In this document: piece by piece, positions 1 through 64,000 of the stretch
How positions within the stretch are numbered: the first letter of the stretch is position 1
Layout: each line of letters opens with the position of its first letter
Assembly: GCA_013265495.1 (NCBI GenBank)
Contig: MU057781.1
Span: forward strand, 1,240,001 to 1,304,000
Length of the DNA stretch: 64,000 nt
Reading direction: 5' to 3'
Origin: Vicugna vicugna
Taxonomy: Eukaryota
The notes under the pieces: generated by a model
What the model was told of the DNA's origin: nothing
Seen by the model: only the letters and a program-made list of their open reading frames with translations
Database searches by the model: none
Translations under genes and position numbers: made by a program

Positions 1-267
1 CATTTTTTTGAATTAGTGTTCTTGCCAAATATATGCCCAGGAGTGGAATTGCTGGATCATAGGGTCAGTGTATTTTTAGATTTTTGAGGAATCTCTATAC
101 TGTTTTCCATAATGGCTACACCAAACTACATTCCCACAACAAAAAGGGTAAGAGGGTTCCCTTTTCTCCATACCCTCTCCAGCATGTATCATTTGTGGAC
201 TTTTGAATGATGGCCATTCTGATTGGTGTGAGGTGATACCTCATTGTAGTTTTGATTTGCATTTCTC
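1..267 (-). mobile_element. LINE-1 fragment (3' end of ORF2 region), relatively young and AT-rich, cut by the window edge
   Basis: Contains gcccaggagtggaattgctggatcat...tgttttccataatggctacaccaaactacattcccac...gatggccattctgattggtgtgaggtgatacctcattgtagttttgatttgcatttctc, the reverse complement of the recalled L1 ORF2 C-terminal region. Confidence 0.9.
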
Positions 268-794
268 AGAATATCCAGTATTAGAATTACAAATTTAAAT
301 GCCTTTTCTTAAGCCTCTAGGCGGAACTCATAGCTCTTGTTATTTACAGATTTATTAACAGTGTCATAAAAATAATAAACATCAATCATTTTACTTGCCA
401 TTTGAGTAATGCTCAATTAATTCATAAATTGATAGATTGATTTTCCCCTAGACATTTCACGCCATTTACACATTTAAACAAATTTCCTCTAACATCTCAA
501 ACTTCAGCCGCAGATCCGATCCGCCATTTCTTTCAGACTCTGCAGACCCTCCGGCAGACTCTCCCACTGCGGCCAGAAAAAGTCAGCGGCCGGGGCCCAT
601 TTTTGTGCAGGGTTGGCAGGTCTGAGGAGGGGAGGGAGCAAACCAACCCTGGGTTGGTGGCGCCTACGTGTGCACAGCAGCCCCAGGGCTGGGCGGCGCG
701 AGGTTGCGCCTCGTCCTTGGCGTCCAGCACACTCCACGTTTCGAGGCTCCGTCCTGCCGCCCTCCAACCTCAGACACTGCCAGGGATTCCAGGT

Positions 795-1790
795 GTCAGA
801 GGTTGTCTGAAAAGGAGGGAGAGCGAGGTTGGAGGACTCATCCTCCCTGACTCCACGACTCACTGTAACAGCAAGATCAAGCGCACAATCAAGACTGTTC
901 ACAAAAGAGCAGACATGTGTCAACGGAACAGAAGAGAGAGCCCAGAGACAGACCCACACAGATATAGTCACCGCTTCTGGCAAAGGAGGGCAGGCAGTTC
1001 AGCAGAGAAAGGGTAAGCTGTCCAGCAGCTGGAGCCGGGGCGTCAGACATCCACACGCGGGAGTGAACCCAGAATTAACTCTGAACTAACTCAAAATGGG
1101 CCACAGACAGAAGAAAAAAATGCAAAACTGTACGACGCCTAGCAGACAACGTGAAGGAAAATTGACCAGACCTGGGCTTGGCGACGAGGCTTTTGGTACA
1201 ACACCAAAGGGATGAGCCTTAAAAGAGAAAAGTCATCAGTTGGATTTTATTATAATTAAAATTTTTCTGCTTCTGTGAAACACATTGTTAAGGAATAAAG
1301 CCACCGACTGGGAGAAAGTATTTGCAAAACACATCTGATCAAGGACTTGGATCCAGAATCCACAAACAACTTTTGAAACACAGTGATAAGAAAACAAACA
1401 ACACAATTTAAAATTGAGGAAAAGGTCTGAACAGACCTCTCCAATCAAGATACACAGGCGGCAAGTACGCACATGGGCAGACGCTCAGCAACGCGGGTTA
1501 CTGGGGAAACACAAAACAGCGTCCCGGCACCACGGCGTCTGCCAGGGAGGCTAAAAGCCAGCCGCTGCCAACACCAGCGTCCTGAGCGGAGGCAGAGCAG
1601 CAGGGACCCTCATTCACTCCTGGTGGGAATGCAAATGGTGCAGCCACCGTGGAGGGCAGTCTGGAAGTTTCTTTATAAAGCTGAACATAGTCTTACCATC
1701 CCGTCTAGCAGTCACACTCCTAGGTATTTGCCCCGCTGACTGAAATTTTTTTGTACACACAAAAACTTGCGCACGAATAAAAAGGTGTAA
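795..1790 (+). mobile_element. Old L1M fragment (ORF2 3' half), degenerate
   Basis: Translates GGLILPDSTTHCNSKIKRTIKTV (cf. L1 ORF2 GGLTLPDFKxYYKAxVIKTV). Also has gactgggagaaagtatttgcaaaacacatctgatcaagg and tggtgggaatgcaaatggtgcagccac. Many stops and frameshifts. Confidence 0.85.
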
Positions 1791-2774
1791 CGGAGCAGGA
1801 CTCCACGGGGCCCTTCTCGGACAACCCCCCCATGTCTTCCACGTGCCTCTTGTTTGTGGAAAAGCCTTAGTCTCCTCGGCCTTCCCCAGGTTCCAGAGAG
1901 TACGTTGAATCAGAGAAGTGAGAGGATACAGGAAGGAAGGAGAGCAGGCAACAATACGAAGCAGTAACGCTGTAGCCACGGAACAGAGTCAAGGCGCTTC
2001 CGCTCCTCCTCAAGGGCTGAGGCATGTTCTGCGCGCCTGACCTCTGCGCTGCTTCGCAGGCACCCCCGCCCCCACCAGATGGAAGAAGCTAACTGCACGC
2101 GGACCTCAGGCACGCGGACCCCAGACCAGTGGGAACCAGAAGGCTGCTGGTGTTGACCCCCGATGGCCTCACCACCAGCCAGTCAGGAGACAGGCCGCGA
2201 GCCGCTCGCACGGCCCGCAGCCCCCGCCCTCACCCCGTCCACAGAAGCCCTGCCCTGAGGGCCGCGGGGAGTCGGGGCCTTTTGACCATTACTCCTCCAT
2301 CCTTGTTTGGCGCCTGCAGTAAGCACTGCTGGTGACTTTCCTTCACCACAGCCCGGGGGCCAGCAGGCTGGCTTTACTGCACATAGGCCAATGGACCCAA
2401 GTTTGGTTTGGCAATAATTTTGGTGACCCAGGAGGGACAGAAGCCCCAGGTGGGCTCTTGCCCGTGGCACACTGGCCCCCGGCCGGTGGCAGCTCACGGA
2501 CCCCGTGCAGCAGCCACCTGAGAACCTCTGTCTCAAGGACAGCCCGAGTCTGCCAGTGACCAGACTTCGCCGGCAGCAGCACTGTCAGATCTGTGGTCCT
2601 GGCCCGTCTGGCCTGGTTTCTGAGACGTCTCTGGCGAGTAGCGGGGCTCACGGGCAACAACGCCAGGGGTCCGTCCCTGTTGCGTTGGCTTCATTTACGA
2701 CGGAGCCTCGGTTGGGGTTTTCCCTTTTGGACTAAAATTGGTCATTTGGCTTTGTCCCTGGTGGGGCATTTGCA

Positions 2775-3848
2775 CAGCCCACGAAATGGGAGAAAATATT
2801 TGTAAACTGTATATCCGAGAATGGGTTAGTGCTGAGCACAGAGAGAGAACTCTAAAGCTGAACGGCAACAAAGAGACACCAAACAACTTGATTTCAAAAT
2901 GGGCAAGGATTGAACAGCCCTCTCTCCAAAGACAACACACAAATGGCCAATGAGCACGAAAGGATTTTCACATCACTGGCCACCAGGGCACAACAAATAA
3001 GACCCACAGGGAGAGCCCGCCTCGCACGCATTAGGATGGTTGCCGTCAGAAAACAGAAGATGGGGGGCGGGTCTAGCTCAGCGGAGAGCGTGTGCTTAGC
3101 AGGCACGTGGTCCTGGGTTCAATCCCCAGTGCCTCCGATAAAAATAAGGATGAATAAATAAACCTAATTACCTCCCCCTCAAGTAAATGAATAATTAATT
3201 AAGCAGAAAATAACGAACTTTGGATAGGTTGTGGGGAAACTGGAGCGCTTGTGACTGTGGCTGGGGAATTGTGACTCCACGATGGAAACCAGCATGAGGT
3301 TTCCTCAAAAAGTAAGAAACAGAACTAACACGTGATACAGTGACTCCACGTCTGGGTGTGCGCCCCGAATAACTGACAGCAGGGACTTGACAGACACCTG
3401 CACACCCCTGCTCACAGCACAGCTGGAACGTGGGAGCAGCCACGGGTCCGTCACTGGACGAACGGAGACGCAAACTGGGACCCAGTCACACAAAGGCGTA
3501 TCGTTTAGTCATTGAAAGGCAGGAGCTGCCGGCACGCGCTGCGGCCCCAGTGCCCTGCAGGGCGTCACAGGACGCGAAGAAGGCACCTGCTGCCTGATTC
3601 CGCTTAGAGGAGGAGCTCAGACTCGCTGGACGCGTAGGGAGCGAAGTGGAGCGGGGTGCCGGGGGCCGGGGGGGGGAGCTGGGGAGTCTGTGTCTGATGA
3701 GGACAGAGCCTCAGGTTTACAAGACGGACAGACAGAGGGGCGGTGCTGCAGGGCCCTGTGAACGTATTAGCTGCACTGAGCTGTGCACTTAGAGGAGCTA
3801 CAACGGTAACTTTTACAGTGTGTGTGTTTCACCGCAATTTAAAAAAAA
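2775..3848 (+). mobile_element. Old L1MB-like 3' end with A-tail, interrupted by a SINE
   Basis: aaatgggagaaaatatttgtaaac...aaatgggcaaggattgaacag...caaatggccaatgagcac. Ends gcactgagctgtgcacttag...gtaacttttacagtgtgtgtgtttcaccgcaatttaaaaaaaa. Confidence 0.85.
3062..3203 (+). mobile_element. tRNA-Ala-derived SINE (camelid Vic-1 type)
   Basis: tRNA-like head with A box (tagctcagcgg) and B box (gggttcaatcc), followed by aaataaataaacctaattacctccccc and an A-rich tail. Imperfect TSD cagaagat (3054-3061) / cagaaaat (3204-3211). Confidence 0.85.
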
Positions 3849-5232
3849 TCAGTGCCGTCAGAAACAAGGCGCATCAGAGAAGCCCACGGCCAAGGGGCTG
3901 AGGGGCCCGGTGGCCAGACGGCGCGCTGTCCTGGGCAGGGGCCCGGGTCAGGGGGCGCTTGGTTGAAAACCGAGGAAATCCAAACTAAGCAGGAATCTTC
4001 GTTAGCAATAATGCACCCACTCGGCTCATTGATTGTGTCGAATGAACTGCGCTCCCGTAAAACGCCGAGAGGAACCTGGACGTGGGTCACGTGGGAATCC
4101 TCCGTACTAGGTTCCCAATTTTTCTTTAAATCTAAAACTACTTTAAAATTTAGAATTTACTTAAAAACTAAAGATGTGCAGCGTGCTAACCAATTAGCTT
4201 CTGCAGGCGAGGGGGGCCAGGCAGGGCGTGGCAGCCTGAACCACGACCCCAGCCGTGGGCAGCTGCTGAAAGCATTCAACGTCCGGGAAAACCTCCCGGC
4301 TCACGGCCGCTGTCCCAAGCCCCGCCAGCGGGGGCAGACGTGCGGCGTGTGTTCCTGCATCCGCGGCGGACGCGGCAGAACTGCATGGATTCGTTCAATT
4401 TTTTGTTTGCACCAAAGGAAGCAGCCTTTTGGTGTTTTCTTTGGGAGAAAACCTGTTCTTGGCAGTGAGTGAAGCAGGAGTCATGGAAACGTGGTAGGAA
4501 AGGACCCGAGGATCATGCGACGTGTCCCCCAAGGTCCCACCACGCTGTGTTCCCTGTAAGCACAGCTTACCCTCCCCGACTGGTCGCTGGTCCCTCGCAA
4601 GCCTCACTTGCCCCGGGCAACTCTGCGCCATGGAGCTGAGCCTGTCCAGATAGACGGCAGTGGCAGCTGCAAAGTGAGTCGAGTAACCCACCTCGACCAG
4701 CCCCGCCAGGAACAGGGCCACCCGCCACGGGGCTGCTGTTCTGGAGCTTTTCCAACGGCTGTGGCTTCGCCACCTGCTTTGGCCGCACTGCAACCTGGAG
4801 AAACGAAGTCGCACGCCAACTCGTGTCCGCCCGGGACTCCCTAGTGGGCTTGGGTGCCGCGATGACCAGACAGCAGCCTTTCAGATCCTGGGTGAGCGTG
4901 GCTGAGAGCTCCCTCGGGCGCCTGCATTTTTTCATGGAGCTGTTGCTGCAGACAGACAGCATCACGATGGGGGATATTTAACATAAATTGAAATCACTCT
5001 TACTATTCGTCAGAAGCCAAATAGGGTGCATCTTCAAAGAGGAAAATAAAAACAAATCATTACAAGTGCAAAGCTGCCTGAGAAAATGTGTGGTGAGCTC
5101 TAGAAAATGACAGCCCCCTGACCTCTCACCGCTCTCCAAACACAGTGAGTGTCTGGCGTGTTGGCAGCTCAGCTGGGGGTTGTGAGAGGCGGCCCTGCGC
5201 TCGGGTGCGACTGTCAGTGGGAGGTGTCTGCA

Positions 5233-5365
5233 GTCATCCGTGTTCACCCGCGGTCATCCGTGTTCACCCACAGTCATCTGTGTTCACCCGCGACCATCCG
5301 TGTTCACCCGCGGTCATCTGTGTTCACCCGCGGTCATCTGTGTTCACCCGCGACCATCCGTGTTC
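5233..5365. repeat. Minisatellite, 20-bp unit (gtcatcygtgttcacccgcg), ~6.6 copies
   Basis: Units start at 5233, 5253, 5273, 5293, 5313, 5333 and 5353. They are head-to-tail with no spacers. Confidence 0.95.
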
Positions 5366-6039
5366 TTCTGTTTTTCATTTGTTAAGTTTTTTTCTTGCGC
5401 AACAAATACTCAACTACCTATTTTTTTTTGAAGCAAAAAGAAATCTCGAGCCTGGCTTTTCTTCTCTGACGTGGAAACATGAACATTAGGATTTCCAGTT
5501 TCACATCTGGCCGGATTTGGGAGGTGTGTGGAAGGAGCACCCCCGTGCCTGGGTGAGCCCCGGTGCCGAGCCCCTGGTGGGGCCCCCGCTCTCCTGGCGC
5601 GCTGTGGTGTCTGAGCTCAGGGCCTGTGTGGACGCGGTGCAGGACGGCTCTGCCTTGGATCTCGTGGGCAGACACTTGTTAGTGGGGACTTGGGGACCAT
5701 GCTTTCCACTCCCAGATGGTGACTCTCCAACGGTCATGCTCCCTTCTGACCCCCATTCAGTCCCAGCCTTGGGGCGCCTCAACAGGAGGTTTTCCTGAGG
5801 ACGCACCCCTTCTTCCACGGAGGTGTCTGCTCTGCTCACCCTCCCCACCAACTGGAGCCCCAGGGACGGTCCACAGCAGGACAGCCACGGCCCACAGCCA
5901 AGGACGGACCAGCCTCCCCCGTGACAAGCCTCTGCTGGCAGAATCAGGCTGTGGGCTCAGAGCTTCCTTCTTGGCACAGGAGGAGGGGGCAGGACGGAGC
6001 CCCAGACGATGGAGTGTGGGCGTCAGGTACACCTCAGGA

Positions 6040-6344
6040 CTCGTCACCGCATGGTCTGGAGGCCAGAAATCTGAGACAAAGGCGTCGGCAGGGCTGCCCC
6101 CTGGGGCGAGGGGAGGACCATCCAGGTGGTCCCTGTGGCCCGCACACGGCGCCTTCGTGCTCACAGGCCACTATCTGGGCATGTCTGCACCCAGTCCCCT
6201 CTCGTAGGGCACACAGTGGGTCAGGAACCCACCCTAATGACCTCACGACCTCTGTACAGACCCTGTCTCCAAACAAGGTCACCTTCTGAGGCCCTGGGCA
6301 TTGGGACTCCAGCAATAAATTTGGGAGACACGTGGGTCATAACA
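6040..6344 (-). mobile_element. MLT1 (MaLR) LTR fragment
   Basis: Reverse complement of the right end reads tgttatgacccacgtgtctcccaaatttattgctggagtcccaatgcccagggcctcagaaggtgaccttgtttggagacagggtct, matching the recalled MLT1A/B 5' end. Also has ggtctggaggccagaaatctgagacaaaggcgtcggcagg. Confidence 0.75.
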
Positions 6345-8746
6345 GGACCCGAGGCTCAGTCCGTCGACCCCACCCCGTGGAGGGTGAGCCTGAGGGCAGC
6401 AGTGTGCTGCGGGCACAGGGGGCTTCTGGTCACAGACACTGCGCAGACCCCGCGGCGGGGGTCCTGCCGAGCTCCCCCATTCAAACTTCCGTCTGACTTT
6501 TCACCTGCATTCTGATAGGCCTTCCCAGGGCTGACTGTCTTTATGTTAAAGCCGTTCAGAAAGGGTGTGCGTTTGAGACCAGACTGTGATTTGGGCTGTT
6601 TAGAGGCTGGACTTGGGGGGGACGAGCCGGCCCCGCCCACTGTGCACAGTCAGAGACACTTCCCAAGGGCAGAGCCCCCCCACCCCAGCACGACCTCGAG
6701 TCCCTCAGGGCCCCACGCTCAGATTGGAGGGTGAGGGCCAGCAGGGCATCCTTCAAGGGAGGAGGGGGGCCGGAGAGGAGAGAGAAATCTTGGCTGAAGT
6801 GAAATTCTGCCTAAAGAGGAAGAAACGTCTGCGCCGGCAGGAGGGGAGGGCCAGCTCTCAGCAGTTGGGCTGCTCCTTGTCCGCGTGGACGGGGGCTCCC
6901 AGCAGGACCAGCCCAGCGCCAGCCGGACGGAGGCTGCAGGACCCGCAGGCTGAGCTGGACACTCCTCAGACGTCTCCCGAGAGGACGGTGTCCGGGCCCG
7001 AGACCCCCGGGCTGGAGAGGACGCGTTTCTGGGGGGAGCCCTGAGCCAGGCTGCAGAGGGCTGCAGAGTGCCCCTCAGGCCCAGGGCAGGCCGTGCCCGC
7101 TGAGCGGTGGAGGAGAGCCCGGCGTGGACGTGGGGGTGGGGACGGCCCCGGGGCTCGGGCGGCGGGCAGAGCTGCGGGGTCTCCCTCTGCTCTGCTCTCC
7201 AGCCCCGTGTCCCAGCTGGGCCGGCAGCTGTCACTCCCAAGGCCACCAGGGAGCAAGGGGAGCCTGGCAGGGCCCTGGGGACCTTCAGTAGGGGCAGCTG
7301 GCGGGGGGCGTGTGAGGGGTCCCACAAGCGGCTGTGCTGGCCGCCTTGGGCTGCGGCGATGAATACCCGCCTGTTCCCTCCTGGGCCTTCACACTTTCCA
7401 GACTCTTCACTTAAAAACAGTCTTCCCAGACTTGGCCTTGGAAGCGGCGCTGGCCCTGCTCCCCGCAGGTGTGCTCTTGGCCGCAGGTTAGCAGCAAATG
7501 CTCTTGATCCCAGTGTTGCCAGCGCCCTGGAAGCAGGTGTTCTGCTTGGAGTTCCACGAGTCACTCGTCGCCCGGGGCAGTGGGCGGGGGAGGGGTCTGA
7601 GAACAGAGTTGGCTCTTTCGGAAACGGAAGCTGTGCTCGGAGCACACAGATCATCGGATCATCGTGCCCAGGCTGAACAAGGAGCCTGCCCGCCCGAAAT
7701 CCCCAAGGGAGCGGGCTCCGGTAAAACACGCACCTCCACGTGCTGGCGGCCAGCCGGGTGGCAGCTCCACTGATGGGCCGTCCCGCTGCGGGGAGGTCCG
7801 CTCTCGGGGACGTGACCGCTCTTAGGGGCCCAGGTGGCCAGGCAGCGCCGGGGCTGGACTCTGAGGTGAGGCAGGCGGGAGCCCTTCCAGACACAGACGT
7901 CTGTCTCTCGGTGTCACTGAGCCAAGGATGGGATGTCTGGCCAGGCTGGAGCGTCCTCCTCGCATCCGGTGTGTCCCGCGGCCACGTAATGAACGTGGCA
8001 CGTATCCAGTCAGCATGGCAGCTGCAGTGTCCGCCGGCCAATTTAAGTCTCCAAACAGTGACATCAGTGGGGAGATGTGTCTCCAGGACACAAGGGCAGA
8101 GAGCGCTCTGTGCTGAGGCTGAGCCCTGGGACAGGTGACCGGCCTGTGCGGCACCCTGTCTTCTCCATTCCTCGGCTCTGTGCCTGGACAAAAGGACACG
8201 TGACCCAGCCCCACCCTCTAGGGGCTGCACCTGGCTGGCCAGGTGCGGGCTGGGCATCCGCTCTCCACATGCAGGGTCCACGCGTCTGCCGCTGGTGTGG
8301 CCGGCACCACACTCTGGGGGCTCTCCCGGGTCCAGCCTCCTGGCCTCCTGTTGGGGCGAGGGGACACACAGAGGGGGTGGGGGTGGGAGGCCAGCGGAGA
8401 CTCGGTTCAGGTGGTGTGGGCAAACCTGTCCCTCTCTGGATCTGGGTCACTTCCACAGGCCGACCTCATGTCCCCTAGGACTCTGCCCCCGACAGAGGGA
8501 CAGAAGGCTCTGAGGACTGGGGGTCCCGGGTCTCTGGGGGTGACTGGGGTCAGTGCAGGCGCTGCACAGTCTCCCACTGGGAGGGGCCGGCAGGACCGGA
8601 GGGAGGTGGCTCGGCCTGCGTCTTGTTGGGGTGAGCCTGGTGCACAGGTCTGAGTGTGGGGCCCTATCGGCACCTGTCACGGCCACCTCCCGGGAGACAG
8701 CAGGAAAGGGCTGCCGTAAGCTGTGGTCAACACTGCAGAAAAGGAT

Positions 8747-10320
8747 GTTTTATTTAATCATCAGCCTCGTTGAGGTACAATTTACATGCAATAAAATGCA
8801 CCTTTTTAAACCGTGCAGTTGGATGATGTCTGACGAATGAAGGCATAACACCACCCTAGTCAGGGCAGCGAACGTCTCCACCACCCCCAGGCCCTCTTCC
8901 CGCCCCTTTGCCGTTAGCCCCCCTTGCGCCCAGCCTCAGGCAGCGGGGGTCTGCTTTCTGCCACCGCAGATTAGATGTGCACTTGGAAGCACTGCACACA
9001 AAGGCAGCAGGATTATTCTGAAATTCACTCATGGTGTGTGTATCAGTTGCTCATTTTTTTCTTGCCAACGGAAGACAGACCATAAGTTCCTGCATCATTT
9101 GATTGTCGATGGGCACGTGGGTTGCTGCCGGCTGGGGTCTGTGCGGCCTGGGCTTCGCTTCTCTTGAGCTGATCCCTAGCAGCGGAACGGCTCAGCGACA
9201 TGGTGAGCATGTTTGCTCTTTTAAAAAATTGCCAGCTGTTTTCCATCAGCAGCGAGGACAGCTCCGTCCCCCCGCACCCTCGCCCCCACCTGGCGTGGGC
9301 GGCCTTTCAAGCCTCAGCCGCCCTCAGAGGTGCGGGGCCCTCGGAGTCTTAATTCCCCCGACTAAGGACGCTGAGCCGTTTTTCACGTGTGTGTCGGCCG
9401 TGTGCGTATCTTCCTTTCTGAAGTGCCTGTTCAAGGCCAGCCTGCTCTCCCTGGCTGTCAGCCGTTTCCTCGCTGGGCTGCAAGCGCCTTCTGCACGCAA
9501 GCCCTGGCCCCAGGCGCTGCCAGCGCCTCTCCCAGGCTGTAGCTTGCTCTCAGCTGTGTCTCTCAAAGAGCAGAACGTTTCAGTTTTGACAAAGTCCAAT
9601 GATCAGGCGTTTCCTTCGTGATTCCTAAGTCTCATCTCAGAAACCTCACCTATTTCAAAGTTGTGGAAATTTCTCTCCCGTGCTTTCTTCCGGAACCCCT
9701 GCAGGGATATCTGTGACAAGGGGTCTCTGATCCACCTGAGCTAACTTCTGTGTGTGGTGTAAGGTAGGGTCAGTGTCCCCTCCGACCCCGAAGGACATGC
9801 ACTTGTGCCGGCACCACTTGTTGAAAAAGAATTCTCCTCTGCCCAGTGAACCATCTTGGCAGCGTTGTCAAGAGTCAGTGGGCCACACGTGTGAGGGCAG
9901 ATTCCGGGCCCCGTTCCGCTCCCTCTGTCGACCCACTCCCCACCCCCACACCCCGTCCCGACGACAGCGCCGTCCGGTGGGGCCCGACGTCGGGTGGCGT
10001 GAGTTCTCCACCTTTGTTCTTTTTCCCCGGAGTTGTTTGCCGTCTGCTTTTTTTGCATTCTCACGTCAGTTTTAGAATCAGTTTGTCGATTTCTTCAAAA
10101 CAAGTTGTTGGGATTTTGATTGGATGCACTGAGTCCGCGGATCCGTCTGAGGGAAGCTGACATCTTAGCAATACTGCATCATAAGCATATGCTCTATTTC
10201 ATTTAAATGTTCTTTCATTTCTCTCAGTAACAGTACATGGTTTTCGGTGTTCACGTCTTGCACATATCATGTTACTTTTATCCTAAGCATTTCATATTTT
10301 AATATTATTGTAAATTCTTT
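8747..10320 (-). mobile_element. Old L1M (L1MB/MC-like) fragment, 3' UTR through ORF2 3' part
   Basis: Starts ttgaggtacaatttacatgcaataaaatgcacc. Continues with caccacttgttgaaaaaga and ttttagaatcagtttgtcgatttcttcaaaa...gttgggattttgattgg. Confidence 0.85.
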
Positions 10321-10449
10321 AATTGACGTAGTTTTGTTAGATGAATTTAAGGTTGGCAGCAAAATCAAGTGGAAGGTAAGATTTCCCACGTGCTGCCCCC
10401 ACCTGCGGTCTCCGCCACTGTCAACGTCACTCTGCAGGGCGACGTTTGT

Positions 10450-10612
10450 NNNNNNNNNNNNNNNNNNNNNNNNNNNNNNNNNNNNNNNNNNNNNNNNNNN
10501 NNNNNNNNNNNNNNNNNNNNNNNNNNNNNNNNNNNNNNNNNNNNNNNNNNNNNNNNNNNNNNNNNNNNNNNNNNNNNNNNNNNNNNNNNNNNNNNNNNNN
10601 NNNNNNNNNNNN
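10450..10612. other. Assembly gap (163 N)
   Basis: Run of N. Confidence 1.
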
Positions 10613-13416
10613 ATGGAGAGGCTGCAAGCAGTGTTGCTCGGGTTTGGGGGAGTGTGGTGGGCAGACCCCGGCATCCCCATGACCCCTGCCTCCTGCTGTC
10701 CCCCTTCCCGTGTGAGCCCCTGGGTGTGTCTGGTGGCTGGCCTCGTGCACAGGGACCACTGGGCCTGGCCCCCACCTTGGCCAACTCACCAGCAGTGGGG
10801 GCTCAGGGACCCCACCCCACAGCACCCCCTGGGGCCCAGATGAGCTGGCCAACTGTGCCCCCGCCACCTGGGGGGCTGCGTCTCCCTGGAAGCCCCTGCC
10901 TCAGCTCACATTTCTGGCAAAGGACGGCTGAGCCCTGTGGGTTCCAGCCTGGGAAGGAGCCCAGTGCTGCCCACTCAGCCGCCCTGGGCTCTGCCAGGGG
11001 AGGGGCGACAGGGTCTCTCTCCCTTCTCTGGGGGGTGGCATCCTCCTCTGTTCAACCCAGACTCGCTCACCCACCAGGGCCTCGCTACGCCCTGCCTGCG
11101 CCCAGCCCGCAGACGGCTGTTGCAGTGACTTCCAGTCCCTTGGGGACAGGTGGGGGCTGAGGTGGCCTGGCTGGGAAGCTGCTCAGAGGGGGGCTGGGGG
11201 GGCTGGGGTCAAGGCCAGGCTTCTGGGCACAGGGACTGGGGGCCTCGGGGCCTCATGCAGGGCGGGGACGGCCGTGAGACCCAGGCTGTGAACCGGAGGC
11301 CAGGGCACAGATGGGAGGATTCCAGGGGCCCGGGTGACCGCAGACCGGCCCAGAGCTAGGGGCGGCGGGGGCATCTCCTTCCTGCCCACCCCGGAGACCA
11401 CAGCTTCCAGGAGAGAAGCCCAAGGGACCCCGTGCAAACCCGACCCCAGGTGTGTGGGGTCAGAGGGGTCAGAGGGGAGGCGCGCGGGGCCTGACGGCCG
11501 GGGGCAGGTGCTCCAGTGGGCGGGGAGAGCTCGCGGGAACAAAGCCGCGCAGATTGTAATCAGATGAAGAATTGTTCCCAATCACGGCAGCTGTGGTTAA
11601 GTTTCCCAAAATAAGGACCCGTGGATAGAGATGGGCAACTTAGTGCTTGTCATCAGAAAAAGAAAAAAAACGGAAAAAACCCAGCGGGCTTCAGCGGGGA
11701 GAGGGGCCGCCATGTCGGGAAGCGTGTTGGCGAGCTGCTTTCCCTCAGGACGTCCCACCTCGTCCTGAGATCTTCGCAAAGCACACACAGTGACACTGGT
11801 CTCCCTTTGACCCTCAGATGCGGGAGCCCCGCGGGCTGCTGAAGCTCCGTCCTCACGGCCCAGCGCGGATGACCCCTGCCTGGGCGGCGTGTCCAGCAGA
11901 CCCCATCCCGGGGTCAGAACTGAGGTCCAGCAGGCGTTCGGACCAAGCGCCGGCCGTGGCGGCTGTCTGGGAATGTTTCTGTCTGCCGACAGAACCCTCC
12001 AACGTGGTTCGGAGCAAGCAGGGCCCCAGGCCGCGGTGGGCGGGTCTCAGGAGCCACTGCAGCGAGCGGCCGGGACCCCTGCTCACAGAGCCGCCACTCA
12101 GCTTCAGGCCAGGGTGCCCCTGAGATTCCGAGGAGCAGGTGGGAAGTGGGCCCCTTTGCTCCAATGCTGGGCCCTGGAGCAGCAGCCCCGATCTGGACAC
12201 AGCTGACCTGAGCCCCGCGACGGGTGGGCAGGGGCGGCTCCTGCCCGGCCAACCCCCTCAGGAAAGATGTGACCACCCTGGACCCGCATGAGCCCCGCAG
12301 GGCCGACACCCTGCCCTTGGTGGGGCTGCCTGCCTGCTGGGCACCAAGCTAGACCTGCCTGCACCCCTGCGTCCAGGGACGCTCTCTGACCTGCGGGGCG
12401 CACACTCTGGCCCCACCGAGCCGAGCTTCTCAGACCACAGCCCCGCCGACCCCTGCTCTGGGCTCTGCACGGTGTCCACCCACAACCCTCGGTCTGGGAC
12501 ACAGGGGCAGCTGCAGGTGGAAGTCACGTTTCCAGACCCCTGCACACCCATGTCACGTGTCCCCTCCGCATCCACGGGGACGGCCTGTGTGGGCACCAGG
12601 CCCGCTGCAGGCGGGAGCCCCTCACACCCTGGTTTCTTGGGCAGAACCAAGAACCCAAACTCCAACACACTGAGAAGAGGCGAGGAGGCCTGGTGACATG
12701 CCGCTAAATTTGCTTAGATTACTTGGAACAGAGAAACCCGAGGGAGCAGAGGTCTGTCTCTAAAACCCCAAGGTGTGGGGAGGGGAGGTGTGTGAGGCTC
12801 ACCCGCGGGCTGTGGTCCTCTGCCCGGGCCACTTCCTCTGGCAGGAAATTGCCGAAGGGGCCAGCCAGGGGGGCGGGGGGGCACTGCCAGCAGGAGGGCC
12901 CCACGCGCCCCGCCCCAGGTTCTTCGCAGAGGGGCCGGCAGGCCCAGGAGCTCCCCGGGCGCCTGCTGCGCAGCCTGCGAGGGGCCGCCGGTCCACGTGG
13001 GGGCGGCCGCCGCCCCCAGTGAGGGCACTGCCCAGAGGCAGACCCCAGGCGGGAAGCGGGACCCCGAAAGATACTCTGAGAACAAGGAAAGGGGACACCA
13101 CGTTTACGGAAGAAGGAGAAGTGGACTTGGGGCAGCTGAGCTCCCACCCTGGCCGCCCCTAAACGAGGGGGCCACTCGGAGCCCTCACTTCAGTTCTAAG
13201 GGGGTTTCAGGCTGTCAGTCCTCTGGGGGAAACATAGCTCCAGGGGGTCCAGCTAACAGTGGACACCAAGGGAGGAGACAAGCCCGCAGCTGTTTCAGGG
13301 AGACCTGTGTGGAGACGTAAGTGTTTGTCACGGGGTCTCGGCCTGAGGACAGAACGGGGAGAAACGTGTTGGGCAGCAGGGGACGGCGCCGAGGTGGGCC
13401 TTCGTGGCTTGCTCGT

Positions 13417-14440
13417 TCTGTCTCTGTCTCCCTGTTTCTCTCTGTCTCCCTGTTTCTCTCTGTCTCTGTCTCCCCGTTTCTCTCTGTCTCCCTGTTTCTC
13501 TGTGTCCCTGTTTCTCTCTGTCTCTGTGTCCNNNNNNNNNNNNNNNNNNNNNNNNNNNNNNNNNNNNNNNNNNNNNNNNNNNNNNNNNNNNNNNNNNNNN
13601 NNNNNNNNNNNNNNNNNNNNNNNNNNNNNNNNNNNNNNNNNNNNNNNNNNNNNNNNNNNNNNNNNNNNNNNNNNNNNNNNNNNNNNNNNNNNNNNNNNNN
13701 NNNNNNNNNNNNNNNNNNNNNNNNNNNNNNNNNNNNNNNNNNNNNNNNNNNNNNNNNNNNNNNNNNNNNNNNNNNNNNNNNNNNNNNNNNNNNNNNNNNN
13801 NNNNNNNNNNNNNNNNNNNNNNNNNNNNNNNNNNNNNNNNNNNNNNNNNNNNNNNNNNNNNNNNNNNNNNNNNNNNNNNNNNNNNNNNNNNNNNNNNNNN
13901 NNNNNNNNNNNNNNNNNNNNNNNNNNNNNNNNNNNNNNNNNNNNNNNNNNNNNNNNNNNNNNNNNNNNNNNNNNNNNNNNNNNNNNNNNNNNNNNNNNNN
14001 NNNNNNNNNNNNNNNNNNNNNNNNNNNNNNNNNNNNNNNNNNNNNNNNNNNNNNNNNNNNNNNNNNNNNNNNNNNNNNNNNNNNNNNNNNNNNNNNNNNN
14101 NNNNNNNNNNNNNNNNNNNNNNNNNNNNNNNNNNNNNNNNNNNNNNNNNNNNNNNNNNNNNNNNNNNNNNNNNNNNNNNNNNNNNNNNNNNNNNNNNNNN
14201 NNNNNNNNNNNNNNNNNNNNNNNNNNNNNNNNNNNNNNNNNNNNNNNNNNNNNNNNNNNNNNNNNNNNNNNNNNNNNNNNNNNNNNNNNNNNNNNNNNNN
14301 NNNNNNNNNNNNNNNNNNNNNNNNNNNNNNNNNNNNNNNNNNNNNNNNNNNNNNNNNNNNNNNNNNNNNNNNNNNNNNNNNNNNNNNNNNNNNNNNNNNN
14401 NNNNNTGTCTCCCTGTTTCTCTCTGTCTGTCTCTGTGTCC
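13417..14440. repeat. Pyrimidine-rich minisatellite (~18-bp unit tctgtctccctgtttctc) whose centre is an 874-N gap (13532-14405)
   Basis: The same CT-rich unit flanks both sides of the gap, so the gap is probably unresolved repeat. Confidence 0.85.
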
Positions 14441-14699
14441 CGCACACCCTGACTTTGTGTGTTTGTTGTTTCCATCGAGAATTTCTGGCTCATTTGTGCA
14501 GTAAACAGCCGTTGTGCAGGGCCTGGCCTGGACCCGGAGGGGGAGAAGCCATGGTCGGTCAGGGTGGAGGGTGGGAGAGGGGGCCCGGGGGCCCTCTCCC
14601 CCCAGGGCTCCCTGCAGGGCCCCTCCACACCCCTGGCAGGCAAGCCCCTGCCCACCAGCCCGGTGAGCGTGAGCCCACTTCCTGTCTCGGGGGCTTGTC

Positions 14700-15830
14700 T
14701 GGTCGATGCGCTTTTTAGAAATGGGGTCACACGGCGGGGGCTTCTCTCCCCGAGCACCGTGCTTCAGGGCCCGTCCATGTGTCCGGGGCCCGAACGCCCC
14801 CCGTGCGATGGACCCCTCGTCGGTGCGGACACCGCGTGGCTCCTGCTTTCTGCTGGGACCACGGCACTGGTCTGCGTGTGACGTGCGCCTTCCTTCCTCT
14901 CGGACAGATTTCCGGGAGTGGAGCTGTGGTCAGAAGGGGAGCCTGGTGGGAGCTTTTAGGGTGCCTCCGGACGGCTTTCCCAAGCGGCTGCAGCACCTCT
15001 GCTCCCACCATCGGCCTGGGCGGGCGCCAGGCTCCCCGAGCCTCCCGGCGCCGTCAGCGTCTGTCTCCCTCCGCGCACCCCTCCCAGGGCGTCTGCGGCC
15101 CGTGGCTCCGACTCACGGCTCGCCCTGCCCCGTGGGGGCGTCTGTAGAGCACTTACCGGCCATTCCTTCGTCTTCTCTGATGGGACGTCCCTTCAACGTT
15201 TCGCCCACTCTCTGGGTTGTCGTACCATCACTGAGTCGTAAGAGCTCCTTATATGTTCTGGATGCAGTTCCTTATCAGACGTATGATTTCAAATATTCCC
15301 TTTCCTCTGTGGCTTGTCCTTTTCATTTTCATTACGGTGTTTTTTGAAATCTAATCCATCAGTGTTTTCTTTAATTGCTGTGCTTATGTGTTGTTTCTAA
15401 GAAATCATTGCCTGACCCAAGGCACGAGGTGTTACTCCTCTGTTTTCCTCTAGGAGGTTTATAATTTTAGTTCTTTTGTTCAGGCCTCTGGTCCATTCTG
15501 ATCAAGCCCATCTTGTTTAAATAGATCTGTCTCTTTGCATGTGGCTGTCCGCTGCCCCCACATCACATGTTGAGACGACTGTCCGCTCCCCAGTGAATTA
15601 CTCGTGTGCCTCTGCTGCAAATCAGCTGACGGTGAACGTGAGGGTCTATTTCTGGACTCCCAGCTCCGCCCCACTGATCCGTGCGTGTGTCCTTGTGCCA
15701 GAACCAGGGTCTGGACAAGCGTGGCTTTGCAGTTAGGGTTTAAATCGGGAAGCGTGGGTCCTCCAACTCTGCTCCTTTCCAGGACGTGTCTCTGTGCTTC
15801 CACACTGTCTGTCCACTTCTGCAAGGTCTG
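14700..15830 (-). mobile_element. Old L1M fragment (ORF2 3' region), strongly GC-shifted in its left half
   Basis: Contains tatatgttctggatgcagttccttatcagacgtatga, aagaaatcattgcctgacccaaggcacgagg and gggtctatttctggactc, all L1-diagnostic in reverse orientation. Confidence 0.8.
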
Positions 15831-18771
15831 TCCGTCACTCGCAGTGTCCCTCCCTTCCTCCAGGTTCCCTCGCTGATGCCCCCCCACACCCCGTCTCGGG
15901 CTCTGTGAATCTGCAGCTCTGATGTGTGCAGTTTTAGCCCCGCAGTAGCTGAGTGGCCACAGGAACCGGGCTTCCACGGGTCACCAGGCCAAGGTCTGGC
16001 CTGTGTCCTCTGGGCTGGGTCACCAGCATCCAATGTTCTCCAGCAAGGGTACTTTGGGATCCAGAGGCTCCAGATGGTCAGATCACCTAGATAAGCCCAA
16101 GGCGGTGGACAGGGCTGGGGGGTAGGCGGTGGGCAGGGCTGGGGGGTGGCCGAAGAGCAGCCTGGGGTCGTCCTCACCCAGAGCTGAGCACAACAGGTGA
16201 ATTTCGATCCTCTCTGTAAACAGCCTCACACCAACATACAGTGTGGAAGCTCTTAGGGTCCCTTTACTTTGCCTCCCCGTCCAGACCAGGGCCAAACTGG
16301 CCCGCGTGTGGGTCTCGGGACAAGAGCAACGTCCCCGCCTAGAGCTCCAGGCCAGGACGCGACGCCAACACCAGAGGGTGTGCCGGGTCCCTGCCAAGCG
16401 GAGTGACTCGGGCTCTGCCCCAGCATCTGGGCCCTCTGGCAGCAAGTGGGTGTGGCCCCCAAGCTCTCTGGAGGAAGGACGGTTCAGCCACCCAGCGTGG
16501 CCCCCGTGTCTGCCACCAGCCGCTGACCCTCCCAAACCAAACGAAGGTCAGAGTCCAGCCTGGTTTGCTGAGTGTATCCAGGTTGTTCATGGAAAATAAT
16601 CTCCTCCTAACATCGCGTACTTGTGAGGGTTTTGGCCCCGCTTCGCCGACGTCTCCAAGACCCTGACGCCCTCCACAGTTTCGTCCCTGCGGCCTGAAGC
16701 CCCTCGACCCGAGGCTGATACTTGAGGGTCTTCCCGTAGGAGGACCCCCCACCCGCCTTCTCTGCCTCCAGAGCCCGAGAGCACCTGGGCGAGCAGGCGA
16801 GCCGGGGCCCCTCCCGGGCGTTCGCAGCTGTGGAGCCTGAGCGTTAATCGGCCTGAGTCGTGCTGGAGCGCGTGTCCTCACCGGCGCGGCCCGGGAGGAA
16901 ACGACGCCGGGTCTTCAGGGAGAGAGCGGGTGCCGCTCGGCCGTGGTCTCTTCGTTTCTGTTTTGTTTCCGGTTTTCTCTGGGTGTGCATTTCATAGGCT
17001 CTGCTTTCAAAACATTTTTGAGGGAGGTTTGTAAAGGATCATTTTTGCCTCGGAGCAGAAACAAAGAAACCTCCTGGTGAAAAGTGCCGATAGCACGGAC
17101 GTGGGGTTGCTCGCTGAGAGTTTCCTGGGGCTGAAGGCTTTTGACAGCCTAGGTGTAGGAGTCACTTTTGACAGTTGATTCTAAACTAGTTATACATGAA
17201 AAGCAGCTGTGACAACGGACATTTTCCAGTGCGGCGGTGCGGGCGGTGCGGGCCAGGAGGGGCACAGGCACGAGGCCGCCAGGCTGACCTTCCTGTGTCC
17301 CCCTTCAAGGGCCCTCGGCTTCGACCATCCCCAGATCCAGCAGTGGTGTCCTGAGGCCGCCATGTGCCAGGCAGGGATCTGGCCCCGGCCCAGGGATAGA
17401 TGGACAGGGCCCTGACCGTGTGGCACCAGGGAGCCCCCCACCTCCCACAGGTGCAGGGTCTGTGCTCCGGAGAGACGTGAACGCCGGCCCAGGCCCCACG
17501 CTTGGCCAGACGGAGGAGCTTGGAGCGGTTCCTGTCCCCTGATTCCTCAGGGTGGTGACAGAGCTGCAGGGAGGGGCTGCTGTCGAGGGTGCCTGCAGCC
17601 CAGCCTGCCCACACACCCGCCCCCACTGTCTCTCCCCTCACCACGCCCCGCTGGCCGGAGGACAGGCCCTCTGACCTTCCAGTAGGGCTGGCTGCTTAAT
17701 TTTCAGGGTTTGGTGCAAGATGAAAATGTGAGACCTTGTTGAAAAATGATGAAGACCGTCGAGACAGCGGGAGCAGAGGGTCAGACCAAGCGCGGGGTCC
17801 CTCTGCACTGGAACACGGTGAGCCTTGCCTGCCCACGGGGTCCCAGGGTTGGGACAGAGCGCAGTAGGAGGGTCTCTGGACAGAGCCCGAGTGTGAGGAC
17901 CCTTCCCCCAACACTTGCCCCCCCAGGGTGGGGGCAGCGCAACCCCCACCAGGGAGCGGGGCTCACCAGTCTGCAAGTGGCCCTGAGATTCCTGCGCTGA
18001 GAGCTGGCAAATCCCAGGAGGTGGCAGCTGTTCCTCCCACTGTGGGAGCAGCAGCCTGTGTGGGGCGGGCTCTCCGGGGGGCCCCACATCACCTCTGAGG
18101 AGGCCATTGCTAGAAGCACCTTCACCAAATTCCCTTACCTTTCCTGCAAGGCTTTTGCCCAAGAAAATGAATTGTTCAGTAAACTAGAATTGTTCCTGCT
18201 CTCCTGTGCGTTACTCCTGAGGTTTTCCATAAAACCCGCCCTCGGGGCCAGTGGGACACACCCGTGTGGGGCGTGGCGCTGCCACTGGGCCGGGAGCTCC
18301 GCCGAGGCATCGAGGGTGCGGGGGCCCCAAGGGCCTCACGCGGCCCAGACCAGACCTGCCCAGTGTCTCTGGGCCCAGCCAAGGTCTTGGTTTGCCTGGA
18401 ATGGGCAGCTGGGGCAGCTCAGTGGGGCAGATGCAGGGAGCGGCCCCTCCAGTGCGTCCAGTGAGGGGTTTCCTCCTCCAGCCCCGTGCTCACCACTCCC
18501 TCCGGCCGTGGCTGGAGGGTCCACACAGCTCTGCACCTCCAGGGCGGGGTGGGCAGCACGGGGCTGACGGAGGGCAGTCGGGGAGTGACCAGCCCCTCAG
18601 GATCCTGTGTCCATTCTAAACCCGAGGGAGACCCTCTGGAAGCTGGAAGACCAGTCATGTCCCCCAACGCCCCTGGCTGGGAGCCGGGGAGCCGAGAGAC
18701 AGCCTCATGGGGTCTGTCGGTGCACCGCCGTCCCGGGGTTGGGACCCAGCCGGGTTGGGACCCACCCCCAC

Positions 18772-18795
18772 NNNNNNNNNNNNNNNNNNNNNNNC
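18772..18795. other. Assembly gap (24 N)
   Basis: Run of N. Confidence 1.
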
Positions 18796-19289
18796 CACCC
18801 CACCCCCTCCTCTGCAGGATGCTACAGGCTGGGGAAGGTCTGCTTCCCAGGCTGGGCGCTGCTTTGTGAGGCCTCCCGTCCCCCGAGAAAGAGCCTCTCC
18901 CTTCCTACGTCACCTGGACGGTGCCTGTGGAACTTCAGCTGTTACCCCGAACCCCGTCTGCCCTGCCCTCATCTCACGGCCTCACACTTCCTTGGTCTTT
19001 ATGTCTTGTTTTAAGAATTTAACTGTCTTTTATTGAGTGAATCTCCTTTAAGCTGTGCAGACTCTTCAGGAGATGTGCCCGATGGGTGACAGACGGCGGC
19101 AGGCGGGAAGGAAGGGACAATTTCAGAGGACGGCGGCCACAAGACGCCAGCCCGCACCATGGGGGGAGTCCGTCTTCACACGAGCGGCTCTGGGAAGCCG
19201 GGCTGGAAACGGGTCGTGGCCCCAGACACGCACGCTGGAACCACACAGCGCCTACACGAAAGCACGGGGAGAGGGCGCCGCAGGAACCA

Positions 19290-19540
19290 CGCACAGGTTC
19301 GTAGGGATCAAGGGGTAAAAACCAGCAAAGGGAGAGATCAACAAATCAGCTTCATCAGCATCAGAACTTCTGCTCCTCAGAAGATGGAGAGACGCGTCCA
19401 CGCAGCCCCAGTGGAGGACGAGGACCTCCTACGACTCAGTAGAGAAGGTACGTAGTGAGAAATAAACACAGGAAAAGGCGCTCACGTCGCTAGTCGGGGG
19501 AAGGCAAACCCAAACCACGGGGAGCGGAGCTGCCGGGGAA
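19290..19540 (+). mobile_element. Highly degenerate L1M fragment
   Basis: gagatcaacaaatcagcttcatcagcatcagaacttctgctcctcagaaga and aaaaggcgctcacgtcgctagtcgggggaaggcaaacccaaaccac resemble L1 ORF2 3' motifs. Confidence 0.55.
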
Positions 19541-19827
19541 CGTGGCACCTTGAGGGCGGCTCAGTCCCCGATGGCAGGACTGGCCCGGGAGCCGGTGAGC
19601 CGACCACTGAGCCCAGACAGGAGCAACCCGACATCGGCCAGCCAGTCAGTGGGCATTTTTACTGAAATACAGCCTCTCCCCCCAAACGGTGACAGTCACA
19701 CCTTTGATGTACACACGATTGGGGATGAGGGGGACACCTCACAGATCAGCCTCTGTGTTCAGAGTGAAATGGGTTTCCCAGAATGGCTGGTGTCCTGTCC
19801 ACCCAGCACCTTTGCTGCAGCTGCATC

Positions 19828-19974
19828 CACACACGTGCAAACACGTGCACACACACACATACACACACATGCACACACATACACGCACACGTCCACACAC
19901 GTCCACACATGTGCACGCACATACACGCACACCTCCACACACGCGCATACATGTGCACACACGGGCACACGTGC
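19828..19974. repeat. Degenerate (CA)n / CACG-CATG microsatellite
   Basis: Alternating purine-pyrimidine tract cacacgtgcaaacacgtgcacacacacacatacac... Confidence 0.9.
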
Positions 19975-22139
19975 CAGGACAGCCTTCAGGTGCTGCTGAC
20001 AGTGGTGGTCCCAGTGGAACGTGGCCTGGTGCTTCTGCAGCTGATACCCCTGTGCCCCCTCCTCCCTCCCCCACTCCTCTCCCTCCCCTCACCTGAGCCC
20101 GGCCCTCACAGATGTCACTCATCACAGTCCCTTCACAGGTCCATTATGTCCACGTCAACCTCTAAGGTTATGATGCCTGCACCTCGGATCTGGCGCAAAC
20201 CCCAGCGCTCCTACCTCAATGCTACAGCCCGACCTGAAATGCCCCCTCAGTCAGCAGTTCCCAGGTGGCCCAGGGAGGGGGGACTAACTGCAGTCCACCT
20301 GTGTCAGCAGACGTGACAGTCTGCACACCCACCTCCCCTGGGGACTCAGCGGAGACCATGCTCCCGGGTTGCCTATGAGCCCCAAGGACCAGAAGGAAGA
20401 CTCGCTGTGGCCTGGCCCTGCCCTGGACCCCTGCTCAGCCCAGCGCCACCCCAGAAGACGTTACATCTCAGACCCACACTGGAGACGGCCTGGGGGCCCC
20501 TGCAGACCAGCTCAGCTGCCCTGATGCTGGACGCCACCCAGCCCAGCCCTGAGCCAACCCTGCCTGGCTACGCCTCGGGAAGCTGCCTGCCCTCCGCGTG
20601 CCTCAGCCTACCCACCCACAGGGCCAGACGGTCCCCGAGGGGCCATCGGTGACACCGTGTGGCTGCGCCGCCCTGAAATAGGACCTGTGGTCAATAATCA
20701 CAGCCCTGTGGTCACCCCAGGCTCCTGCCTGAAATGGGCAGCCTGTGGCGGCCGATCTCACAGGCCGCGCAACTGGCTTCTTCCTACGTACGTGTCAGGC
20801 CAGCTGCCTCCCCTGCAGCGCCAGCCCCACTGGCAGGACCCCCTTCCTCCGGGCAGGCCCCGGTCTGCACGGCGTCCAGGGCAGCAGCAGCTCCTCTGCC
20901 TCAGGGCCCGGGCAGCATCTGGTCCCGGGGGCGGTGGTGAGGCCAGAAGGTTCGCGTCTTGGCAGTTGCTCCACGTCCAGCGTGCCGGCCGTTCCCAGGA
21001 TCTGCTCTGTGTCTCGGGTGAGGCTCAGGCCGGCCTGTGGTCAGTGAGCACCTTGCGTCCCCCACCCGGTGTCCTGCAGGTATGGGGGCGCCGGGTTCCT
21101 GGGTCCAAGACGTTCGCCTGGACAGGAGCCGCTGTCTCAGCCGAGGGGAGGTTGCTGGTCCACAGCGCGGCCCTCCTTTCTACGCCAGCCGCCAGGTTCA
21201 ATTGTTCTGTGTTGTTATTCCGTCGATGATGTTATTTTGCTGCTGTTTAAACAGACCTGACAGCTCACAGGGAGCAGGGAATTTCTCAGGCCCCGTGCGT
21301 GGCGGTTCTGAACAGCAGAGCATTTGACCTCTTTTGTTTTCCCACCACGGGGACCGTCCCACCCCGGATGGCTGCCCGGGCCCCAGGGCTGCTCTGAGCA
21401 TCTCCCCCCACCCCTCCCCCGTCCCCTCGCAGGGGACCCTGCACAAACTGACGTGAGGATGGGGCCCTCCTGTGGAAGGGCCGCAGAGGAAAGAGGAGAA
21501 ACTCAGCGAGCACGGAACACGAAGACGAAGGCGGGAAGGGAAGGGTTAAAACAGCGGGGGTCGGACGCAGCGGGGAAGGAAGGACATGCTCGGAACCAAA
21601 ACACATTTAATGTTTTCATGAGAAGTTCCAGTGCAACCAGATCGTTAGCTCCTGAATTATGTAGAAAACACCCTGACGTCTGAAACAAATAATTTTTTAA
21701 ATCTGGGCTTTTAGATTTAATGAATCTAATACATCATCCCGTAACTGGTTTGCAGCCGTTGCTAAAACTCGACGCGGTTTTCTGTTCCTGGGTCGACTCC
21801 GGTTGCTCCGGCAAGTGACGCCTTTAATTGTGCATCAGGGTGTGGGTTCCGTGGAGGCGTCGCGTCAGTGGCGACAGCCTCCCTGGGTCAGGGCCGTGGC
21901 TCCTCGGACACCCGGACAGCGTCTGCTCCCGGAGGTCAGAACGGAGTACTTGGTCTCTCGGCGACACGGGGGTTGACGCCGTCTGTCCGCCCAGCGACGG
22001 CGGCATTTCCCGGGGCCGGCTGCTCTTGGGGCTTGTGCCAGCTGCGCACTGCCTGGAGCAGCCGGCGACGCGACGTGGCTGGAGTGGTTGCAGCAGGACG
22101 CGTCCCCCAGGGTGGCCCTCGCCGCTCCTTCATAATTGC

Positions 22140-22466
22140 GTTTCCTTGGCCGAAGGTGCGTGTAAACCGTGGCGCTGTGAACATGGGGGTGCAGGTGTCT
22201 TTTCGAATTAGAGTTCCCTCCGGATATACGCCCAGGAGTGGGACTGCTGGATCCTAGGGCAAGTCTGTTTGTAGTTTTTATAAGGAGCCTCCAGACTGTT
22301 TTCCATGGTGGCTGCGCCAGTTTACATTCTCACCGTCTAATGAAAAAGAACATGAAGAAGAGTGTATGTCTGTATGTACAGGACTGGAACATGACGCTGT
22401 GCACCAGAAACTGGTGCAACATTGTAAACTGACTACTTCGACTGAAAGAAATTGCATAATTCAAAA
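22140..22466. mobile_element. Short L1 with an inverted 5' segment (minus-strand piece ~22140-22336 joined to plus-strand 3' end ~22337-22450)
   Basis: The left part matches the same minus-strand L1 segment as bases 1-140 (tatacgcccaggagtgggactgctggatc). The right part is an L1 3' terminus in sense (gctgtgcaccagaaactggtgcaacattgtaaactgactacttc). Confidence 0.75.
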
Positions 22467-23666
22467 AATCATGTAGCGCCGAGTATAGAAGAAAACCCCA
22501 GAGGCCAGCCCCTCGTTCATGGAGCTCGCACGCAGTGCGGCGTGAAAGCACAGAGCACATGCTGCAGCTGCCCCACCCCGTGCCCCTCCAGCAGGAACTG
22601 CCCTTTGCCCAAATGCGCTCTGTGACCTGGTCTTTCCCGCGGCTCCAGTGCGACTGGAACAGGCCAGAGAGAGCACTGGGCCCATGACTGCCCCTCATGT
22701 CCGCTGGGAGTCACCTTGTTGCAGGAGGAAGCTGTGTCCCGGGCACAGGCCGGCAGGTGGGCCTCAGCCCAGGTCTGCTCAGGGTGGCTGCAGCCCCTCC
22801 ATCGCGGGCGGCCTGGGAGCCCGGGCCGTGGCGGCGGTGCGGACGCGGAGCACCACTGTATACAGGAGCCGGCCTGTGGGTGTTTGCGGAGCTCCCAGCC
22901 TGAAACAGGCCTTTTCACAAAACCGACAAGGAGCTCGTCTGCTTGGCTATTGAGCCTCGTCCAGGGAGGCTGGTGGAGGGGCAGGAAGATGAGATTCCAG
23001 GAGAAACAGAAGCAGCAGAGGGCCGCAGTCTCGGGGTCGCTGCCGCCGGCACCCACGGGCAGCACAGGGGCCGTGGCTGCGGCCTCCATGGTGTCCCCAG
23101 GCTCAGCCTCTCTCCTGACCTGCAGGCCGGGTGGAGGGGCCTAAGCTGGCTGGCCTGGCGGGTTGTGCCCCCCCTCCCGTCCACCTGGCTGGCCCGCAGG
23201 TCCCCGGTGCTGGCCTGAGGCCCAGTAAAGACACACCTGCTTCCTTTCGCACCCGTCCCCCCGCAGGCTCTTGGTGTGACCGGGCTCACTCCCCCACGCC
23301 CCCTGCGGCTGCCACCGTCCCCCAACAACCGTGTCCTCCCGGGGTCTTGCTCCAGCCCCAGCACCAGCGAGGCAAGAGCCAGTGGAGGAACGGGGATGTG
23401 TGTCAGGGAGCCTAGGGCGCAGTGACGCGGGCGCTGGTGACCCGGTTCAGGGGGCCGGCCAGGGCACGGCAGGACCCCCAACGCCCGTCTGCAGGAGGGT
23501 GTAGCAATGGGAGGCACCGGGCACTGAGTGTCCAGGAGACCATGCCTCGGGGCCACCAAGTCCTTCAAGAGGCGGTAGCGCGTGTCCGCGGAGAAGAGCG
23601 TTGTCAACAAAGGGCCTGAAAGAGTGACTAGCGGGCCAGGCCCGCTCCCCAAGCCCTTGGCAAAGC

Positions 23667-23740
23667 CCTCACAGCGTCGGGCGGGCCCCGCACGCCTGTC
23701 CTCACAGCGTCGGGCAGGCACCGCACACCTGTCCTCACAC
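23667..23740. repeat. 33-bp tandem duplication (2.2 copies)
   Basis: cctcacagcgtcgggcgggccccgcacgcctgt, then cctcacagcgtcgggcaggcaccgcacacctgt, then cctcacac. Confidence 0.9.
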
Positions 23741-23751
23741 GTGACGAGGCC

Positions 23752-23914
23752 GGAAAGGAGGATGCCGTCAAATTTGAATTTCAGATGAACAGAGAATGAC
23801 TTTTTTTAGTTTGTCCCTTGCCGTATTTGGGACATACTTATACCAAAATAATGTTTATCTGAAATTCAGATTGAACTGGGCACCCTCTTTTTAGCCGCTA
23901 AATCTGACAACTCT
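23752..23914. mobile_element. MER53-like palindromic hAT MITE
   Basis: Inverted arms aaatttgaatttcagatgaaca (23770-23791) and tgtttatctgaaattcagatt (23852-23872), a central gggacatacttata, and terminus gctaaatctgacaactct. Confidence 0.75.
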
Positions 23915-26323
23915 TTGCAACAGCCCCATGAGGCAGGGCCGCAGGGAGCGCCCAGGACAGCCGCCCCACATGTATGGGAGCAAAACCAGAAATGAGAGGC
24001 AGGTCACTGTTGGGGTGGCCACCACCCTCAGCAGCCCAGGACACACACTCAGACCACTGGGTGGTCACAGGCTGGGGGCTGGGGCCGGGGGCTGGGCACG
24101 GAAGAGCAGAGGGCCCTCCGGTCAGCTCTGACCCCACGGCCAGGGTGGACACTGTATCATTCTTTCTTCCAGGGATGAAGGGACAAGCGTGTTCACTCCA
24201 AGGGGCCGCTGCACAGCACAGCTGTCGGCTTCTGAGAGGTCCTGGGCCGGTCAGCAGCTGTGAGAACTGTGCCCCCGCCACGGGACGTGACATTTGGGGT
24301 CAGACCGTGAGAGGCCCGTCGGGCTGGGGTCTTGGCGCTGACGGAGGACCCACTGTAAACGTGGGCCGAGCAGGAGAGGGAGGGGCCCTCGAGCTCCGTC
24401 CCTCCCTGGAGCCCTGCCTGACGTGGAGGCCGTCCTAGCAGCCTGGCTCGGCGCTGGCCCCCAGCGCGTCTGTCTTCTGCGGGTTTGGAAGATGTGGGCG
24501 TCTGTCCTGCATTTTAGGGGTTTTATTCACCAGGCTGCTGGGCAGGGCCAGCTCCGCAGGTGCCCCCACCCTGTGCCTGCTCCCCGCTTGTTACTGAGTG
24601 AAACTCACCCGCACACAGTCTCCCGACCCCGGGTCGTGGTGAAGGAAAGTCGCCAGCCGTGTCGATGTCGGTGCCAGACAAGGAGTGGAGGCCGGGGTTC
24701 AAAAGGCCCAGACCCCCGGGCTCGCGGGGCAGGGCTCTACAGGCAAGGAGACGGGCCGGGGACGGGCAGTGTTCTTATCTCCGCTGCAGTTCTCACTGAG
24801 GCCCCCAGCCCAGACGTCACAGGTCTGCAGCCCAGAGCCCCGCAGAGAGCGAGCCCGTGGAGAACACGCAGACTGAGCCGCGATGCTACGTTCCCCAGAC
24901 AAGAGGGGGTGCCGCCCACCAGAGGGTGTCGGTGTCGCTGCTGACAAAGTGTTTACTGAGGTTCAGGGCAGGACGTCTTCCTAGTTAATTAAAGCAGCAT
25001 CTCACTGCAGTGGCTGTTCCCGGTTATGTAAGGAGTTCCGACTCCGACAGGGGATCCGGCCCAGGGCCAGGCACCGAGGGCCTCCTGGGCTTTGCGGGCG
25101 GGGTCCAGGCGGGGTCTGCACCTCGTGACGCTAAGGGGGCCCAAAGGGACAGACCCTGAGGAAAGGGCTCAGCCTCCCCTGCCTGTAAACACAGCCTCCC
25201 AGGACTGACCCCAGCGTCCCAGCTCCTCCCCAAGCCCGCAGGCCTGGCTGCCAGGGAGGCCCCGTCAGCTGAGACAAGTGTGTTCAGGCTCGCTTTTTGG
25301 AAAAATGCAGAAGAGAGGGTCCTGCCTTCCCTCAATTGTGCTAAACACTGAGTGTCCATCACCCCGAGGGGCCTCCCGGAACCACAAACTTGGAGATTCC
25401 ATGATCCTGTCTGACAGCAGGGAAACTGAGGCAGGAGAGGCCAAGCGCCTCCCGCTGCCCCAGGGCTGCAGATGGCCGGCAATTCTACCCATGAGCCAGA
25501 GGCCCCTCCTGCAGGGAAGGTCGGGAGCCGGGGCTCAGGGTTTGTACACAAGGCCAGAGCACGACTAGGGGTCCCAGACCCGCGGCCACCCACGCAGAGC
25601 CTGTCCGGACGGGCCGCAGCCTCCAGCCTGGGCGCGAGGAGCAGGGCAGGCTCTAACTCTGGGACCCTTCTTGTGTGTGCCAGGACAGGCAGCCCGGACT
25701 GAGGAGACCTCACATGCACGGGTCCCTCCAGGGCCAAGGGGTGGAGCTCGGGTGGCCCCGAGCTGGACAGTGACCCCCGTGTACTCCATGTCCACCCTAG
25801 GGGGTGGGCTCATCCTAGACCCTGTGACCCCAAGACCCCCGCCACGTGCCCACTCCCTGACCCCTGTGATCCTGCCCTCAACCAAGATGCCCACCCTCCT
25901 CACCCCGGTGTCCAGGCCCTCAGCCCCACAGTTCCCCAGGGGCCTCTCGCCAGTTTTTACCCTCCCAGAAGACCCAGACAGCTTGACCAGAGACGTTTGA
26001 GGTCTGAGCTGAGCCCATCCCGTCCCTGCCCTGCTGCCAAATGCTCTCTGAGTGAGCCACGCTTGCCGTTTCAGTGACTCCTCTGGGGCCAGCCGGGCAG
26101 CCCTCGCCTCCAAGGACGAGGACAACCCAGGAAAATGAGTTTGCTTCTGACAGGCCGCCCGGCTGCCTGCTGTCCTGGTAGAAACGACCCGGGGTCCCTT
26201 GGGACAGGAGCCCTCACGAGGGGCGCCCCCGTGCCGCGCCGTGAGCGGACCTACTGAGGTTAGCCCCAGGGCCCGTGTGCAGCGAGCCTCCAGTGAGTGC
26301 TCTGCTCCCACTGCACCCCACCC

Positions 26324-26418
26324 GCATGCATGCACATGCACTGGTGCACACACGCACATGTGCATGCACACACATGCATGCTCCCATGTGCACACACATG
26401 CATACCCTCACGCACACA
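26324..26418. repeat. Degenerate CA/CATG microsatellite
   Basis: gcatgcatgcacatgcactggtgcacacacgcacatgtgcatgcacacacatgc... Confidence 0.85.
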
Positions 26419-29400
26419 GCCCCTGCAGCTGTCTGAGCGCTTTGCCCCCAGCACCCACCCGGGAGCTGGGCTTCTCAGCTGACCCCACAGGGCAGCTCAC
26501 CCTGGAGTCTGCTCGTCCAGCTGCCAGGACCAGAGCACAGGCCGAGCAGGGGCGCAGGGAGGTTCCCCCAGGACTCTCGTAGGTGGGCTCGGCCTGCAGG
26601 GCCCTCTGCCCCCACGGAAGCCCAGACCAGTGATCTCATTTTCAATCCTGTGGTTTACGCAGGGTGGGTTTTTAATGGCAGGATTTTTCTTCTCTGAAAA
26701 AAATACCATTTTGCTTCTGTAAAATCTGTGTGGGGGCCCTGTGGTTTCTTTTTGTTCGGTGCAGTTTACTGAGCTACAAGTCTGGGGCTTCATTCTGACA
26801 GTTTAATGTCTAATGACAGCTGAGGCTGCCCCAGCAAGACGCTCTTTCTGAACATATGAAAAAAACACTTTTTTTTTTATAGATTTAGATAAAAGGTGAA
26901 GGCTGTTTTGAGTCTGAAACGCTTTCTTTTTCATGTGGTGTGACTGTGCACCGCACACCTGGGACCCTTCCTGCCCAGTCTAGGCCGTGGCCTTCCACGC
27001 CGCACGTGGACCCCTCCCGAGGCCGGCACCAGATTTGCCAAGGGTCCTCGGGCCCCTTCCCACCACGCTTCCGCCCTCCGTCCTGCTGGGTCCTGGGCTC
27101 GGAGACCGCGTGTCGGCCCCTCGTGGGGACAGGGGCTTCCTACTGCTGTGGGCTCGCGGCTCACCCCGGATCACACAGCCAGCAGCTGGAGGAACGGAAT
27201 CAGACGGCCCCTCCTGCTCCCTGCACTGGAAGGGGCTGTGGGCTCTGTGTACCTTGTGAGGCACCGCACGGGGGCGAGGGGTGGAGCCGGGCCCTGCCCA
27301 AGAGGACAGCAGCCCAGTGTCACCGGCCACCCAGTGGGGGTCAGAGCTGCTCTGAGGCCCGAGAATCCAGGGCTGGCTGCCCCCTCAGCCAGTCAGGCAC
27401 CAGGATGTGGACTCGCCTCCTGCCCATATGGGCAGCCTGCTGGCCCAGGTGCCTCAGACCCTTAGTAGAAGCCCCACCGTCCCTTCCTGTCACGTGTACA
27501 GAAGTCACCGTGGCCCAGATGGGACGAGGGGGTGTGTCCCTGGTAGCTGGGACTTGCAGACATCAGTGGCCGTGCAGTCCCAGGGACTGGGGAGGGCAGA
27601 GGGCCATCTTCCGGCGTCCGTGATAAGCTGGGGGTGGAACACCTCCACCTGGCAGTCCTCCCAGGGGGGCGTGTTTGACTCCCAGAAAGCCAACCAAAGC
27701 CCAGACTGGCCCCCGGGGAGCGGTGTGACCCAGACCACCTGAAGCTCGGGTCTGAACGTGGTCGTGCAGTGGGCCAGCTAGGACCCTCCACCAGCCTGGC
27801 CCCAGCAGCCCGCCTGGGAGGGACGGGGTGCGGGTGAGGGGCAAGCAGGAACGTGGACCAGGAGAAGGGCGGGTGGCGCTGGGGCTGCTTCCAGGTGGTC
27901 AGGGAGGCACGGGGCCTGGCCGAGGGGGCTCTGGAAGGGGCCGCGCCGAGTGTACGGCTGGGACATCTGGGAGACGCCTGCCCCTCCAGACGCAGAGGAC
28001 GGCCCCGGTGGGAGAGCCATTCCAGCCGCAGAGCAGGGGAGGGGCTCTGTCCCCATCGTCAGTCCCGAGAGGGCCTGGTGGCAGCCCGTCGTCTCCTCCA
28101 AGCCACGCTTCACGTCGTCCAGCCAGGTGCAGTCTATGACCCCATCAGCCGCGTCCACGCTACAACTCGGCCTCACACAGAAACGGTTCACGAGTGGAGC
28201 ATCAGGAGGCGCTTTGTCCTGACCCATCGCCCCGGGGAGGGGCGGCCCAGCTCTGGGGGCGACTCTGCGGGGGCACCGCCCCTCCCTCTGCAGAGCAGCC
28301 AGGGAGCCCACGGGGTCCATCTGGCTCTGTCCAGGCTGCCCCCTGAGACCCACCAGGAGAGGTCCTTTCCACTCTGAGCTCCTCTCCAAACTGACGTCTG
28401 TCACGCGCAGACGTGCACAGGGTCCCACTGGGCTCACACCAAGCTCCGTGGCCAGAGCAGCGCCTTGTCCCCTTGGGGTGCAGACACGCTCCCCACCCCG
28501 GCACCCGGACTGCACTGTCTTGTGAGTTAGGAACATGTATCGGTTAACTAAGTGTGTTTCTCTGGAGCTCTTCCAGAGGAGGGCCGGTGACTCTGGAAGC
28601 GTCTGGCTCACGTGTACTGAGCAGGTGTGGATGGACCTTCGGCCGCCCTCGGGATTCTGGCTGTGAGGACTGCAGCTGCAGGTGCCAAGGCTCAGGACAA
28701 AAATGGGCCCCTACAGAGTCAGGTTCTGAACCAGCACCTACAAACCCAGATGCTCACGTGCCACTGGAGCGACCTCGGGTTTCTGGCAGCTAAAATTGTC
28801 TTTACTCTGAGCTTGACAGTGACTTCCGCGAGCAATCCACCAGCCCGTCAGCCAGAGCTGGGGGTGGGGGAGCCTCCTCCCCCCGATTCCCCACCCGCAT
28901 CTGATCAAACAATCAGACGTCGTCAGAAGATTAGCTTGTCCTGCGTCGGACGACAGTTCATTTGGGAAGAATCTGCTGAAATTTTGTGCGGCTTGGGGGA
29001 AATGCACAGAGGCCGGCTGCCTCAGGGGCCACAGTGGGGGTTGGGGGCACGTGGAGATTTTAGGACGTGTCTCAGCCTCCGGCTTCTCCCCCAGCCAGAC
29101 GAGTCTGCGTGGGTGTACCGGCCTGGCCCCCACGTGGCCCCCGATCCCGCCGCGCAGACCTGAGAGGGAGCAGCGCCCTGTGGCTGGTCCCAACCTCACG
29201 GGCGGTGCCTGTGCTGCCCCCATGGGCTCCTCCAGGGCTTACGTGATGGCCCACGTTAGTGGCACGGGCCTGGCAGGCCGCTCAGCAAGCTGTCAAGCAC
29301 ACAGATCGGGTGAGTGCCAGCGTGACGGCCGCGGGAGGCGTCCTGAGCAAAGCCCCAGCAGCTGCGGCAGACGCGCCGAACACACGCTCTCGGGGAACGC

Positions 29401-32400
29401 CGGGCTGGCTCCAGGCCAGAGCACGGTCCCCTGAACAAATGAAATGCTTCCCGGGACAGGGTTTCTGGGGGCCATTCGGTGGTGCTCACCGCCAGGCTGA
29501 GCCGACCGGCTGGGCTGCAGGATGGTGTTGGTGTCCCTCCCCGCCCCCCGAGAAAGGCCTGCAGGAGGATCCCGAGCTGAGAAGCTGCCGCTCCCCTCCC
29601 CTGACCCCGGGTCGGGAGGGGCGGGGGTCTCGGAACGCAGGGCGGGGGGAGTCCAGGCTGCACAGCCCCCGATGCTGGGGGCCCAAGGCCTGGTGAATAA
29701 TTAAGTTTCTTAAATAAAACATAGGAAAGTCAGACCTGCAGACCAGCCTCACCCCTTTTTCTGCAGTGAAAACTGCGGAAAATACTGAGCTGGGCCCCCA
29801 GGCCCGGCTCACGGACAGAGGCCCCTCTCCAGCCTGGAGCCAGTGTTCCCTCGCCTCTGACACACGGGCCACAAGCCAGCCAGACCACCAGCCACGTGCC
29901 GGGCCTGAGCGTGAGACGCGGCTGCACAGGGAGACGCAGGGGGTGGTCTCCTGCAGCCTCTCAGGCGTATGCGGCCACACCCTCCCACGGTGAGGCTGGG
30001 CCGGGCCTGTGGCTGGAGTCTCCCCACGGATGTCAGAGATTCCTCGTCCCCACCCCATTTGTGTCACATCTGTGGTCTCTAATGTCCCAGTTCCAGTTCC
30101 AGAACCTGCGAGCATCCTTTGAGGCCACTGTCAGCTCCACACGTGGCCGCCCCGCTGATCAGAAGCCCCAGGGCCCCACACCCAAGTCGCTGGGGTGTCT
30201 GTAAGGTGCCGCCGTGGAGACCACATCCTCATGCCCCTCCAGTGACAGGCAGGCCGCGTGATGCTCGTGGAGGCCGCTGAAGGCCGGACTTTGGACCAAC
30301 GTGACTCTTCAGGAGGGATCCGGCCCCTCGCCCGGCCCCCAATCCCAGGGGCTGGATGTTCTGGTTAAAAATAAAACTTTAGAAGCCCGTCATCTGAGCC
30401 AGCGTCGAGAGCAGCACAATCGCCCAGAAACCCTGGGAGCTCTCGAATCGGAGCCGGTAAATGTCACTTCTTCGCTTTAAAGCCAAAGGTTTGCTGAAAC
30501 GCCTGCGGCTTCTGATGAAAGCCCAGGACATGCCGCCCCGTGTGAGGGACACAGGGCGGGGAGGCCGCATCCCTCATCACCGATGCCGCCTCCCGGGGTC
30601 TGCTCCACTGCCGCCCGAAGCCGCCAGAAAGCCCGCTGCCTCCGTGGGCTTCTAAGGCTGTGCGTCAGGACCACGTGACTGCGGCCCAGGCTGGGCTCTG
30701 CCGGGGAAGGAGGACCCGCGGTCGGGGACTCTGACAGAAAGAGGCGGGGACGGGAGGCCCGGCAGCCCAGGGGCGGCGCTAACTGAGCGGCTGGACCACT
30801 GACGGGGCAGTGCCCCCTCGCGCCCACGCTTCCCCTGCCGACCCGCCTGGGCTGACCCGTGCCATCCCCGGAGGCACGACCGTCTAAGGACGTGGGCGGG
30901 AGGCGCTCCTCTAGGTGAAGGGCCCATCGGCTCTGCTCCCCCGGCGTCTGGGGCACAGCTGGGTGTGGGTGCCCTCCTTCCTCGCCCGCTTCCTGGGCGT
31001 GAAGGGACTCGCCGGCTGCAGAAGACCCAGCGCCTGCTCTCCTGTGGGACGTTCCACCAGCAGGGCCTCAGGGAGCCCCGGGGCTCCGACGAGAGAGGAG
31101 GGCTGGGTGGGCCGGGATGGCAGAGAGCAGGAGGCAGCTCGCTAACCCAAGGGAGGCCTCCCTTCTGCGGGGAGGGATGGGAAGACTGGAGTGTGGGCCC
31201 CTGCTCAGGGCGCGGGTCGGGAGGCAGGCAGCCCAAGTCCACTTTGCCCAGAGGCGCAGCCCCGCGGGGCGGTCAGCAGCCTTGTCTGTCCTGCGATGCC
31301 TGTCTCCGGCATGCTCTGCTCCCAGCACCATCCGTCCCACACCTGGAGGGGACACTTTCCCTGAGGAATTCTGTGCCACCCCGTGCTCCCTCGGCGTGGA
31401 GAGCTGAGAAGTCCCCACGTGCATGGACACTCACCTGTGTATCCTATTACTGTGAGCCTCCGGCTAAGAGGATTTGGAGCTTGAGCGTTAATCCTTTCTA
31501 CTAATTTATAGCAATCCTGTAGCAGCTTCTAGAGCGCGTCGGTGGACGTGGAGTGAAGTGATTTCCAGTGTTCACCTTCCGTCAGCGTCCGTGTGTCCTT
31601 TCCTGGTGGGGTCTCCACTCAGACCCTCCTAACTCCGCCTGGAGAAAAACCGCACCCTCGTCCCCAGGACGGGCCCCCCTGCGAGCTGAGGGCACCTGTC
31701 CGGCAGAAGTCAGGTCACCCCACGCGCAGCTCCCTGACAGTGGGCGGGGGCGCTCCTGAGGCTGTGCGACGCCCCGACCTGGGGGCATCAGGCATGCACC
31801 TGCCCTTTCCGCTTGAGCCTCGATGGAGACTACAAAACAACAGAAACTCCTGCCGCCGTGTGGGACCGCTGTCTCTGCCCCAGACCAGCGGTCGCACCAG
31901 ACACGGGTGGAAACTCGGGGGTCAGGGCCTCGGCTGCCTGGGCCCCCGGGCTGGGCCCTGGTGTGTCCACAGCAGGCTGCACGCCCGAATGGTAGGGACC
32001 TGCTCCGTTGATCAGAATTTGGGCTCAAGGGTCTAGGCAGACCCTGGCGGAGGAGGAGGGGTCCACACCCAGGAGGGGCCAAGGAGCTGCGGGTGCAGGA
32101 CCACAAACGCGCCAGCCAGGGGAGGCTGCCTGGAGCTGGCGGGTGAGGGGGTCCTGTGGGCTGGACGGCCTGGCTGGGACGAAGAAGCGGCCCGGGTGGA
32201 GAGGGGACATCGCCTAGAAGGCTGGGGGCCGCCCGTCCTCCCAGCTCCTCCAGCGAACAGCCCCGAGGGGACAGCGGCTTCAGGAGGGTCTGGGGGTGGG
32301 GGCCCGCGGTGGGCAGGGGAGGACTCGCGGCCCAGGTCGGAGCACAAACCGGAGGCGCAGGAGAAGCGATCTCCAGACAGAGCCTCAGACCCTGGGTGGC

Positions 32401-33136
32401 CGCAGCCTCTCCACGCAGAGAGGGGAGACCCTCACAGAGGACGAGGGGGCGGTCATGGGGCCAAGGCAGAAGGGAAGAGACAGCGACCACAGGGGAAACC
32501 GCAGGGAAGCCTCTGAGACCGGAAGAAGCCAGGAGTGTGGCCGGTGGCGTGAAGAAGCCACCCAAGGTGGGACGAGGCCCCGGTCACCAGAGGAGGAGGA
32601 GGCGGAGCAAACAGAGAGGAGATGCCGGAATGGAAAATGGCCGAGACCGTCCTCAGGTCCCAGGTAACCCGGGGCGGGGGTCAACCACGGCGGGTCCCGC
32701 AGAGGCCTTGGGTTTCAGAGTCAGGACAGAACTTTCGAATCTCCAAGTACAAAGGTCAAGTCGCATGGAGGAAGGGAAATCCAGACTTTCCGTAACCAAC
32801 AGGCCACGGACACACCCTGGATGCCGAGGTCAGAGGGCGTTACCCCGGGCTGAGTCTCCAGGTAACGGGAAGACGGTGGAGGTGCCCAGGTGGTCACCCC
32901 CCAGAACCCCTCCGGAAAGCCCTGCAGTGACCGACTTGAGCCAACAAGCCGGACAGGGTTGCGGGTGGGGCTGAAGGGCTCAGGGGCCTTTACAGCCAAG
33001 GTGCGCCGCCAGTCCTGGGAGCCACAGTGACAGTAACGCACACACCGGGGCCGAGGAGGCACTTGGGGCCGTCAGTGCGCGGAAACACTGCGATGCCTTC
33101 AGCTCGGCCATTCTAACCACTAACGGCACGTGGCAT

Positions 33137-33256
33137 TTCTTCTTCAGCCTTGGCTGCTCGTTAAAATCACCCGGGAGCTTTTAAAGTGTCTGAGGGCACC
33201 TCAGGCCAGGTGAGTGAGGGTCCCTGAGGGTCCCCAGGGCTCCGTGTGCAGCCCGG
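33137..33256. mobile_element. MER5A/B-like hAT-Charlie fragment
   Basis: ccttggctgctcgttaaaatcacccgggagcttttaaa ... ccccagggctccgtgtgcagcc resembles the two ends of MER5A. Confidence 0.6.
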
Positions 33257-33429
33257 GGGGAGATCCGGGCTACGGGGGACCCTGGAAGCGTCTGTGACGG
33301 GAAGGAGACTTTGCTACATGTTCTGTTCCTCCAGGTTCACGTCAGTGGACTCTGGTCAAGGGCAAGTAGAATTAGTTGGGCGTGTTGTGTTAAAACACCA
33401 TGTACATATTTTCCCAGTTTTCAAGCATG

Positions 33430-33575
33430 ATTTCTGTCCTTCTAGCCATAAATACCCGCAAAGAGGCATCTGCATGGAGGGGCTGGATCTGGGTGCGTTT
33501 TTTCCTTTCTTGGTGGTTTTCTGTGCACCTTGGATTTTTCCTGCTTAGGAGAGTGTGTCATGCTTCACAAAAACA
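33430..33575 (+). mobile_element. Possible L1ME/MC 3' terminal remnant
   Basis: gggtgcgttttttcctttcttggtggttttctgtgcaccttggatttttcctgc...gtcatgcttcacaaaaa resembles old L1 3' ends. Confidence 0.4.
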
Positions 33576-36039
33576 GTTAGGTCATGACAGTTAAAAATAC
33601 AGGGAAGTGAGACAATCAAGTAAACGCAGAGCCCACGGCCTGTGGACAAACCTCCAGGGCCACGCGCGTCCTGGGGGCGAGGCTGGGCTGGGGGTCCTCC
33701 CTTCACCCCGGGCCCCCTGGACAGAGCAGCCCCCTCCTCCTCCACAGCGGGGAGGGGCCTGACACCCGCCTTTCCCTTCCAGGGGCTGCTTTTTTCACTG
33801 CTCAGATGAGAGGGTGACGTTTGTAAGGAGACGCACAGACAGCTGTCAGACGCTCGTGGTGGGCTCAGCGGCCGCAGGCAGATTTGCACTGAAGTGAACG
33901 CGTTAACTCAACGAGCCTTGAAGTTTGCTGTAAGGACAGCCAACCAACGCCAAGAAGGAGGCTTTAAAATTATTTGGCATATAAATTTTTAACAGACTAA
34001 ACATGTTTTTTTGTGTAGAGAGAACTTATTGTTTTAAGAAACGCATTAATGTTTAATATTTATGGAGGGGAGGCGCGAGCTCTCTTGTACCCAGTCTAAG
34101 GGAAATTTAAAATTTGAGAGTTTCAATCAAGCTGATGAAAGTTTAATCGATTTAGTCGCAAGTAAATGCAGTTTCAAACTATTTCAGGAAAACCTTTTAT
34201 GATAAACTTTCCATTTCTGCCAACATATAACATTTAAAATTATATTTAGGATAGAGCGACGGTGTTACGCCGTGGAGTTTCATCGGCAGGGCCCGCTCCA
34301 AAAGTGGGGGAAAGTAAGGAGGAAAAACTTGCAGTAACTCGAGCTAAGAGAGGGCGTCTTCTTTTTCCAAGAAGGGTCTCAAATCCTCAGGTCAAAGCAG
34401 ATTCCAGACGGAAGGAAGAGACACGAGCTGAGCACCTCGTGCCGGGAGTACCGACCCACCGTCTGGGGCAGTGGGAGCCCCCCCGCGATTTCAGGCAGAT
34501 TAGCGTGTTTCCTGCGTGGGGGGTTTTCACCGGCACCCCGCCGTGCAGCGACCCAGGCGCGTGGGGCCGCCCGCTCTCCGCACACGGGCTCCGCACGGGC
34601 CAGAGTTTGCCTGAGACGGAGACGCCTAGCACGCCCTTCGCAGCATCGTCATAGCTGGTGAGGCCCCGCGGTGCAGGCAGCCCCGGCCCAGAGCGCCAGG
34701 CTGGGTCCTCCCTCAGCCAGGAACCAACCACTTCCAAGGGAACCTCGGCCCAAGTCTTCACAGCAGCGTTTGGATTAAGAATCCCCTGTGGGACGCCCGG
34801 GTCTACGAAAGCCCTTTAGGGGGAAATTAGAAGGCAGCTGGCATACCCTGAGAGGAGTCTCTCCTTTCCTGAGGTAAAGAGCCGTGATGCTGGCGACCCG
34901 GCTGGTCACCACGAGGCGTCAGGAGCGCCGCTCTTCCAGGCCCCCGAGGCGTGTCCCAGAGGCCTTCGCGGTCACGTGGCCCCTGGATTCCGGGCCCCTG
35001 AGCTGTGCCGGGTGTCTGCGGAGCCCTGGGGGAGCAGCCAAGCGGGTGGCAGAGCCCTGGGCCCCCGGCGGGCGGCCCTGCCTGGGTGGGAAGGGAGGAG
35101 CCTTCCCCGGTTATTCAAGGCCGACCGTGCCAGGTGACGGGAGGACGCAGAGACTGGCTTCGTGGACCTGCGCGCTGGGGGTCCCGCACAGACTTGGGGG
35201 GCGTGGAGAGGAGGTCATGCTGAGGGCCGGGTCCTGGGCTCTAGGCTCCACGGACTCCGCCTGCCGGGTGAACGCAACTCGTGCCCCCACGGGCTGCACC
35301 CCGGGCGCAGCGATAAAGCTTTGTGACTGGCACGGAGCACTGACCTTTCAGCACGCGTGTTAATTCAGCGTGATGTTACCCTCAGAGGAGTGCTATTTGG
35401 CGCCAAACATAAGAGAAATGAACCCCCAGTTAGAATGAGGTGTCCTCTCACTCATCCTCCGCTGCTGTGAGTCACCCCACTTGCTCCTCTCAGAAAGGCC
35501 GGGACGGCCAGCCCACCAGAGGCCCGCACCCACACCGCCTCTCAAGGCGGAGCCCACACTTCCGGTTCCCCAGAGAGGGGCCTTGTTTCTCACCTCACTC
35601 CCTTCTCTCGGGTCCCCCAAGCTGCGCTCCAGAGAGGTGAGGAGAGAGACTTCGTCCCTTCTCCAGCCGCTTCTCGCCTGGCCCTTCCACCAGGTGGGAT
35701 TTCCATGGGGCACCGTGGCTGCAGCATCGGCCATGCCCTCCGCCTCCTCCTCGTCCACCTCACTCCTGCGTTCGGAGCTGTGGGTCCAGGACTGGAGAGT
35801 GTGGTGGACTGAATGGTGGTATGAATGAAAAACATTGCAGCCACATCAGTAAACAAAGGCCACTGTGGCCATCGGGTCATCAGCCGCTGCCCCCACCCCG
35901 ACAGTGAGCGGAGGGGGCTCAGGATGGAGACCAGCAGGCAGCCCGGCCTCCGCGGCCGCCCCCAGCAGTGCCCCCGAGGGGACGCAGGACGGGAAAGCAC
36001 ACGACACCGGCCCCGGCACCGGCAGCTCCGGTGCCCATC

Positions 36040-36300
36040 AGAGGAGTGATTTCAGGGAGCCCAGACCTTTGCGCCCTCCCGTACATAGCAAAGCGCTAAG
36101 TTCCTCACCTGGACACGTCTGGGCTTCTTCGTTAACAGTCATCTTTAATGTTCCGAGTGCCTGGTCTTTGTTGTAAAAACCCCCATGAGTCCTGGCTCCT
36201 CCCGGCCTCTTAGAAGCCGTCTCTTGGGGCGATCTGAGAGGCCGCGCCTGGGTTCCAGTCCTCAGGAAGTCCGCCGAATAAAACGTAACAAGCCGCCTCC
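36040..36300 (+). mobile_element. Probable ERV1-type solo LTR fragment
   Basis: TATA-like ttgtaaaaac followed by gcgatctgagaggccgcgcctgggttccagtcctcaggaagtccgccgAATAAAacgtaac (AATAAA at 36277-36282), a typical LTR R-region arrangement. Boundaries are uncertain. Confidence 0.5.
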
Positions 36301-39300
36301 AAAGGCCACGTCCACAGCGCCGCTCCCCAAGCCTGTGACGGTTCCTTTGGAAAAGGGTCTTTAACAGGTGTATGTTAGTCAAAGGTCTTGAGACAAGACC
36401 GTTAGAGCAGGCAGACACCTAGACCTGAGCCGAGAAAGGGGACGCAGCCCAAACGGCAGGAGACCCGAGCCGGCCCCAAACTGAAGGCCTGCAGCCTGGA
36501 CAGGGCTGGGCCTGCAAGCGGCTCCTTTGTGGGGACCTGCTCCCCTGGCCTCCCTGACTTCATTTGCAGAGACCACGAGCCCCTGGTCTGTAGACTGTCT
36601 GGGAGGGGCCGAGCAGGGCACCGGGTGGATGTGTCACTGTCAGGGTCCAGGCCGGGCTCTGGTGCAGGGGGGGCAACAGGAAGGCGGCCCCTCCCCGCTC
36701 CCCCAGGTACAGGGCCCAGGTACACGTGGGGCTGCCCCTGTCCGCCAGGCCAACCCTGCGTCCCCATGTGCTGTCGGACTCTGCTCGTCCAGTTGACTGG
36801 CACCTGAATCAGGATCTGGGCTTCCGTCTGGCCGCTCAGTCCTGGAGCCCAGCAAAGTCTCTGTCCCTGAGACAGGACTGGGGGACATCAGATCCTGGTC
36901 TGGAGGGAGGGTCGGAGCCTGAGGGCCCCAATTTGTCCATCCAAACACGGGTTTTTACCCCAAATAATGGCCCTGATCCTTGATTTGTCGTGTCATTAGG
37001 AATTCTGTGTGCACAACTCAGGTCTTGAATAATGAATCAAACGTCCTGGTGTGATTGATTTTTTAAATGGGCCATTTGCATATCGTGATTAATCAGCTGC
37101 CCCTCAGGGCTGGAGCTGGAGGAGGGCCAGGGTGAGGGCTGCGTCCTCTCCCACCCCAGGGGCTCGGGAGGCAAACGCATCCCCCGCCTCACCCCTGCCA
37201 GGGCAGCCGCTGGGCTGAGACATGAGGGACAGAGTGGACGGACGTGGACGGCGAGGCTTCCGGATGCCAAGGGCCAGAAGTGCCCAATTCCTCTGTATGT
37301 CCCTGCCGAGGGGGTAGGCCGGGGCGGATGCAGGTCATCCCCGCATTTGTGGTGAGTGACTGGGCGTCCCTGCTGAGTCCAGTGAGCAATGTTAGTGGAC
37401 GAAGCCACTGACCCTCAGCAGCCATCTCTCCAGCCCCAGCATATCCACACCGCTTGGAAGAAAGCCACCGTGATGACCCCAGCAGGTCACGGGAAGCCCA
37501 CTGCCGGCCCTGGACCCGGGCAGACGGAAGAGGTTTCAGGATCCGGCTGCTCTTCCTGTCCCCAGGCCGGCACTGGCCTCCAGACTCTCGGCCTGCCGCC
37601 GCCTGGGCATCTCCTGAGAAGGACTCGGGACCCAGAGACTGAGGCGGCTCCAGCCAGGTGGCAGCTGGCCTTGGCAGTCAGCCCTCCCTGACCTGCGGAT
37701 CACATCCACCTTCAAGTGGCTGACACTGGACAGCTGTCCCTGAGGGACATGGGACCGAGGGAGCCAAGCATCTGCCCAGCCAGACATGATAGGTGACTTG
37801 GAAGGCACTGGCCACGGATGGAACGAGTGTCAGGGAAGGTGCGAGGGGCCCGGGTGGGCAAGACCCCTCAGGCATGGGTTGGGGGGGCGTTTGAAGCACA
37901 TCCACCTGGAGGGGCCTCCTTCAACTCCTCCTCCCCGGGTGGGCTTGCGCCATGGTCCTGGGACGCGTCCATTGGGTGGAACAGGAGCCACAGTGTCCCC
38001 AGGTGGGCTGGGAGCCGGGCAGAACCTGTGTCTTTGGGCAGAATTCCACGGGGGCGCTCGGCAGGATCCAAGTCGACTGACGTCAGGGACATAGGGGTCT
38101 GTGAAGACGGGTCTGTGGCAGCGGTCTGGGTCACGGGGGTCCGTGTGGGTGAGCAGACGCTGCCTCTTTCCCTGCAGAGAACTCTGAGGCCTCACGCCTG
38201 GGCCCTGCACCCAGAAACCAGCTGTGCCTGGGGAGACGGGAGCCCACGGCATCCAGCGGCCTTGCGTGGACAGCGATGCCGGCCCCTGCTCTCACAGGCC
38301 TCCCACTGCCCTGCAGCCTTGGTTGTGGAGCCGACCGGGTTCCAAGGGTGGTGCGCACATCTTCCAGGAGGCCCACACACCTGGGGCGGCCAGCTCCACT
38401 GAGACCGCTTGTGCATTTCAGATGCCACATGGAGCTGGGGGCCGTGGGGGCCTCTCTGCCTCAGTAAGTTCGCTGGGCTACTCAGCTCTGCAGGGTCTCG
38501 GTGTGCACTGGGCGGCCGCCAGGCCTGCGGTGGCCGTGTGTGCAGACATGGCCCGGGCTGAGGTCTCGGACGAGGGGCCTTTCCTGGCGTGGGCTTGGGC
38601 GTCAGGTGCTTGGAGAGAAGACGGGAGGAATCCTCGAGGAGTCTGAGAGCCCTGCACCCAAGGCTACCAAACAGAACGTGTTAGCACATCTTCAAAACGT
38701 GTATCAGAGCAAAACACTGAAGACCACCTGGAGGCACAACTTCCCCTTCCACTGAGCGCGTCATTACTTCTCAGCTTTGGGGCAGACGCTGGTCGCACCT
38801 GAAGGGGCTGAGTGAACGGACGTTGGCGGCAGATCTCCGGGCTCTGCACATCGTGGGGCGGTGCAGGGGCTCAAGCTTGACACTGAGAAAGGGTCCACTC
38901 TCTTCTGCTGCTTTCCAAACCCTAAGTGAGGCTCTCAGGGCCCCTCTGCTGCACCCTCCCCACCCCGTGCTTCACCAGGAGCCCTTGGGGATGAAGGGAC
39001 ATCTCCCGCCCAGGCTCCGGGGGAACCACGGTGCTCGCAGGTCAGCGGGGAGGCCGGCCTGGACGCCGCTCCCCTGCACCCCGGGGTGTGTCTGAGGGGC
39101 TCAGGCTCTGTGTTGGCTCACGGGCGGCAGCCAGTGTTGGCAGTGCAGGGGCTCTGGGTCGGGGTCAGGTGCCCCTTGGAGAGGCCTCGGGACTGTCGGC
39201 CCCGCGGGTGAAGCCTCCTCTCTGTCTCCCCTCCTTCCTTCACAAATATTTGCTGAGCTTCTCCGGGTGCTGCTGGGGGCCCTGCCCTCAGGGTCTCTGG

Positions 39301-42114
39301 CTGGGAGTGGACAGAGGAGACAGAACACGTGTGGCTAAGGGGAGGGTGGGCAGGGGCTGGGTTTGGGCTGGAGAACCAGAGGGGGCTGAGGGCCAGGGGT
39401 GACTGAGGTGGGATATTTCAGGAGAGTTTAGAGTGCCCCCAGGTCCATTCCCCAGGCCCCCTTCCCACCAGCCTCCCTCCCTCACTGGGTCTGGGGTTGC
39501 AGAGCCACGCCCACCCTCCTGTTGCTGTATGTCCGTCCACTGCAGCATGTGACGGCCCCCGCTCAGCCCTCCCACAGCCTCTGTGACTCAGGGCTCAATC
39601 TGTCAGCTGTGTGGTGTCCAGCAGAGCAGGGTGTGACCTAGACAGGGTCACCCTGACCCCGAGAGGAGCTGGGCAAACTCAGAGGTATCCACTGCAGCCT
39701 CCCATGGGCTCAGCCCTTCACCCCCAGTGATAACCAGATCGTGGCCCCAGCGTGACCCCAGCCCATCGCCATCCAGGACAGAGTTCCAGTGGGTCTCTTC
39801 TCTCTGGTGGCCCGGCTGTCTCTCCCTGGGCCCCCCAGCCCAGAGCCGGTGGGTGGGCTGGATGCCAAACTGACCAAAGGATCTTGCCTTCCGGGGAGAC
39901 AGCCGTCACTGTCCATCCGCACGTCCATCCGCGCGTCCACACATGTCCGGCAGGCGGCTCGGCACAGACGCTCTGACTGCAGACTGTAAGTGGACGAGTT
40001 CTTCCCCGGTGACTCTGTGGCCTTCGTAAGGAGAAGAAGATGTGTTCTTGCCTTGGGAGATTCTGAACAGAACGACAGGATCTCACCTCCCGGTCCGGCG
40101 CCCCAGGCTGAGTGCCTGGGAGGTCTGGGGCCGGATGGCTGGCCCGCGGCTCTGGTGGACGCGGCGTCCGGGCCAGTCCAGCCTCCGTCAGCGCAGCCCC
40201 AGCGCGAGGCCCTGCCGCTTCCTTCCACCGGGCAGACGTGTGCTCACCAGCTGCCCCGAGGTCAGGGCCGGCCTGAGCAAGCTGCGCAAGGGGAGGTCTA
40301 ACCCCCCAGCCCCTCCCCCGCGCTCCGCACGCGCAGCGCCTCTGCCCCTCCCCTCGGAGGGCTGCCTGGAGGGCTGGGCTGCTCTGGGGGGCGCAGGCCC
40401 CTGGGCCAGGCTGGGGGAAGGCCGGGGGAGCCCAGCCGAACACCGGGGTGAGGCCACGCCACTTCCCTTGTCCTGGGTCCACAGACGCACCTGCTGCCAG
40501 AACCAGGCTCCCTTCAGGGACCCGTCCTCTGTCCTCCTGACCCAGAGGCCGAGCATGTGGCTCCAACCACAGGGACCAGACTGTCCCCGAGGCCTGGCCT
40601 GCTCACTTCCTGTCTGCTCTCATCCACCTGTGCGTCCCTCAGTTTGTGAAACCATCACAGTGACTGGCACGCGACCCTGGAGCCAGGCAGGACTCAAACT
40701 CCCTCTCCACGGGCTCGCTGCGTTGTCTGGCGGTGAGCCTGTGAACTGTAGACCTCAAGTGTGAAAAAACCAACTCAGCCGGACGTGGGGGGGCACCCAG
40801 ACGCCGTCCTGGCCTTGCTGACCCGAGGATGGAGTCCACGTGTCCCTAGTGGACCGCAGCTCAGGGTCCAGCGTCCTGTGGTCTCGCTCTCCCCGGGTGT
40901 CAACACTGCCGCCCCGCCATGTCCCCCGCAGCTCCCTCCGCAGGGCCTCAGCCAAGGCTGCAGAGAAACTGCGACTCCAGTGCCCTCGTGCTCTGAGCCA
41001 TTAGCGGTGTTCCTGCCACGCTGAGCGGGTCCAACAGCAGGTACCCAGGAGACGTCACCCCTTTTATAGCCCTGGGTGGGGGGTCACTATCCCCTGAGCA
41101 GGAGCAATTTTCTCTCCTCCATCGAGCAAAAGAAGGTCAACAGATTTTCCCAAACCAGGGGCCTCACCAGGCTCAAGACAACACAACTGGAGGATGTGGT
41201 CCCTTGGGACCCACCGCTGTCTCCCTGCACCTGGTAACAGCCCAGAGGTCCAGGCAGGTGCCCGAAGGTCAGAGGGTGCCTGGCGGGCAGGGAGGCTGGT
41301 CAGGTGCACCTACCCCATCACCTGCCACGTCTCCTGCCACCCCGTCCACCACGTCCGGTACTCGCACCGATCCTCGTGCCCCGACAGCACCAGGACCCGC
41401 TGGCTGGCACACCTGGCCCCACGTTGTGCCCTCTGCCCGGTGGTCCTGGACCCGCTCCCTCACCCGATTCTAACGGCGCCTCTTGCCTGGCGGGGAGTTG
41501 GCTTCAGAACTGTCGTGAGCAGTTAATTGAATCTGCTCGGAAACCGCAGTTAAACGCATGGTGATTAAACCTGTGCTGGTGCAGACAAGGCTGTGGAGGC
41601 CCCGGCTGCCCTGGGTGCCGGGTGCCCCCGCCCCCGCCAGCTGGGCGCCCTGCCCGCTTCACAGAGGCGTTCACGTCACAGCGACACATTTAGCCTTTTT
41701 TTTTTTTGATGAGAAGAGACTCTTCAAATGAAACGGTTTTAGCAAATTGAGTCCAAATCAAGGAAGAAAACTTGAAATTAATTTTTTTAAGTCTTCTGCG
41801 TCTTACAGTTGGATGCCCAGGCTAATGGGATTTGCAGTGCCGTGGTCAGGATCCTGCTCTGCGCTCCCTGGGAGCTGGCGTGGCGGGTGGGGTGGGGCCC
41901 AGCCCACCTCCACGGCACCTCGGGGACAGAGTGGGGCTGGTTGGACGAGGGGTGGCAGTTCAGCAGCAGTCCCAGGATCTTATGGGCAAGAGCACAGACG
42001 TGGTTTTCTCCTTTGGAGGTGGATCCAGGAGGATCTGATGGGGCCCTCAGAGCAGGTGGCCAGTTCTAGGGGAGCAGCAGGTCACCCCTCAGAGGTCTCC
42101 CTTCAGGTATCTAC

Positions 42115-42200
42115 CCCCAGGTGTCCCCCAGGGTCCCCTGGATGTCCCTCCCAGGTGTCCCCAGGTGCCTCCCAGGGCCCCCCCCCAGGTGTCCCCCATC
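42115..42200. repeat. Degenerate short tandem repeat (cccaggtgtcc-like)
   Basis: Several imperfect copies of ccccaggtgtcc / cccagggtcc. Confidence 0.6.
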
Positions 42201-43470
42201 AGGAACACAAGTCTCTATCTGTTTCCCGTTTGATCTGGTTCTTCCCACGGTTCCATCTGGCCTTGCGCCTTCAGGGTCTCAGAAACCACCTTCCTGTGGT
42301 CTGTGAGTGCTGAAGACAGATGCCCTCTGGCCAGCCTCCGCCCGGGCTCCTGCAGGGGCCACACACGTGGACACTCTGCTCCTGAGAGGTCCCCCCTACC
42401 TGCTCACTGTCAGGGCTGGGGTTTTGCCCGACCAACCCCGGGCAGCAGGCGCTGGACGTCCAGGGCCGGCAGGGAGGATGGGTGACACCTGCAGCCACTT
42501 CTGTGCGAGGCTTTCGTTTAGTCACACCCTTCGATGCGCAGCCATGTGTCCGAAGCACCTTCCTCTCTGCAGGACCCAGTGGCCAGTTTTGGTTCCGCCG
42601 GCACCTCCACAACCTTCAGGTGAGGCTGTGACCACCGCCCTTCAGTTGCACGACCTACGTTTTCTCAGTGGTCTGTGGCGCTTTGTGGGTTGAACCTGAC
42701 AGGCGTCTCTGTGCGACTTGTGCAGGCACCCGTCCCTCGGATACGTCTTCACCTAGTGCCTGTCTGCGTGTGAGGAGCACCTTGGAGGTATGGTGACAAC
42801 AATACTGATGTTTATGGACAAAGCTGTCTGTCCAAGCCGTGCAGGGTCGGCCTCTGACGGTCATCGAGCTCCGGCGACTGAGGTGTCGCACAGCCCCGCC
42901 CCATCCCTCCTCGTCCCCACGTGGCTCCACTGGACCCGCAAGGCTGCCCACAAGCTGCTGGTCTGTCCAGATCTTTCCAATTTCAAGTGGACATCTGGAG
43001 GCCACCGAGTGAAGCCAGACAGAAGAGAGAGGGTGCCTCTCGTGTCGGAGTTGGTGCCTCTTACCAGCTTCTGTGCGTGGACCCAACGCCCACGAGCCCA
43101 GGTCTGCCCCAGCCGTTTCTAAGCAGAGACAGCGCCACATCGGCTCAGGCTCCTGCAGTTCAGGGCTCAGGGCCCAGGCCGCCTCCCAGCGCAGACACAT
43201 CAGGTGCTCTTGCACCCGCTCAGGGGCCAGCCCTGCAGCCCTCAGCGCATCTCACCGCCCGAGTCCCCACGTCCCGCATCCCTGTGCCCTGTGCTGGCAC
43301 AGCGGGGGCTGGGCAGGAGGGCCTTCACCCTGCCCTGGGCCTTGACTTGCTTCCTGACCTGCCCCAGGGCAGGCTTGGTCTCGAGTCTGTGTTGGGCGGC
43401 AGCACCTGCAGGCATGTCCCCTGTGGGCCCGCACCTAGCCCTGCGTTTTGTGGAGTGAGGCTGGCTTGAA

Positions 43471-43484
43471 CAACCAGATGGCAC
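43471..43484 (+). promoter_or_regulatory. CTCF-like motif CAACCAGATGGCAC
   Basis: One mismatch to the CCASYAGRKGGCRS core. Motif match only. Confidence 0.3.
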
Positions 43485-46400
43485 TTCTCCTGGGACAGCC
43501 TCCTCACCCAAGAAGCAGGCAAGGCTCGCAGGCAGCACAGAGCTGGGGGTTGGCCGGACTCTGCTTCCAGGGCCCGAGAGGCGCCGGCCCCACGTCATGT
43601 CATTAAGCCAAGAAGTTAGAGAAAGACAGGGGCACCCAGAGGGGTCTTCCCGTGGCTGGGTGGGCTCAGCTCTGCTGGGCCTGCTGTGGCCGAGGTCCTG
43701 CCCCCTACCCAGGCCCCTTCCAGGAGAGGCTGCCTGTTCTGAGCCAGGGGTGGAGGTCTCGGATCTCTCCGGCCTCAGGAGGCACCTGGGAACAGGGCTG
43801 GGGGGTCTCAGGAGCCCACTGCCTGCGCTGGACTCCTTGGTGAGTCTGGAACCAGGCCCGAGGGCCTCACGGCCTCTTGTGGTGAGGGTCGCGGGTGAGT
43901 AGGTGAGATGAGGGCCCAGAGACTGCGTCTGCTCCATGCGGGTCCTCACACCCACATGAAGGGAGCATCTGAGAACCTGCCCCAGTGCCCCCAAGGCCAG
44001 GGAGGACGCGAGCCTGCAGAGGCTGCACTGAAAGCTGAGGGGTCCCTGCCCAGGAGGGTGCTGCCTGACCCAGGGACACGGGGCGACACAGCCGTGCGCA
44101 TCCAGCCGGGACCACCGAGACTGTGTGCCTCCATGATGTTCCCAGGAGGGGCCCCAGGAACCCCCAGTGTGGCACCAGGTCACAGGGACACTGTCCCCCA
44201 ACATGGGCAGGACAGGGCCGGAGGGCGGGGACCACAGAGGAGGCAGCGGCCATGTGGGAGCGTACCACCAACGCGAGGTTGACGTGTGGCCGTGGGCGTG
44301 GCCTGTGTGCCGGCCCGGGAGGCACAGCCGGGTGCCAGCAGCTGGGAAGAGCAGCAAGTGTCTGCTCACCACAGAACTGGCTCGAATGGTGGCCTGGCCA
44401 CACAGGTGCAGGAGGGCGCTCCAACCACAGGGTGAGAGGGGCTGTGGTTTCCACGGCCAGCCACGAGAGGGGCCGTGGCCCTCCTAACCTTCGTGGGGCC
44501 TCAGGGAGGGCACAGGCCAAGTCAGGCACTCTTTGAAGAGTAAGGAGTCCGGAGCTCCCATGAGCAGAACAGACAGCAATCCCCCTGGCTGGGGCTCGGA
44601 CCTGTGGGCTGACTGGCCAGCTCTGTCCCCACCTCGCCCCTGCGTCTGAGGGCAGAGGCCAGTCAGACCGCACGCAGGTCATTAGACAGGCCGGGGCTCA
44701 GCAGAACCGGCCCGAGCACTGCCTCGTAGCCCTGGTGACCTGTCCAGGAGCCAGGGGGCTTGAGGGCATAGGCCCAGGGGCCCAAGGTCATAGGAACCGT
44801 TGACACCAGAGAGCAGCCACCTGCTGTACACATGGGGGTAGTGTGAGCTGCTTGTCCACGCCACAGGGGTCTGAGTGACAGCGAGGGCAGCAGGGGGTGA
44901 CGGCGGGGCTGCGGCAATGTATGCGCACAAGGCCAGCCTGAGTCTCAGGACGTCCTCAAAAAGCCTTTCAGCTGAGAGAGCTCATTTGGAGAGAGTGTAA
45001 TAAATGATACCGACCTTGACAAAAACCTTGTCTGAAATAATTTCCCTCCCCGCACACATCACTTGGAGACTCTGAGACCCTGGAGGAAGGGGAGGGCACT
45101 TCAGGCTGAAACTCTCTGAAGGGCAGCCTTCTGCCCGCACGGCTGCTTGGCCCGGCCAACCTGGAGTTCGTTGGCCAGCGGCTGCGGGTCCCCAGTGTCC
45201 GCGTGGAGCTGCTGAGGTTGGGCACGCAGGTGTGGATCCACAGGGCGGGGGCGCGGGGGGCCCGTCAAGGCCATCAGACACAGGGGGAGGTCAGGGAGAG
45301 GGATCCGCAGTGGTGGCCACTCTGCAGTGGTCTGTGCCCAGCAGGCCTGGTGCCCGGCAGCGGCTGGTGGGGCGGAGAGGAGGGTGGGGCAGGGACCCCA
45401 CAGGGAAAGACAGCCCCCAGGAGCCAACGAGGAGCCGACCGTGAGGGATGAGCTACGGTCAACTTGTGTCTCAGAGCAAGACTGCAGTCTGGCCCGCCCC
45501 CCGCTGAGCAGAGGCCACACCCGTCCCTGCAGCTCCGGGTGGGGGAGAAGGGGCTGTCACTCCAGACAAAAGGTGTCCTTATTCCTCATCAAGGTCCCAA
45601 GTGCCTGGTGTGAGCCTCGCCTCACAGAGGGAAATCCGGGCGGGTGCAGAGCCTGACTTGGTCCACGTCACCTGCACGGCCACAGACAAGGAGAAGCCAC
45701 CTGGGCAGAGTCCTCTGCTCACCCGGATCACACGTTTCCCTCGAGAGGGCCTGGCCTGGTCCCCAAGGGCGTCCCAGGGACAAAGCACAGGGGAGAAAGG
45801 GCGGAGACGCCCAGGACAGCGAGACTCCATGGCGGGCGCCATGCTCTCCCTTGGCTGGGTCTGTGGCTGATCAGGCCGGGCCCCGCTGACTTCCTGATGC
45901 TTTCGGGGATGGAGCTTTTCTGGCTCAGAGAGAAGCACGGCCTCCCGCCTCTTCGGGCTGAAGAAGGGCGCAACCTGCCTGGTGCGCGCCCGGGCCTCTG
46001 CGCCCTCAGAGGCACGCCTGTGGCCCCCGCCTGGCCCCCCGACAGGCGCACCTGGGCCTCCGAGGGCACTGTCTCAACGCAGGGGGCAGGGAGCGTGGCA
46101 GCCGCGCTAACTCAGCGCCCAGAGCCCCGCACGAGGGGCTTTCGCTCTCCCTGAGCTGACAAGGTGCCCACCCTGCGTCTGAGCCGGGGCGGGAGTCAGA
46201 GCAGAGGCGGAGCAGCCTCCTCACCAGCCGGCTTCCCACGAGAGAGAAGCGGCTCTCTGCCAGTCAATACGTCTTCAGGAGAAATTCAAGTTAACAACTG
46301 TTTGCTTTTTATCTCTGACCGTCAGGTGGCAGGGTTCCCAGCGCAAGTGGGTCAACCGGAAAAGTGAGGGTCTAAGACGTCGCCCAAGGTGCTTCCCTGG

Positions 46401-46864
46401 CGCTGGCGGCGCCACCTCGTCCTCTCAGGGAGGCTGGACCTGGTGGGACACCGCCCAGTCTGGTGTCCCAAGGCCCCTCGGCCCGCACGGCGTCGGGGGT
46501 GGAAGGCAAGGCAGCCACAGGCTGAGGCCTAGCAGGTGGGGCTTCAGCCTGACGTGCCCCTTCACCCGCCGCCGCCCCCACGGCCCAGCGCTCGCCTGCA
46601 CACTGTCCACGCTCACAGGCCCGCCTGTCTGCTTCGGGACGGGTCCCAGACCGCCCACTATGCAAGACCCCGTCCCGAGCGCCTGGCTGTGAAGCTTAAA
46701 GCTGTGGGCAGGTGGGATGAGCACTGGGCAGCCCAGAGGCTTCCAGAGAGGAGCCCCCTCCCCTCACTGCCAGACAGGACTCTCCACAAAGTCCCTGAGA
46801 AGCCGCGTGTCGGGCTGGCCGGTTGGGCAAGACCACGTGCGGGTCCCCTCCCCTCCCCCAGCTT

Positions 46865-47385
46865 CTCCTTATCTCACCTTCCTCTGCTTGAATTTACTGC
46901 ATTCCCAGCTTCTTTGGCTGGAAGGTAAGATCACTGGCTTCTACCTCGCTTCATTTCTAATTCGCGCGCTTAGAGCAACACTTTTCCGTCTGAGAACTTC
47001 CGCTGCGTTCTCCAAGTGTGGGGGTGCGTTGTTCTCATTGTTGTTTAATTCAAAATGCCTTCTAAGTTTCGTTTTCCCTTCTCTGACCCATGCGCTATCT
47101 CAAAGCGTGCGGCTCCGTTCCAGGCGCTGGGTGATTTTCTGGTTGCCTTTCCCCGTGTTTCTGCTTGAGCTCTGCTGTCCTCAGACTCCACATCCCGCGT
47201 GGCTCAGACCTCTGGGCTTGTGGGGACTCGCCGGTGCTGCGGCTCTCTGTGTGGGTGGCTGTGTCCTCGGAACAGCTGTACCTTCTGCCGAGGTCAGTGG
47301 TCAGTCAACGTCAATTCGGTCAAGTTGGTTAATCGTGGTGTTCAAAGCGCTAGATTTCTACTGATTTTCGGTGTTTGTCCCATCA
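46865..47385 (-). mobile_element. Old L1M fragment from the 5' part of ORF2
   Basis: tttaattcaaaatgccttctaagtttc...tgacccatgcg and gtcaattcggtcaagttggttaatcgtggtgttcaaag...ctactgattttc match the reverse strand of L1M ORF2. Confidence 0.8.
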
Positions 47386-47545
47386 TGCACCAGCCCCATT
47401 CCCTTTCCAAGCCCCGATCCCGCCACGCCCGCGCTCCCGTTCGTCAGCCTCAGTGCCGTCCCCGTGGGCTCACAGCTCGCTGTGCTCGCACACTCAGGTG
47501 CAGCTGTCTGTGTGCTCTGGGGCCACAGGGGAGCAGGGCCCTAAA

Positions 47546-47785
47546 GGGTGGGTGGTGGGTGGGTGAATCGTGGGTGGATGGACGGTTGCACAGATGGATG
47601 GGCAGGTGGTTGCATAGTCGGACAGGTGGATGGGTGGATGAGTGAACAGGGGGATGGATGGGTAGGTGGGTGGGTCAGTGGAGAGATGGAGGGCCAGGTG
47701 GAGGGGCAGGCGGCTGGATGGATGGCAGGACTGGACAAGAGAGAGGAAGAATGAAGAGACAGATGGCTGGAGAGTGGACAAGGAG
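47546..47785. repeat. Degenerate (TGGA/TGGG)n tract
   Basis: gggtgggtggtgggtgggtgaatcgtgggtggatggacgg...ggatggatgggtaggtgggtggg. Confidence 0.85.
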
Positions 47786-47965
47786 GCAGGTGGCCAGGAA
47801 TCAAGGGTGATTTCACCTTTCAAAAAGAGGAAGTTTTTCTACAGCATTTTAGCACGAACCACGTCTCTCCTCCAGGAACTTGTTCCAGCTTCGTGAATAC
47901 TGACCGCCCGGGAGGGTGTTTGCTGATCTGCTTCACAGGGAAATTGTCCTTTAAGCATTCCAGGT

Positions 47966-48099
47966 GGGGAGGGTGTAGCTCACTGGTAGAGCGCACGCTT
48001 AGCAGGCACAAGGTCCTGGGTTCAATCCCAATACCTCCATTAAAAAAAATAAAACGAATAGAAACCTAATTACTCTCCCCCAAAATTAAATTAAAAAAG
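47966..48099 (+). mobile_element. tRNA-Ala-derived SINE (camelid Vic-1 type)
   Basis: ggggagggtgtagctcactggtagagcgcacgcttagcaggcacaaggtcctgggttcaatcccaatacctcc, followed by A-rich aaacctaattactctccccc. Same body as the copy at 3062. Confidence 0.85.
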
Positions 48100-50859
48100 A
48101 ACTCAAGTATCAGCTGAAATACAACAAAGCAAACCTGTATCTCAAACCCCGCAGGGAAACAGCAGCTACAAGCGATGATGAAACCCAGGAGACGAAAATG
48201 AACGTTGCTCATGCCGTCACCTTCGGCCAGAGGCCACGCCCGAGTCTCTGCAAGGAAGCTTTCCCGGCGGCACCGGCCGAGCGGCCCGCCGGCCGACAGC
48301 TGGTGTGCGGAGGGGAGCTGCAGCTCAGCCCCGGGCAAACGCCCCACGGAGAGCGTTTATCAGCGCCTTCTGAGGAAAGTCGTGTCAGAAATACACAAAT
48401 CAGTTTTACAGAAACAAACGTGTCCGGGAGTTCCTCAGCTACAGCGTGGAAATTCTGGTTTTGCGCAGAGAAACTACAGGTTGAGTGGTGTTTCTAGAAG
48501 TGGTCATCACTGGGCCTGCGTGCGGAAGCTGGGCACAGGCAGCGGGCGTGGAGGTTCGCGTGGCTGGAGCTGGCCCGGTGCGGGAGTGCGGGAGACAGAC
48601 CTTCGCGGACACTCAGACACGAGGACAGTCCGCGCAGAGGGACCGAGTGCGTGGCGATCAGAGTGCGGCCGAGGGGACCGGCCGGTGGGAGGACGTGGGA
48701 GCATGGTGGACAGGCCACCTAGACCATGTAGAGCTGATGAGAGCCCTGCCCACAGGGCCACCCGTCCCCTCGCCCCCCACCGGGATGCACTTCAGGACGT
48801 CTGGGTGGAGATCCGGCCTCGGAGCTCCCTGTCCCCGCCTTGTCTGTCGTCCCTGTCCTCTGGGGCTGGCCTCAGGAGTGACCATCGGGGGAAGAGGGAG
48901 GGGAGACCACGCTGAGCGCAGGTGGGGCACCAGGGGCACCCTGGGACTCACAGCCCGGCAGTTGGATTCTGGACCTCCTGCCCTTAGACAAGGGCACCCC
49001 TGCTTGCAGCCCCAGCAGCGCCGGACGCTCAGAGAAGCCTTCCTCCTGACGGGGGGGAGCCACGTCCGGCCCACGGCCTGTCCACGCAGGCCCCGAGCCC
49101 TGGCTGCTCCCCTGAGCTCTCCGAGGCCGCGGGTTCTGGGCACTTCATGCTCACAGCGATGATAACCTTCCTGTCTCCTCTCTGAAACCAGGCTTGGGTT
49201 CCACCAGGAGACAGGAGAGGTGCTCTCGCTGTTGGAGCTGTCTCTTGAGAGGTTTTAATTACTGCAGAGCCCTCGGGTGCCTTCTCATCTGTTTCCGACC
49301 AAAACAAATAAACACATTTGTTTACGCCTGGCCTCCGTGCAGTCCTGAGGCAGAGAGATCTCTGGGGAGGCTCCGACCACGTCCTTCACGCCTCAAGCTG
49401 GGCAGCGTCCCCGTCCCTGGGCAGAGAAGGTCATGACCTCCATGGGGCCCAGGCCTGCTCCAGCCTGCAGGCTGCACACGGGCAGGAGGCAGGGCCGTGT
49501 GGCCGGCCAGTGGGCTGTCCTGGGAGGTCTGAGGCTGGACGCTGGTGTGTCCACACCAACCTGGAGTTCAGGCCACTGCCTGCCCCACATGACCGTCCCC
49601 AGTTGTTTGCTGAGCCACGAGAGAGAAGATGGGTTTGTGTCTGAGACTGTCTTAGAGCAGTGAGAAACGTCCTTGGCGATTTTAACTGCATTTGCCAGAG
49701 GATGTTTAAATCACTCCAGACCAGCGCAGGAGAGTCAGGCCGTCCACTGAGGACCAGGCTTTGGATGGACAAGCAGCTGGGGGCTGTGGTCAGAGCAGGA
49801 AGCCCGCATTCCAGTCCCTGCCTGCCCACCCTGGGGCTGAGTGCTGAATCCCTGGACTGGGCCTCAGGGTTCAGCAGAGCCCATCCTGGAGTCCAGCCCA
49901 GAGTCCAGCCCAGACCCCAGCGAGCACGAGGGAGCGTCGAGGGATGAGAGGCCAGCACACAGGACCCGCTGGAGCATGGCTTCTGGAAAGGCCACCAGAA
50001 TTATTTCTAACTTTGTGGGACACACGGTCTCTGTGGCAGGCGCTGTGCTGCTGTGGCAGGAACAGGCTGCCGTGGGCAAAAAGGCCGTCGTGGCCGTGGG
50101 AGCACCTGCAGAAGCCGCAGCAGATGGCCGGCCCTTCTGCCTCTGGCTGCCGGTGGGGGCGCATCCGGGCTGGGGTTGGCCAGCGTCAGGGATCCAGGAG
50201 GCCTGTTCGGCCGGAGCCATGGGGGCTGAGGGCGGGCGAAGGCTGGCAGGGGAGGGAAGAAGGCCTGGGGCCTGAGCTGTTCCTGGGGTGAAATAGGGGC
50301 TGCTAGAACCTCAGGGGATCCTTCTTGGCCCAAGACCCCAGGGAACCGAAGCCAGGGCTGCTGCGTGCCCCCACCCACATCAGACTCGCCCCCGCCCCGT
50401 CCGACATTCCCGCGGCCTCATTGTCCAGCTGTGCTCCAGCCTCCGTCCCTCTCCAGGTGGCTAGCTCTGACTGTCGCTCCTCTGCCCAGAATGTTGGCAG
50501 CTTCCTTCGCCCCCAAGGACATTCCCTTTCCACTGTCCCTTGAAGCGCCCGGTGAGCCAGCCTGCAGCTCAGCTGTGTCGTTGCTCACAACCCCAAGCGG
50601 ACTGGGCCCCTCTGCACACACGCTGGCCCCGCCTGCTCCCTGCCCTGGCTTCACAGTTTCTCTCCACTGAGCAGACTCCTGTTCATCCTTCAAGGCACAG
50701 CTTGAAGGCTGCCTCCTCCAGGAAGCCCTACCTGCTTGCTCCTGCCTGCCAGAATGAGTGTCCCCTTACCCCAGGCTCACTGCTCTCCCTCTGAGCCTTA
50801 AGCAGCAGTCTCGTCTCATTCCCCCAGTAGCAGGGCCTTCCTGACTGGCCCCTCAGCCT

Positions 50860-50873
50860 CCAGCAGGTGGCAG
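50860..50873 (+). promoter_or_regulatory. CTCF core motif CCAGCAGGTGGCAG
   Basis: Perfect match to CCASYAGRKGGCRS. Motif match only, in GC-rich DNA. Confidence 0.4.
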
Positions 50874-53800
50874 GTGCTGAGTGAGCCTCAGGCCAGCCCT
50901 CGGAGCAACTTTGGAAAGCATCGGTTCCTCCATTCGCTCTGCGCACTCCAGATCCACGCCGAGACCCCCTACCCCAGTCTCTAAGGGAGGCTCAGCCCTT
51001 TCAAGAAGGGAGGACCGCCTGCCGGGTGAATGCATCTCCATGGAAACCACTCACAGTGACATCCAGGTGCTTGTTTTTGTGGCATCCATCACCGCTGAGC
51101 AGACACATCGCACAGGCGTCCGTGTCACTGAGTGAGGATGCATGACTTGGTATCGCCTGGACGGGGGTGCCTGGGGACAGATGGGTGGACTCCCCTCCTG
51201 AGAGCCCCCAGGCCGAGGCAGCGGCTCCAGCTCCACCAGAGCAAACGTTTCTGGGAAGCCCGAGCCCAGGGGCCTGAGCGCCCAGGCCTTCTGAGGCTCA
51301 CTCGGCATGGACACGAGCCACAGCCTGCGGGGCGGGAAGAGAGTCAGTGCTTCCGGGGCCTCCTCCCAAACCCCTGCCCAACCGCCCAGTGCAGCGGTCC
51401 CTCCCGTGAGACCTCCCCAGGGCCCAGCGTGCAGCTCTCCCTCCCTCCCTCCGTCCGTCTCTCTCTGTACCGTGAGGACGAGGAATATGCCTGGGTGGGG
51501 ATGGGCGGCCGTGCCGGGGCAGCTGGCCGAGGGACTGTGACCAGCAGCCAGCGGTGCTGAGGAGCCAGGAGGTCCAGGAGCAGCCTCCGGGGGAGACTCG
51601 GGGCCCCGGGGCCCAGCCTGCTGTCCTCACAAGAGCCTCGCCTCGGCTCCCAGGCGAACCATCAGGTTTACATGAGCTGTTTTGCCTCGTTGAGAATTAA
51701 AGGGCCACAAGCATCTCACAGAATTCCCACATCAAGCTTCTCAGTTTCATTCCAGCTTGGCATCGTCTGTCACAGGGCTTCTCCCCAACACAGCCTCAGG
51801 CCCTGCCCACTGGGCCCCCCGCCCCCGCACGCAGGGTCCCAGGACAAGGGCGTCTGCAGGACGGCAGCCAGCGGCCAAGTGCACGGAAACACAGCTGCTT
51901 GAAACAGGTGTCTCTACCTCCCGACTTCCCCAGGCAACCAGTGCGCAGGGGCCACCGACTCGCCGGGGAGATTGGCTCCGGGAACTGCGTGATCTTTACC
52001 TCTGTCTGGTGTCCATCTCGCCCCCTCCACTGCCGCCCCCCACACATCACTGTGTCAGGAGCGGCTGTGCGCCGCCCGCCCAGAGCTAGTGCGGGTCTGC
52101 CTGGGACGCAAGGCACATCTGGGACCAGGGCTGAAGCTGAGACGGCGTGGCAGACCTCGGGACGTTTCAGCAGGTGGCAAAGGGCCACGTGACGGCAAGG
52201 AGAAGGGGGGTCGGAGCCCAGGTGGCACGGGGTTCCTACCCACAGAGCAGGCGCCCAGGTAGACGCCGGGCCTTTACAGACTCGCGGCTCCCACGCACGA
52301 CCTGTCGTGTTGGAGCAAGGGCCACGGCCCAGCCCCCAGGCCGCCAGTGTGGTCACCACAGCCGCGTCCGTCCCCCCCGCACAGGCAGCTGGGAAGCAAA
52401 CCCCAGAACTCACCATTCTGCCCAGGAACGCTCGATAAGTGCAGACACAGCGCCACAACCAACCCCCGAAACAGCAAGAAAATGCCTGTCTTTAATCAGA
52501 TGTTTAGCCCGTGTTCACATTTTCAAGATTATCTTGTAATTTCACCTTTTATTTTTTCAAGCAGGGTCTGAAAGTCCTGAGCCGTGCTGGTTCGTGTCTC
52601 TTCCTCTCCTGGTGCGTTTTTGTGAGAGAATCACCGTCATTTGTTCCCGCGTCTGGGCTCCCGGTCGCACCCGGGCACAGTCCGTCTCGAGGCCTCTGGG
52701 TTCTGCGTCAAGCGTGTCACAGTTCAGGAAGCCTGGACCCCCCCCCGTCTCGTGATGGCCACGCCCGCATCACCAGCTCATCGGGGCTAAAAAGAACTCC
52801 ATCCTTTGCCCTCCTCTTCCCTGGAACGCTTCAGGGGCAGAGACTGCCTCTCGCCACCTCCTTGGCGACTCCAAGGTGCACTTTCTCGGGAAAGGCAGGA
52901 TTTTCCAGGATTGAAAGGGAAAGACCGATGTTGGCAGGAGGGTTTGAAAGTCAACGTGAAGTCTCGACTTGGTGGATCCGACTGAGTCCAAGCCACTTTT
53001 GGAGAAAAGTGCTTAATCGGCAACCTTTTATTAAACTGGAGATTAGGAGGGCTGGCTTTATCAGTGGTGCAGAAGTGACTGAGGATGGCGGTGCACGGTG
53101 CAGGGGCCCAGCGTGGGAAACAGAATCTTTCTGCAGAGCTGCGCCCGCACGCCCGGGTGAGCCCAGGGGTCCTGGGTCCGTGGGCCTGGGCGGGGCTCCC
53201 GGGGGGTGCTGAGCAGGGAGAGAGGCTCATTCTCCATGGTCGGCCCGTCTGTCCTTGACAAGTGTGTCCCCGAATCTCTAACTGGAGGCACTGGGTGGCG
53301 TGTGGTCAGGTTTGGGGAGGCTCATTCCCCTCTGCTGGGACCCTGGGCCTGGCCCTCCCTCGGTGTCCCTAGGCCAAGCCCCCTCCCTGCCATGCTGTCT
53401 CCACAACTGGCGCCCCACAACCTCAGGGAGCTGGGCTGAGTGGGGGCCGAGCCCGTGGGAGGACACTCCGCCTTTCTTCCCCTCCACGACCCCCACGTCT
53501 GGCATCCCGCAGTGGGGCTCCTGCATGGTGCAGGGGTGAAAGATCGCCCTGGCCGGAGCCTGCCGTGTGGACAACTTCTGCCCACCTGGACGAGATGGAC
53601 AGAGCAGGCTGACGGCAGCTTCCTAGTCACCAGCGATGCCCACAGGGGCTGCCCTCGGGGCCAGGAACCTCTGCCCCCAGCCCTGTCCCCCACAGCTCTG
53701 AGGTGGCTGGGCTGGGGGAGGAGGTGGGAGCCCTCGGGAGGCCCCGGGGGCCCGGGGCTGATGGGCAGTGGGATGGGGGCTGGAGCACGGGGAGCGGGAG

Positions 53801-56800
53801 GAGGGAAATTGTGCCAAGGGAGTTATGCCCCACGAGGGGTGGGGCGGACACTGGGGCTGGGCGAGACCTCAGTCCGGCGGACGGAGTGTGAGTGCCCGCT
53901 GGGGTGGAGGAACAAGGCTTCAGGGCAGGCGCTGGATGGGGAGGCACGGGGTCTCCTTCCCTGGCTGGTGACGAGCCTCCGGTGGGTGACGAGCTGGGCA
54001 GGCAGGACGGTGGTGCTGCTGGCGGCCGAGGCCCCGAGGGCTGCCGGGCAGAGCGGAGTCCGCCCCCGGTCTTGCGCTCCGAGGAGTGCGTGTGCTTCCC
54101 AGAGCCTCCATCCGCTCCCACTCGCCCACACTCTCCTCGGTCTCCCCTCGCCTGCCGCTCTGTGGCGCGTGTGGACGTACTGGCCAAGTACTTGGAGTCT
54201 GTGAACTGTGTTTTGAAATGAACGAGGATCTTAGCTGTCGTAGACTCCTGGGATGGACGAGCCTGCCTGGTGGCGGGGGGCCAAAGTGCAGGCGAGGCCA
54301 GCGCCACAGTGATGTCCTGCCGTTGACGGGGGGTGGGGGGTGCCGGCCGAGCGGGGAGCGTGGCCCGCCCGCGTGTGCTGGGTCTGCGTGCCCCACCCGC
54401 CACCGGCCCCACGCCTCTCGCAGGCGCCTCTCACCGCCCGCGTGGCCCCGGGCGGGGCCAGGCTGGTCACCGCGTCCCCGAGCCCCCCAGCAGGCCTGCC
54501 CTGCAGGAGCGTCTGTTCACTGCTTTTGCTGGATGCCTGTTTGAGTGACGTGGGGATTTTGAAAAACTTTGTGTTCACAAGTTGTAATCTTTTTTTTCAA
54601 AATTCAAGGGTTTCTCTACTTTTGTTTTTTTTATCATAGTATTTGTTTTTTCCTTATTTCTTGAACTTTTTGACTTGTAACTAATTTTACTTGTCTTGCC
54701 CTGCTTTGTAATGTGAGCAAATTGTGGGCAGCAAATCCAATAACTGTAAACTAAGGAGTTAGTTGAAAAAACCTAAATATCACAACTATCAAAATTTCGT
54801 ATTTTTTATTGTTTAAACTGATTTTATTGAGCTTTGTCTTTACAAAAACAATACGTGGTCAGTAACATAACGTCTAAAATACGGACGCAGAATAAGGTGA
54901 CCAGACTCAGCTCCGGCCCGGCCGTGGCACCAGGGGCGCCCCTCGGCGCTCAGTTGTTCCGACGCATCCGCACGCACCGCGAGCTCTTCCACGCCGTCAC
55001 GCCCACCGTCCGTGAACGGCGGCCTGCACGCCTCCTTGCTGAGAGCTGCTGACCAGCTACCACCGGCAGGCGTCTGTTCCTCCGACCCACCCCGGTGTCA
55101 GGCGCTTAGATTGCTCCCAACCTCTGCCATTCCAACGGCTCCAAGCAAGAAGGACTTGCAGGAAATGATCAGAAATTGAAATTCATATTACTTCTAGGCT
55201 TAGGGATATTTCGAAAGGAGAGAGAGAAATGTTTCAAGATGTAAAGTGGCAGCCTGTCCTGCGGGGAGCTGAAAGGGCTGAAACTAGGAAAACCAGTGAC
55301 TTGGGACATGAATTTTCAAACAAATCATTATTTTAACAGATTTGCCAGGTGGGGCAACTTGCTTTTGACCACACCTAATTTGGTAAAATTGCTTTGGCTA
55401 GAACATCAGAAGCGTTGGCCAGCCCCAGGCGGGAGGCAGCCAGGAGGAGACTGGGGCGGGGAAGCCAGTCTGAGCCAGGCTGCTGGGATGGGCTGACCAG
55501 GCAGGGCCTTGGCGGGCAGGGCCGGGTCTGGCGGTGGAGCAGGAGCTTACACAGGAAGGAGGGCTCGTCCTGCCGGTGGGCAGGGTGGCGGGGTCAGGCC
55601 CTGGCCAGCGCTGCCTCCAGGCCCAGGGCTGTCCAGGCAGCACCAAGGACAGCTCAGGCCAGCTGGTTGTCTCCTCTTCCCGCTGCGTCCACTGCCCCGG
55701 GGGTGGAGGCAGCAGGGGGTGGCGTCCCCGCACGGACAGAGCAGGGACAGCAGACAAAGGCCCTCACAGAAGGGATTTCCCCAAGACCCTGCACTCCTGG
55801 CGGGACCCCCAAGACGCCGGCTCCAGTCCCAGGAGGCTGGATGTTTCCATGAAACAGCAACTTTGCATAATGATTCCGGTCTGCAAACTGGACTTCCCTC
55901 AAGTCTGAAACCACCTGACCACTGGAAGTCCCTGCTTCTTTCCTGACTCCAGGTGGACAGGAAGAGGTGCTTTGACGAAGGACAGTGGAAGCAGGAGACG
56001 CCAGTGACACGTCCACAGACGTCCCCAGATTAACTCTGAGTCCAGAAGAGGATGTGTCCTGGAAGTGAGGGAACTCCCTGTGGTCCCCTGGTCCCCTCAG
56101 AGCCAGCGTCAGGGCTGTGGCTCCACCGTCCCTCTCAGTGGACGCCTGGGTGGGGCATGACCAGCACACGTGATCAGCCCCTGTTAAGCCTCCGCTGCAC
56201 ATGAGGGCTCCCACGGCAGAGTGTGGGACGCGTCGGAGCCCGAGCCCGTGGCTGGCACGTCCTCCCCACCCGGTGCCACAGGGGGCCCTTGGTCAGTGGG
56301 ACCCCACCAGGCGGTCATGCGTGTGCAGGTCTGCCCGTGAGGGTGTGCAGCCCAGGGCCCTCAGAGGTGACAGTGGGCAGAAGCTGGTTTACAGCTCAGG
56401 GTCCCTGGTCTCCGAGGGAAGCTCAGACACATCCTCCGACTGGCCAGGGCTGAGGCTGCGAGTCTCCACTGGGCGACACCCGCGCTGGGTGCCAAGGGCA
56501 GGCCCTGCCTGTGGAGCACACCACGGGACGTTGGTCCTTTAGAGAATGGCGGTGGGCCGCGTTCTCAGTGTTTGCTCCCACACCCCACACCCCTCATGTA
56601 CTGCAGAGAGCCGGGGTCACCAAGGCGTCCCACTGATGGGCTCACCCAGGACGTCAGGGGTCCAGGACTGAGAGCTCCTGGAGGCAGGGGAGGCACGGGG
56701 CTCTGAGAGATGAGGGACGGGGCACCATGCTCACCTGCCTGGGAGCCACCCCATGCCATACCCAGCCCGACCCCGCAACCTGTGGAACCCAAGGAGGGCC

Positions 56801-57135
56801 TGCTCAGGCTCGGCCAAGAGAGGGCGGCCCTGTGCCCCGACCCCCAGCTGAGATGTTTCTCAGAGGAGGCACCCCATTGTTAGTGAGGGGCCCTCAAGCA
56901 CCTGAGGCTGCCCGTTGGTCACAGTGGTCAGTGGGCAGTTGCACCGGGGGTAGCCTGGGGGCTCCGAGAGCCTTCACGGAGGAAAGGCACCATTGAGAAA
57001 ATGATAAGTTTGTTCATTGGCCTGTCTGGTTCTCAGACTCTGTGCCACCTCAGGGCAGAGTGAATTGTTGGTGTAAATCTTTGTTAGAAACATTCTGCAC
57101 AAATTCAAACTGATGCTGCTGTGGGGGGAGGGCTG

Positions 57136-57149
57136 GTTGCCACGGCAAC
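57136..57149. promoter_or_regulatory. RFX X-box GTTGCCACGGCAAC
   Basis: 13/14 match to the palindrome GTTGCCATGGCAAC, next to an AT-rich island at 56990-57200. Confidence 0.55.
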
Positions 57150-60100
57150 AGGAGAGCAGCTTTAATTCTGCTCCATGAGCCGCGGATGCTAAGTACACGA
57201 TGGGTCGGGTACTGGGTGTCCAGCCTCTCGGGCCGAGCTGCACACAGCCTGGAGGCGCCACCTCCATCCGGCACAGACAGCTCCCACCTCAGGCTGTCAG
57301 ACTCCCCAGGAAACGGCCGGAAAGTGAGCTGCCCCGAGGATCCCTAAAGTGTCCATAGAGGGGGCGAGTCCAGCTTGAGACCCAGCAGCCCGCCGGAGGC
57401 TGTTCCCACCGCCACTGCTGCGTCTTCAGTGAGCTCCTGCACGGGGAGGTGGGGCCAGACATGCGTCCAGGGAAAGGAAGGAGTGCCCGCATCTCCCTGA
57501 GCTGACCCCCCATCCACCATCCAACCCTTGATCCCAGCATCGTCCCCTGGCCATTCCAGTCTTCACACGAGCAGCCTGCAGGTTCCCGAGGTCTAAAGGC
57601 GCAGAGAGAAACTGGCTCGTCTCCACACACGTGTCCTGGGCCTGGGGACCAGGACCTCCAGCCTCCAGCCTGGGTGGGGCAGCAGCTGGCTCTCTGCCCG
57701 AGGTTCCTGTTGGGACAAGGTGGGCCCATGCTGCAAGCCCCAGGCTGCCCCTGAGCGGCTGTCCCGGCCACACACAACCCCCAACACCCCAGCAGAAGCT
57801 GCCGGTCACCTCTGCCTCAGAAGTGACTTTCCATCAGAGGGAAGCCGCATAAAGTGCTGGGGGCTGCAGAGAGGAGGTCAGGGCTGCTGCCCTGATGGCC
57901 AAGCCCCGCCTGCGCTGGGAAGACCTCTGTGGCCGCGAGTCCTGAGCTCTGCATGTGCCAGAAACTAGCCTCTTCAGGAGGTAGGTGGAGACTCAGCGCA
58001 GCGAGGGACCGGGAGCCGCAGTCTGCTAGACACTTGTCTTACGGCTGTGAAATAAGTCAAGCCAAACACGTTTCAGGAGTGAGTTCTCGGTGCCAGTGGG
58101 AGGCCTGTGCTTCACGAATACCTTGTTCAGAAGGTGAGTCTTCAGTGTGCTAGTAGATTGTAAAGGGCGAGAGGTGCACTGAAGCTGTCTCCCGTGGTCA
58201 GCTGCAGATTCCAGAAAGCAGAGGCTCCATTTGCTGATGGACGACAGCTCGGGGCCCACGATGCTATTTCCACACGGGGCTCGAGGCAGAAGGCAGCCAG
58301 GGGCACACCTGGCCACAGCCACCTGAGGCCCAGCAACAAAGGGAGGGTGCAGTGTCCACGACACCCAGGACGCAACCCGGTCCACAGGGGTCCCTGTGGG
58401 CCCTCTGAGCTGCGGCTGTCACCGCAGGAGGCAGAAGGCCTGAGGCTCCCAGCAGCGCCAGCCTCTGAAGGCCCAGGGCGGCCTCGGTGGCCGCTTTCCC
58501 CAGCCTGGCTCTGCCGCTAACACGGGGGCCGGTGAAGCAGCTGACAGCTGCGGCCTCAGTCTCCCCACCTCGCAGGCGCAGCCCTGTGCTGAGTACAGAG
58601 CTCGACACTGTGGGGCAGCGTGAGGACCGCTGGGCCCACATCCCCTCCGCAGGCAGCTCAGAGGCCTGGGGGCGGGTCGTCCAAGCCCAAGGAGGGGCTG
58701 GCGGGGCAGCTGTGAGGAGGGCTGGGCACCCCGACCACTCACAAAGCCCGAGGCCCAGTTTCTCTTCCCGAGAGACGCCCCCCTACCCAAACTAACACTG
58801 GGATCCAGGGGGCCAGCTGCCCCCAGGTCCAGGCCCCCAAATGCAAGGTCAGGATGGTGGTAGTCAGACAGGCCTGTCTGCCTGAAGTCCCCTCTGGGGG
58901 ACCCCCGAAGCACACAGGCCCTCTGTGCACCCCACTCAGACCCCAGGGCCCCAAAACCCTCAAGGCCCCCCATGCATCCCCCTGGACCCCTGGTGAGTCT
59001 GGTCTTGGTGAGCCTTTGGGGCCTGTGGGCCGCAGCCCCGGGCCCACAGGGCAGCACTGGGGCCTGGGCGGGGGGTGCTCCTCCAGGCCACCCCTCCCTG
59101 TCTCTCTGCACCCGCACACACCTCCTGCAAGTTCTCCCAGAAGCCACCACTGGTCCCGGCCCCCACCTGCTCTGAGGCCAGGGCAGGTCACAGCCTCTAG
59201 GGGAGAGGGCGCAGGGTCAGACAGGAGACTGTGCACAGGGCAGAGGGACAGCCCCCGGCACGGCCTCTCCTCCGTGCCCTGCTGCTGCTGCGGTACAGGG
59301 CCCCGTGCCAGGCAGCTCACGCCCGTCTTTCTGTCATCTCCGGGCTGGGAGCCCCTGCCGGCAGCAAGGGGCTGCCCTGTGCTCACCTGTGCCCCTGCCC
59401 TGGAGTCTGCGAAGGGACCTGTAGGTGGGCACGGGTCCGTGGGGACCACCCAGCCTGGGGGAGTCTGAGCAGAATGCCCCCCAGGTCAGGGTGGGCCTTC
59501 CCAACTCCCCCAAACCCCACTTGCCCAGGACCACCCACTGGGCCCCCAGGGAGCTCCATGAGCCCTCCAGCCCCTGAGGGAGCAGTGCCAGGACTCCGGG
59601 GCCGGGCTTGGGGCGGGAGGGTCTCCACCCAGCCTTGATGCCCAGTCTCTGGGCAACTGGAAAGTCACTTCACCCCTTGGGGTTTCGTGTCCCTCGTCAG
59701 AAGTTCAGGACCCATCACAGCAGCCCACAGAAGGGCAACGGGAAAGTCAGGAGGGTCAGGGACATGGAGCGTCAGGAATACTGGGTGGGATGAGGGACAG
59801 GAGGGCTGGGAATGCCCCACCGAGAGGTCCCGCTGGCTGGGCCTTGGCCCCCTCCCCCCCCCACTGTGGGCCCTTCCCTCCACCTGCTGCCTCTTCTTGA
59901 CGCCCTGTCACTGGTCTCTGCCACCCAGGCTGGGGGCTGGGACCCTGAACCGGGCAGGGGTCTGCGGGGGCTCTTTCTGCATGGCTGAGGCCGTCCACAC
60001 TGGCAGGAGGACCCTGCTGACTCACGCTGGCACCGACCCGTGTGTTCACCTCGGTGTGGCCGTATTTGGATTTGAGAACATTTTAATACGAGGACTGTGA

Positions 60101-60299
60101 AAACGTCTCCAGAATCAATTTCCTTGTTCGTGTGTCTGTTGTCGGAGCCCTAGATGGACGGGATTTCCTCTGAGAGTGAAACAAAAACACCAGGCCTCCT
60201 CCTGCGTCCTCTCGGGGACGTGCTTTAATGTGAGGTGCCCGACTCTGCTGGAAGCAAAGGCAAAACCTTCGGTTGTCTCTTTAAATCGTCTCTGCATTG

Positions 60300-60530
60300 T
60301 GACGGGCGGCAGGCTGGCAGCGGGCTGGCTGGGACGAACCATTCCGGCCCTGCCGCAGGGAGCCGGCCACCGCGCCGCACCATCAGCGCCTCCCCCATCC
60401 CCATGGTTACGGCTCCTGCTTCCGACCATCCCTCGTCCCTGACCGTCGCCGCCCGCGGGAGCAGGCGCAGCGGCCGCTGGCAGTCCTCACGCAGAGTTCG
60501 GGAAGCTGCCTGCTGAGAATTGCACTGAAT
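60300..60530 (+). promoter_or_regulatory. CpG-dense putative promoter/TSS region upstream of the ADGRA1 5' exons
   Basis: Dense CpG (ccaccgcgccgcacc, cgtcgccgcccgcgggagcaggcgcagcggccgc) immediately 5' of the first relic exon. The TSS is not determined. Confidence 0.45.
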
Positions 60531-60570
60531 GTCGGCTGCTCCTGGCTCTGACTCATCCTCCGGGGTGCAG

Positions 60571-60744
60571 AGCCCCGGCCGGCGCTGGGCTGCGGTCCTG
60601 CAATCTGTTGATAACTCCACTTGCAGGCTCCAGAGCGCTGCCTCTGGGATGGAAAACTGCTCCCCAGACCCGAGAACTCACCGCGGCTCGCCGCCAACGG
60701 GAGGCACAGGACCGTGGCCACTCCAGCTGTTTTCACCAAAATAG
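60571..60744 (+). pseudogene. ADGRA1: Relic GAIN-domain exon of ADGRA1, frameshifted and probably 5' UTR; 5' boundary uncertain
   Basis: With a 1-nt deletion at ~60643 it reads VDNSTCRLQSAA/WDGKLLPRPENSPRLAANGRHRTVATPAVFTKI-G, versus recalled ADGRA3 TDDSLYKLQLIAFRNGKLFPATGNSTNLADDGKRRTVVTPVILTKID. Donor G|gtgaga at 60744/60745, phase 1. Confidence 0.8.
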
Positions 60745-61410
60745 GTGAGAAGTTGGGCTGTGCGTCTCCGGGGTTTGTGGCAGGTGGGCCCCAGTGAGGC
60801 AGCGACAGGGCCCGGGGAGGCAAGCTCGGAGCCCACTGGCCGTGGTGTCCACTCCCTGGCCGCTTCCTGGGCGCCAAGCCAGGGAGGCGATTCCTGCTGT
60901 TCCGAGTGCAGATTCTGGATAACTTTGGGTTCCACTGACGGCCCGGAGCCGCCAAAGGACTCAGTCTGTGGGGGGACACAGCCCCTGAGGTCCAGCCACG
61001 TCCAGGCAGCAGAGGCTTCCGTCCGCCCGGGCTGGCTGTTCCCTGGGAGATTAATTCAAGCTCTGTTGACTCCCTTGATTTAAACTGACAGGCAGGCCGT
61101 GCGTGTTTCTTGCAGCCCAAGACTGGGTTGAGTGTCTTGTGCTGGGATGGTGAGCAGAGGTGGGGTTTCAAACACGGGGAAGGAAGGGTCCCCGCGCAGC
61201 GTGTGGCTGTGGGCCAGGTCCCTCCGAGGCCCTGAGGCCCAGGTTGGCCCGGAACCTCTGCTGCCCAGACGGGCCCGAGACAGACACTCCAACAGGCTGG
61301 CTGGTGGAGAGGAGCCAAGGTGGGGGCCAACTTTGGGAGGTGCTGCCGGCCATGCTGGGGGTCCCCTGCGGAGGGGGACCCCCCCACCTGACCCTGCCCT
61401 GTCTTCGCAG

Positions 61411-61600
61411 ATGGGGGAGGCCTCTCCACCCTTGCCCGCCCCACCGCGGTCGCCAGGGGCTCGTCCCCGTGGCCGCTGTTCGGGACCTTGACCTTCCAGA
61501 CGGCCATGGAAGCTGGAGGGGAGAAGGGTGCAACATAATCGGCCGGGCAGGCAGCGCCACCTCCACCCCCTGCTCACACCTCAGTGACTTCTCTGTGCTC
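61411..61600 (+). pseudogene. ADGRA1: Relic GPS exon of ADGRA1 (5' UTR part), frameshifted
   Basis: Branch point ctgac at 61388, pyrimidine tract and cag acceptor at 61408-61410. 61454-61603 reads QGLVPVAAVRDLDLPDGHGSWRGEGCNIIGRAGSATSTPCSHLSDFSVLM, aligning without gaps to recalled ADGRA3 HGADAVAARWDFDLLNGQGGWKSDGCHILYSDENITTIQCYSLSNYAVLM (20/50 identical). The 5' part is in another frame (GGGLSTLARPTAVA). Confidence 0.88.
61506..61538 (+). other. uORF MEAGGEKGAT* in strong Kozak context (gccATGg) within the relic GPS exon
   Basis: atg gaa gct gga ggg gag aag ggt gca aca taa, out of frame with the ATG at 61601. Confidence 0.6.
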
Positions 61601-61603
61601 ATG
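61601..61603 (+). CDS. ADGRA1: Start codon of adhesion G protein-coupled receptor A1 (GPR123); only the ATG is coding in this exon and the rest of the CDS lies beyond the window
   Basis: ctcATG|gtgagt consensus donor directly after the GPS Met. Recalled human ADGRA1 starts MDLKTVL..., which aligns to ADGRA3 AVLM-DLTGS... No DLKTV-like exon was found in 61604-64000, so assignment to ADGRA1 is an inference. Confidence 0.75.
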
Positions 61604-64000
61604 GTGAGTACGTGCGGGGCCGCCCACCCCCGCACGGGCCCCGGGCAGGAGCAGGAACTGCCCCGTGCCAGGCTGCGGGCAGGGGCCGGGGCTCCAGGCT
61701 GCCCTCGCCCAGTGGACCTTCTGCTGGCTGCTCACAGACCATACTAATGAGGTGCCGGCAGGCTGCAGCGTTGACTCACTGGCTTCACGGGAGACGGCGT
61801 CCTGCCCCCACCCCAGGCTGTGACCTGTGAAAGCTTCCTCCGGCCCCGGGCTGGGCGCCTCCCACTCCGGCCCCTAGGCTCCACACGCGGCTGCCCACCG
61901 CAGCCCTGCCGGCCCCTTCCCCCAAAAAGTTGGCTGAACTGATGGCAGGGGATGTGGGTGGGCTTCCGCTGCAGGGACACCGAGCTTGGAGGTCGGGTCT
62001 CTCTCCAGAGAAGGGGGTGCGGCCACCGTGAGCAGCGGGGGGGGCTCGTCCTGAAGGCAGGGGCACTTCCTGTGCTGCCCCCCCGCTTGGATTCCGGAAA
62101 GGCTGACGCCTGTAAATAATGCATTGTGTGTATGCGTGTGTGTGTGAGGGACAGCGGCCAGCGCGTGCGGGGAATGCCGATGGCCGGAGGACAGGGAGGC
62201 CAAGGTGGCCGAGGCTCGGACAACGACGGCGAGTCGCTAGGGCAGATGCGACTCCCCACAAGGAGGGGTTCTGAGTCACCGGTGCATCTTCTTGTTCAAT
62301 TTGAAATGTCAAAACAAGGGAGAAGCTTTTAGCCAGAGGTCAGCGCTGCCCGCAGAGCTGCCCCCCGGCCCGCAGGCTGGGGGCCGGCGCCAGCCTCTCA
62401 GAGGCCTGAGGGTCACGTTCCAGGCACAGCCCAGCTGCACCTCCAGCTCGGTGACCCGAGCCAGCCACCTGTTGCCCCCAGCACGTCCAGGCCTCTGGGG
62501 CAGCCGTGTCCGAGGTTCTGTATCCTCACATTTGGATCCTCGTTTGCAAAATGGGTCCTTGTCACTGGCAGATGAAGGGTGAGCCAGAGGTCAGGGCAGG
62601 GGGCCAGCACGGCCCCTCGGGCCCTGCGCATGTGCGCTGTCCTCCCCAGCATCAGCCCCGTCTCCACCTCCTGTCTGACCCTTTGGCCCTCCCGTGAGAA
62701 CCGCCGGGCGGCCCCGGTTGGGGGCCCTCCTCCTCGAGTCCGTCCCACCCTCTCCCCACCCCGGCCCCCAGCCCACTCCACGCAGGCCCGTCAAGACTGC
62801 GGGAATCAGCTGGGCTACCCTCGCCCGGAGAGTTTGGAATCTCAGCTGTGCGCTGAGCTTTTATTCCTGACAAGTAACACTTACGCTGGAGAGGCTTTCC
62901 GGAAGGACAGAGAATGCCCAGCCTGGCATGTGGGCTGCAGCTCGGCTGCAAGCACTTTCCTGAGCGCGTCTGAGAGTCTGAGGTGTAGACACCTGGGCGG
63001 CTGCCCGTGGCCCTGGGGCACGAGGGGAGGAGAACCAGCAGGGCTGGCTCTGGCCTTGCCACACTCCCACCACCCGCTTGGCCCTGGTGGTGAGCTGCCC
63101 CAACCCCTGTGGTCGGACAAGGCGCCTCCGGCCCCCAGTTGTAAAGACGCCGTGGTCGCCAGCAGGTACGACCAAAGCTGAAACCACGCTGCTCTCTGGG
63201 CGATTTCCTGTGGGACTGCTGGTGCCCCACGCACCTTCTGAACACGCCGCCTGCGTGCCCTCGGCGCCCGCAGGATGGTGAGTTCCCGGCGCCGCCCCGG
63301 GGGGCTGGGGGGCTGCAGCCCCATCTCCAGCGGGTAGATCCCAGGCCTCACACCCCCGCCCACCCGCCCAGCACTGACCACAGCTGCTGTCAGGGGCTGA
63401 CCTGCACGGCTGTTCCCGCGATGGTGCTGCCAGCTGTCAAGTTCAAGCAGGTTCCAAAATGCAAGCGGCTTTGCGCCCCATAGTCTTCTGTGATCCTCAC
63501 TGTCAGCTCAGGGCACAGTGCTCTTCAAGGGAACAAAGTGGCAGGCTCTGGAGTCGGAGGGAAACCCGTCCAAACCCGTGTGCTGTTTCCCTGAGTCGGT
63601 GGTGCCACCACACCTGTCTCGGGAAAGAGGGTGAGCCCACCCGCTCACTCATGCTGGGGCCTCAGTGGCACCATGGCCTCGCTGGTGGCTTTGCTCCGTG
63701 TGGCCCAGGCCCAGGAGGCATGGCCTGACCTCGGTGTGTCAGGGCATCCTTCGCCAGGTCCTGCAGGGCCCGGAACCAGGACAGGGCGCGAGGCCAGGCC
63801 TGCCCCAAAGACAGACATGCACGCTCAGGACGCCGCTGCTCTGCACGGAAGCACCCACGTTCAAAAGGCAAGAGTGGAGTTGAAACCCCGGAGAGACCAG
63901 GGAGGTTGCAGGGCAGAGACTGGAGGCCGGGGCTGTGGGTGGTCTGGGAGGGAGGGAGCCCGCAGGGCGTCGGGGCTCTGTCTGAGCCAGCGGGACCCCA

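What the first reader, a model, noticed from the sequence alone, without database searches (positions are those of the whole stretch)
60571..61609. Fossil GAIN/GPS ectodomain exons recycled as the spliced 5' UTR of ADGRA1
Seen in sequence: two exons with intact splice signals whose junction rebuilds the paralog phase exactly (...ACC AAA ATA G|AT GGG = T-K-I-D-G). They translate to ADGRA-family GAIN and GPS sequence. The first has a 1-nt deletion at ~60643. The second is 193 nt versus ~209 nt expected from the recalled ADGRA3 protein, consistent with a ~16-nt frameshifting deletion near 61454. Established: mammalian ADGRA1 is the adhesion GPCR lacking a GAIN/GPS ectodomain. Inference: the ectodomain was lost by partial pseudogenisation, with the last two exons kept as non-coding leader. 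I cannot tell whether this has already been described.
Basis: partly seen in the sequence, partly recalled or inferred. Interest (0 to 1): 0.85.

Follow-up and report, generated by a model that had tools for sequence, protein, structure and literature searches.

The report
Fossil GPS exons lead ADGRA1 mRNA
The last two exons that once encoded the outer (GAIN/GPS) domain of the brain receptor ADGRA1 survive here as frameshifted relics that are still transcribed and spliced as the mRNA's leader, and the last codon of the relic is now the start codon, which shows how the only adhesion GPCR without that domain lost it.

Summary

**Homology.** Windows 60589-60744 and 61411-61603 are homologous to the last two ectodomain exons of intact ADGRA1 from frog, bird, fish and platypus:
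- tblastn E 4e-10 and 2e-7
- Pfam GPS 28.7 bits, above the 22.5-bit cutoff
- placement inside the ADGRA1 clade with 92/94 support

**Lesions.** There is a 1-nt deletion at 60645/46. That 1-nt loss sits at the same codon in cat and whales.

**Transcription.** RNA contigs from five runs splice 60744|61411. One joins the terminal ATG (61601-03) to GATCTGAGG... = M-DLRAVLSLP, the ADGRA1 TM1 exon. That exon lies about 7 kb downstream in whale and cat.

- The AG at 60570 is neither ancestral nor used. The ancestral acceptor (about 60526-27) is mutated, and the RNA exon runs back to at least 60198 from a CpG-rich former intron.
- Exon 2 ends in the start codon, so it is not pure UTR.
- No other ectodomain exon is detectable in the 60 kb upstream.
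- The RefSeq platypus ADGRA1 model keeps these two exons intact (plus Ig, GPS and 7TM hits), so the loss is therian or later, not pan-mammalian.

I found no paper describing this.

The parts
60000..60600 (+). CpG-rich zone, the likely promoter of the present-day transcript, lying in what was the intron upstream of the penultimate ectodomain exon
   Evidence: CpG observed/expected is 0.75-0.83 here, against 0.17-0.39 from 59000 to 59999. RNA contigs begin at 60198, 60411, 60412, 60432, 60458 and 60472. 60198-60526 is the best conserved part: 85% identity to both whale and cat. The TSS itself is not mapped.
60198..60527 (+). 5' part of the first exon as seen in RNA (former intron sequence). It contains upstream ATGs at 60228 and 60403.
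   Evidence: The X6 contig runs 60198-60742 continuously, and other contigs start at 60411-60472. The uATGs are listed.
60525..60527 (+). Relic of the ancestral 3' splice site: bird CAG|AAC aligns with CTG|AAT here, so the AG is lost
   Evidence: DNA alignment of bird, whale, L001 and cat. Homology in 60528-60588 is weak, so this placement is tentative.
60528..60744 (+). Fossil exon A, the penultimate ectodomain exon (end of the GAIN domain). Frame 1 reads ...AAVLQSVDNSTCRLQ, then frame 3 reads DGKLLPRPENSPRLAANGRHRTVATPAVFTKI.
   Evidence: tblastn with Xenopus ADGRA1 residues 616-627 and 633-664. HMM hit at 2e-7. The bird exon is 208 nt. 86.7% identity to whale over 60589-60744, against 74% in the intron.
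60569..60570 (+). It lies inside the ancestral exon and is not used in any RNA contig seen.
   Evidence: Contigs X1, X4, X5, X6, X10 and X12 all run straight through it. See also the alignment.
60645..60646 (+). 1-nt deletion (frameshift) in fossil exon A
   Evidence: Bird TTTCGGAATGG against window CTCT-GGGATGG. The gap is the same in whale and L001. The cat has a 16-nt deletion spanning this site.
60529..60744 (+). Longest upstream ORF of the leader (71 codons). It starts at ATG 60529 and ends at the TAG 60742-60744 that closes exon 1.
   Evidence: In felids the same ATG is in frame with the main ORF and is used as the annotated start.
60745..61410 (+). Intron of 666 nt, GT..AG, removed in RNA
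   Evidence: The joint 60744|61411 appears in runs X1, X4, X5, X6 and X10. Both splice sites are conserved from bird to mammals.
61411..61603 (+). Fossil exon B, the GPS exon (193 nt; 209 nt when intact). Frame 3 reads DGGGLSTLARPTAVARG, then frame 2 reads LVPVAAVRDLDLPDGHGSWRGEGCNIIGRAGSATSTPCSHLSDFSVLM.
   Evidence: E 4e-10; Pfam GPS 28.7 bits; 6e-11. 83.4% identity to whale with no gaps.
61451..61452 (+). Site of a 15-nt in-frame deletion (removes about GLRHF). It is shared with whale and L001, while the cat lacks only 3 nt here.
61460..61461 (+). 1-nt deletion in the Val codon of R-G-V-D-P. This is the frameshift of exon B and is shared by the window, two whales and the cat.
   Evidence: Bird GGT GTA GAC CCC aligns with window GGC -TC GTC CCC, whale GGC -TC GAC CCC and cat GGC -TG GAC CCC.
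61601..61603 (+). ATG: the Met of the family-wide ...VLM that ends the GPS exon, now the start codon of ADGRA1
   Evidence: The X4 contig reads ...CTCATG|GATCTGAGGGCCGTCCTCTCCCTGCCC = M-DLRAVLSLP. The ATG|GTRAGT is conserved in bird, cat and whales. No other in-frame ATG exists in the leader.
61604..64000 (+). Start of the long intron to the TM1 exon, which lies beyond the window
   Evidence: No DLK../YPGEF exon is in the window. In whale the TM1 exon is 7.6 kb past the GPS exon and in cat 7.1 kb. Low-depth unspliced contigs cover 61575-62292.

Best explanation
These are the last two ectodomain-coding exons of ADGRA1 (the end of the GAIN domain and the GPS motif). They have decayed into non-coding sequence but are kept in the mature mRNA as its 5' leader.

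Shown:
- Ancestral ADGRA1 was a full LRR-Ig-GAIN/GPS-7TM receptor, as it still is in frog. Long ADGRA1-type models with both of these exons intact also exist in platypus, birds, reptiles and fishes.
- In this lineage the reading frame is broken by 1-nt deletions in both exons.
- No upstream ectodomain exon is recognisable any more.
- The transcript runs from at or before 60198 through fossil exon A. It splices 60744|61411 to fossil exon B, then splices from 61603 to the TM1 exon.
- The only in-frame ATG is the final codon of exon B. This is the conserved Met of ...VLM, at position +7 counting from the residue after the HL of the old GPS motif. The protein therefore begins M-DLRAVLSLP....

Inferred:
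- A promoter in the former intron (CpG-rich and 85% conserved to cat) now drives the gene. This makes the short 'CTF-like' form the only product.
- The three splice sites and the ATG survive because the mRNA still needs them. The coding content drifted.
- The 1-nt deletion at 61460/61 is shared with cat and whales, and the platypus is intact. This places the loss after the monotreme split and before the carnivore-cetartiodactyl split.
- The leader carries six upstream ATGs and probably damps translation. This is untested.
For: - Homology and frames.
- Orthology to ADGRA1 rather than ADGRA3: identity is 46-56% against 36-41%, and the relic falls in the ADGRA1 clade at 92/94 with a branch of 0.69 against 0.10-0.15.
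- Intact ADGRA1 joins ...NFAVLM directly to DLK(T/K)VLS(L/F)[12 protein letters not shown].
- Splicing: 60744|61411 in five runs, and 61603|GATCTGAGG... = DLRAVLSLP in X4 at the same depth as the exon contig.
- Synteny: whale and cat have fossil exon A, fossil exon B and then the ADGRA1 TM1 exon 7.1-7.6 kb downstream on the same strand.
- Lesions and their sharing.
- No coding constraint: substitutions show no third-position excess in exon B. By my own count, 5 of 7 differences from the RNA-source species fall on codon position 1 (position lists).
- Platypus long form with both exons intact.
- Promoter-like zone.
Against: - The TM1 exon is outside the window. The link rests on one 56-nt contig junction plus cross-species synteny and gene models.
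- The RNA comes from a close relative (0-3.6% divergent), not provably from the same species, and the tissues are unknown.
- Contig ends are not mapped transcription starts.
- A second product is seen in X5 and X6, where 61603 is spliced to another exway-type exon (AGTTTATCGCCC...). Not all transcripts therefore encode the receptor from this ATG.
- The ATG context is weak (C at -3) and six uATGs precede it. Use of this start is not shown at protein level.
- ADGRA2 was not sampled with a named full-length sequence in the tree.
- No marsupial, primate, rodent, afrotherian or xenarthran DNA was examined.
Confidence: 0.87

Rival explanations
1. The exons are still protein-coding here. Either the frameshifts are assembly errors, or the frame that ends in VLM is translated as an N-terminal extension of ADGRA1, as felid RefSeq models annotate it.
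For: - That frame is open for 164 codons upstream of the ATG in the mature leader.
- Indels between the window and the whales in exon A sum to 6 nt.
- Felid models (P0186, P0032) start at an ATG in fossil exon A and read both exons into the 7TM.
Against: - The frameshifts are present without gaps in RNA contigs of six runs, and whales have the same exon-B length.
- There is no in-frame ATG upstream in this species. The felid ATG (60529) is out of frame here and absent in whales.
- Most of the open frame is not the ancestral frame.
- There is no third-position excess.
- An open frame of this length arises in about 6.5% of composition-matched random sequences.
- The extension would have no signal peptide and no upstream GAIN.
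Confidence: 0.04
2. The relic exons mainly belong to a separate non-coding transcript (promoter-associated or lncRNA) that shares a start with ADGRA1, and they are not the functional leader of the receptor mRNA.
For: - In X5 and X6 the contig continues from 61603 into another exon (AGTTTATCGCCC...). That exon is not the TM1 exon and would break the M-DLR... frame.
- Its ortholog lies about 2.7 kb past the GPS exon in L001.
- The whale model P0001 also ends in a non-receptor exon.
Against: - In X4 the junction to DLRAVLSLP has depth 34.6, equal to that of the exon A-B contig at 35.1.
- Gene models in cat and lynx join exon B to TM1.
- The ATG and its donor are conserved from bird to mammals.
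- Both products can coexist.
Confidence: 0.07
3. It is a detached pseudogene fragment (for example a copied piece of ADGRA3 or ADGRA2) that only happens to lie near ADGRA1.
For: None beyond the general similarity among family A members.
Against: - The relic is closest to ADGRA1 orthologs in identity and in the tree.
- The intron is retained at the orthologous place with conserved splice sites, so it is not a retrocopy.
- It is collinear with the ADGRA1 TM1 exon in whale and cat.
- It is spliced to TM1 in RNA.
Confidence: 0.01

Closest known systems
ADGRA1 / GPR123, the one adhesion GPCR described as lacking a GAIN domain
   Same: This is that gene's 5' end. The encoded N-terminus M-DLRAVLSLP... 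matches mouse ...[18 protein letters not shown] (PMC13178472) and the TM1 exons of whale and cat.
   Different: Papers held in the library state only that the domain is absent, or 'likely lost ... over evolution' (PMC13178472, PMC12059339, PMC12922695, PMC2386866). None describes relic GAIN/GPS exons in the leader, the start codon being the Met of ...VLM, or an intact long form in platypus. Lagerstrom et al. 2007 (J Neurochem) could not be read.
Full-length ADGRA1 of non-therian vertebrates (e.g. Xenopus tropicalis, 1305 aa; Ornithorhynchus model, 1142 aa)
   Same: The two exons, the phase-1 junction (..KI|DG) and the boundary ...VLM|DLK... are the same. Identity to the relic is 53-55%.
   Different: Those proteins keep an open frame through these two exons. 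Xenopus has LRR, Ig, GPS and 7TM domains. The platypus model's precomputed Pfam hits show an Ig domain, PF26588, GPS and 7TM but no LRR. Here the frame is broken and everything upstream is gone.
CTF-like, N-terminally truncated adhesion-GPCR isoforms made from internal transcription starts (Kuhn et al. 2024, PMC11039983)
   Same: Transcription starts inside the GAIN-coding part of the gene, and the ORF begins at the GPS/7TM boundary.
   Different: In other adhesion GPCRs this is an alternative isoform beside the full-length one. Here it is the only form left, and the skipped coding exons have decayed or vanished.
Pseudogenic exons embedded in 5' non-coding exons (Morais & Harrison 2009, PMC2718932)
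   Same: A frameshifted former coding exon is transcribed as part of a 5' non-coding exon of a live gene.
   Different: Their set was built from duplicated exons with an intact parent exon in the same gene. Here the original, single-copy exons decayed, taking a whole domain architecture with them.

Membership tests
ADGRA1 (GPR123) locus, ortholog of vertebrate ADGRA1 | Sequence of the two exons is closer to ADGRA1 orthologs than to paralogs | tested here: met
   46-56% identity to ADGRA1-type sequences against 36-41% to ADGRA3. The relic falls inside the ADGRA1 clade at 92/94. ADGRA2 was represented only by unnamed exon fragments at 44-46% identity.
ADGRA1 (GPR123) locus, ortholog of vertebrate ADGRA1 | Same transcription unit as the ADGRA1 7TM exons | tested here: met
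   RNA junction 61603|GATCTGAGGGCCGTCCTCTCCCTGCCC = DLRAVLSLP. The TM1 exon lies 7.1-7.6 kb downstream in cat and whale. The TM1 exon itself is outside the window.
ADGRA1 (GPR123) locus, ortholog of vertebrate ADGRA1 | Conserved exon-intron structure (phase-1 junction KI|DG; GPS exon ending ...VLM|) | tested here: met
   Splice sites aligned from bird to mammals.
Functional GAIN/GPS autoproteolytic domain | Match to the GPS motif profile | tested here: met
   PF01825 scored 28.7 bits against a 22.5-bit cutoff on 61454-61603. All 13 PDB hits are GPS motifs.
Functional GAIN/GPS autoproteolytic domain | Continuous open reading frame through the domain, with an upstream GAIN subdomain and a signal peptide | tested here: not met
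   There are frameshifts at 60645/46 and 61460/61 and a 15-nt loss. No other ectodomain exon is found in 60 kb.
Functional GAIN/GPS autoproteolytic domain | Retained HL|S/T cleavage site | tested here: not met
   The letters HL|S are present, but whale, bird and platypus have HF|S or HF|G, frog has RL|G and fish have HH|N. The window's L is one T>C change from F. It is a chance match in untranslated sequence.
CTF-like isoform from an internal promoter (adhesion GPCRs) | Transcription start inside the ectodomain-coding part of the gene | tested here: inconclusive
   RNA contigs begin at 60198-60472, in a CpG-rich conserved zone upstream of fossil exon A. Contig ends are not mapped starts, and no CAGE or 5'RACE data are available.
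CTF-like isoform from an internal promoter (adhesion GPCRs) | Coexists with a full-length isoform of the same gene | tested here: not met
   No upstream coding exons remain.
Pseudogenic exons in 5' non-coding exons (Morais & Harrison) | Exon disabled by frameshift or stop, and transcribed in a non-coding exon | tested here: met
Pseudogenic exons in 5' non-coding exons (Morais & Harrison) | Derived from a duplicated exon whose parent is intact in the gene | tested here: not met
   There is a single copy. The family HMM finds only these two hits in the window.

The most novel reading that the evidence does not exclude
The relic is not just tolerated but maintained. The fossil exons would be kept as a uORF-laden control leader. 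Alternatively their shifted but open frame would be translated where an in-frame start exists (as annotated in felids), giving an ADGRA1 with a relic GPS/Stachel stub. In that case the short form would have predated and permitted the decay of the ectodomain. Points in favour: exon B has no indel between this species and whales, the exons are 9-17 points more conserved than the introns, and the frame is open for 164 codons. Points against: there is no codon-position signal, exon B diverges at a neutral-looking rate from the closest species, and the open frame has P about 0.065.
Probability: 0.1. Interest if true: 0.7.

Novelty: new member of a known kind. Interest (0 to 1): 0.55.

Why it matters
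ADGRA1 is the single exception to the rule that adhesion GPCRs carry a GAIN domain. Recent functional papers can only say that the domain was 'likely lost'.

The relic exons turn that into a concrete, datable history:
- The long form is still present in the platypus model.
- A frameshift is shared by carnivores and cetartiodactyls.
- Transcription now starts in a former intron.
- The start codon is the conserved Met that ends the old GPS exon (...VLM), at position +7 counting from the residue after the HL of the old GPS motif.

This explains why the protein begins where it does. It gives a natural 'CTF-only' receptor to compare with engineered truncations. It flags felid RefSeq proteins whose 133-residue extension is probably an annotation artefact. 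It also points to a uATG-rich leader that expression constructs usually omit. This is a tidy evolutionary explanation, not a new kind of system.

Tried and rejected
- **TM1 exon in the window.** I searched all six frames for DLKT, YPGEF and similar motifs and found nothing. It lies beyond the window end.
- **Alternative exon in the window.** The 30-mer that follows 61603 in X5 has no match in the window. Its ortholog in L001 places it about 135 nt past the end.
- **More fossil exons upstream.** I ran tblastn with eight ADGRA proteins and an HMM of 12 family members against all stop-to-stop fragments. Only the two exons scored. A weak collinear hit at 57896-58150 scored -0.6 bits and is noise.
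- **Coding constraint in the open frame.** I found none in exon B, and the open frame is compatible with chance.
- **A mouse or fish-type alternative first exon (M-x-x-W|GT)** between the GPS and TM1 exons in the window, whale, cat, bird and L001. None was found with that pattern.
- **A joint 60551>61684 with 15 foreign letters** in X1-X3. I rejected it as 18-21-nt chance matches of other transcripts.
- **A first Pfam call** failed on a frame with stops and was redone with clean pieces.
- **Lynx protein P0032** is not on record for DNA, so I used the Geoffroy's cat locus instead.
- **Literature.** Seven full-text searches found no description of the relic exons. Lagerstrom 2007 is not held.
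Full report
**What is in the sequence.**
The first ends ...ACC AAA ATA G|GTGAGAAG at 60744. The second runs from CTTCGCAG|ATGGGG at 61411 to GTGCTCATG|GTGAGTAC at 61603 and is 193 nt long. No single frame reads through in the ancestral sense:
- Exon A reads AAVLQSVDNSTCRLQ in frame 1, then DGKLLPRPENSPRLAANGRHRTVATPAVFTKI in frame 3.
- Across the junction the sequence reads D-G.
- Exon B reads GGGLSTLARPTAVARG in frame 3, then LVPVAAVRDLDLPDGHGSWRGEGCNIIGRAGSATSTPCSHLSDFSVLM in frame 2.

**Is it more than chance?**
- A phmmer search of the exon-B frame against PDB returned 13 hits. All were adhesion-GPCR GPS motifs and all ended at the exon's last residue (best E 1.4e-4).
- Pfam GPS scores 28.7 bits on 61454-61603, above the curated cutoff of 22.5.
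- The same 64 residues searched against 1.84 billion representative proteins gave 43 hits at E<1e-3.
- The intact ones are ORFs over the GPS exon, or spliced models, from fishes and a bird. Several are named ADGRA1/GPR123.
- The key ones read ...ALQSVDNSTCKLQFIVFRNGKLFPCTGNSSNLADDGKRRSVSTPVAFTKL|DGCSLGS...[70 protein letters not shown]... (Lates japonicus ADGRA1). That is an intact GAIN end and GPS fused to the ADGRA1 first transmembrane helix.
- tblastn of Xenopus ADGRA1 (1305 aa; LRR, Ig, GPS, 7tm_2) hits the window only at residues 616-627, 633-664 and 685-734. The hits are in frames 1, 3 and 2, in that order (E 2e-7 and 4e-10).

**Which gene?**
- Over 109 comparable positions the relic is 46-56% identical to ADGRA1-type sequences. 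It is 36-41% identical to ADGRA3 and 32-36% to invertebrate deuterostome (hemichordate and sea-star) outgroups.
- In a maximum-likelihood tree it sits inside the ADGRA1 clade (92/94) with the tetrapod members. Its terminal branch is 0.69, against 0.10-0.15 for intact orthologs, as expected for released constraint.
- ADGRA2 was represented only by unnamed fragments, which is a gap.
- Synteny closes that gap. In gray whale (L002) and Geoffroy's cat (L003) the same two relic exons are followed, 7.6 and 7.1 kb downstream on the same strand, by the exon DL(R/K)[28 protein letters not shown] and then further ADGRA1 7TM exons.

**Lesions.**
I aligned the window's DNA with whale, a second cetartiodactyl-like contig (L001), cat, a bird with intact exons (L004) and an intact exon B of unknown origin (L005).
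- Exon A has a 1-nt deletion at 60645/46, shared with whale and L001. The cat has a 16-nt deletion there.
- Exon B is 209 nt in the bird, 202 nt in the cat and 193 nt in the window, whale and L001.
One is a 15-nt in-frame loss at 61451/52 (the cat lacks only 3 nt there). The other is a 1-nt loss at 61460/61, in the Val codon of R-G-V-D-P.
- The 1-nt loss is at the identical position in the cat, both whales and the window. It therefore predates the carnivore-cetartiodactyl split.
- These lesions are not assembly errors. RNA contigs from six runs cover exon B and most of exon A (from at least 60472) without a gap.

**Transcription and splicing.**
RNA-seq contigs of a close relative (0-1 mismatches in exon A, 7 in exon B) were laid on the window.
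- The joint 60744|61411 (GT..AG, 666 nt skipped) is present in X1, X4, X5, X6 and X10.
- In X4 a contig of the same depth (34.6 against 35.1) continues from ...CTCATG into GATCTGAGGGCCGTCCTCTCCCTGCCC. This reads M-DLRAVLSLP, the ADGRA1 N-terminus.
- In X5 and X6 the donor at 61603 is instead joined to another exon (AGTTTATCGCCC...). Its ortholog in L001 would lie about 135 nt past the window's end. At least two products therefore exist.
- In every contig the first exon runs straight through the AG at 60570 and back to 60411-60472. In X6 it runs back to 60198.
- The ancestral acceptor (bird CAG|AAC) aligns with CTG|AAT at 60525-27|60528 and is lost. This placement is tentative, because homology in 60528-60588 is weak.
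- The segment 60000-60600 has CpG o/e of 0.75-0.83, against 0.17-0.39 further upstream.
- 60198-60526 is the best conserved piece, at 85% identity to both whale and cat. The introns are 63-74% identical.
- I read this segment as the present promoter and first-exon region, born in the former intron. This is an inference.

**Coding or not?**
- The frame that ends in the ATG is open for 164 codons but holds no other ATG.
- Six upstream ATGs open short ORFs. The longest has 71 codons, running from 60529 to the TAG that closes exon A.
- Felid RefSeq proteins (P0186, P0032) start at the ortholog of that ATG and read both relics in the shifted frame into the 7TM. In this species that ATG is out of frame, and in whales it is absent.
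- Substitutions between the window and whales, cat or bird show no third-position excess in exon B.
- By my own count, 5 of the 7 differences from the RNA-source species fall on codon position 1 of the ATG frame (position lists).
- An open frame this long arises in 6.5% of composition-matched random sequences.
- I conclude the relics are non-coding apart from the final ATG.
- They are moderately conserved: exon B is 83% identical to whale with zero indels, and exon A is 87%. This could reflect splicing, promoter proximity or leader function. At the shortest distance exon B diverges about as fast as the introns.

**How much of the ectodomain is left, and when was it lost?**
- Neither tblastn with eight family members nor a family HMM against all six-frame fragments finds any other piece in the 60.5 kb upstream.
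- A search with the two-exon-plus-TM1 region of Xenopus ADGRA1 listed long ADGRA1-type proteins in amphibians, turtles, squamates, crocodilians, birds, sharks and ray-finned fishes. It also listed Ornithorhynchus anatinus ADGRA1 (1142 aa; Ig, GPS, 7tm_2).
- In the platypus sequence both exons are intact and followed by [21 protein letters not shown]. No therian long form appeared among the 120 best hits.
- The loss is therefore therian or later, not 'mammalian'. It is at least as old as the ancestor of carnivores and cetartiodactyls.

**A side point on the sister note s1-262534.**
- Translation from the last residue of ...VLM is supported by the X4 junction.
- The 'retained canonical HL|S' is not. 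Whale, bird and platypus have HF, frog has RL and fishes have HH at that spot. The window's CTC is one transition from TTC.

**Literature.**
Seven searches and ten papers were checked.
- The vertebrate aGPCR survey PMC8584163 lists ADGRA1 only in tables.
- Internal starts giving CTF-like isoforms are described for many aGPCR genes (PMC11039983).
- Pseudogenic exons inside 5' non-coding exons are described as rare cases (PMC2718932).
- I found no description of these relic exons. Lagerstrom et al. 2007 could not be read, and database gene models already show long non-mammalian ADGRA1. I therefore rate this a new, well-documented case of known processes.

Noticed in passing
beyond window end (about 64135 by homology); L001:9261-9275; L002:25624-25785: The donor at 61603 is also spliced to a non-receptor exon (AGTTTATCGCCCACCCGATGCC...) in runs X5 and X6. 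The whale gene model P0001 ends in yet another exon between the GPS and TM1 exons. These may be alternative or non-coding ADGRA1 5' isoforms.
   Followed up: partly
L003:3001-4029 (Geoffroy's cat); proteins P0186, P0032, P0187: Felid RefSeq/UniProt ADGRA1 proteins (692-699 aa) carry a 133-residue N-terminal extension that is the two relic exons read in a shifted frame from an ATG in fossil exon A. This is probably a longest-ORF annotation artefact.
   Followed up: partly
proteins P0098, P0102, P0185, P0213, P0216 and most teleost hits: Many non-mammalian proteins named 'ADGRA3' or 'ADGRA3-like' carry the ADGRA1-type flank ...VLMDLK(K/T)VLSFP.YPGE(F/Y)LHPVVY, and the ones I included in the tree (P0098, P0102, P0185) group with ADGRA1. 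The names look systematically wrong.
   Followed up: partly
protein P0048 (Notothenia GPR123) against mouse ADGRA1 in PMC13178472: The fish short model starts MDKW|[8 protein letters not shown] and the mouse protein starts MTQW|[8 protein letters not shown]. This hints at an old alternative first exon for a short isoform. A strict pattern search between the GPS and TM1 exons of the window, whale, cat, bird and L001 found none.
   Followed up: partly
window 61574-61603: The relic reads CSHL|SDFSVLM, a textbook GPS cleavage motif, but intact ADGRA1 orthologs lack HL (HF, RL, HH). ADGRA1's GPS may have been non-cleavable even when functional.
   Followed up: partly
window 60443-61603 (mature leader): The frame of the start codon is stop-free for 164 codons, and window-whale indels in exon A sum to a multiple of three. 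The simulation gives P about 0.065, and there is no codon-position signal.
   Followed up: yes
window 61411-61603 against 60412-60744: Against the RNA-source species, exon B has 7 differences in 193 nt, like the introns. The first exon has 0-1 differences in about 270-330 nt from 60411 on, though the X6 contig shows 9 over 60198-60742, most of them upstream of 60430. Constraint seems to sit on the first exon downstream of about 60430 rather than on the GPS relic.
   Followed up: no
window 10450-10612, 13532-14405, 18772-18794: Three runs of N (1060 bases in all).
   Followed up: no

What the first reader, a model, noticed from the sequence alone, without database searches (positions are those of the whole stretch)
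61574..61603. Translation starts at the last residue of the old tethered agonist, and the relic keeps a canonical HL|S cleavage motif
The frame reads C-S-H-L-S-D-F-S-V-L-M. H-L|S/T is the GPS autoproteolysis motif and S/T-x-F-x-x-L-M is the Stachel (established). The annotated-type start Met is the final Stachel Met, so the receptor would begin just after its own tethered agonist. The relic motif (HLS) is more canonical than the recalled ADGRA3 (SLS), hinting that ancestral ADGRA1 was cleavable (inference).
Basis: partly seen in the sequence, partly recalled or inferred. Interest (0 to 1): 0.7.

Follow-up and report, generated by a model that had tools for sequence, protein, structure and literature searches.

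The report
Fossil GPS exon heading camelid ADGRA1
The brain receptor gene ADGRA1 of placental mammals begins translation at the last residue of its ancestor's built-in activator peptide, and the dead remains of that peptide survive in the untranslated leader; the "perfect" cleavage motif seen here is a camelid-only accident and does not reflect the ancestral state.

Summary
Window 61571-61603 reads C-S-H-L-S-D-F-S-V-L-M and ends in ATG|gtgagt. The 64 in-frame codons of this exon pass Pfam's GPS threshold.

The locus is ADGRA1 of a camelid, 99.8% identical to an alpaca assembly. In platypus, koala, birds, squamates, frogs and fish, the long ADGRA1 reads ...NFAVLM|DLK... at the same exon junction. 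Placental proteins start M|DLK... So the start codon is Stachel position P7'.

The exon is a fossil:
- Reading the old GAIN frame needs two frame switches.
- No other ectodomain exon survives in the genome.
- The main frame has an upstream stop and no earlier in-frame ATG.
- RNA contigs from three studies splice this exon to a second fossil exon as a leader.

Sheep, orca, gray whale and horse fossils read HF|S. None of 54 functional long ADGRA1 proteins has HL|S/T. The Leu is a camelid TTC-to-CTC change in non-coding sequence. Published work also shows that giving ADGRA3 an HLT triad does not restore autoproteolysis.

Side finding: a 10-codon uORF (MEAGGExGAT) lies out of frame inside the fossil GPS. 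It is conserved in six Laurasiatherian species, with almost only third-position changes.

The parts
60000..60500 (+). CpG-rich, promoter-like stretch at the 5' end of the leader. It includes a 22-base block at 60400-60421 that is nearly invariant in six species.
   Evidence: CpG observed/expected is 0.79-0.89 here against 0.1-0.6 around it. RNA contigs begin at 60412, 60432 and 60458. Alignment.
60412..60744 (+). Leader exon A. Its 3' part (about 60571-60744) is the fossil of the second-to-last GAIN exon (SVDNSTCRLQ ... RTVATPAVFTKI), with an internal frame switch.
   Evidence: RNA contigs cover 60412-60744 and join to 61411. tblastn to bird and whale proteins. Frames. Platypus ADGRA1 residues 475-511 match at 62% identity, E 0.058.
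60440..60442 (+). TGA stop in the main (receptor) reading frame of the spliced leader. No in-frame ATG lies between it and 61601.
60745..61410 (+). Intron between the two fossil exons (GT..AG, 666 bases).
   Evidence: The joint 60744>61411 is seen in contigs of three runs from three studies.
61411..61603 (+). Leader exon B, the fossil of the last GAIN/GPS exon. The acceptor is cag|ATGGGG and the donor is ATG|gtgagt.
   Evidence: Platypus ADGRA1 residues 526-577 match at E 4.5e-10.
61455..61462 (+). Approximate place of a one-base loss. It shifts the old GAIN frame (DGGGLSTLARPTAVARG) into the frame of the GPS and start codon (GLVPVAAVRDLDL...).
   Evidence: Three-frame translation of the spliced leader compared with bird and platypus proteins.
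61496..61600 (+). Pfam GPS match (profile positions 10-45 of 45).
61506..61538 (+). Upstream ORF of 10 codons, MEAGGEKGAT*, in context gccATGG. It lies out of frame within the GHGGWRGEGC codons of the fossil.
61571..61603 (+). C-S-H-L|S-D-F-S-V-L-M: GPS triad plus Stachel positions P1'-P7'.
61601..61603 (+). ATG, the start codon of ADGRA1, equal to Stachel P7' Met. It forms the last three bases of exon B.
61604..61609 (+). Splice donor gtgagt (phase-0 intron). It sits at the same position in the ADGRA2 and ADGRA3 genes of this genome.

Best explanation
Exon B (61411-61603) is the pseudogenised last GAIN/GPS exon of an ancestral long ADGRA1 (LRR-Ig-HBD-GAIN-7TM). In placental mammals the ectodomain was lost. 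The last two GAIN exons survived because they are still transcribed and spliced as the 5' leader of the short, 7TM-only receptor.

The first in-frame AUG of that transcript is the Met that used to be Stachel position P7'. It sits as the last codon before a phase-0 intron shared by ADGRA1, ADGRA2 and ADGRA3. The protein therefore starts M|DLR..., and positions P1'-P6' (SDFSVL) are untranslated.

The HL|S look of the relic arose in the camelid lineage by a single F-to-L (TTC>CTC) change. This happened after the sequence stopped coding, so it says nothing about ancestral cleavage.

Shown: homology, fossil status, splicing of exon A to exon B, the position of the start codon, and the derived state of the Leu.

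Inferred: that an internal promoter producing the short form predates the loss, and that the leader is kept for translational control (see the uORF).
For: - GPS identity: Pfam GPS at 27.8 bits, above the 22.5 threshold.
- Locus identity: ADGRA1 7TM exons lie downstream. The window is 99.83% identical to an alpaca assembly, where the annotated gene starts at this ATG.
- Start at P7': 54 long non-placental ADGRA1 proteins read ..F.VLM|D[LFQ]K.. where about 35 placental proteins begin MDL[KR].
- Fossil status: two frame switches are needed to read the old frame. The main frame has a TGA at 60440-60442 and no in-frame ATG before 61601. A whole-genome search with platypus ADGRA1 residues 1-592 finds only these two exons on this 1.54-Mb contig, while the ADGRA2 and ADGRA3 loci show full exon series.
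- Transcription: RNA contigs from three studies join 60744 to 61411.
- Derived Leu: sheep, orca, gray whale and horse read CSHFS; jackal, felid and Myotis copies are further decayed; all keep ATG|gtgagt.
- Moderate constraint: identity to five other Laurasiatherian species is 0.76 in exon B and 0.72-0.74 in exon A, against 0.61 and 0.42 in the flanking introns.
- Default initiator: vertebrate long forms have no Met for 100-250 residues before P7'.
Against: - The exon B to exon 2 junction was not seen directly in reads. It rests on the alpaca gene model and on orthologous proteins.
- One RNA contig (X4) instead joins 61603 to an alternative exon at window-equivalent 64141. That exon ends the ORF after about 66 codons.
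- The RNA runs are from reproductive tissue of a close relative (95-99% alike), not from brain of this species.
- Four out-of-frame upstream AUGs precede a start codon in a mediocre context (ctcATGG). A shorter brain-specific leader with another start site cannot be excluded.
- Placental sampling at the DNA level covers Laurasiatheria only. The manatee locus did not reach the exon.
Confidence: 0.85

Rival explanations
1. The HL|S triad is an ancestral character kept from a cleavable ADGRA1.
For: - Hemichordate ADGRA-like proteins read CSHL|TNFAILK.
- ADGRA2 and ADGRA3 keep Leu at -1. So a very early ADGRA1, just after the gene duplications, may have been HL|S-like.
Against: - Four other placental fossils (sheep, orca, gray whale, horse) have Phe at -1.
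- Platypus, frogs and squamates read HF|G, birds HF|S, koala HW|G, bowfin HY|S, teleosts HH|N. None of 54 long forms has HL|S/T.
- The triad alone does not confer cleavage in this subfamily (PMC13631675).
Confidence: 0.04
2. The exon is still coding: camelids make a long or N-terminally extended ADGRA1 that contains the Stachel. This could come from an upstream or non-AUG start in the open frame that runs from 60443 to the 7TM.
For: - The main frame is open for 100 codons of exon A plus all of exon B.
- The same frame is open in gray whale and felids. A RefSeq felid model (P0065, 692 aa) annotates such an extension.
Against: - This species has no in-frame AUG after the stop at 60440.
- The frame is broken by stops in sheep, horse, jackal and Myotis.
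- Substitutions in exon B show no third-position excess in this frame: 35, 33 and 26 variable columns at codon positions 1, 2 and 3.
- No signal peptide or upstream ectodomain exons exist.
Confidence: 0.04
3. The match is a chance resemblance in GC-rich non-coding DNA.
For: GC-rich sequence gives long open frames. All six frames here hold ORFs of more than 60 aa.
Against: - The Pfam hit is above the curated cut-off.
- The stretch is 52-67% identical to orthologous exons.
- Exon boundaries are the same in ADGRA1, ADGRA2 and ADGRA3.
- The position in the ADGRA1 gene is syntenic.
Confidence: 0.01

Closest known systems
GPS motif and Stachel (tethered agonist, P1'-P7') of adhesion GPCR GAIN domains (Pfam PF01825; HL|T/S, TxFxxLM)
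   Same: The letters match: W..GC...C.HL|S.F..LM. The Pfam score is above threshold. The position is immediately before the exon that encodes the stalk and TM1.
   Different: Only P7' is translated. Subdomain A and most of subdomain B are missing, the frame is broken twice, and the stretch lies in the mRNA leader.
Long-form ADGRA1 of non-placental vertebrates (platypus, koala, birds, squamates, frogs, fish). Seufert et al. [quoted passage not shown]
   Same: It is the orthologous exon, with the same junction ..VLM|DLK.. and 52-55% residue identity.
   Different: Those genes keep the LRR, Ig, HBD and GAIN exons in frame. Their triads are HF|G, HF|S or HH|N, not HL|S.
CTF-only or N-terminally truncated adhesion GPCR isoforms, and the engineered CTF-delta-TA constructs that begin right after P7' (Dates et al., bioRxiv 10.1101/2022.07.14.500097)
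   Same: Placental ADGRA1 is in effect a natural CTF lacking P1'-P6'.
   Different: It is the only product of the gene in placentals, fixed by loss of the ectodomain rather than by alternative promoter choice. It also keeps P7' as the initiator Met.
ADGRA2 (HL|G) and ADGRA3 (SL|S) of the same genome
   Same: They are paralogous exons that end at the same ..AVLM|gt junction. Each also lacks one element of the canonical triad.
   Different: They are functional coding exons within complete ectodomain gene structures.

Membership tests
GPS motif (Pfam PF01825) | Sequence matches the GPS profile above the curated gathering score | tested here: met
   The window fossil scores 27.8 bits against a 22.5 cut-off, E 3.7e-6. 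For comparison: platypus 45.6, bird 41.0, koala 28.1, orca fossil 18.9, gray whale and felid fossils no hit.
GPS motif (Pfam PF01825) | His at -2, Leu at -1, Ser/Thr at +1 | tested here: met
   The codons are CAC CTC AGT at 61577-61585. The Leu is camelid-specific.
Functional GAIN domain | GPS is translated in frame with GAIN subdomains A and B | tested here: not met
   There are two frame switches, an upstream in-frame stop and no in-frame AUG. No exons for platypus residues 1-474 exist on the contig.
Functional GAIN domain | Autoproteolysis at HL|S | not testable with these tools
   This needs expression and a cleavage blot. It is moot here, since the site is not translated.
Stachel / tethered agonist | Core pattern with S/T at P1', F at P3', L at P6' and M at P7' | tested here: met
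   The stretch reads S-D-F-S-V-L-M. The P1'-P7' definition is from Dates et al..
Stachel / tethered agonist | Forms the N-terminus of the receptor's C-terminal fragment | tested here: not met
   The protein starts at P7'. P1'-P6' lie upstream of the start codon.
ADGRA1 (GPR123) ortholog | The following exons encode the ADGRA1 stalk and 7TM, and the first exon matches annotated ADGRA1 | tested here: met
   Exon 2 reads [21 protein letters not shown], matching the N-terminus of alpaca ADGRA1 (P0105). Further 7TM exons lie at window-equivalent 69.5, 74.2, 83.8 and 84.5 kb.
Conserved peptide uORF | AUG and stop are conserved, and substitutions concentrate at third codon positions | tested here: met
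   In six species, variable columns by codon position are 1, 0 and 9. It is the only such 33-base window in the 1.8-kb alignment.
Conserved peptide uORF | Ribosome occupancy, or an effect on main-ORF translation | not testable with these tools
   This needs ribosome profiling or reporter assays.

The most novel reading that the evidence does not exclude
The fossil GPS exon is kept for a reason, not as junk. Codons of the old GHGGWRGEGC motif, read one base out of frame, now encode a 10-codon upstream ORF (MEAGGExGAT, strong gccATGG context). It appears to be under peptide-level purifying selection across placentals and to gate translation of ADGRA1 from the old P7' Met. The P7' Met may also have served as the initiator of a 7TM-only isoform since before the ectodomain was lost.
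Probability: 0.35. Interest if true: 0.6.

Novelty: new member of a known kind. Interest (0 to 1): 0.42.

Why it matters
ADGRA1 is described as the one adhesion GPCR without a GAIN domain or tethered agonist, and how it is activated is an open question (PMC13178472).

Three results sharpen that question:
- The placental protein begins exactly at P7' of a once-complete Stachel.
- Marsupials and monotremes still have the long form.
- The leader still carries the dead GPS.

Together these date the loss to the placental stem. They define the receptor as a natural 'Stachel-deleted CTF'. They also give concrete ancestral peptides, such as GNFAVLM or SNFAVLM, to test on the receptor.

The result also carries a caution. 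A canonical-looking motif in a fossil can be a lineage-specific accident. In addition, some RefSeq models (felids) translate the fossil as a spurious N-terminal extension.

Tried and rejected
- A regex for 'DLK' after an AG acceptor in 80 kb downstream found nothing useful, because this species has DLR. tblastn with a felid ADGRA1 protein then located exon 2.
- The word-index search with the hemichordate protein region returned only invertebrate ADGRA-like proteins and unrelated adhesion GPCRs.
- The profile search with fossil sequences (A1) added almost no new mammals.
- The look-up of encoding contigs had no record for sloth, rabbit, Dromiciops or thrush proteins. The platypus gene (425 kb) was too long to fetch. 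One call timed out.
- The manatee model starts at a later Met in TM1, so its locus did not reach the fossil exon.
- PF26588 (GAIN_ADGRA3) is not in the genome-search library.
- Lagerstrom et al. 2007 on GPR123 evolution is not held.
- Contigs X1 record 7 and X2 record 9 matched only about 20 bases on each side and were treated as unrelated.
- No structure prediction or complex prediction was run. The stretch is not translated, so a fold would not bear on the question.
- No primate DNA was fetched or searched.

Full report
**What is in the sequence.** Window 61571-61603 reads TGC TCA CAC CTC AGT GAC TTC TCT GTG CTC ATG, which is C-S-H-L-S-D-F-S-V-L-M. A gtgagt donor follows directly. The exon begins at a strong acceptor (ctgtcttcgcag|ATGGGG, 61410/61411). 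Its 64 in-frame codons (window:61412-61603:+) match Pfam GPS at 27.8 bits, above the curated 22.5 cut-off, E 3.7e-6, over 61496-61600. They also match the GPS regions of solved adhesion GPCRs; the best is ADGRE5 at E 1.4e-4.

**Which gene and which animal.** tblastn with a felid ADGRA1 protein places the 7TM exons downstream of the window, at window-equivalent 68.4, 69.5, 74.2, 83.8 and 84.5 kb. Exon 2 (L002:4365-4493) has the acceptor tcctctccag|GAT and reads [26 protein letters not shown]…. This equals the N-terminus of alpaca ADGRA1 after its Met (P0105). In the alpaca assembly, the annotated gene starts at an ATG followed by gtgagtac, with the identical 64 upstream codons. The window is 99.83% identical to that assembly over 5.4 kb. 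The genome is 2.03 Gb. The window is therefore ADGRA1 of an alpaca-like camelid.

**The start codon is Stachel P7'.** A search with a felid ADGRA1 returned 378 relatives; the best 120 were examined.
- About 35 placental proteins of roughly 530-577 aa begin MDLK or MDLR…[10 protein letters not shown].
- Long forms of 800-1220 aa carry I-set, GAIN_ADGRA3 and GPS Pfam hits and read through the same point:
  - platypus …CTHFGNFAVLM|DLKTVLSLPQYPGEF
  - koala …CLHWGHFAVLM|DLK
  - frogs CTHFGNFAVLM|DLK
  - Anolis and Crotalus STHFGNFAVLM|DQK
  - birds STHFSNFAVLM|DFK
  - teleosts CTHHNNFAVLM|DLKK
  - bowfin CTHYSNFAVLM|DLKK
- The tethered agonist is defined in the literature as P1'-P7' (Dates et al.). 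The placental initiator is therefore the old P7' Met.
- The intron directly after this Met is shared with the ADGRA2 gene (…CQHLGNVAVLM|gt) and the ADGRA3 gene (…CYSLSNYAVLM|gt) of this genome.
- Exceptions exist. Murids start MTQW|DLK, and a few models use other first exons.

**It is a fossil, not a coding exon.**
- Translating the spliced leader in three frames shows the old GAIN reading in pieces. QSVDNSTCRLQ is in one frame. DGKLLPRPENSPRLAANGRHRTVATPAVFTKI|DGGGLSTLARPTAVARG is in a second. GLVPVAAVRDLDLPDGHGSW… up to the ATG is in a third.
- Compared with bird and platypus proteins, this needs one frame switch in exon A and a one-base loss near 61459 in exon B.
- The receptor frame has a TGA at 60440-60442 and no in-frame ATG before 61601.
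- A six-frame search of the whole genome with platypus ADGRA1 residues 1-592 finds only two pieces on this 1.54-Mb contig. They are exon B (E 4.5e-10) and exon A (E 0.058, 62% identity). Two other contigs carry full exon series, and their GPS exons read as ADGRA3 (SL|S) and ADGRA2 (HL|G).
- No placental protein among the hits has LRR, Ig or GAIN domains.
- The ectodomain was thus lost on the placental stem, after the split from marsupials.

**It is transcribed and spliced.** RNA contigs from three runs of three studies were laid on the window. They come from a close relative, 95-99% alike. They cover 60412-60744 and 61411-61603 and join them across a 666-base GT..AG intron.
- The contigs start at 60412-60458, at the edge of a CpG-rich stretch.
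- One contig continues from 61603 into an alternative exon at window-equivalent 64141 (acceptor ctcgcag|AGTTTATCG). That exon closes the ORF after about 66 codons.
- The other two contigs stop at 61604.
- The B-to-exon-2 junction itself was therefore not seen in reads. It rests on the alpaca gene model and on orthologs.

**The HL|S triad is derived.** Upstream regions of the annotated start were fetched for sheep, orca, horse, jackal and a Myotis bat.
- All keep the acceptor, the ATG and the gtgagt donor.
- Sheep reads CSHFSNFAVPM, orca CSHFSNFAVLM and horse CSHFSDFKVLM.
- Jackal and felids carry a deletion (…STHFAGLM, …CRSFAGLM).
- Myotis is frameshifted.
- Gray whale reads CSHFSNFTVLM.
- The Laurasiatherian ancestor was thus TGC TCA CAC TTC AGT AAC TTC GCT GTG CTC ATG.
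- The camelid differs by TTC>CTC (F to L), AAC>GAC and GCT>TCT.
- None of the six differences listed for the relative's RNA contigs falls in the motif. A seventh difference was not listed.

Among 54 functional long forms the triads are HH|N (23), HF|G (11), HF|S (7), HL|N (2), and single cases of HL|G, HW|G, HY|S and others. None is HL|S/T. Hemichordate ADGRA-like proteins have CSHL|T. So the family's deep ancestor probably was canonical, but the camelid Leu is a reversal in non-coding DNA. In addition, changing ADGRA3's SLS to HLT does not restore GPS cleavage (PMC13631675). The camelid fossil scores higher on Pfam GPS (27.8 bits) than the orca fossil (18.9), and the whale and felid fossils give no hit. 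This is largely because of such chance states.

**Why the fossil persists.** Against five other Laurasiatherian species, identity is 0.76 in exon B and 0.72-0.74 in exon A. It is 0.61 in the intron between them and 0.42 in the intron after B. Variable columns in exon B are spread evenly over the codon positions of the receptor frame (35, 33, 26), so that frame is not under coding constraint.

One spot differs. A 10-codon uORF at 61506-61538 (gccATGG…TAA) reads MEAGGE[K/Q/N/E]GAT* in all six species. Nine of its ten variable columns are at third positions. It is the only 33-base window in the 1.8-kb alignment with such periodicity. The relative's RNA shows one more synonymous change in it. A tenrec model carries SMEAGEEQ… fused in frame. 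The uORF's ATG is made from the His-Gly codons of the old DGHGGW motif, read out of frame. The leader has three further out-of-frame AUGs at 60529, 60649 and 61411. The main AUG context is ctcATGG.

**Mechanism proposed.**
- Shown: placental ADGRA1 is translated from the old P7' Met of a leader built from two dead GAIN exons.
- Inferred: in vertebrate long forms there is no Met for 100-250 residues before P7'. Any transcript starting inside the last GAIN exons would therefore initiate there. Short MDLK/MDFK isoforms are indeed predicted in a marsupial, a bird, a newt, a lungfish and a killifish. An internal promoter giving a 7TM-only isoform probably predates the loss. Placentals then lost the long form and kept the internal promoter, the splice sites, the start codon and a regulatory uORF.

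**Literature.** ADGRA1 is treated as lacking GAIN and tethered agonist. [quoted passage not shown] A 2026 JBC study aligned GPS and Stachel regions of all vertebrate orthologs, including ADGRA1-3. I found no paper stating that the placental start codon is P7', that the 5' leader holds the GPS fossil, or that it holds a conserved uORF. The library is incomplete, however, and Lagerstrom 2007 is not held. I tested that note and agree with it.

**Caveats.**
- DNA-level placental sampling is Laurasiatherian only.
- RNA evidence is contigs from non-brain tissue of a close relative.
- The uORF signal rests on six species and 33 bases.
- N stretches in the window were left untouched.

Noticed in passing
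window 61506-61538: A 10-codon uORF, MEAGGE[KQNE]GAT*, sits in a strong gccATGG context, out of frame inside the fossil GPS. It is conserved in camelid, sheep, orca, horse, jackal and Myotis, with 9 of 10 variable columns at third codon positions. It is the only window with this pattern in 1.8 kb. A tenrec protein model has SMEAGEEQ fused in frame to the receptor.
   Followed up: partly
L002:141-453 (window-equivalent 64141-64453, just past the window end): An alternative exon (acceptor ctcgcag|AGTTTATCG) is spliced directly after the ATG at 61603 in one RNA contig (run X4). From the ATG it gives an ORF of about 66 codons with no receptor, so it looks like a non-productive or non-coding isoform.
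   Followed up: partly
G000:C9522:10201900-10202320 (L017) and G000:C5155:1048330-1048700 (L018): In this genome the GPS exon on C9522 (ADGRA2-like) reads CQHL|GNVAVLM, with no +1 nucleophile. The one on C5155 (ADGRA3-like) reads CYSL|SNYAVLM, with no His. Both exons end right after ..VLM, like ADGRA1. Each of the three paralogs thus lacks a different element of the triad.
   Followed up: partly
proteins P0160-P0163, P0168, P0174-P0176: Predicted ADGRA1 isoforms of frogs, a flycatcher, eel, sturgeon and other fish keep the LRR, Ig and GAIN-A parts but skip the GPS-encoding exons, joining …NFKC…SLVN…|DLK. These would be long forms without a Stachel.
   Followed up: no
proteins P0065, P0032, P0064, P0066 (felids); P0155 (tenrec): Database models translate the fossil exons as an N-terminal extension of ADGRA1 (for example 692 aa, starting MSAGPGSDS…). 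The same frame is closed by stops in sheep, horse, jackal and Myotis, so these extensions are probably annotation artefacts.
   Followed up: partly
window 60400-60421: The 22-base block CCCATGGTTACGGCTCCTGCTT is nearly invariant in six Laurasiatherian species. It sits at the point where the RNA contigs begin, within a small CpG-rich stretch (60000-60500). It may be a core promoter or start-site element.
   Followed up: no
proteins P0076, P0075 (murid and dipodid rodents): Rodent ADGRA1 starts MTQW|DLK (Arvicanthis) or has …GAEW|DLK (Jaculus) instead of M|DLK. In these lineages the P7' Met codon was replaced, and the start lies three codons upstream.
   Followed up: no
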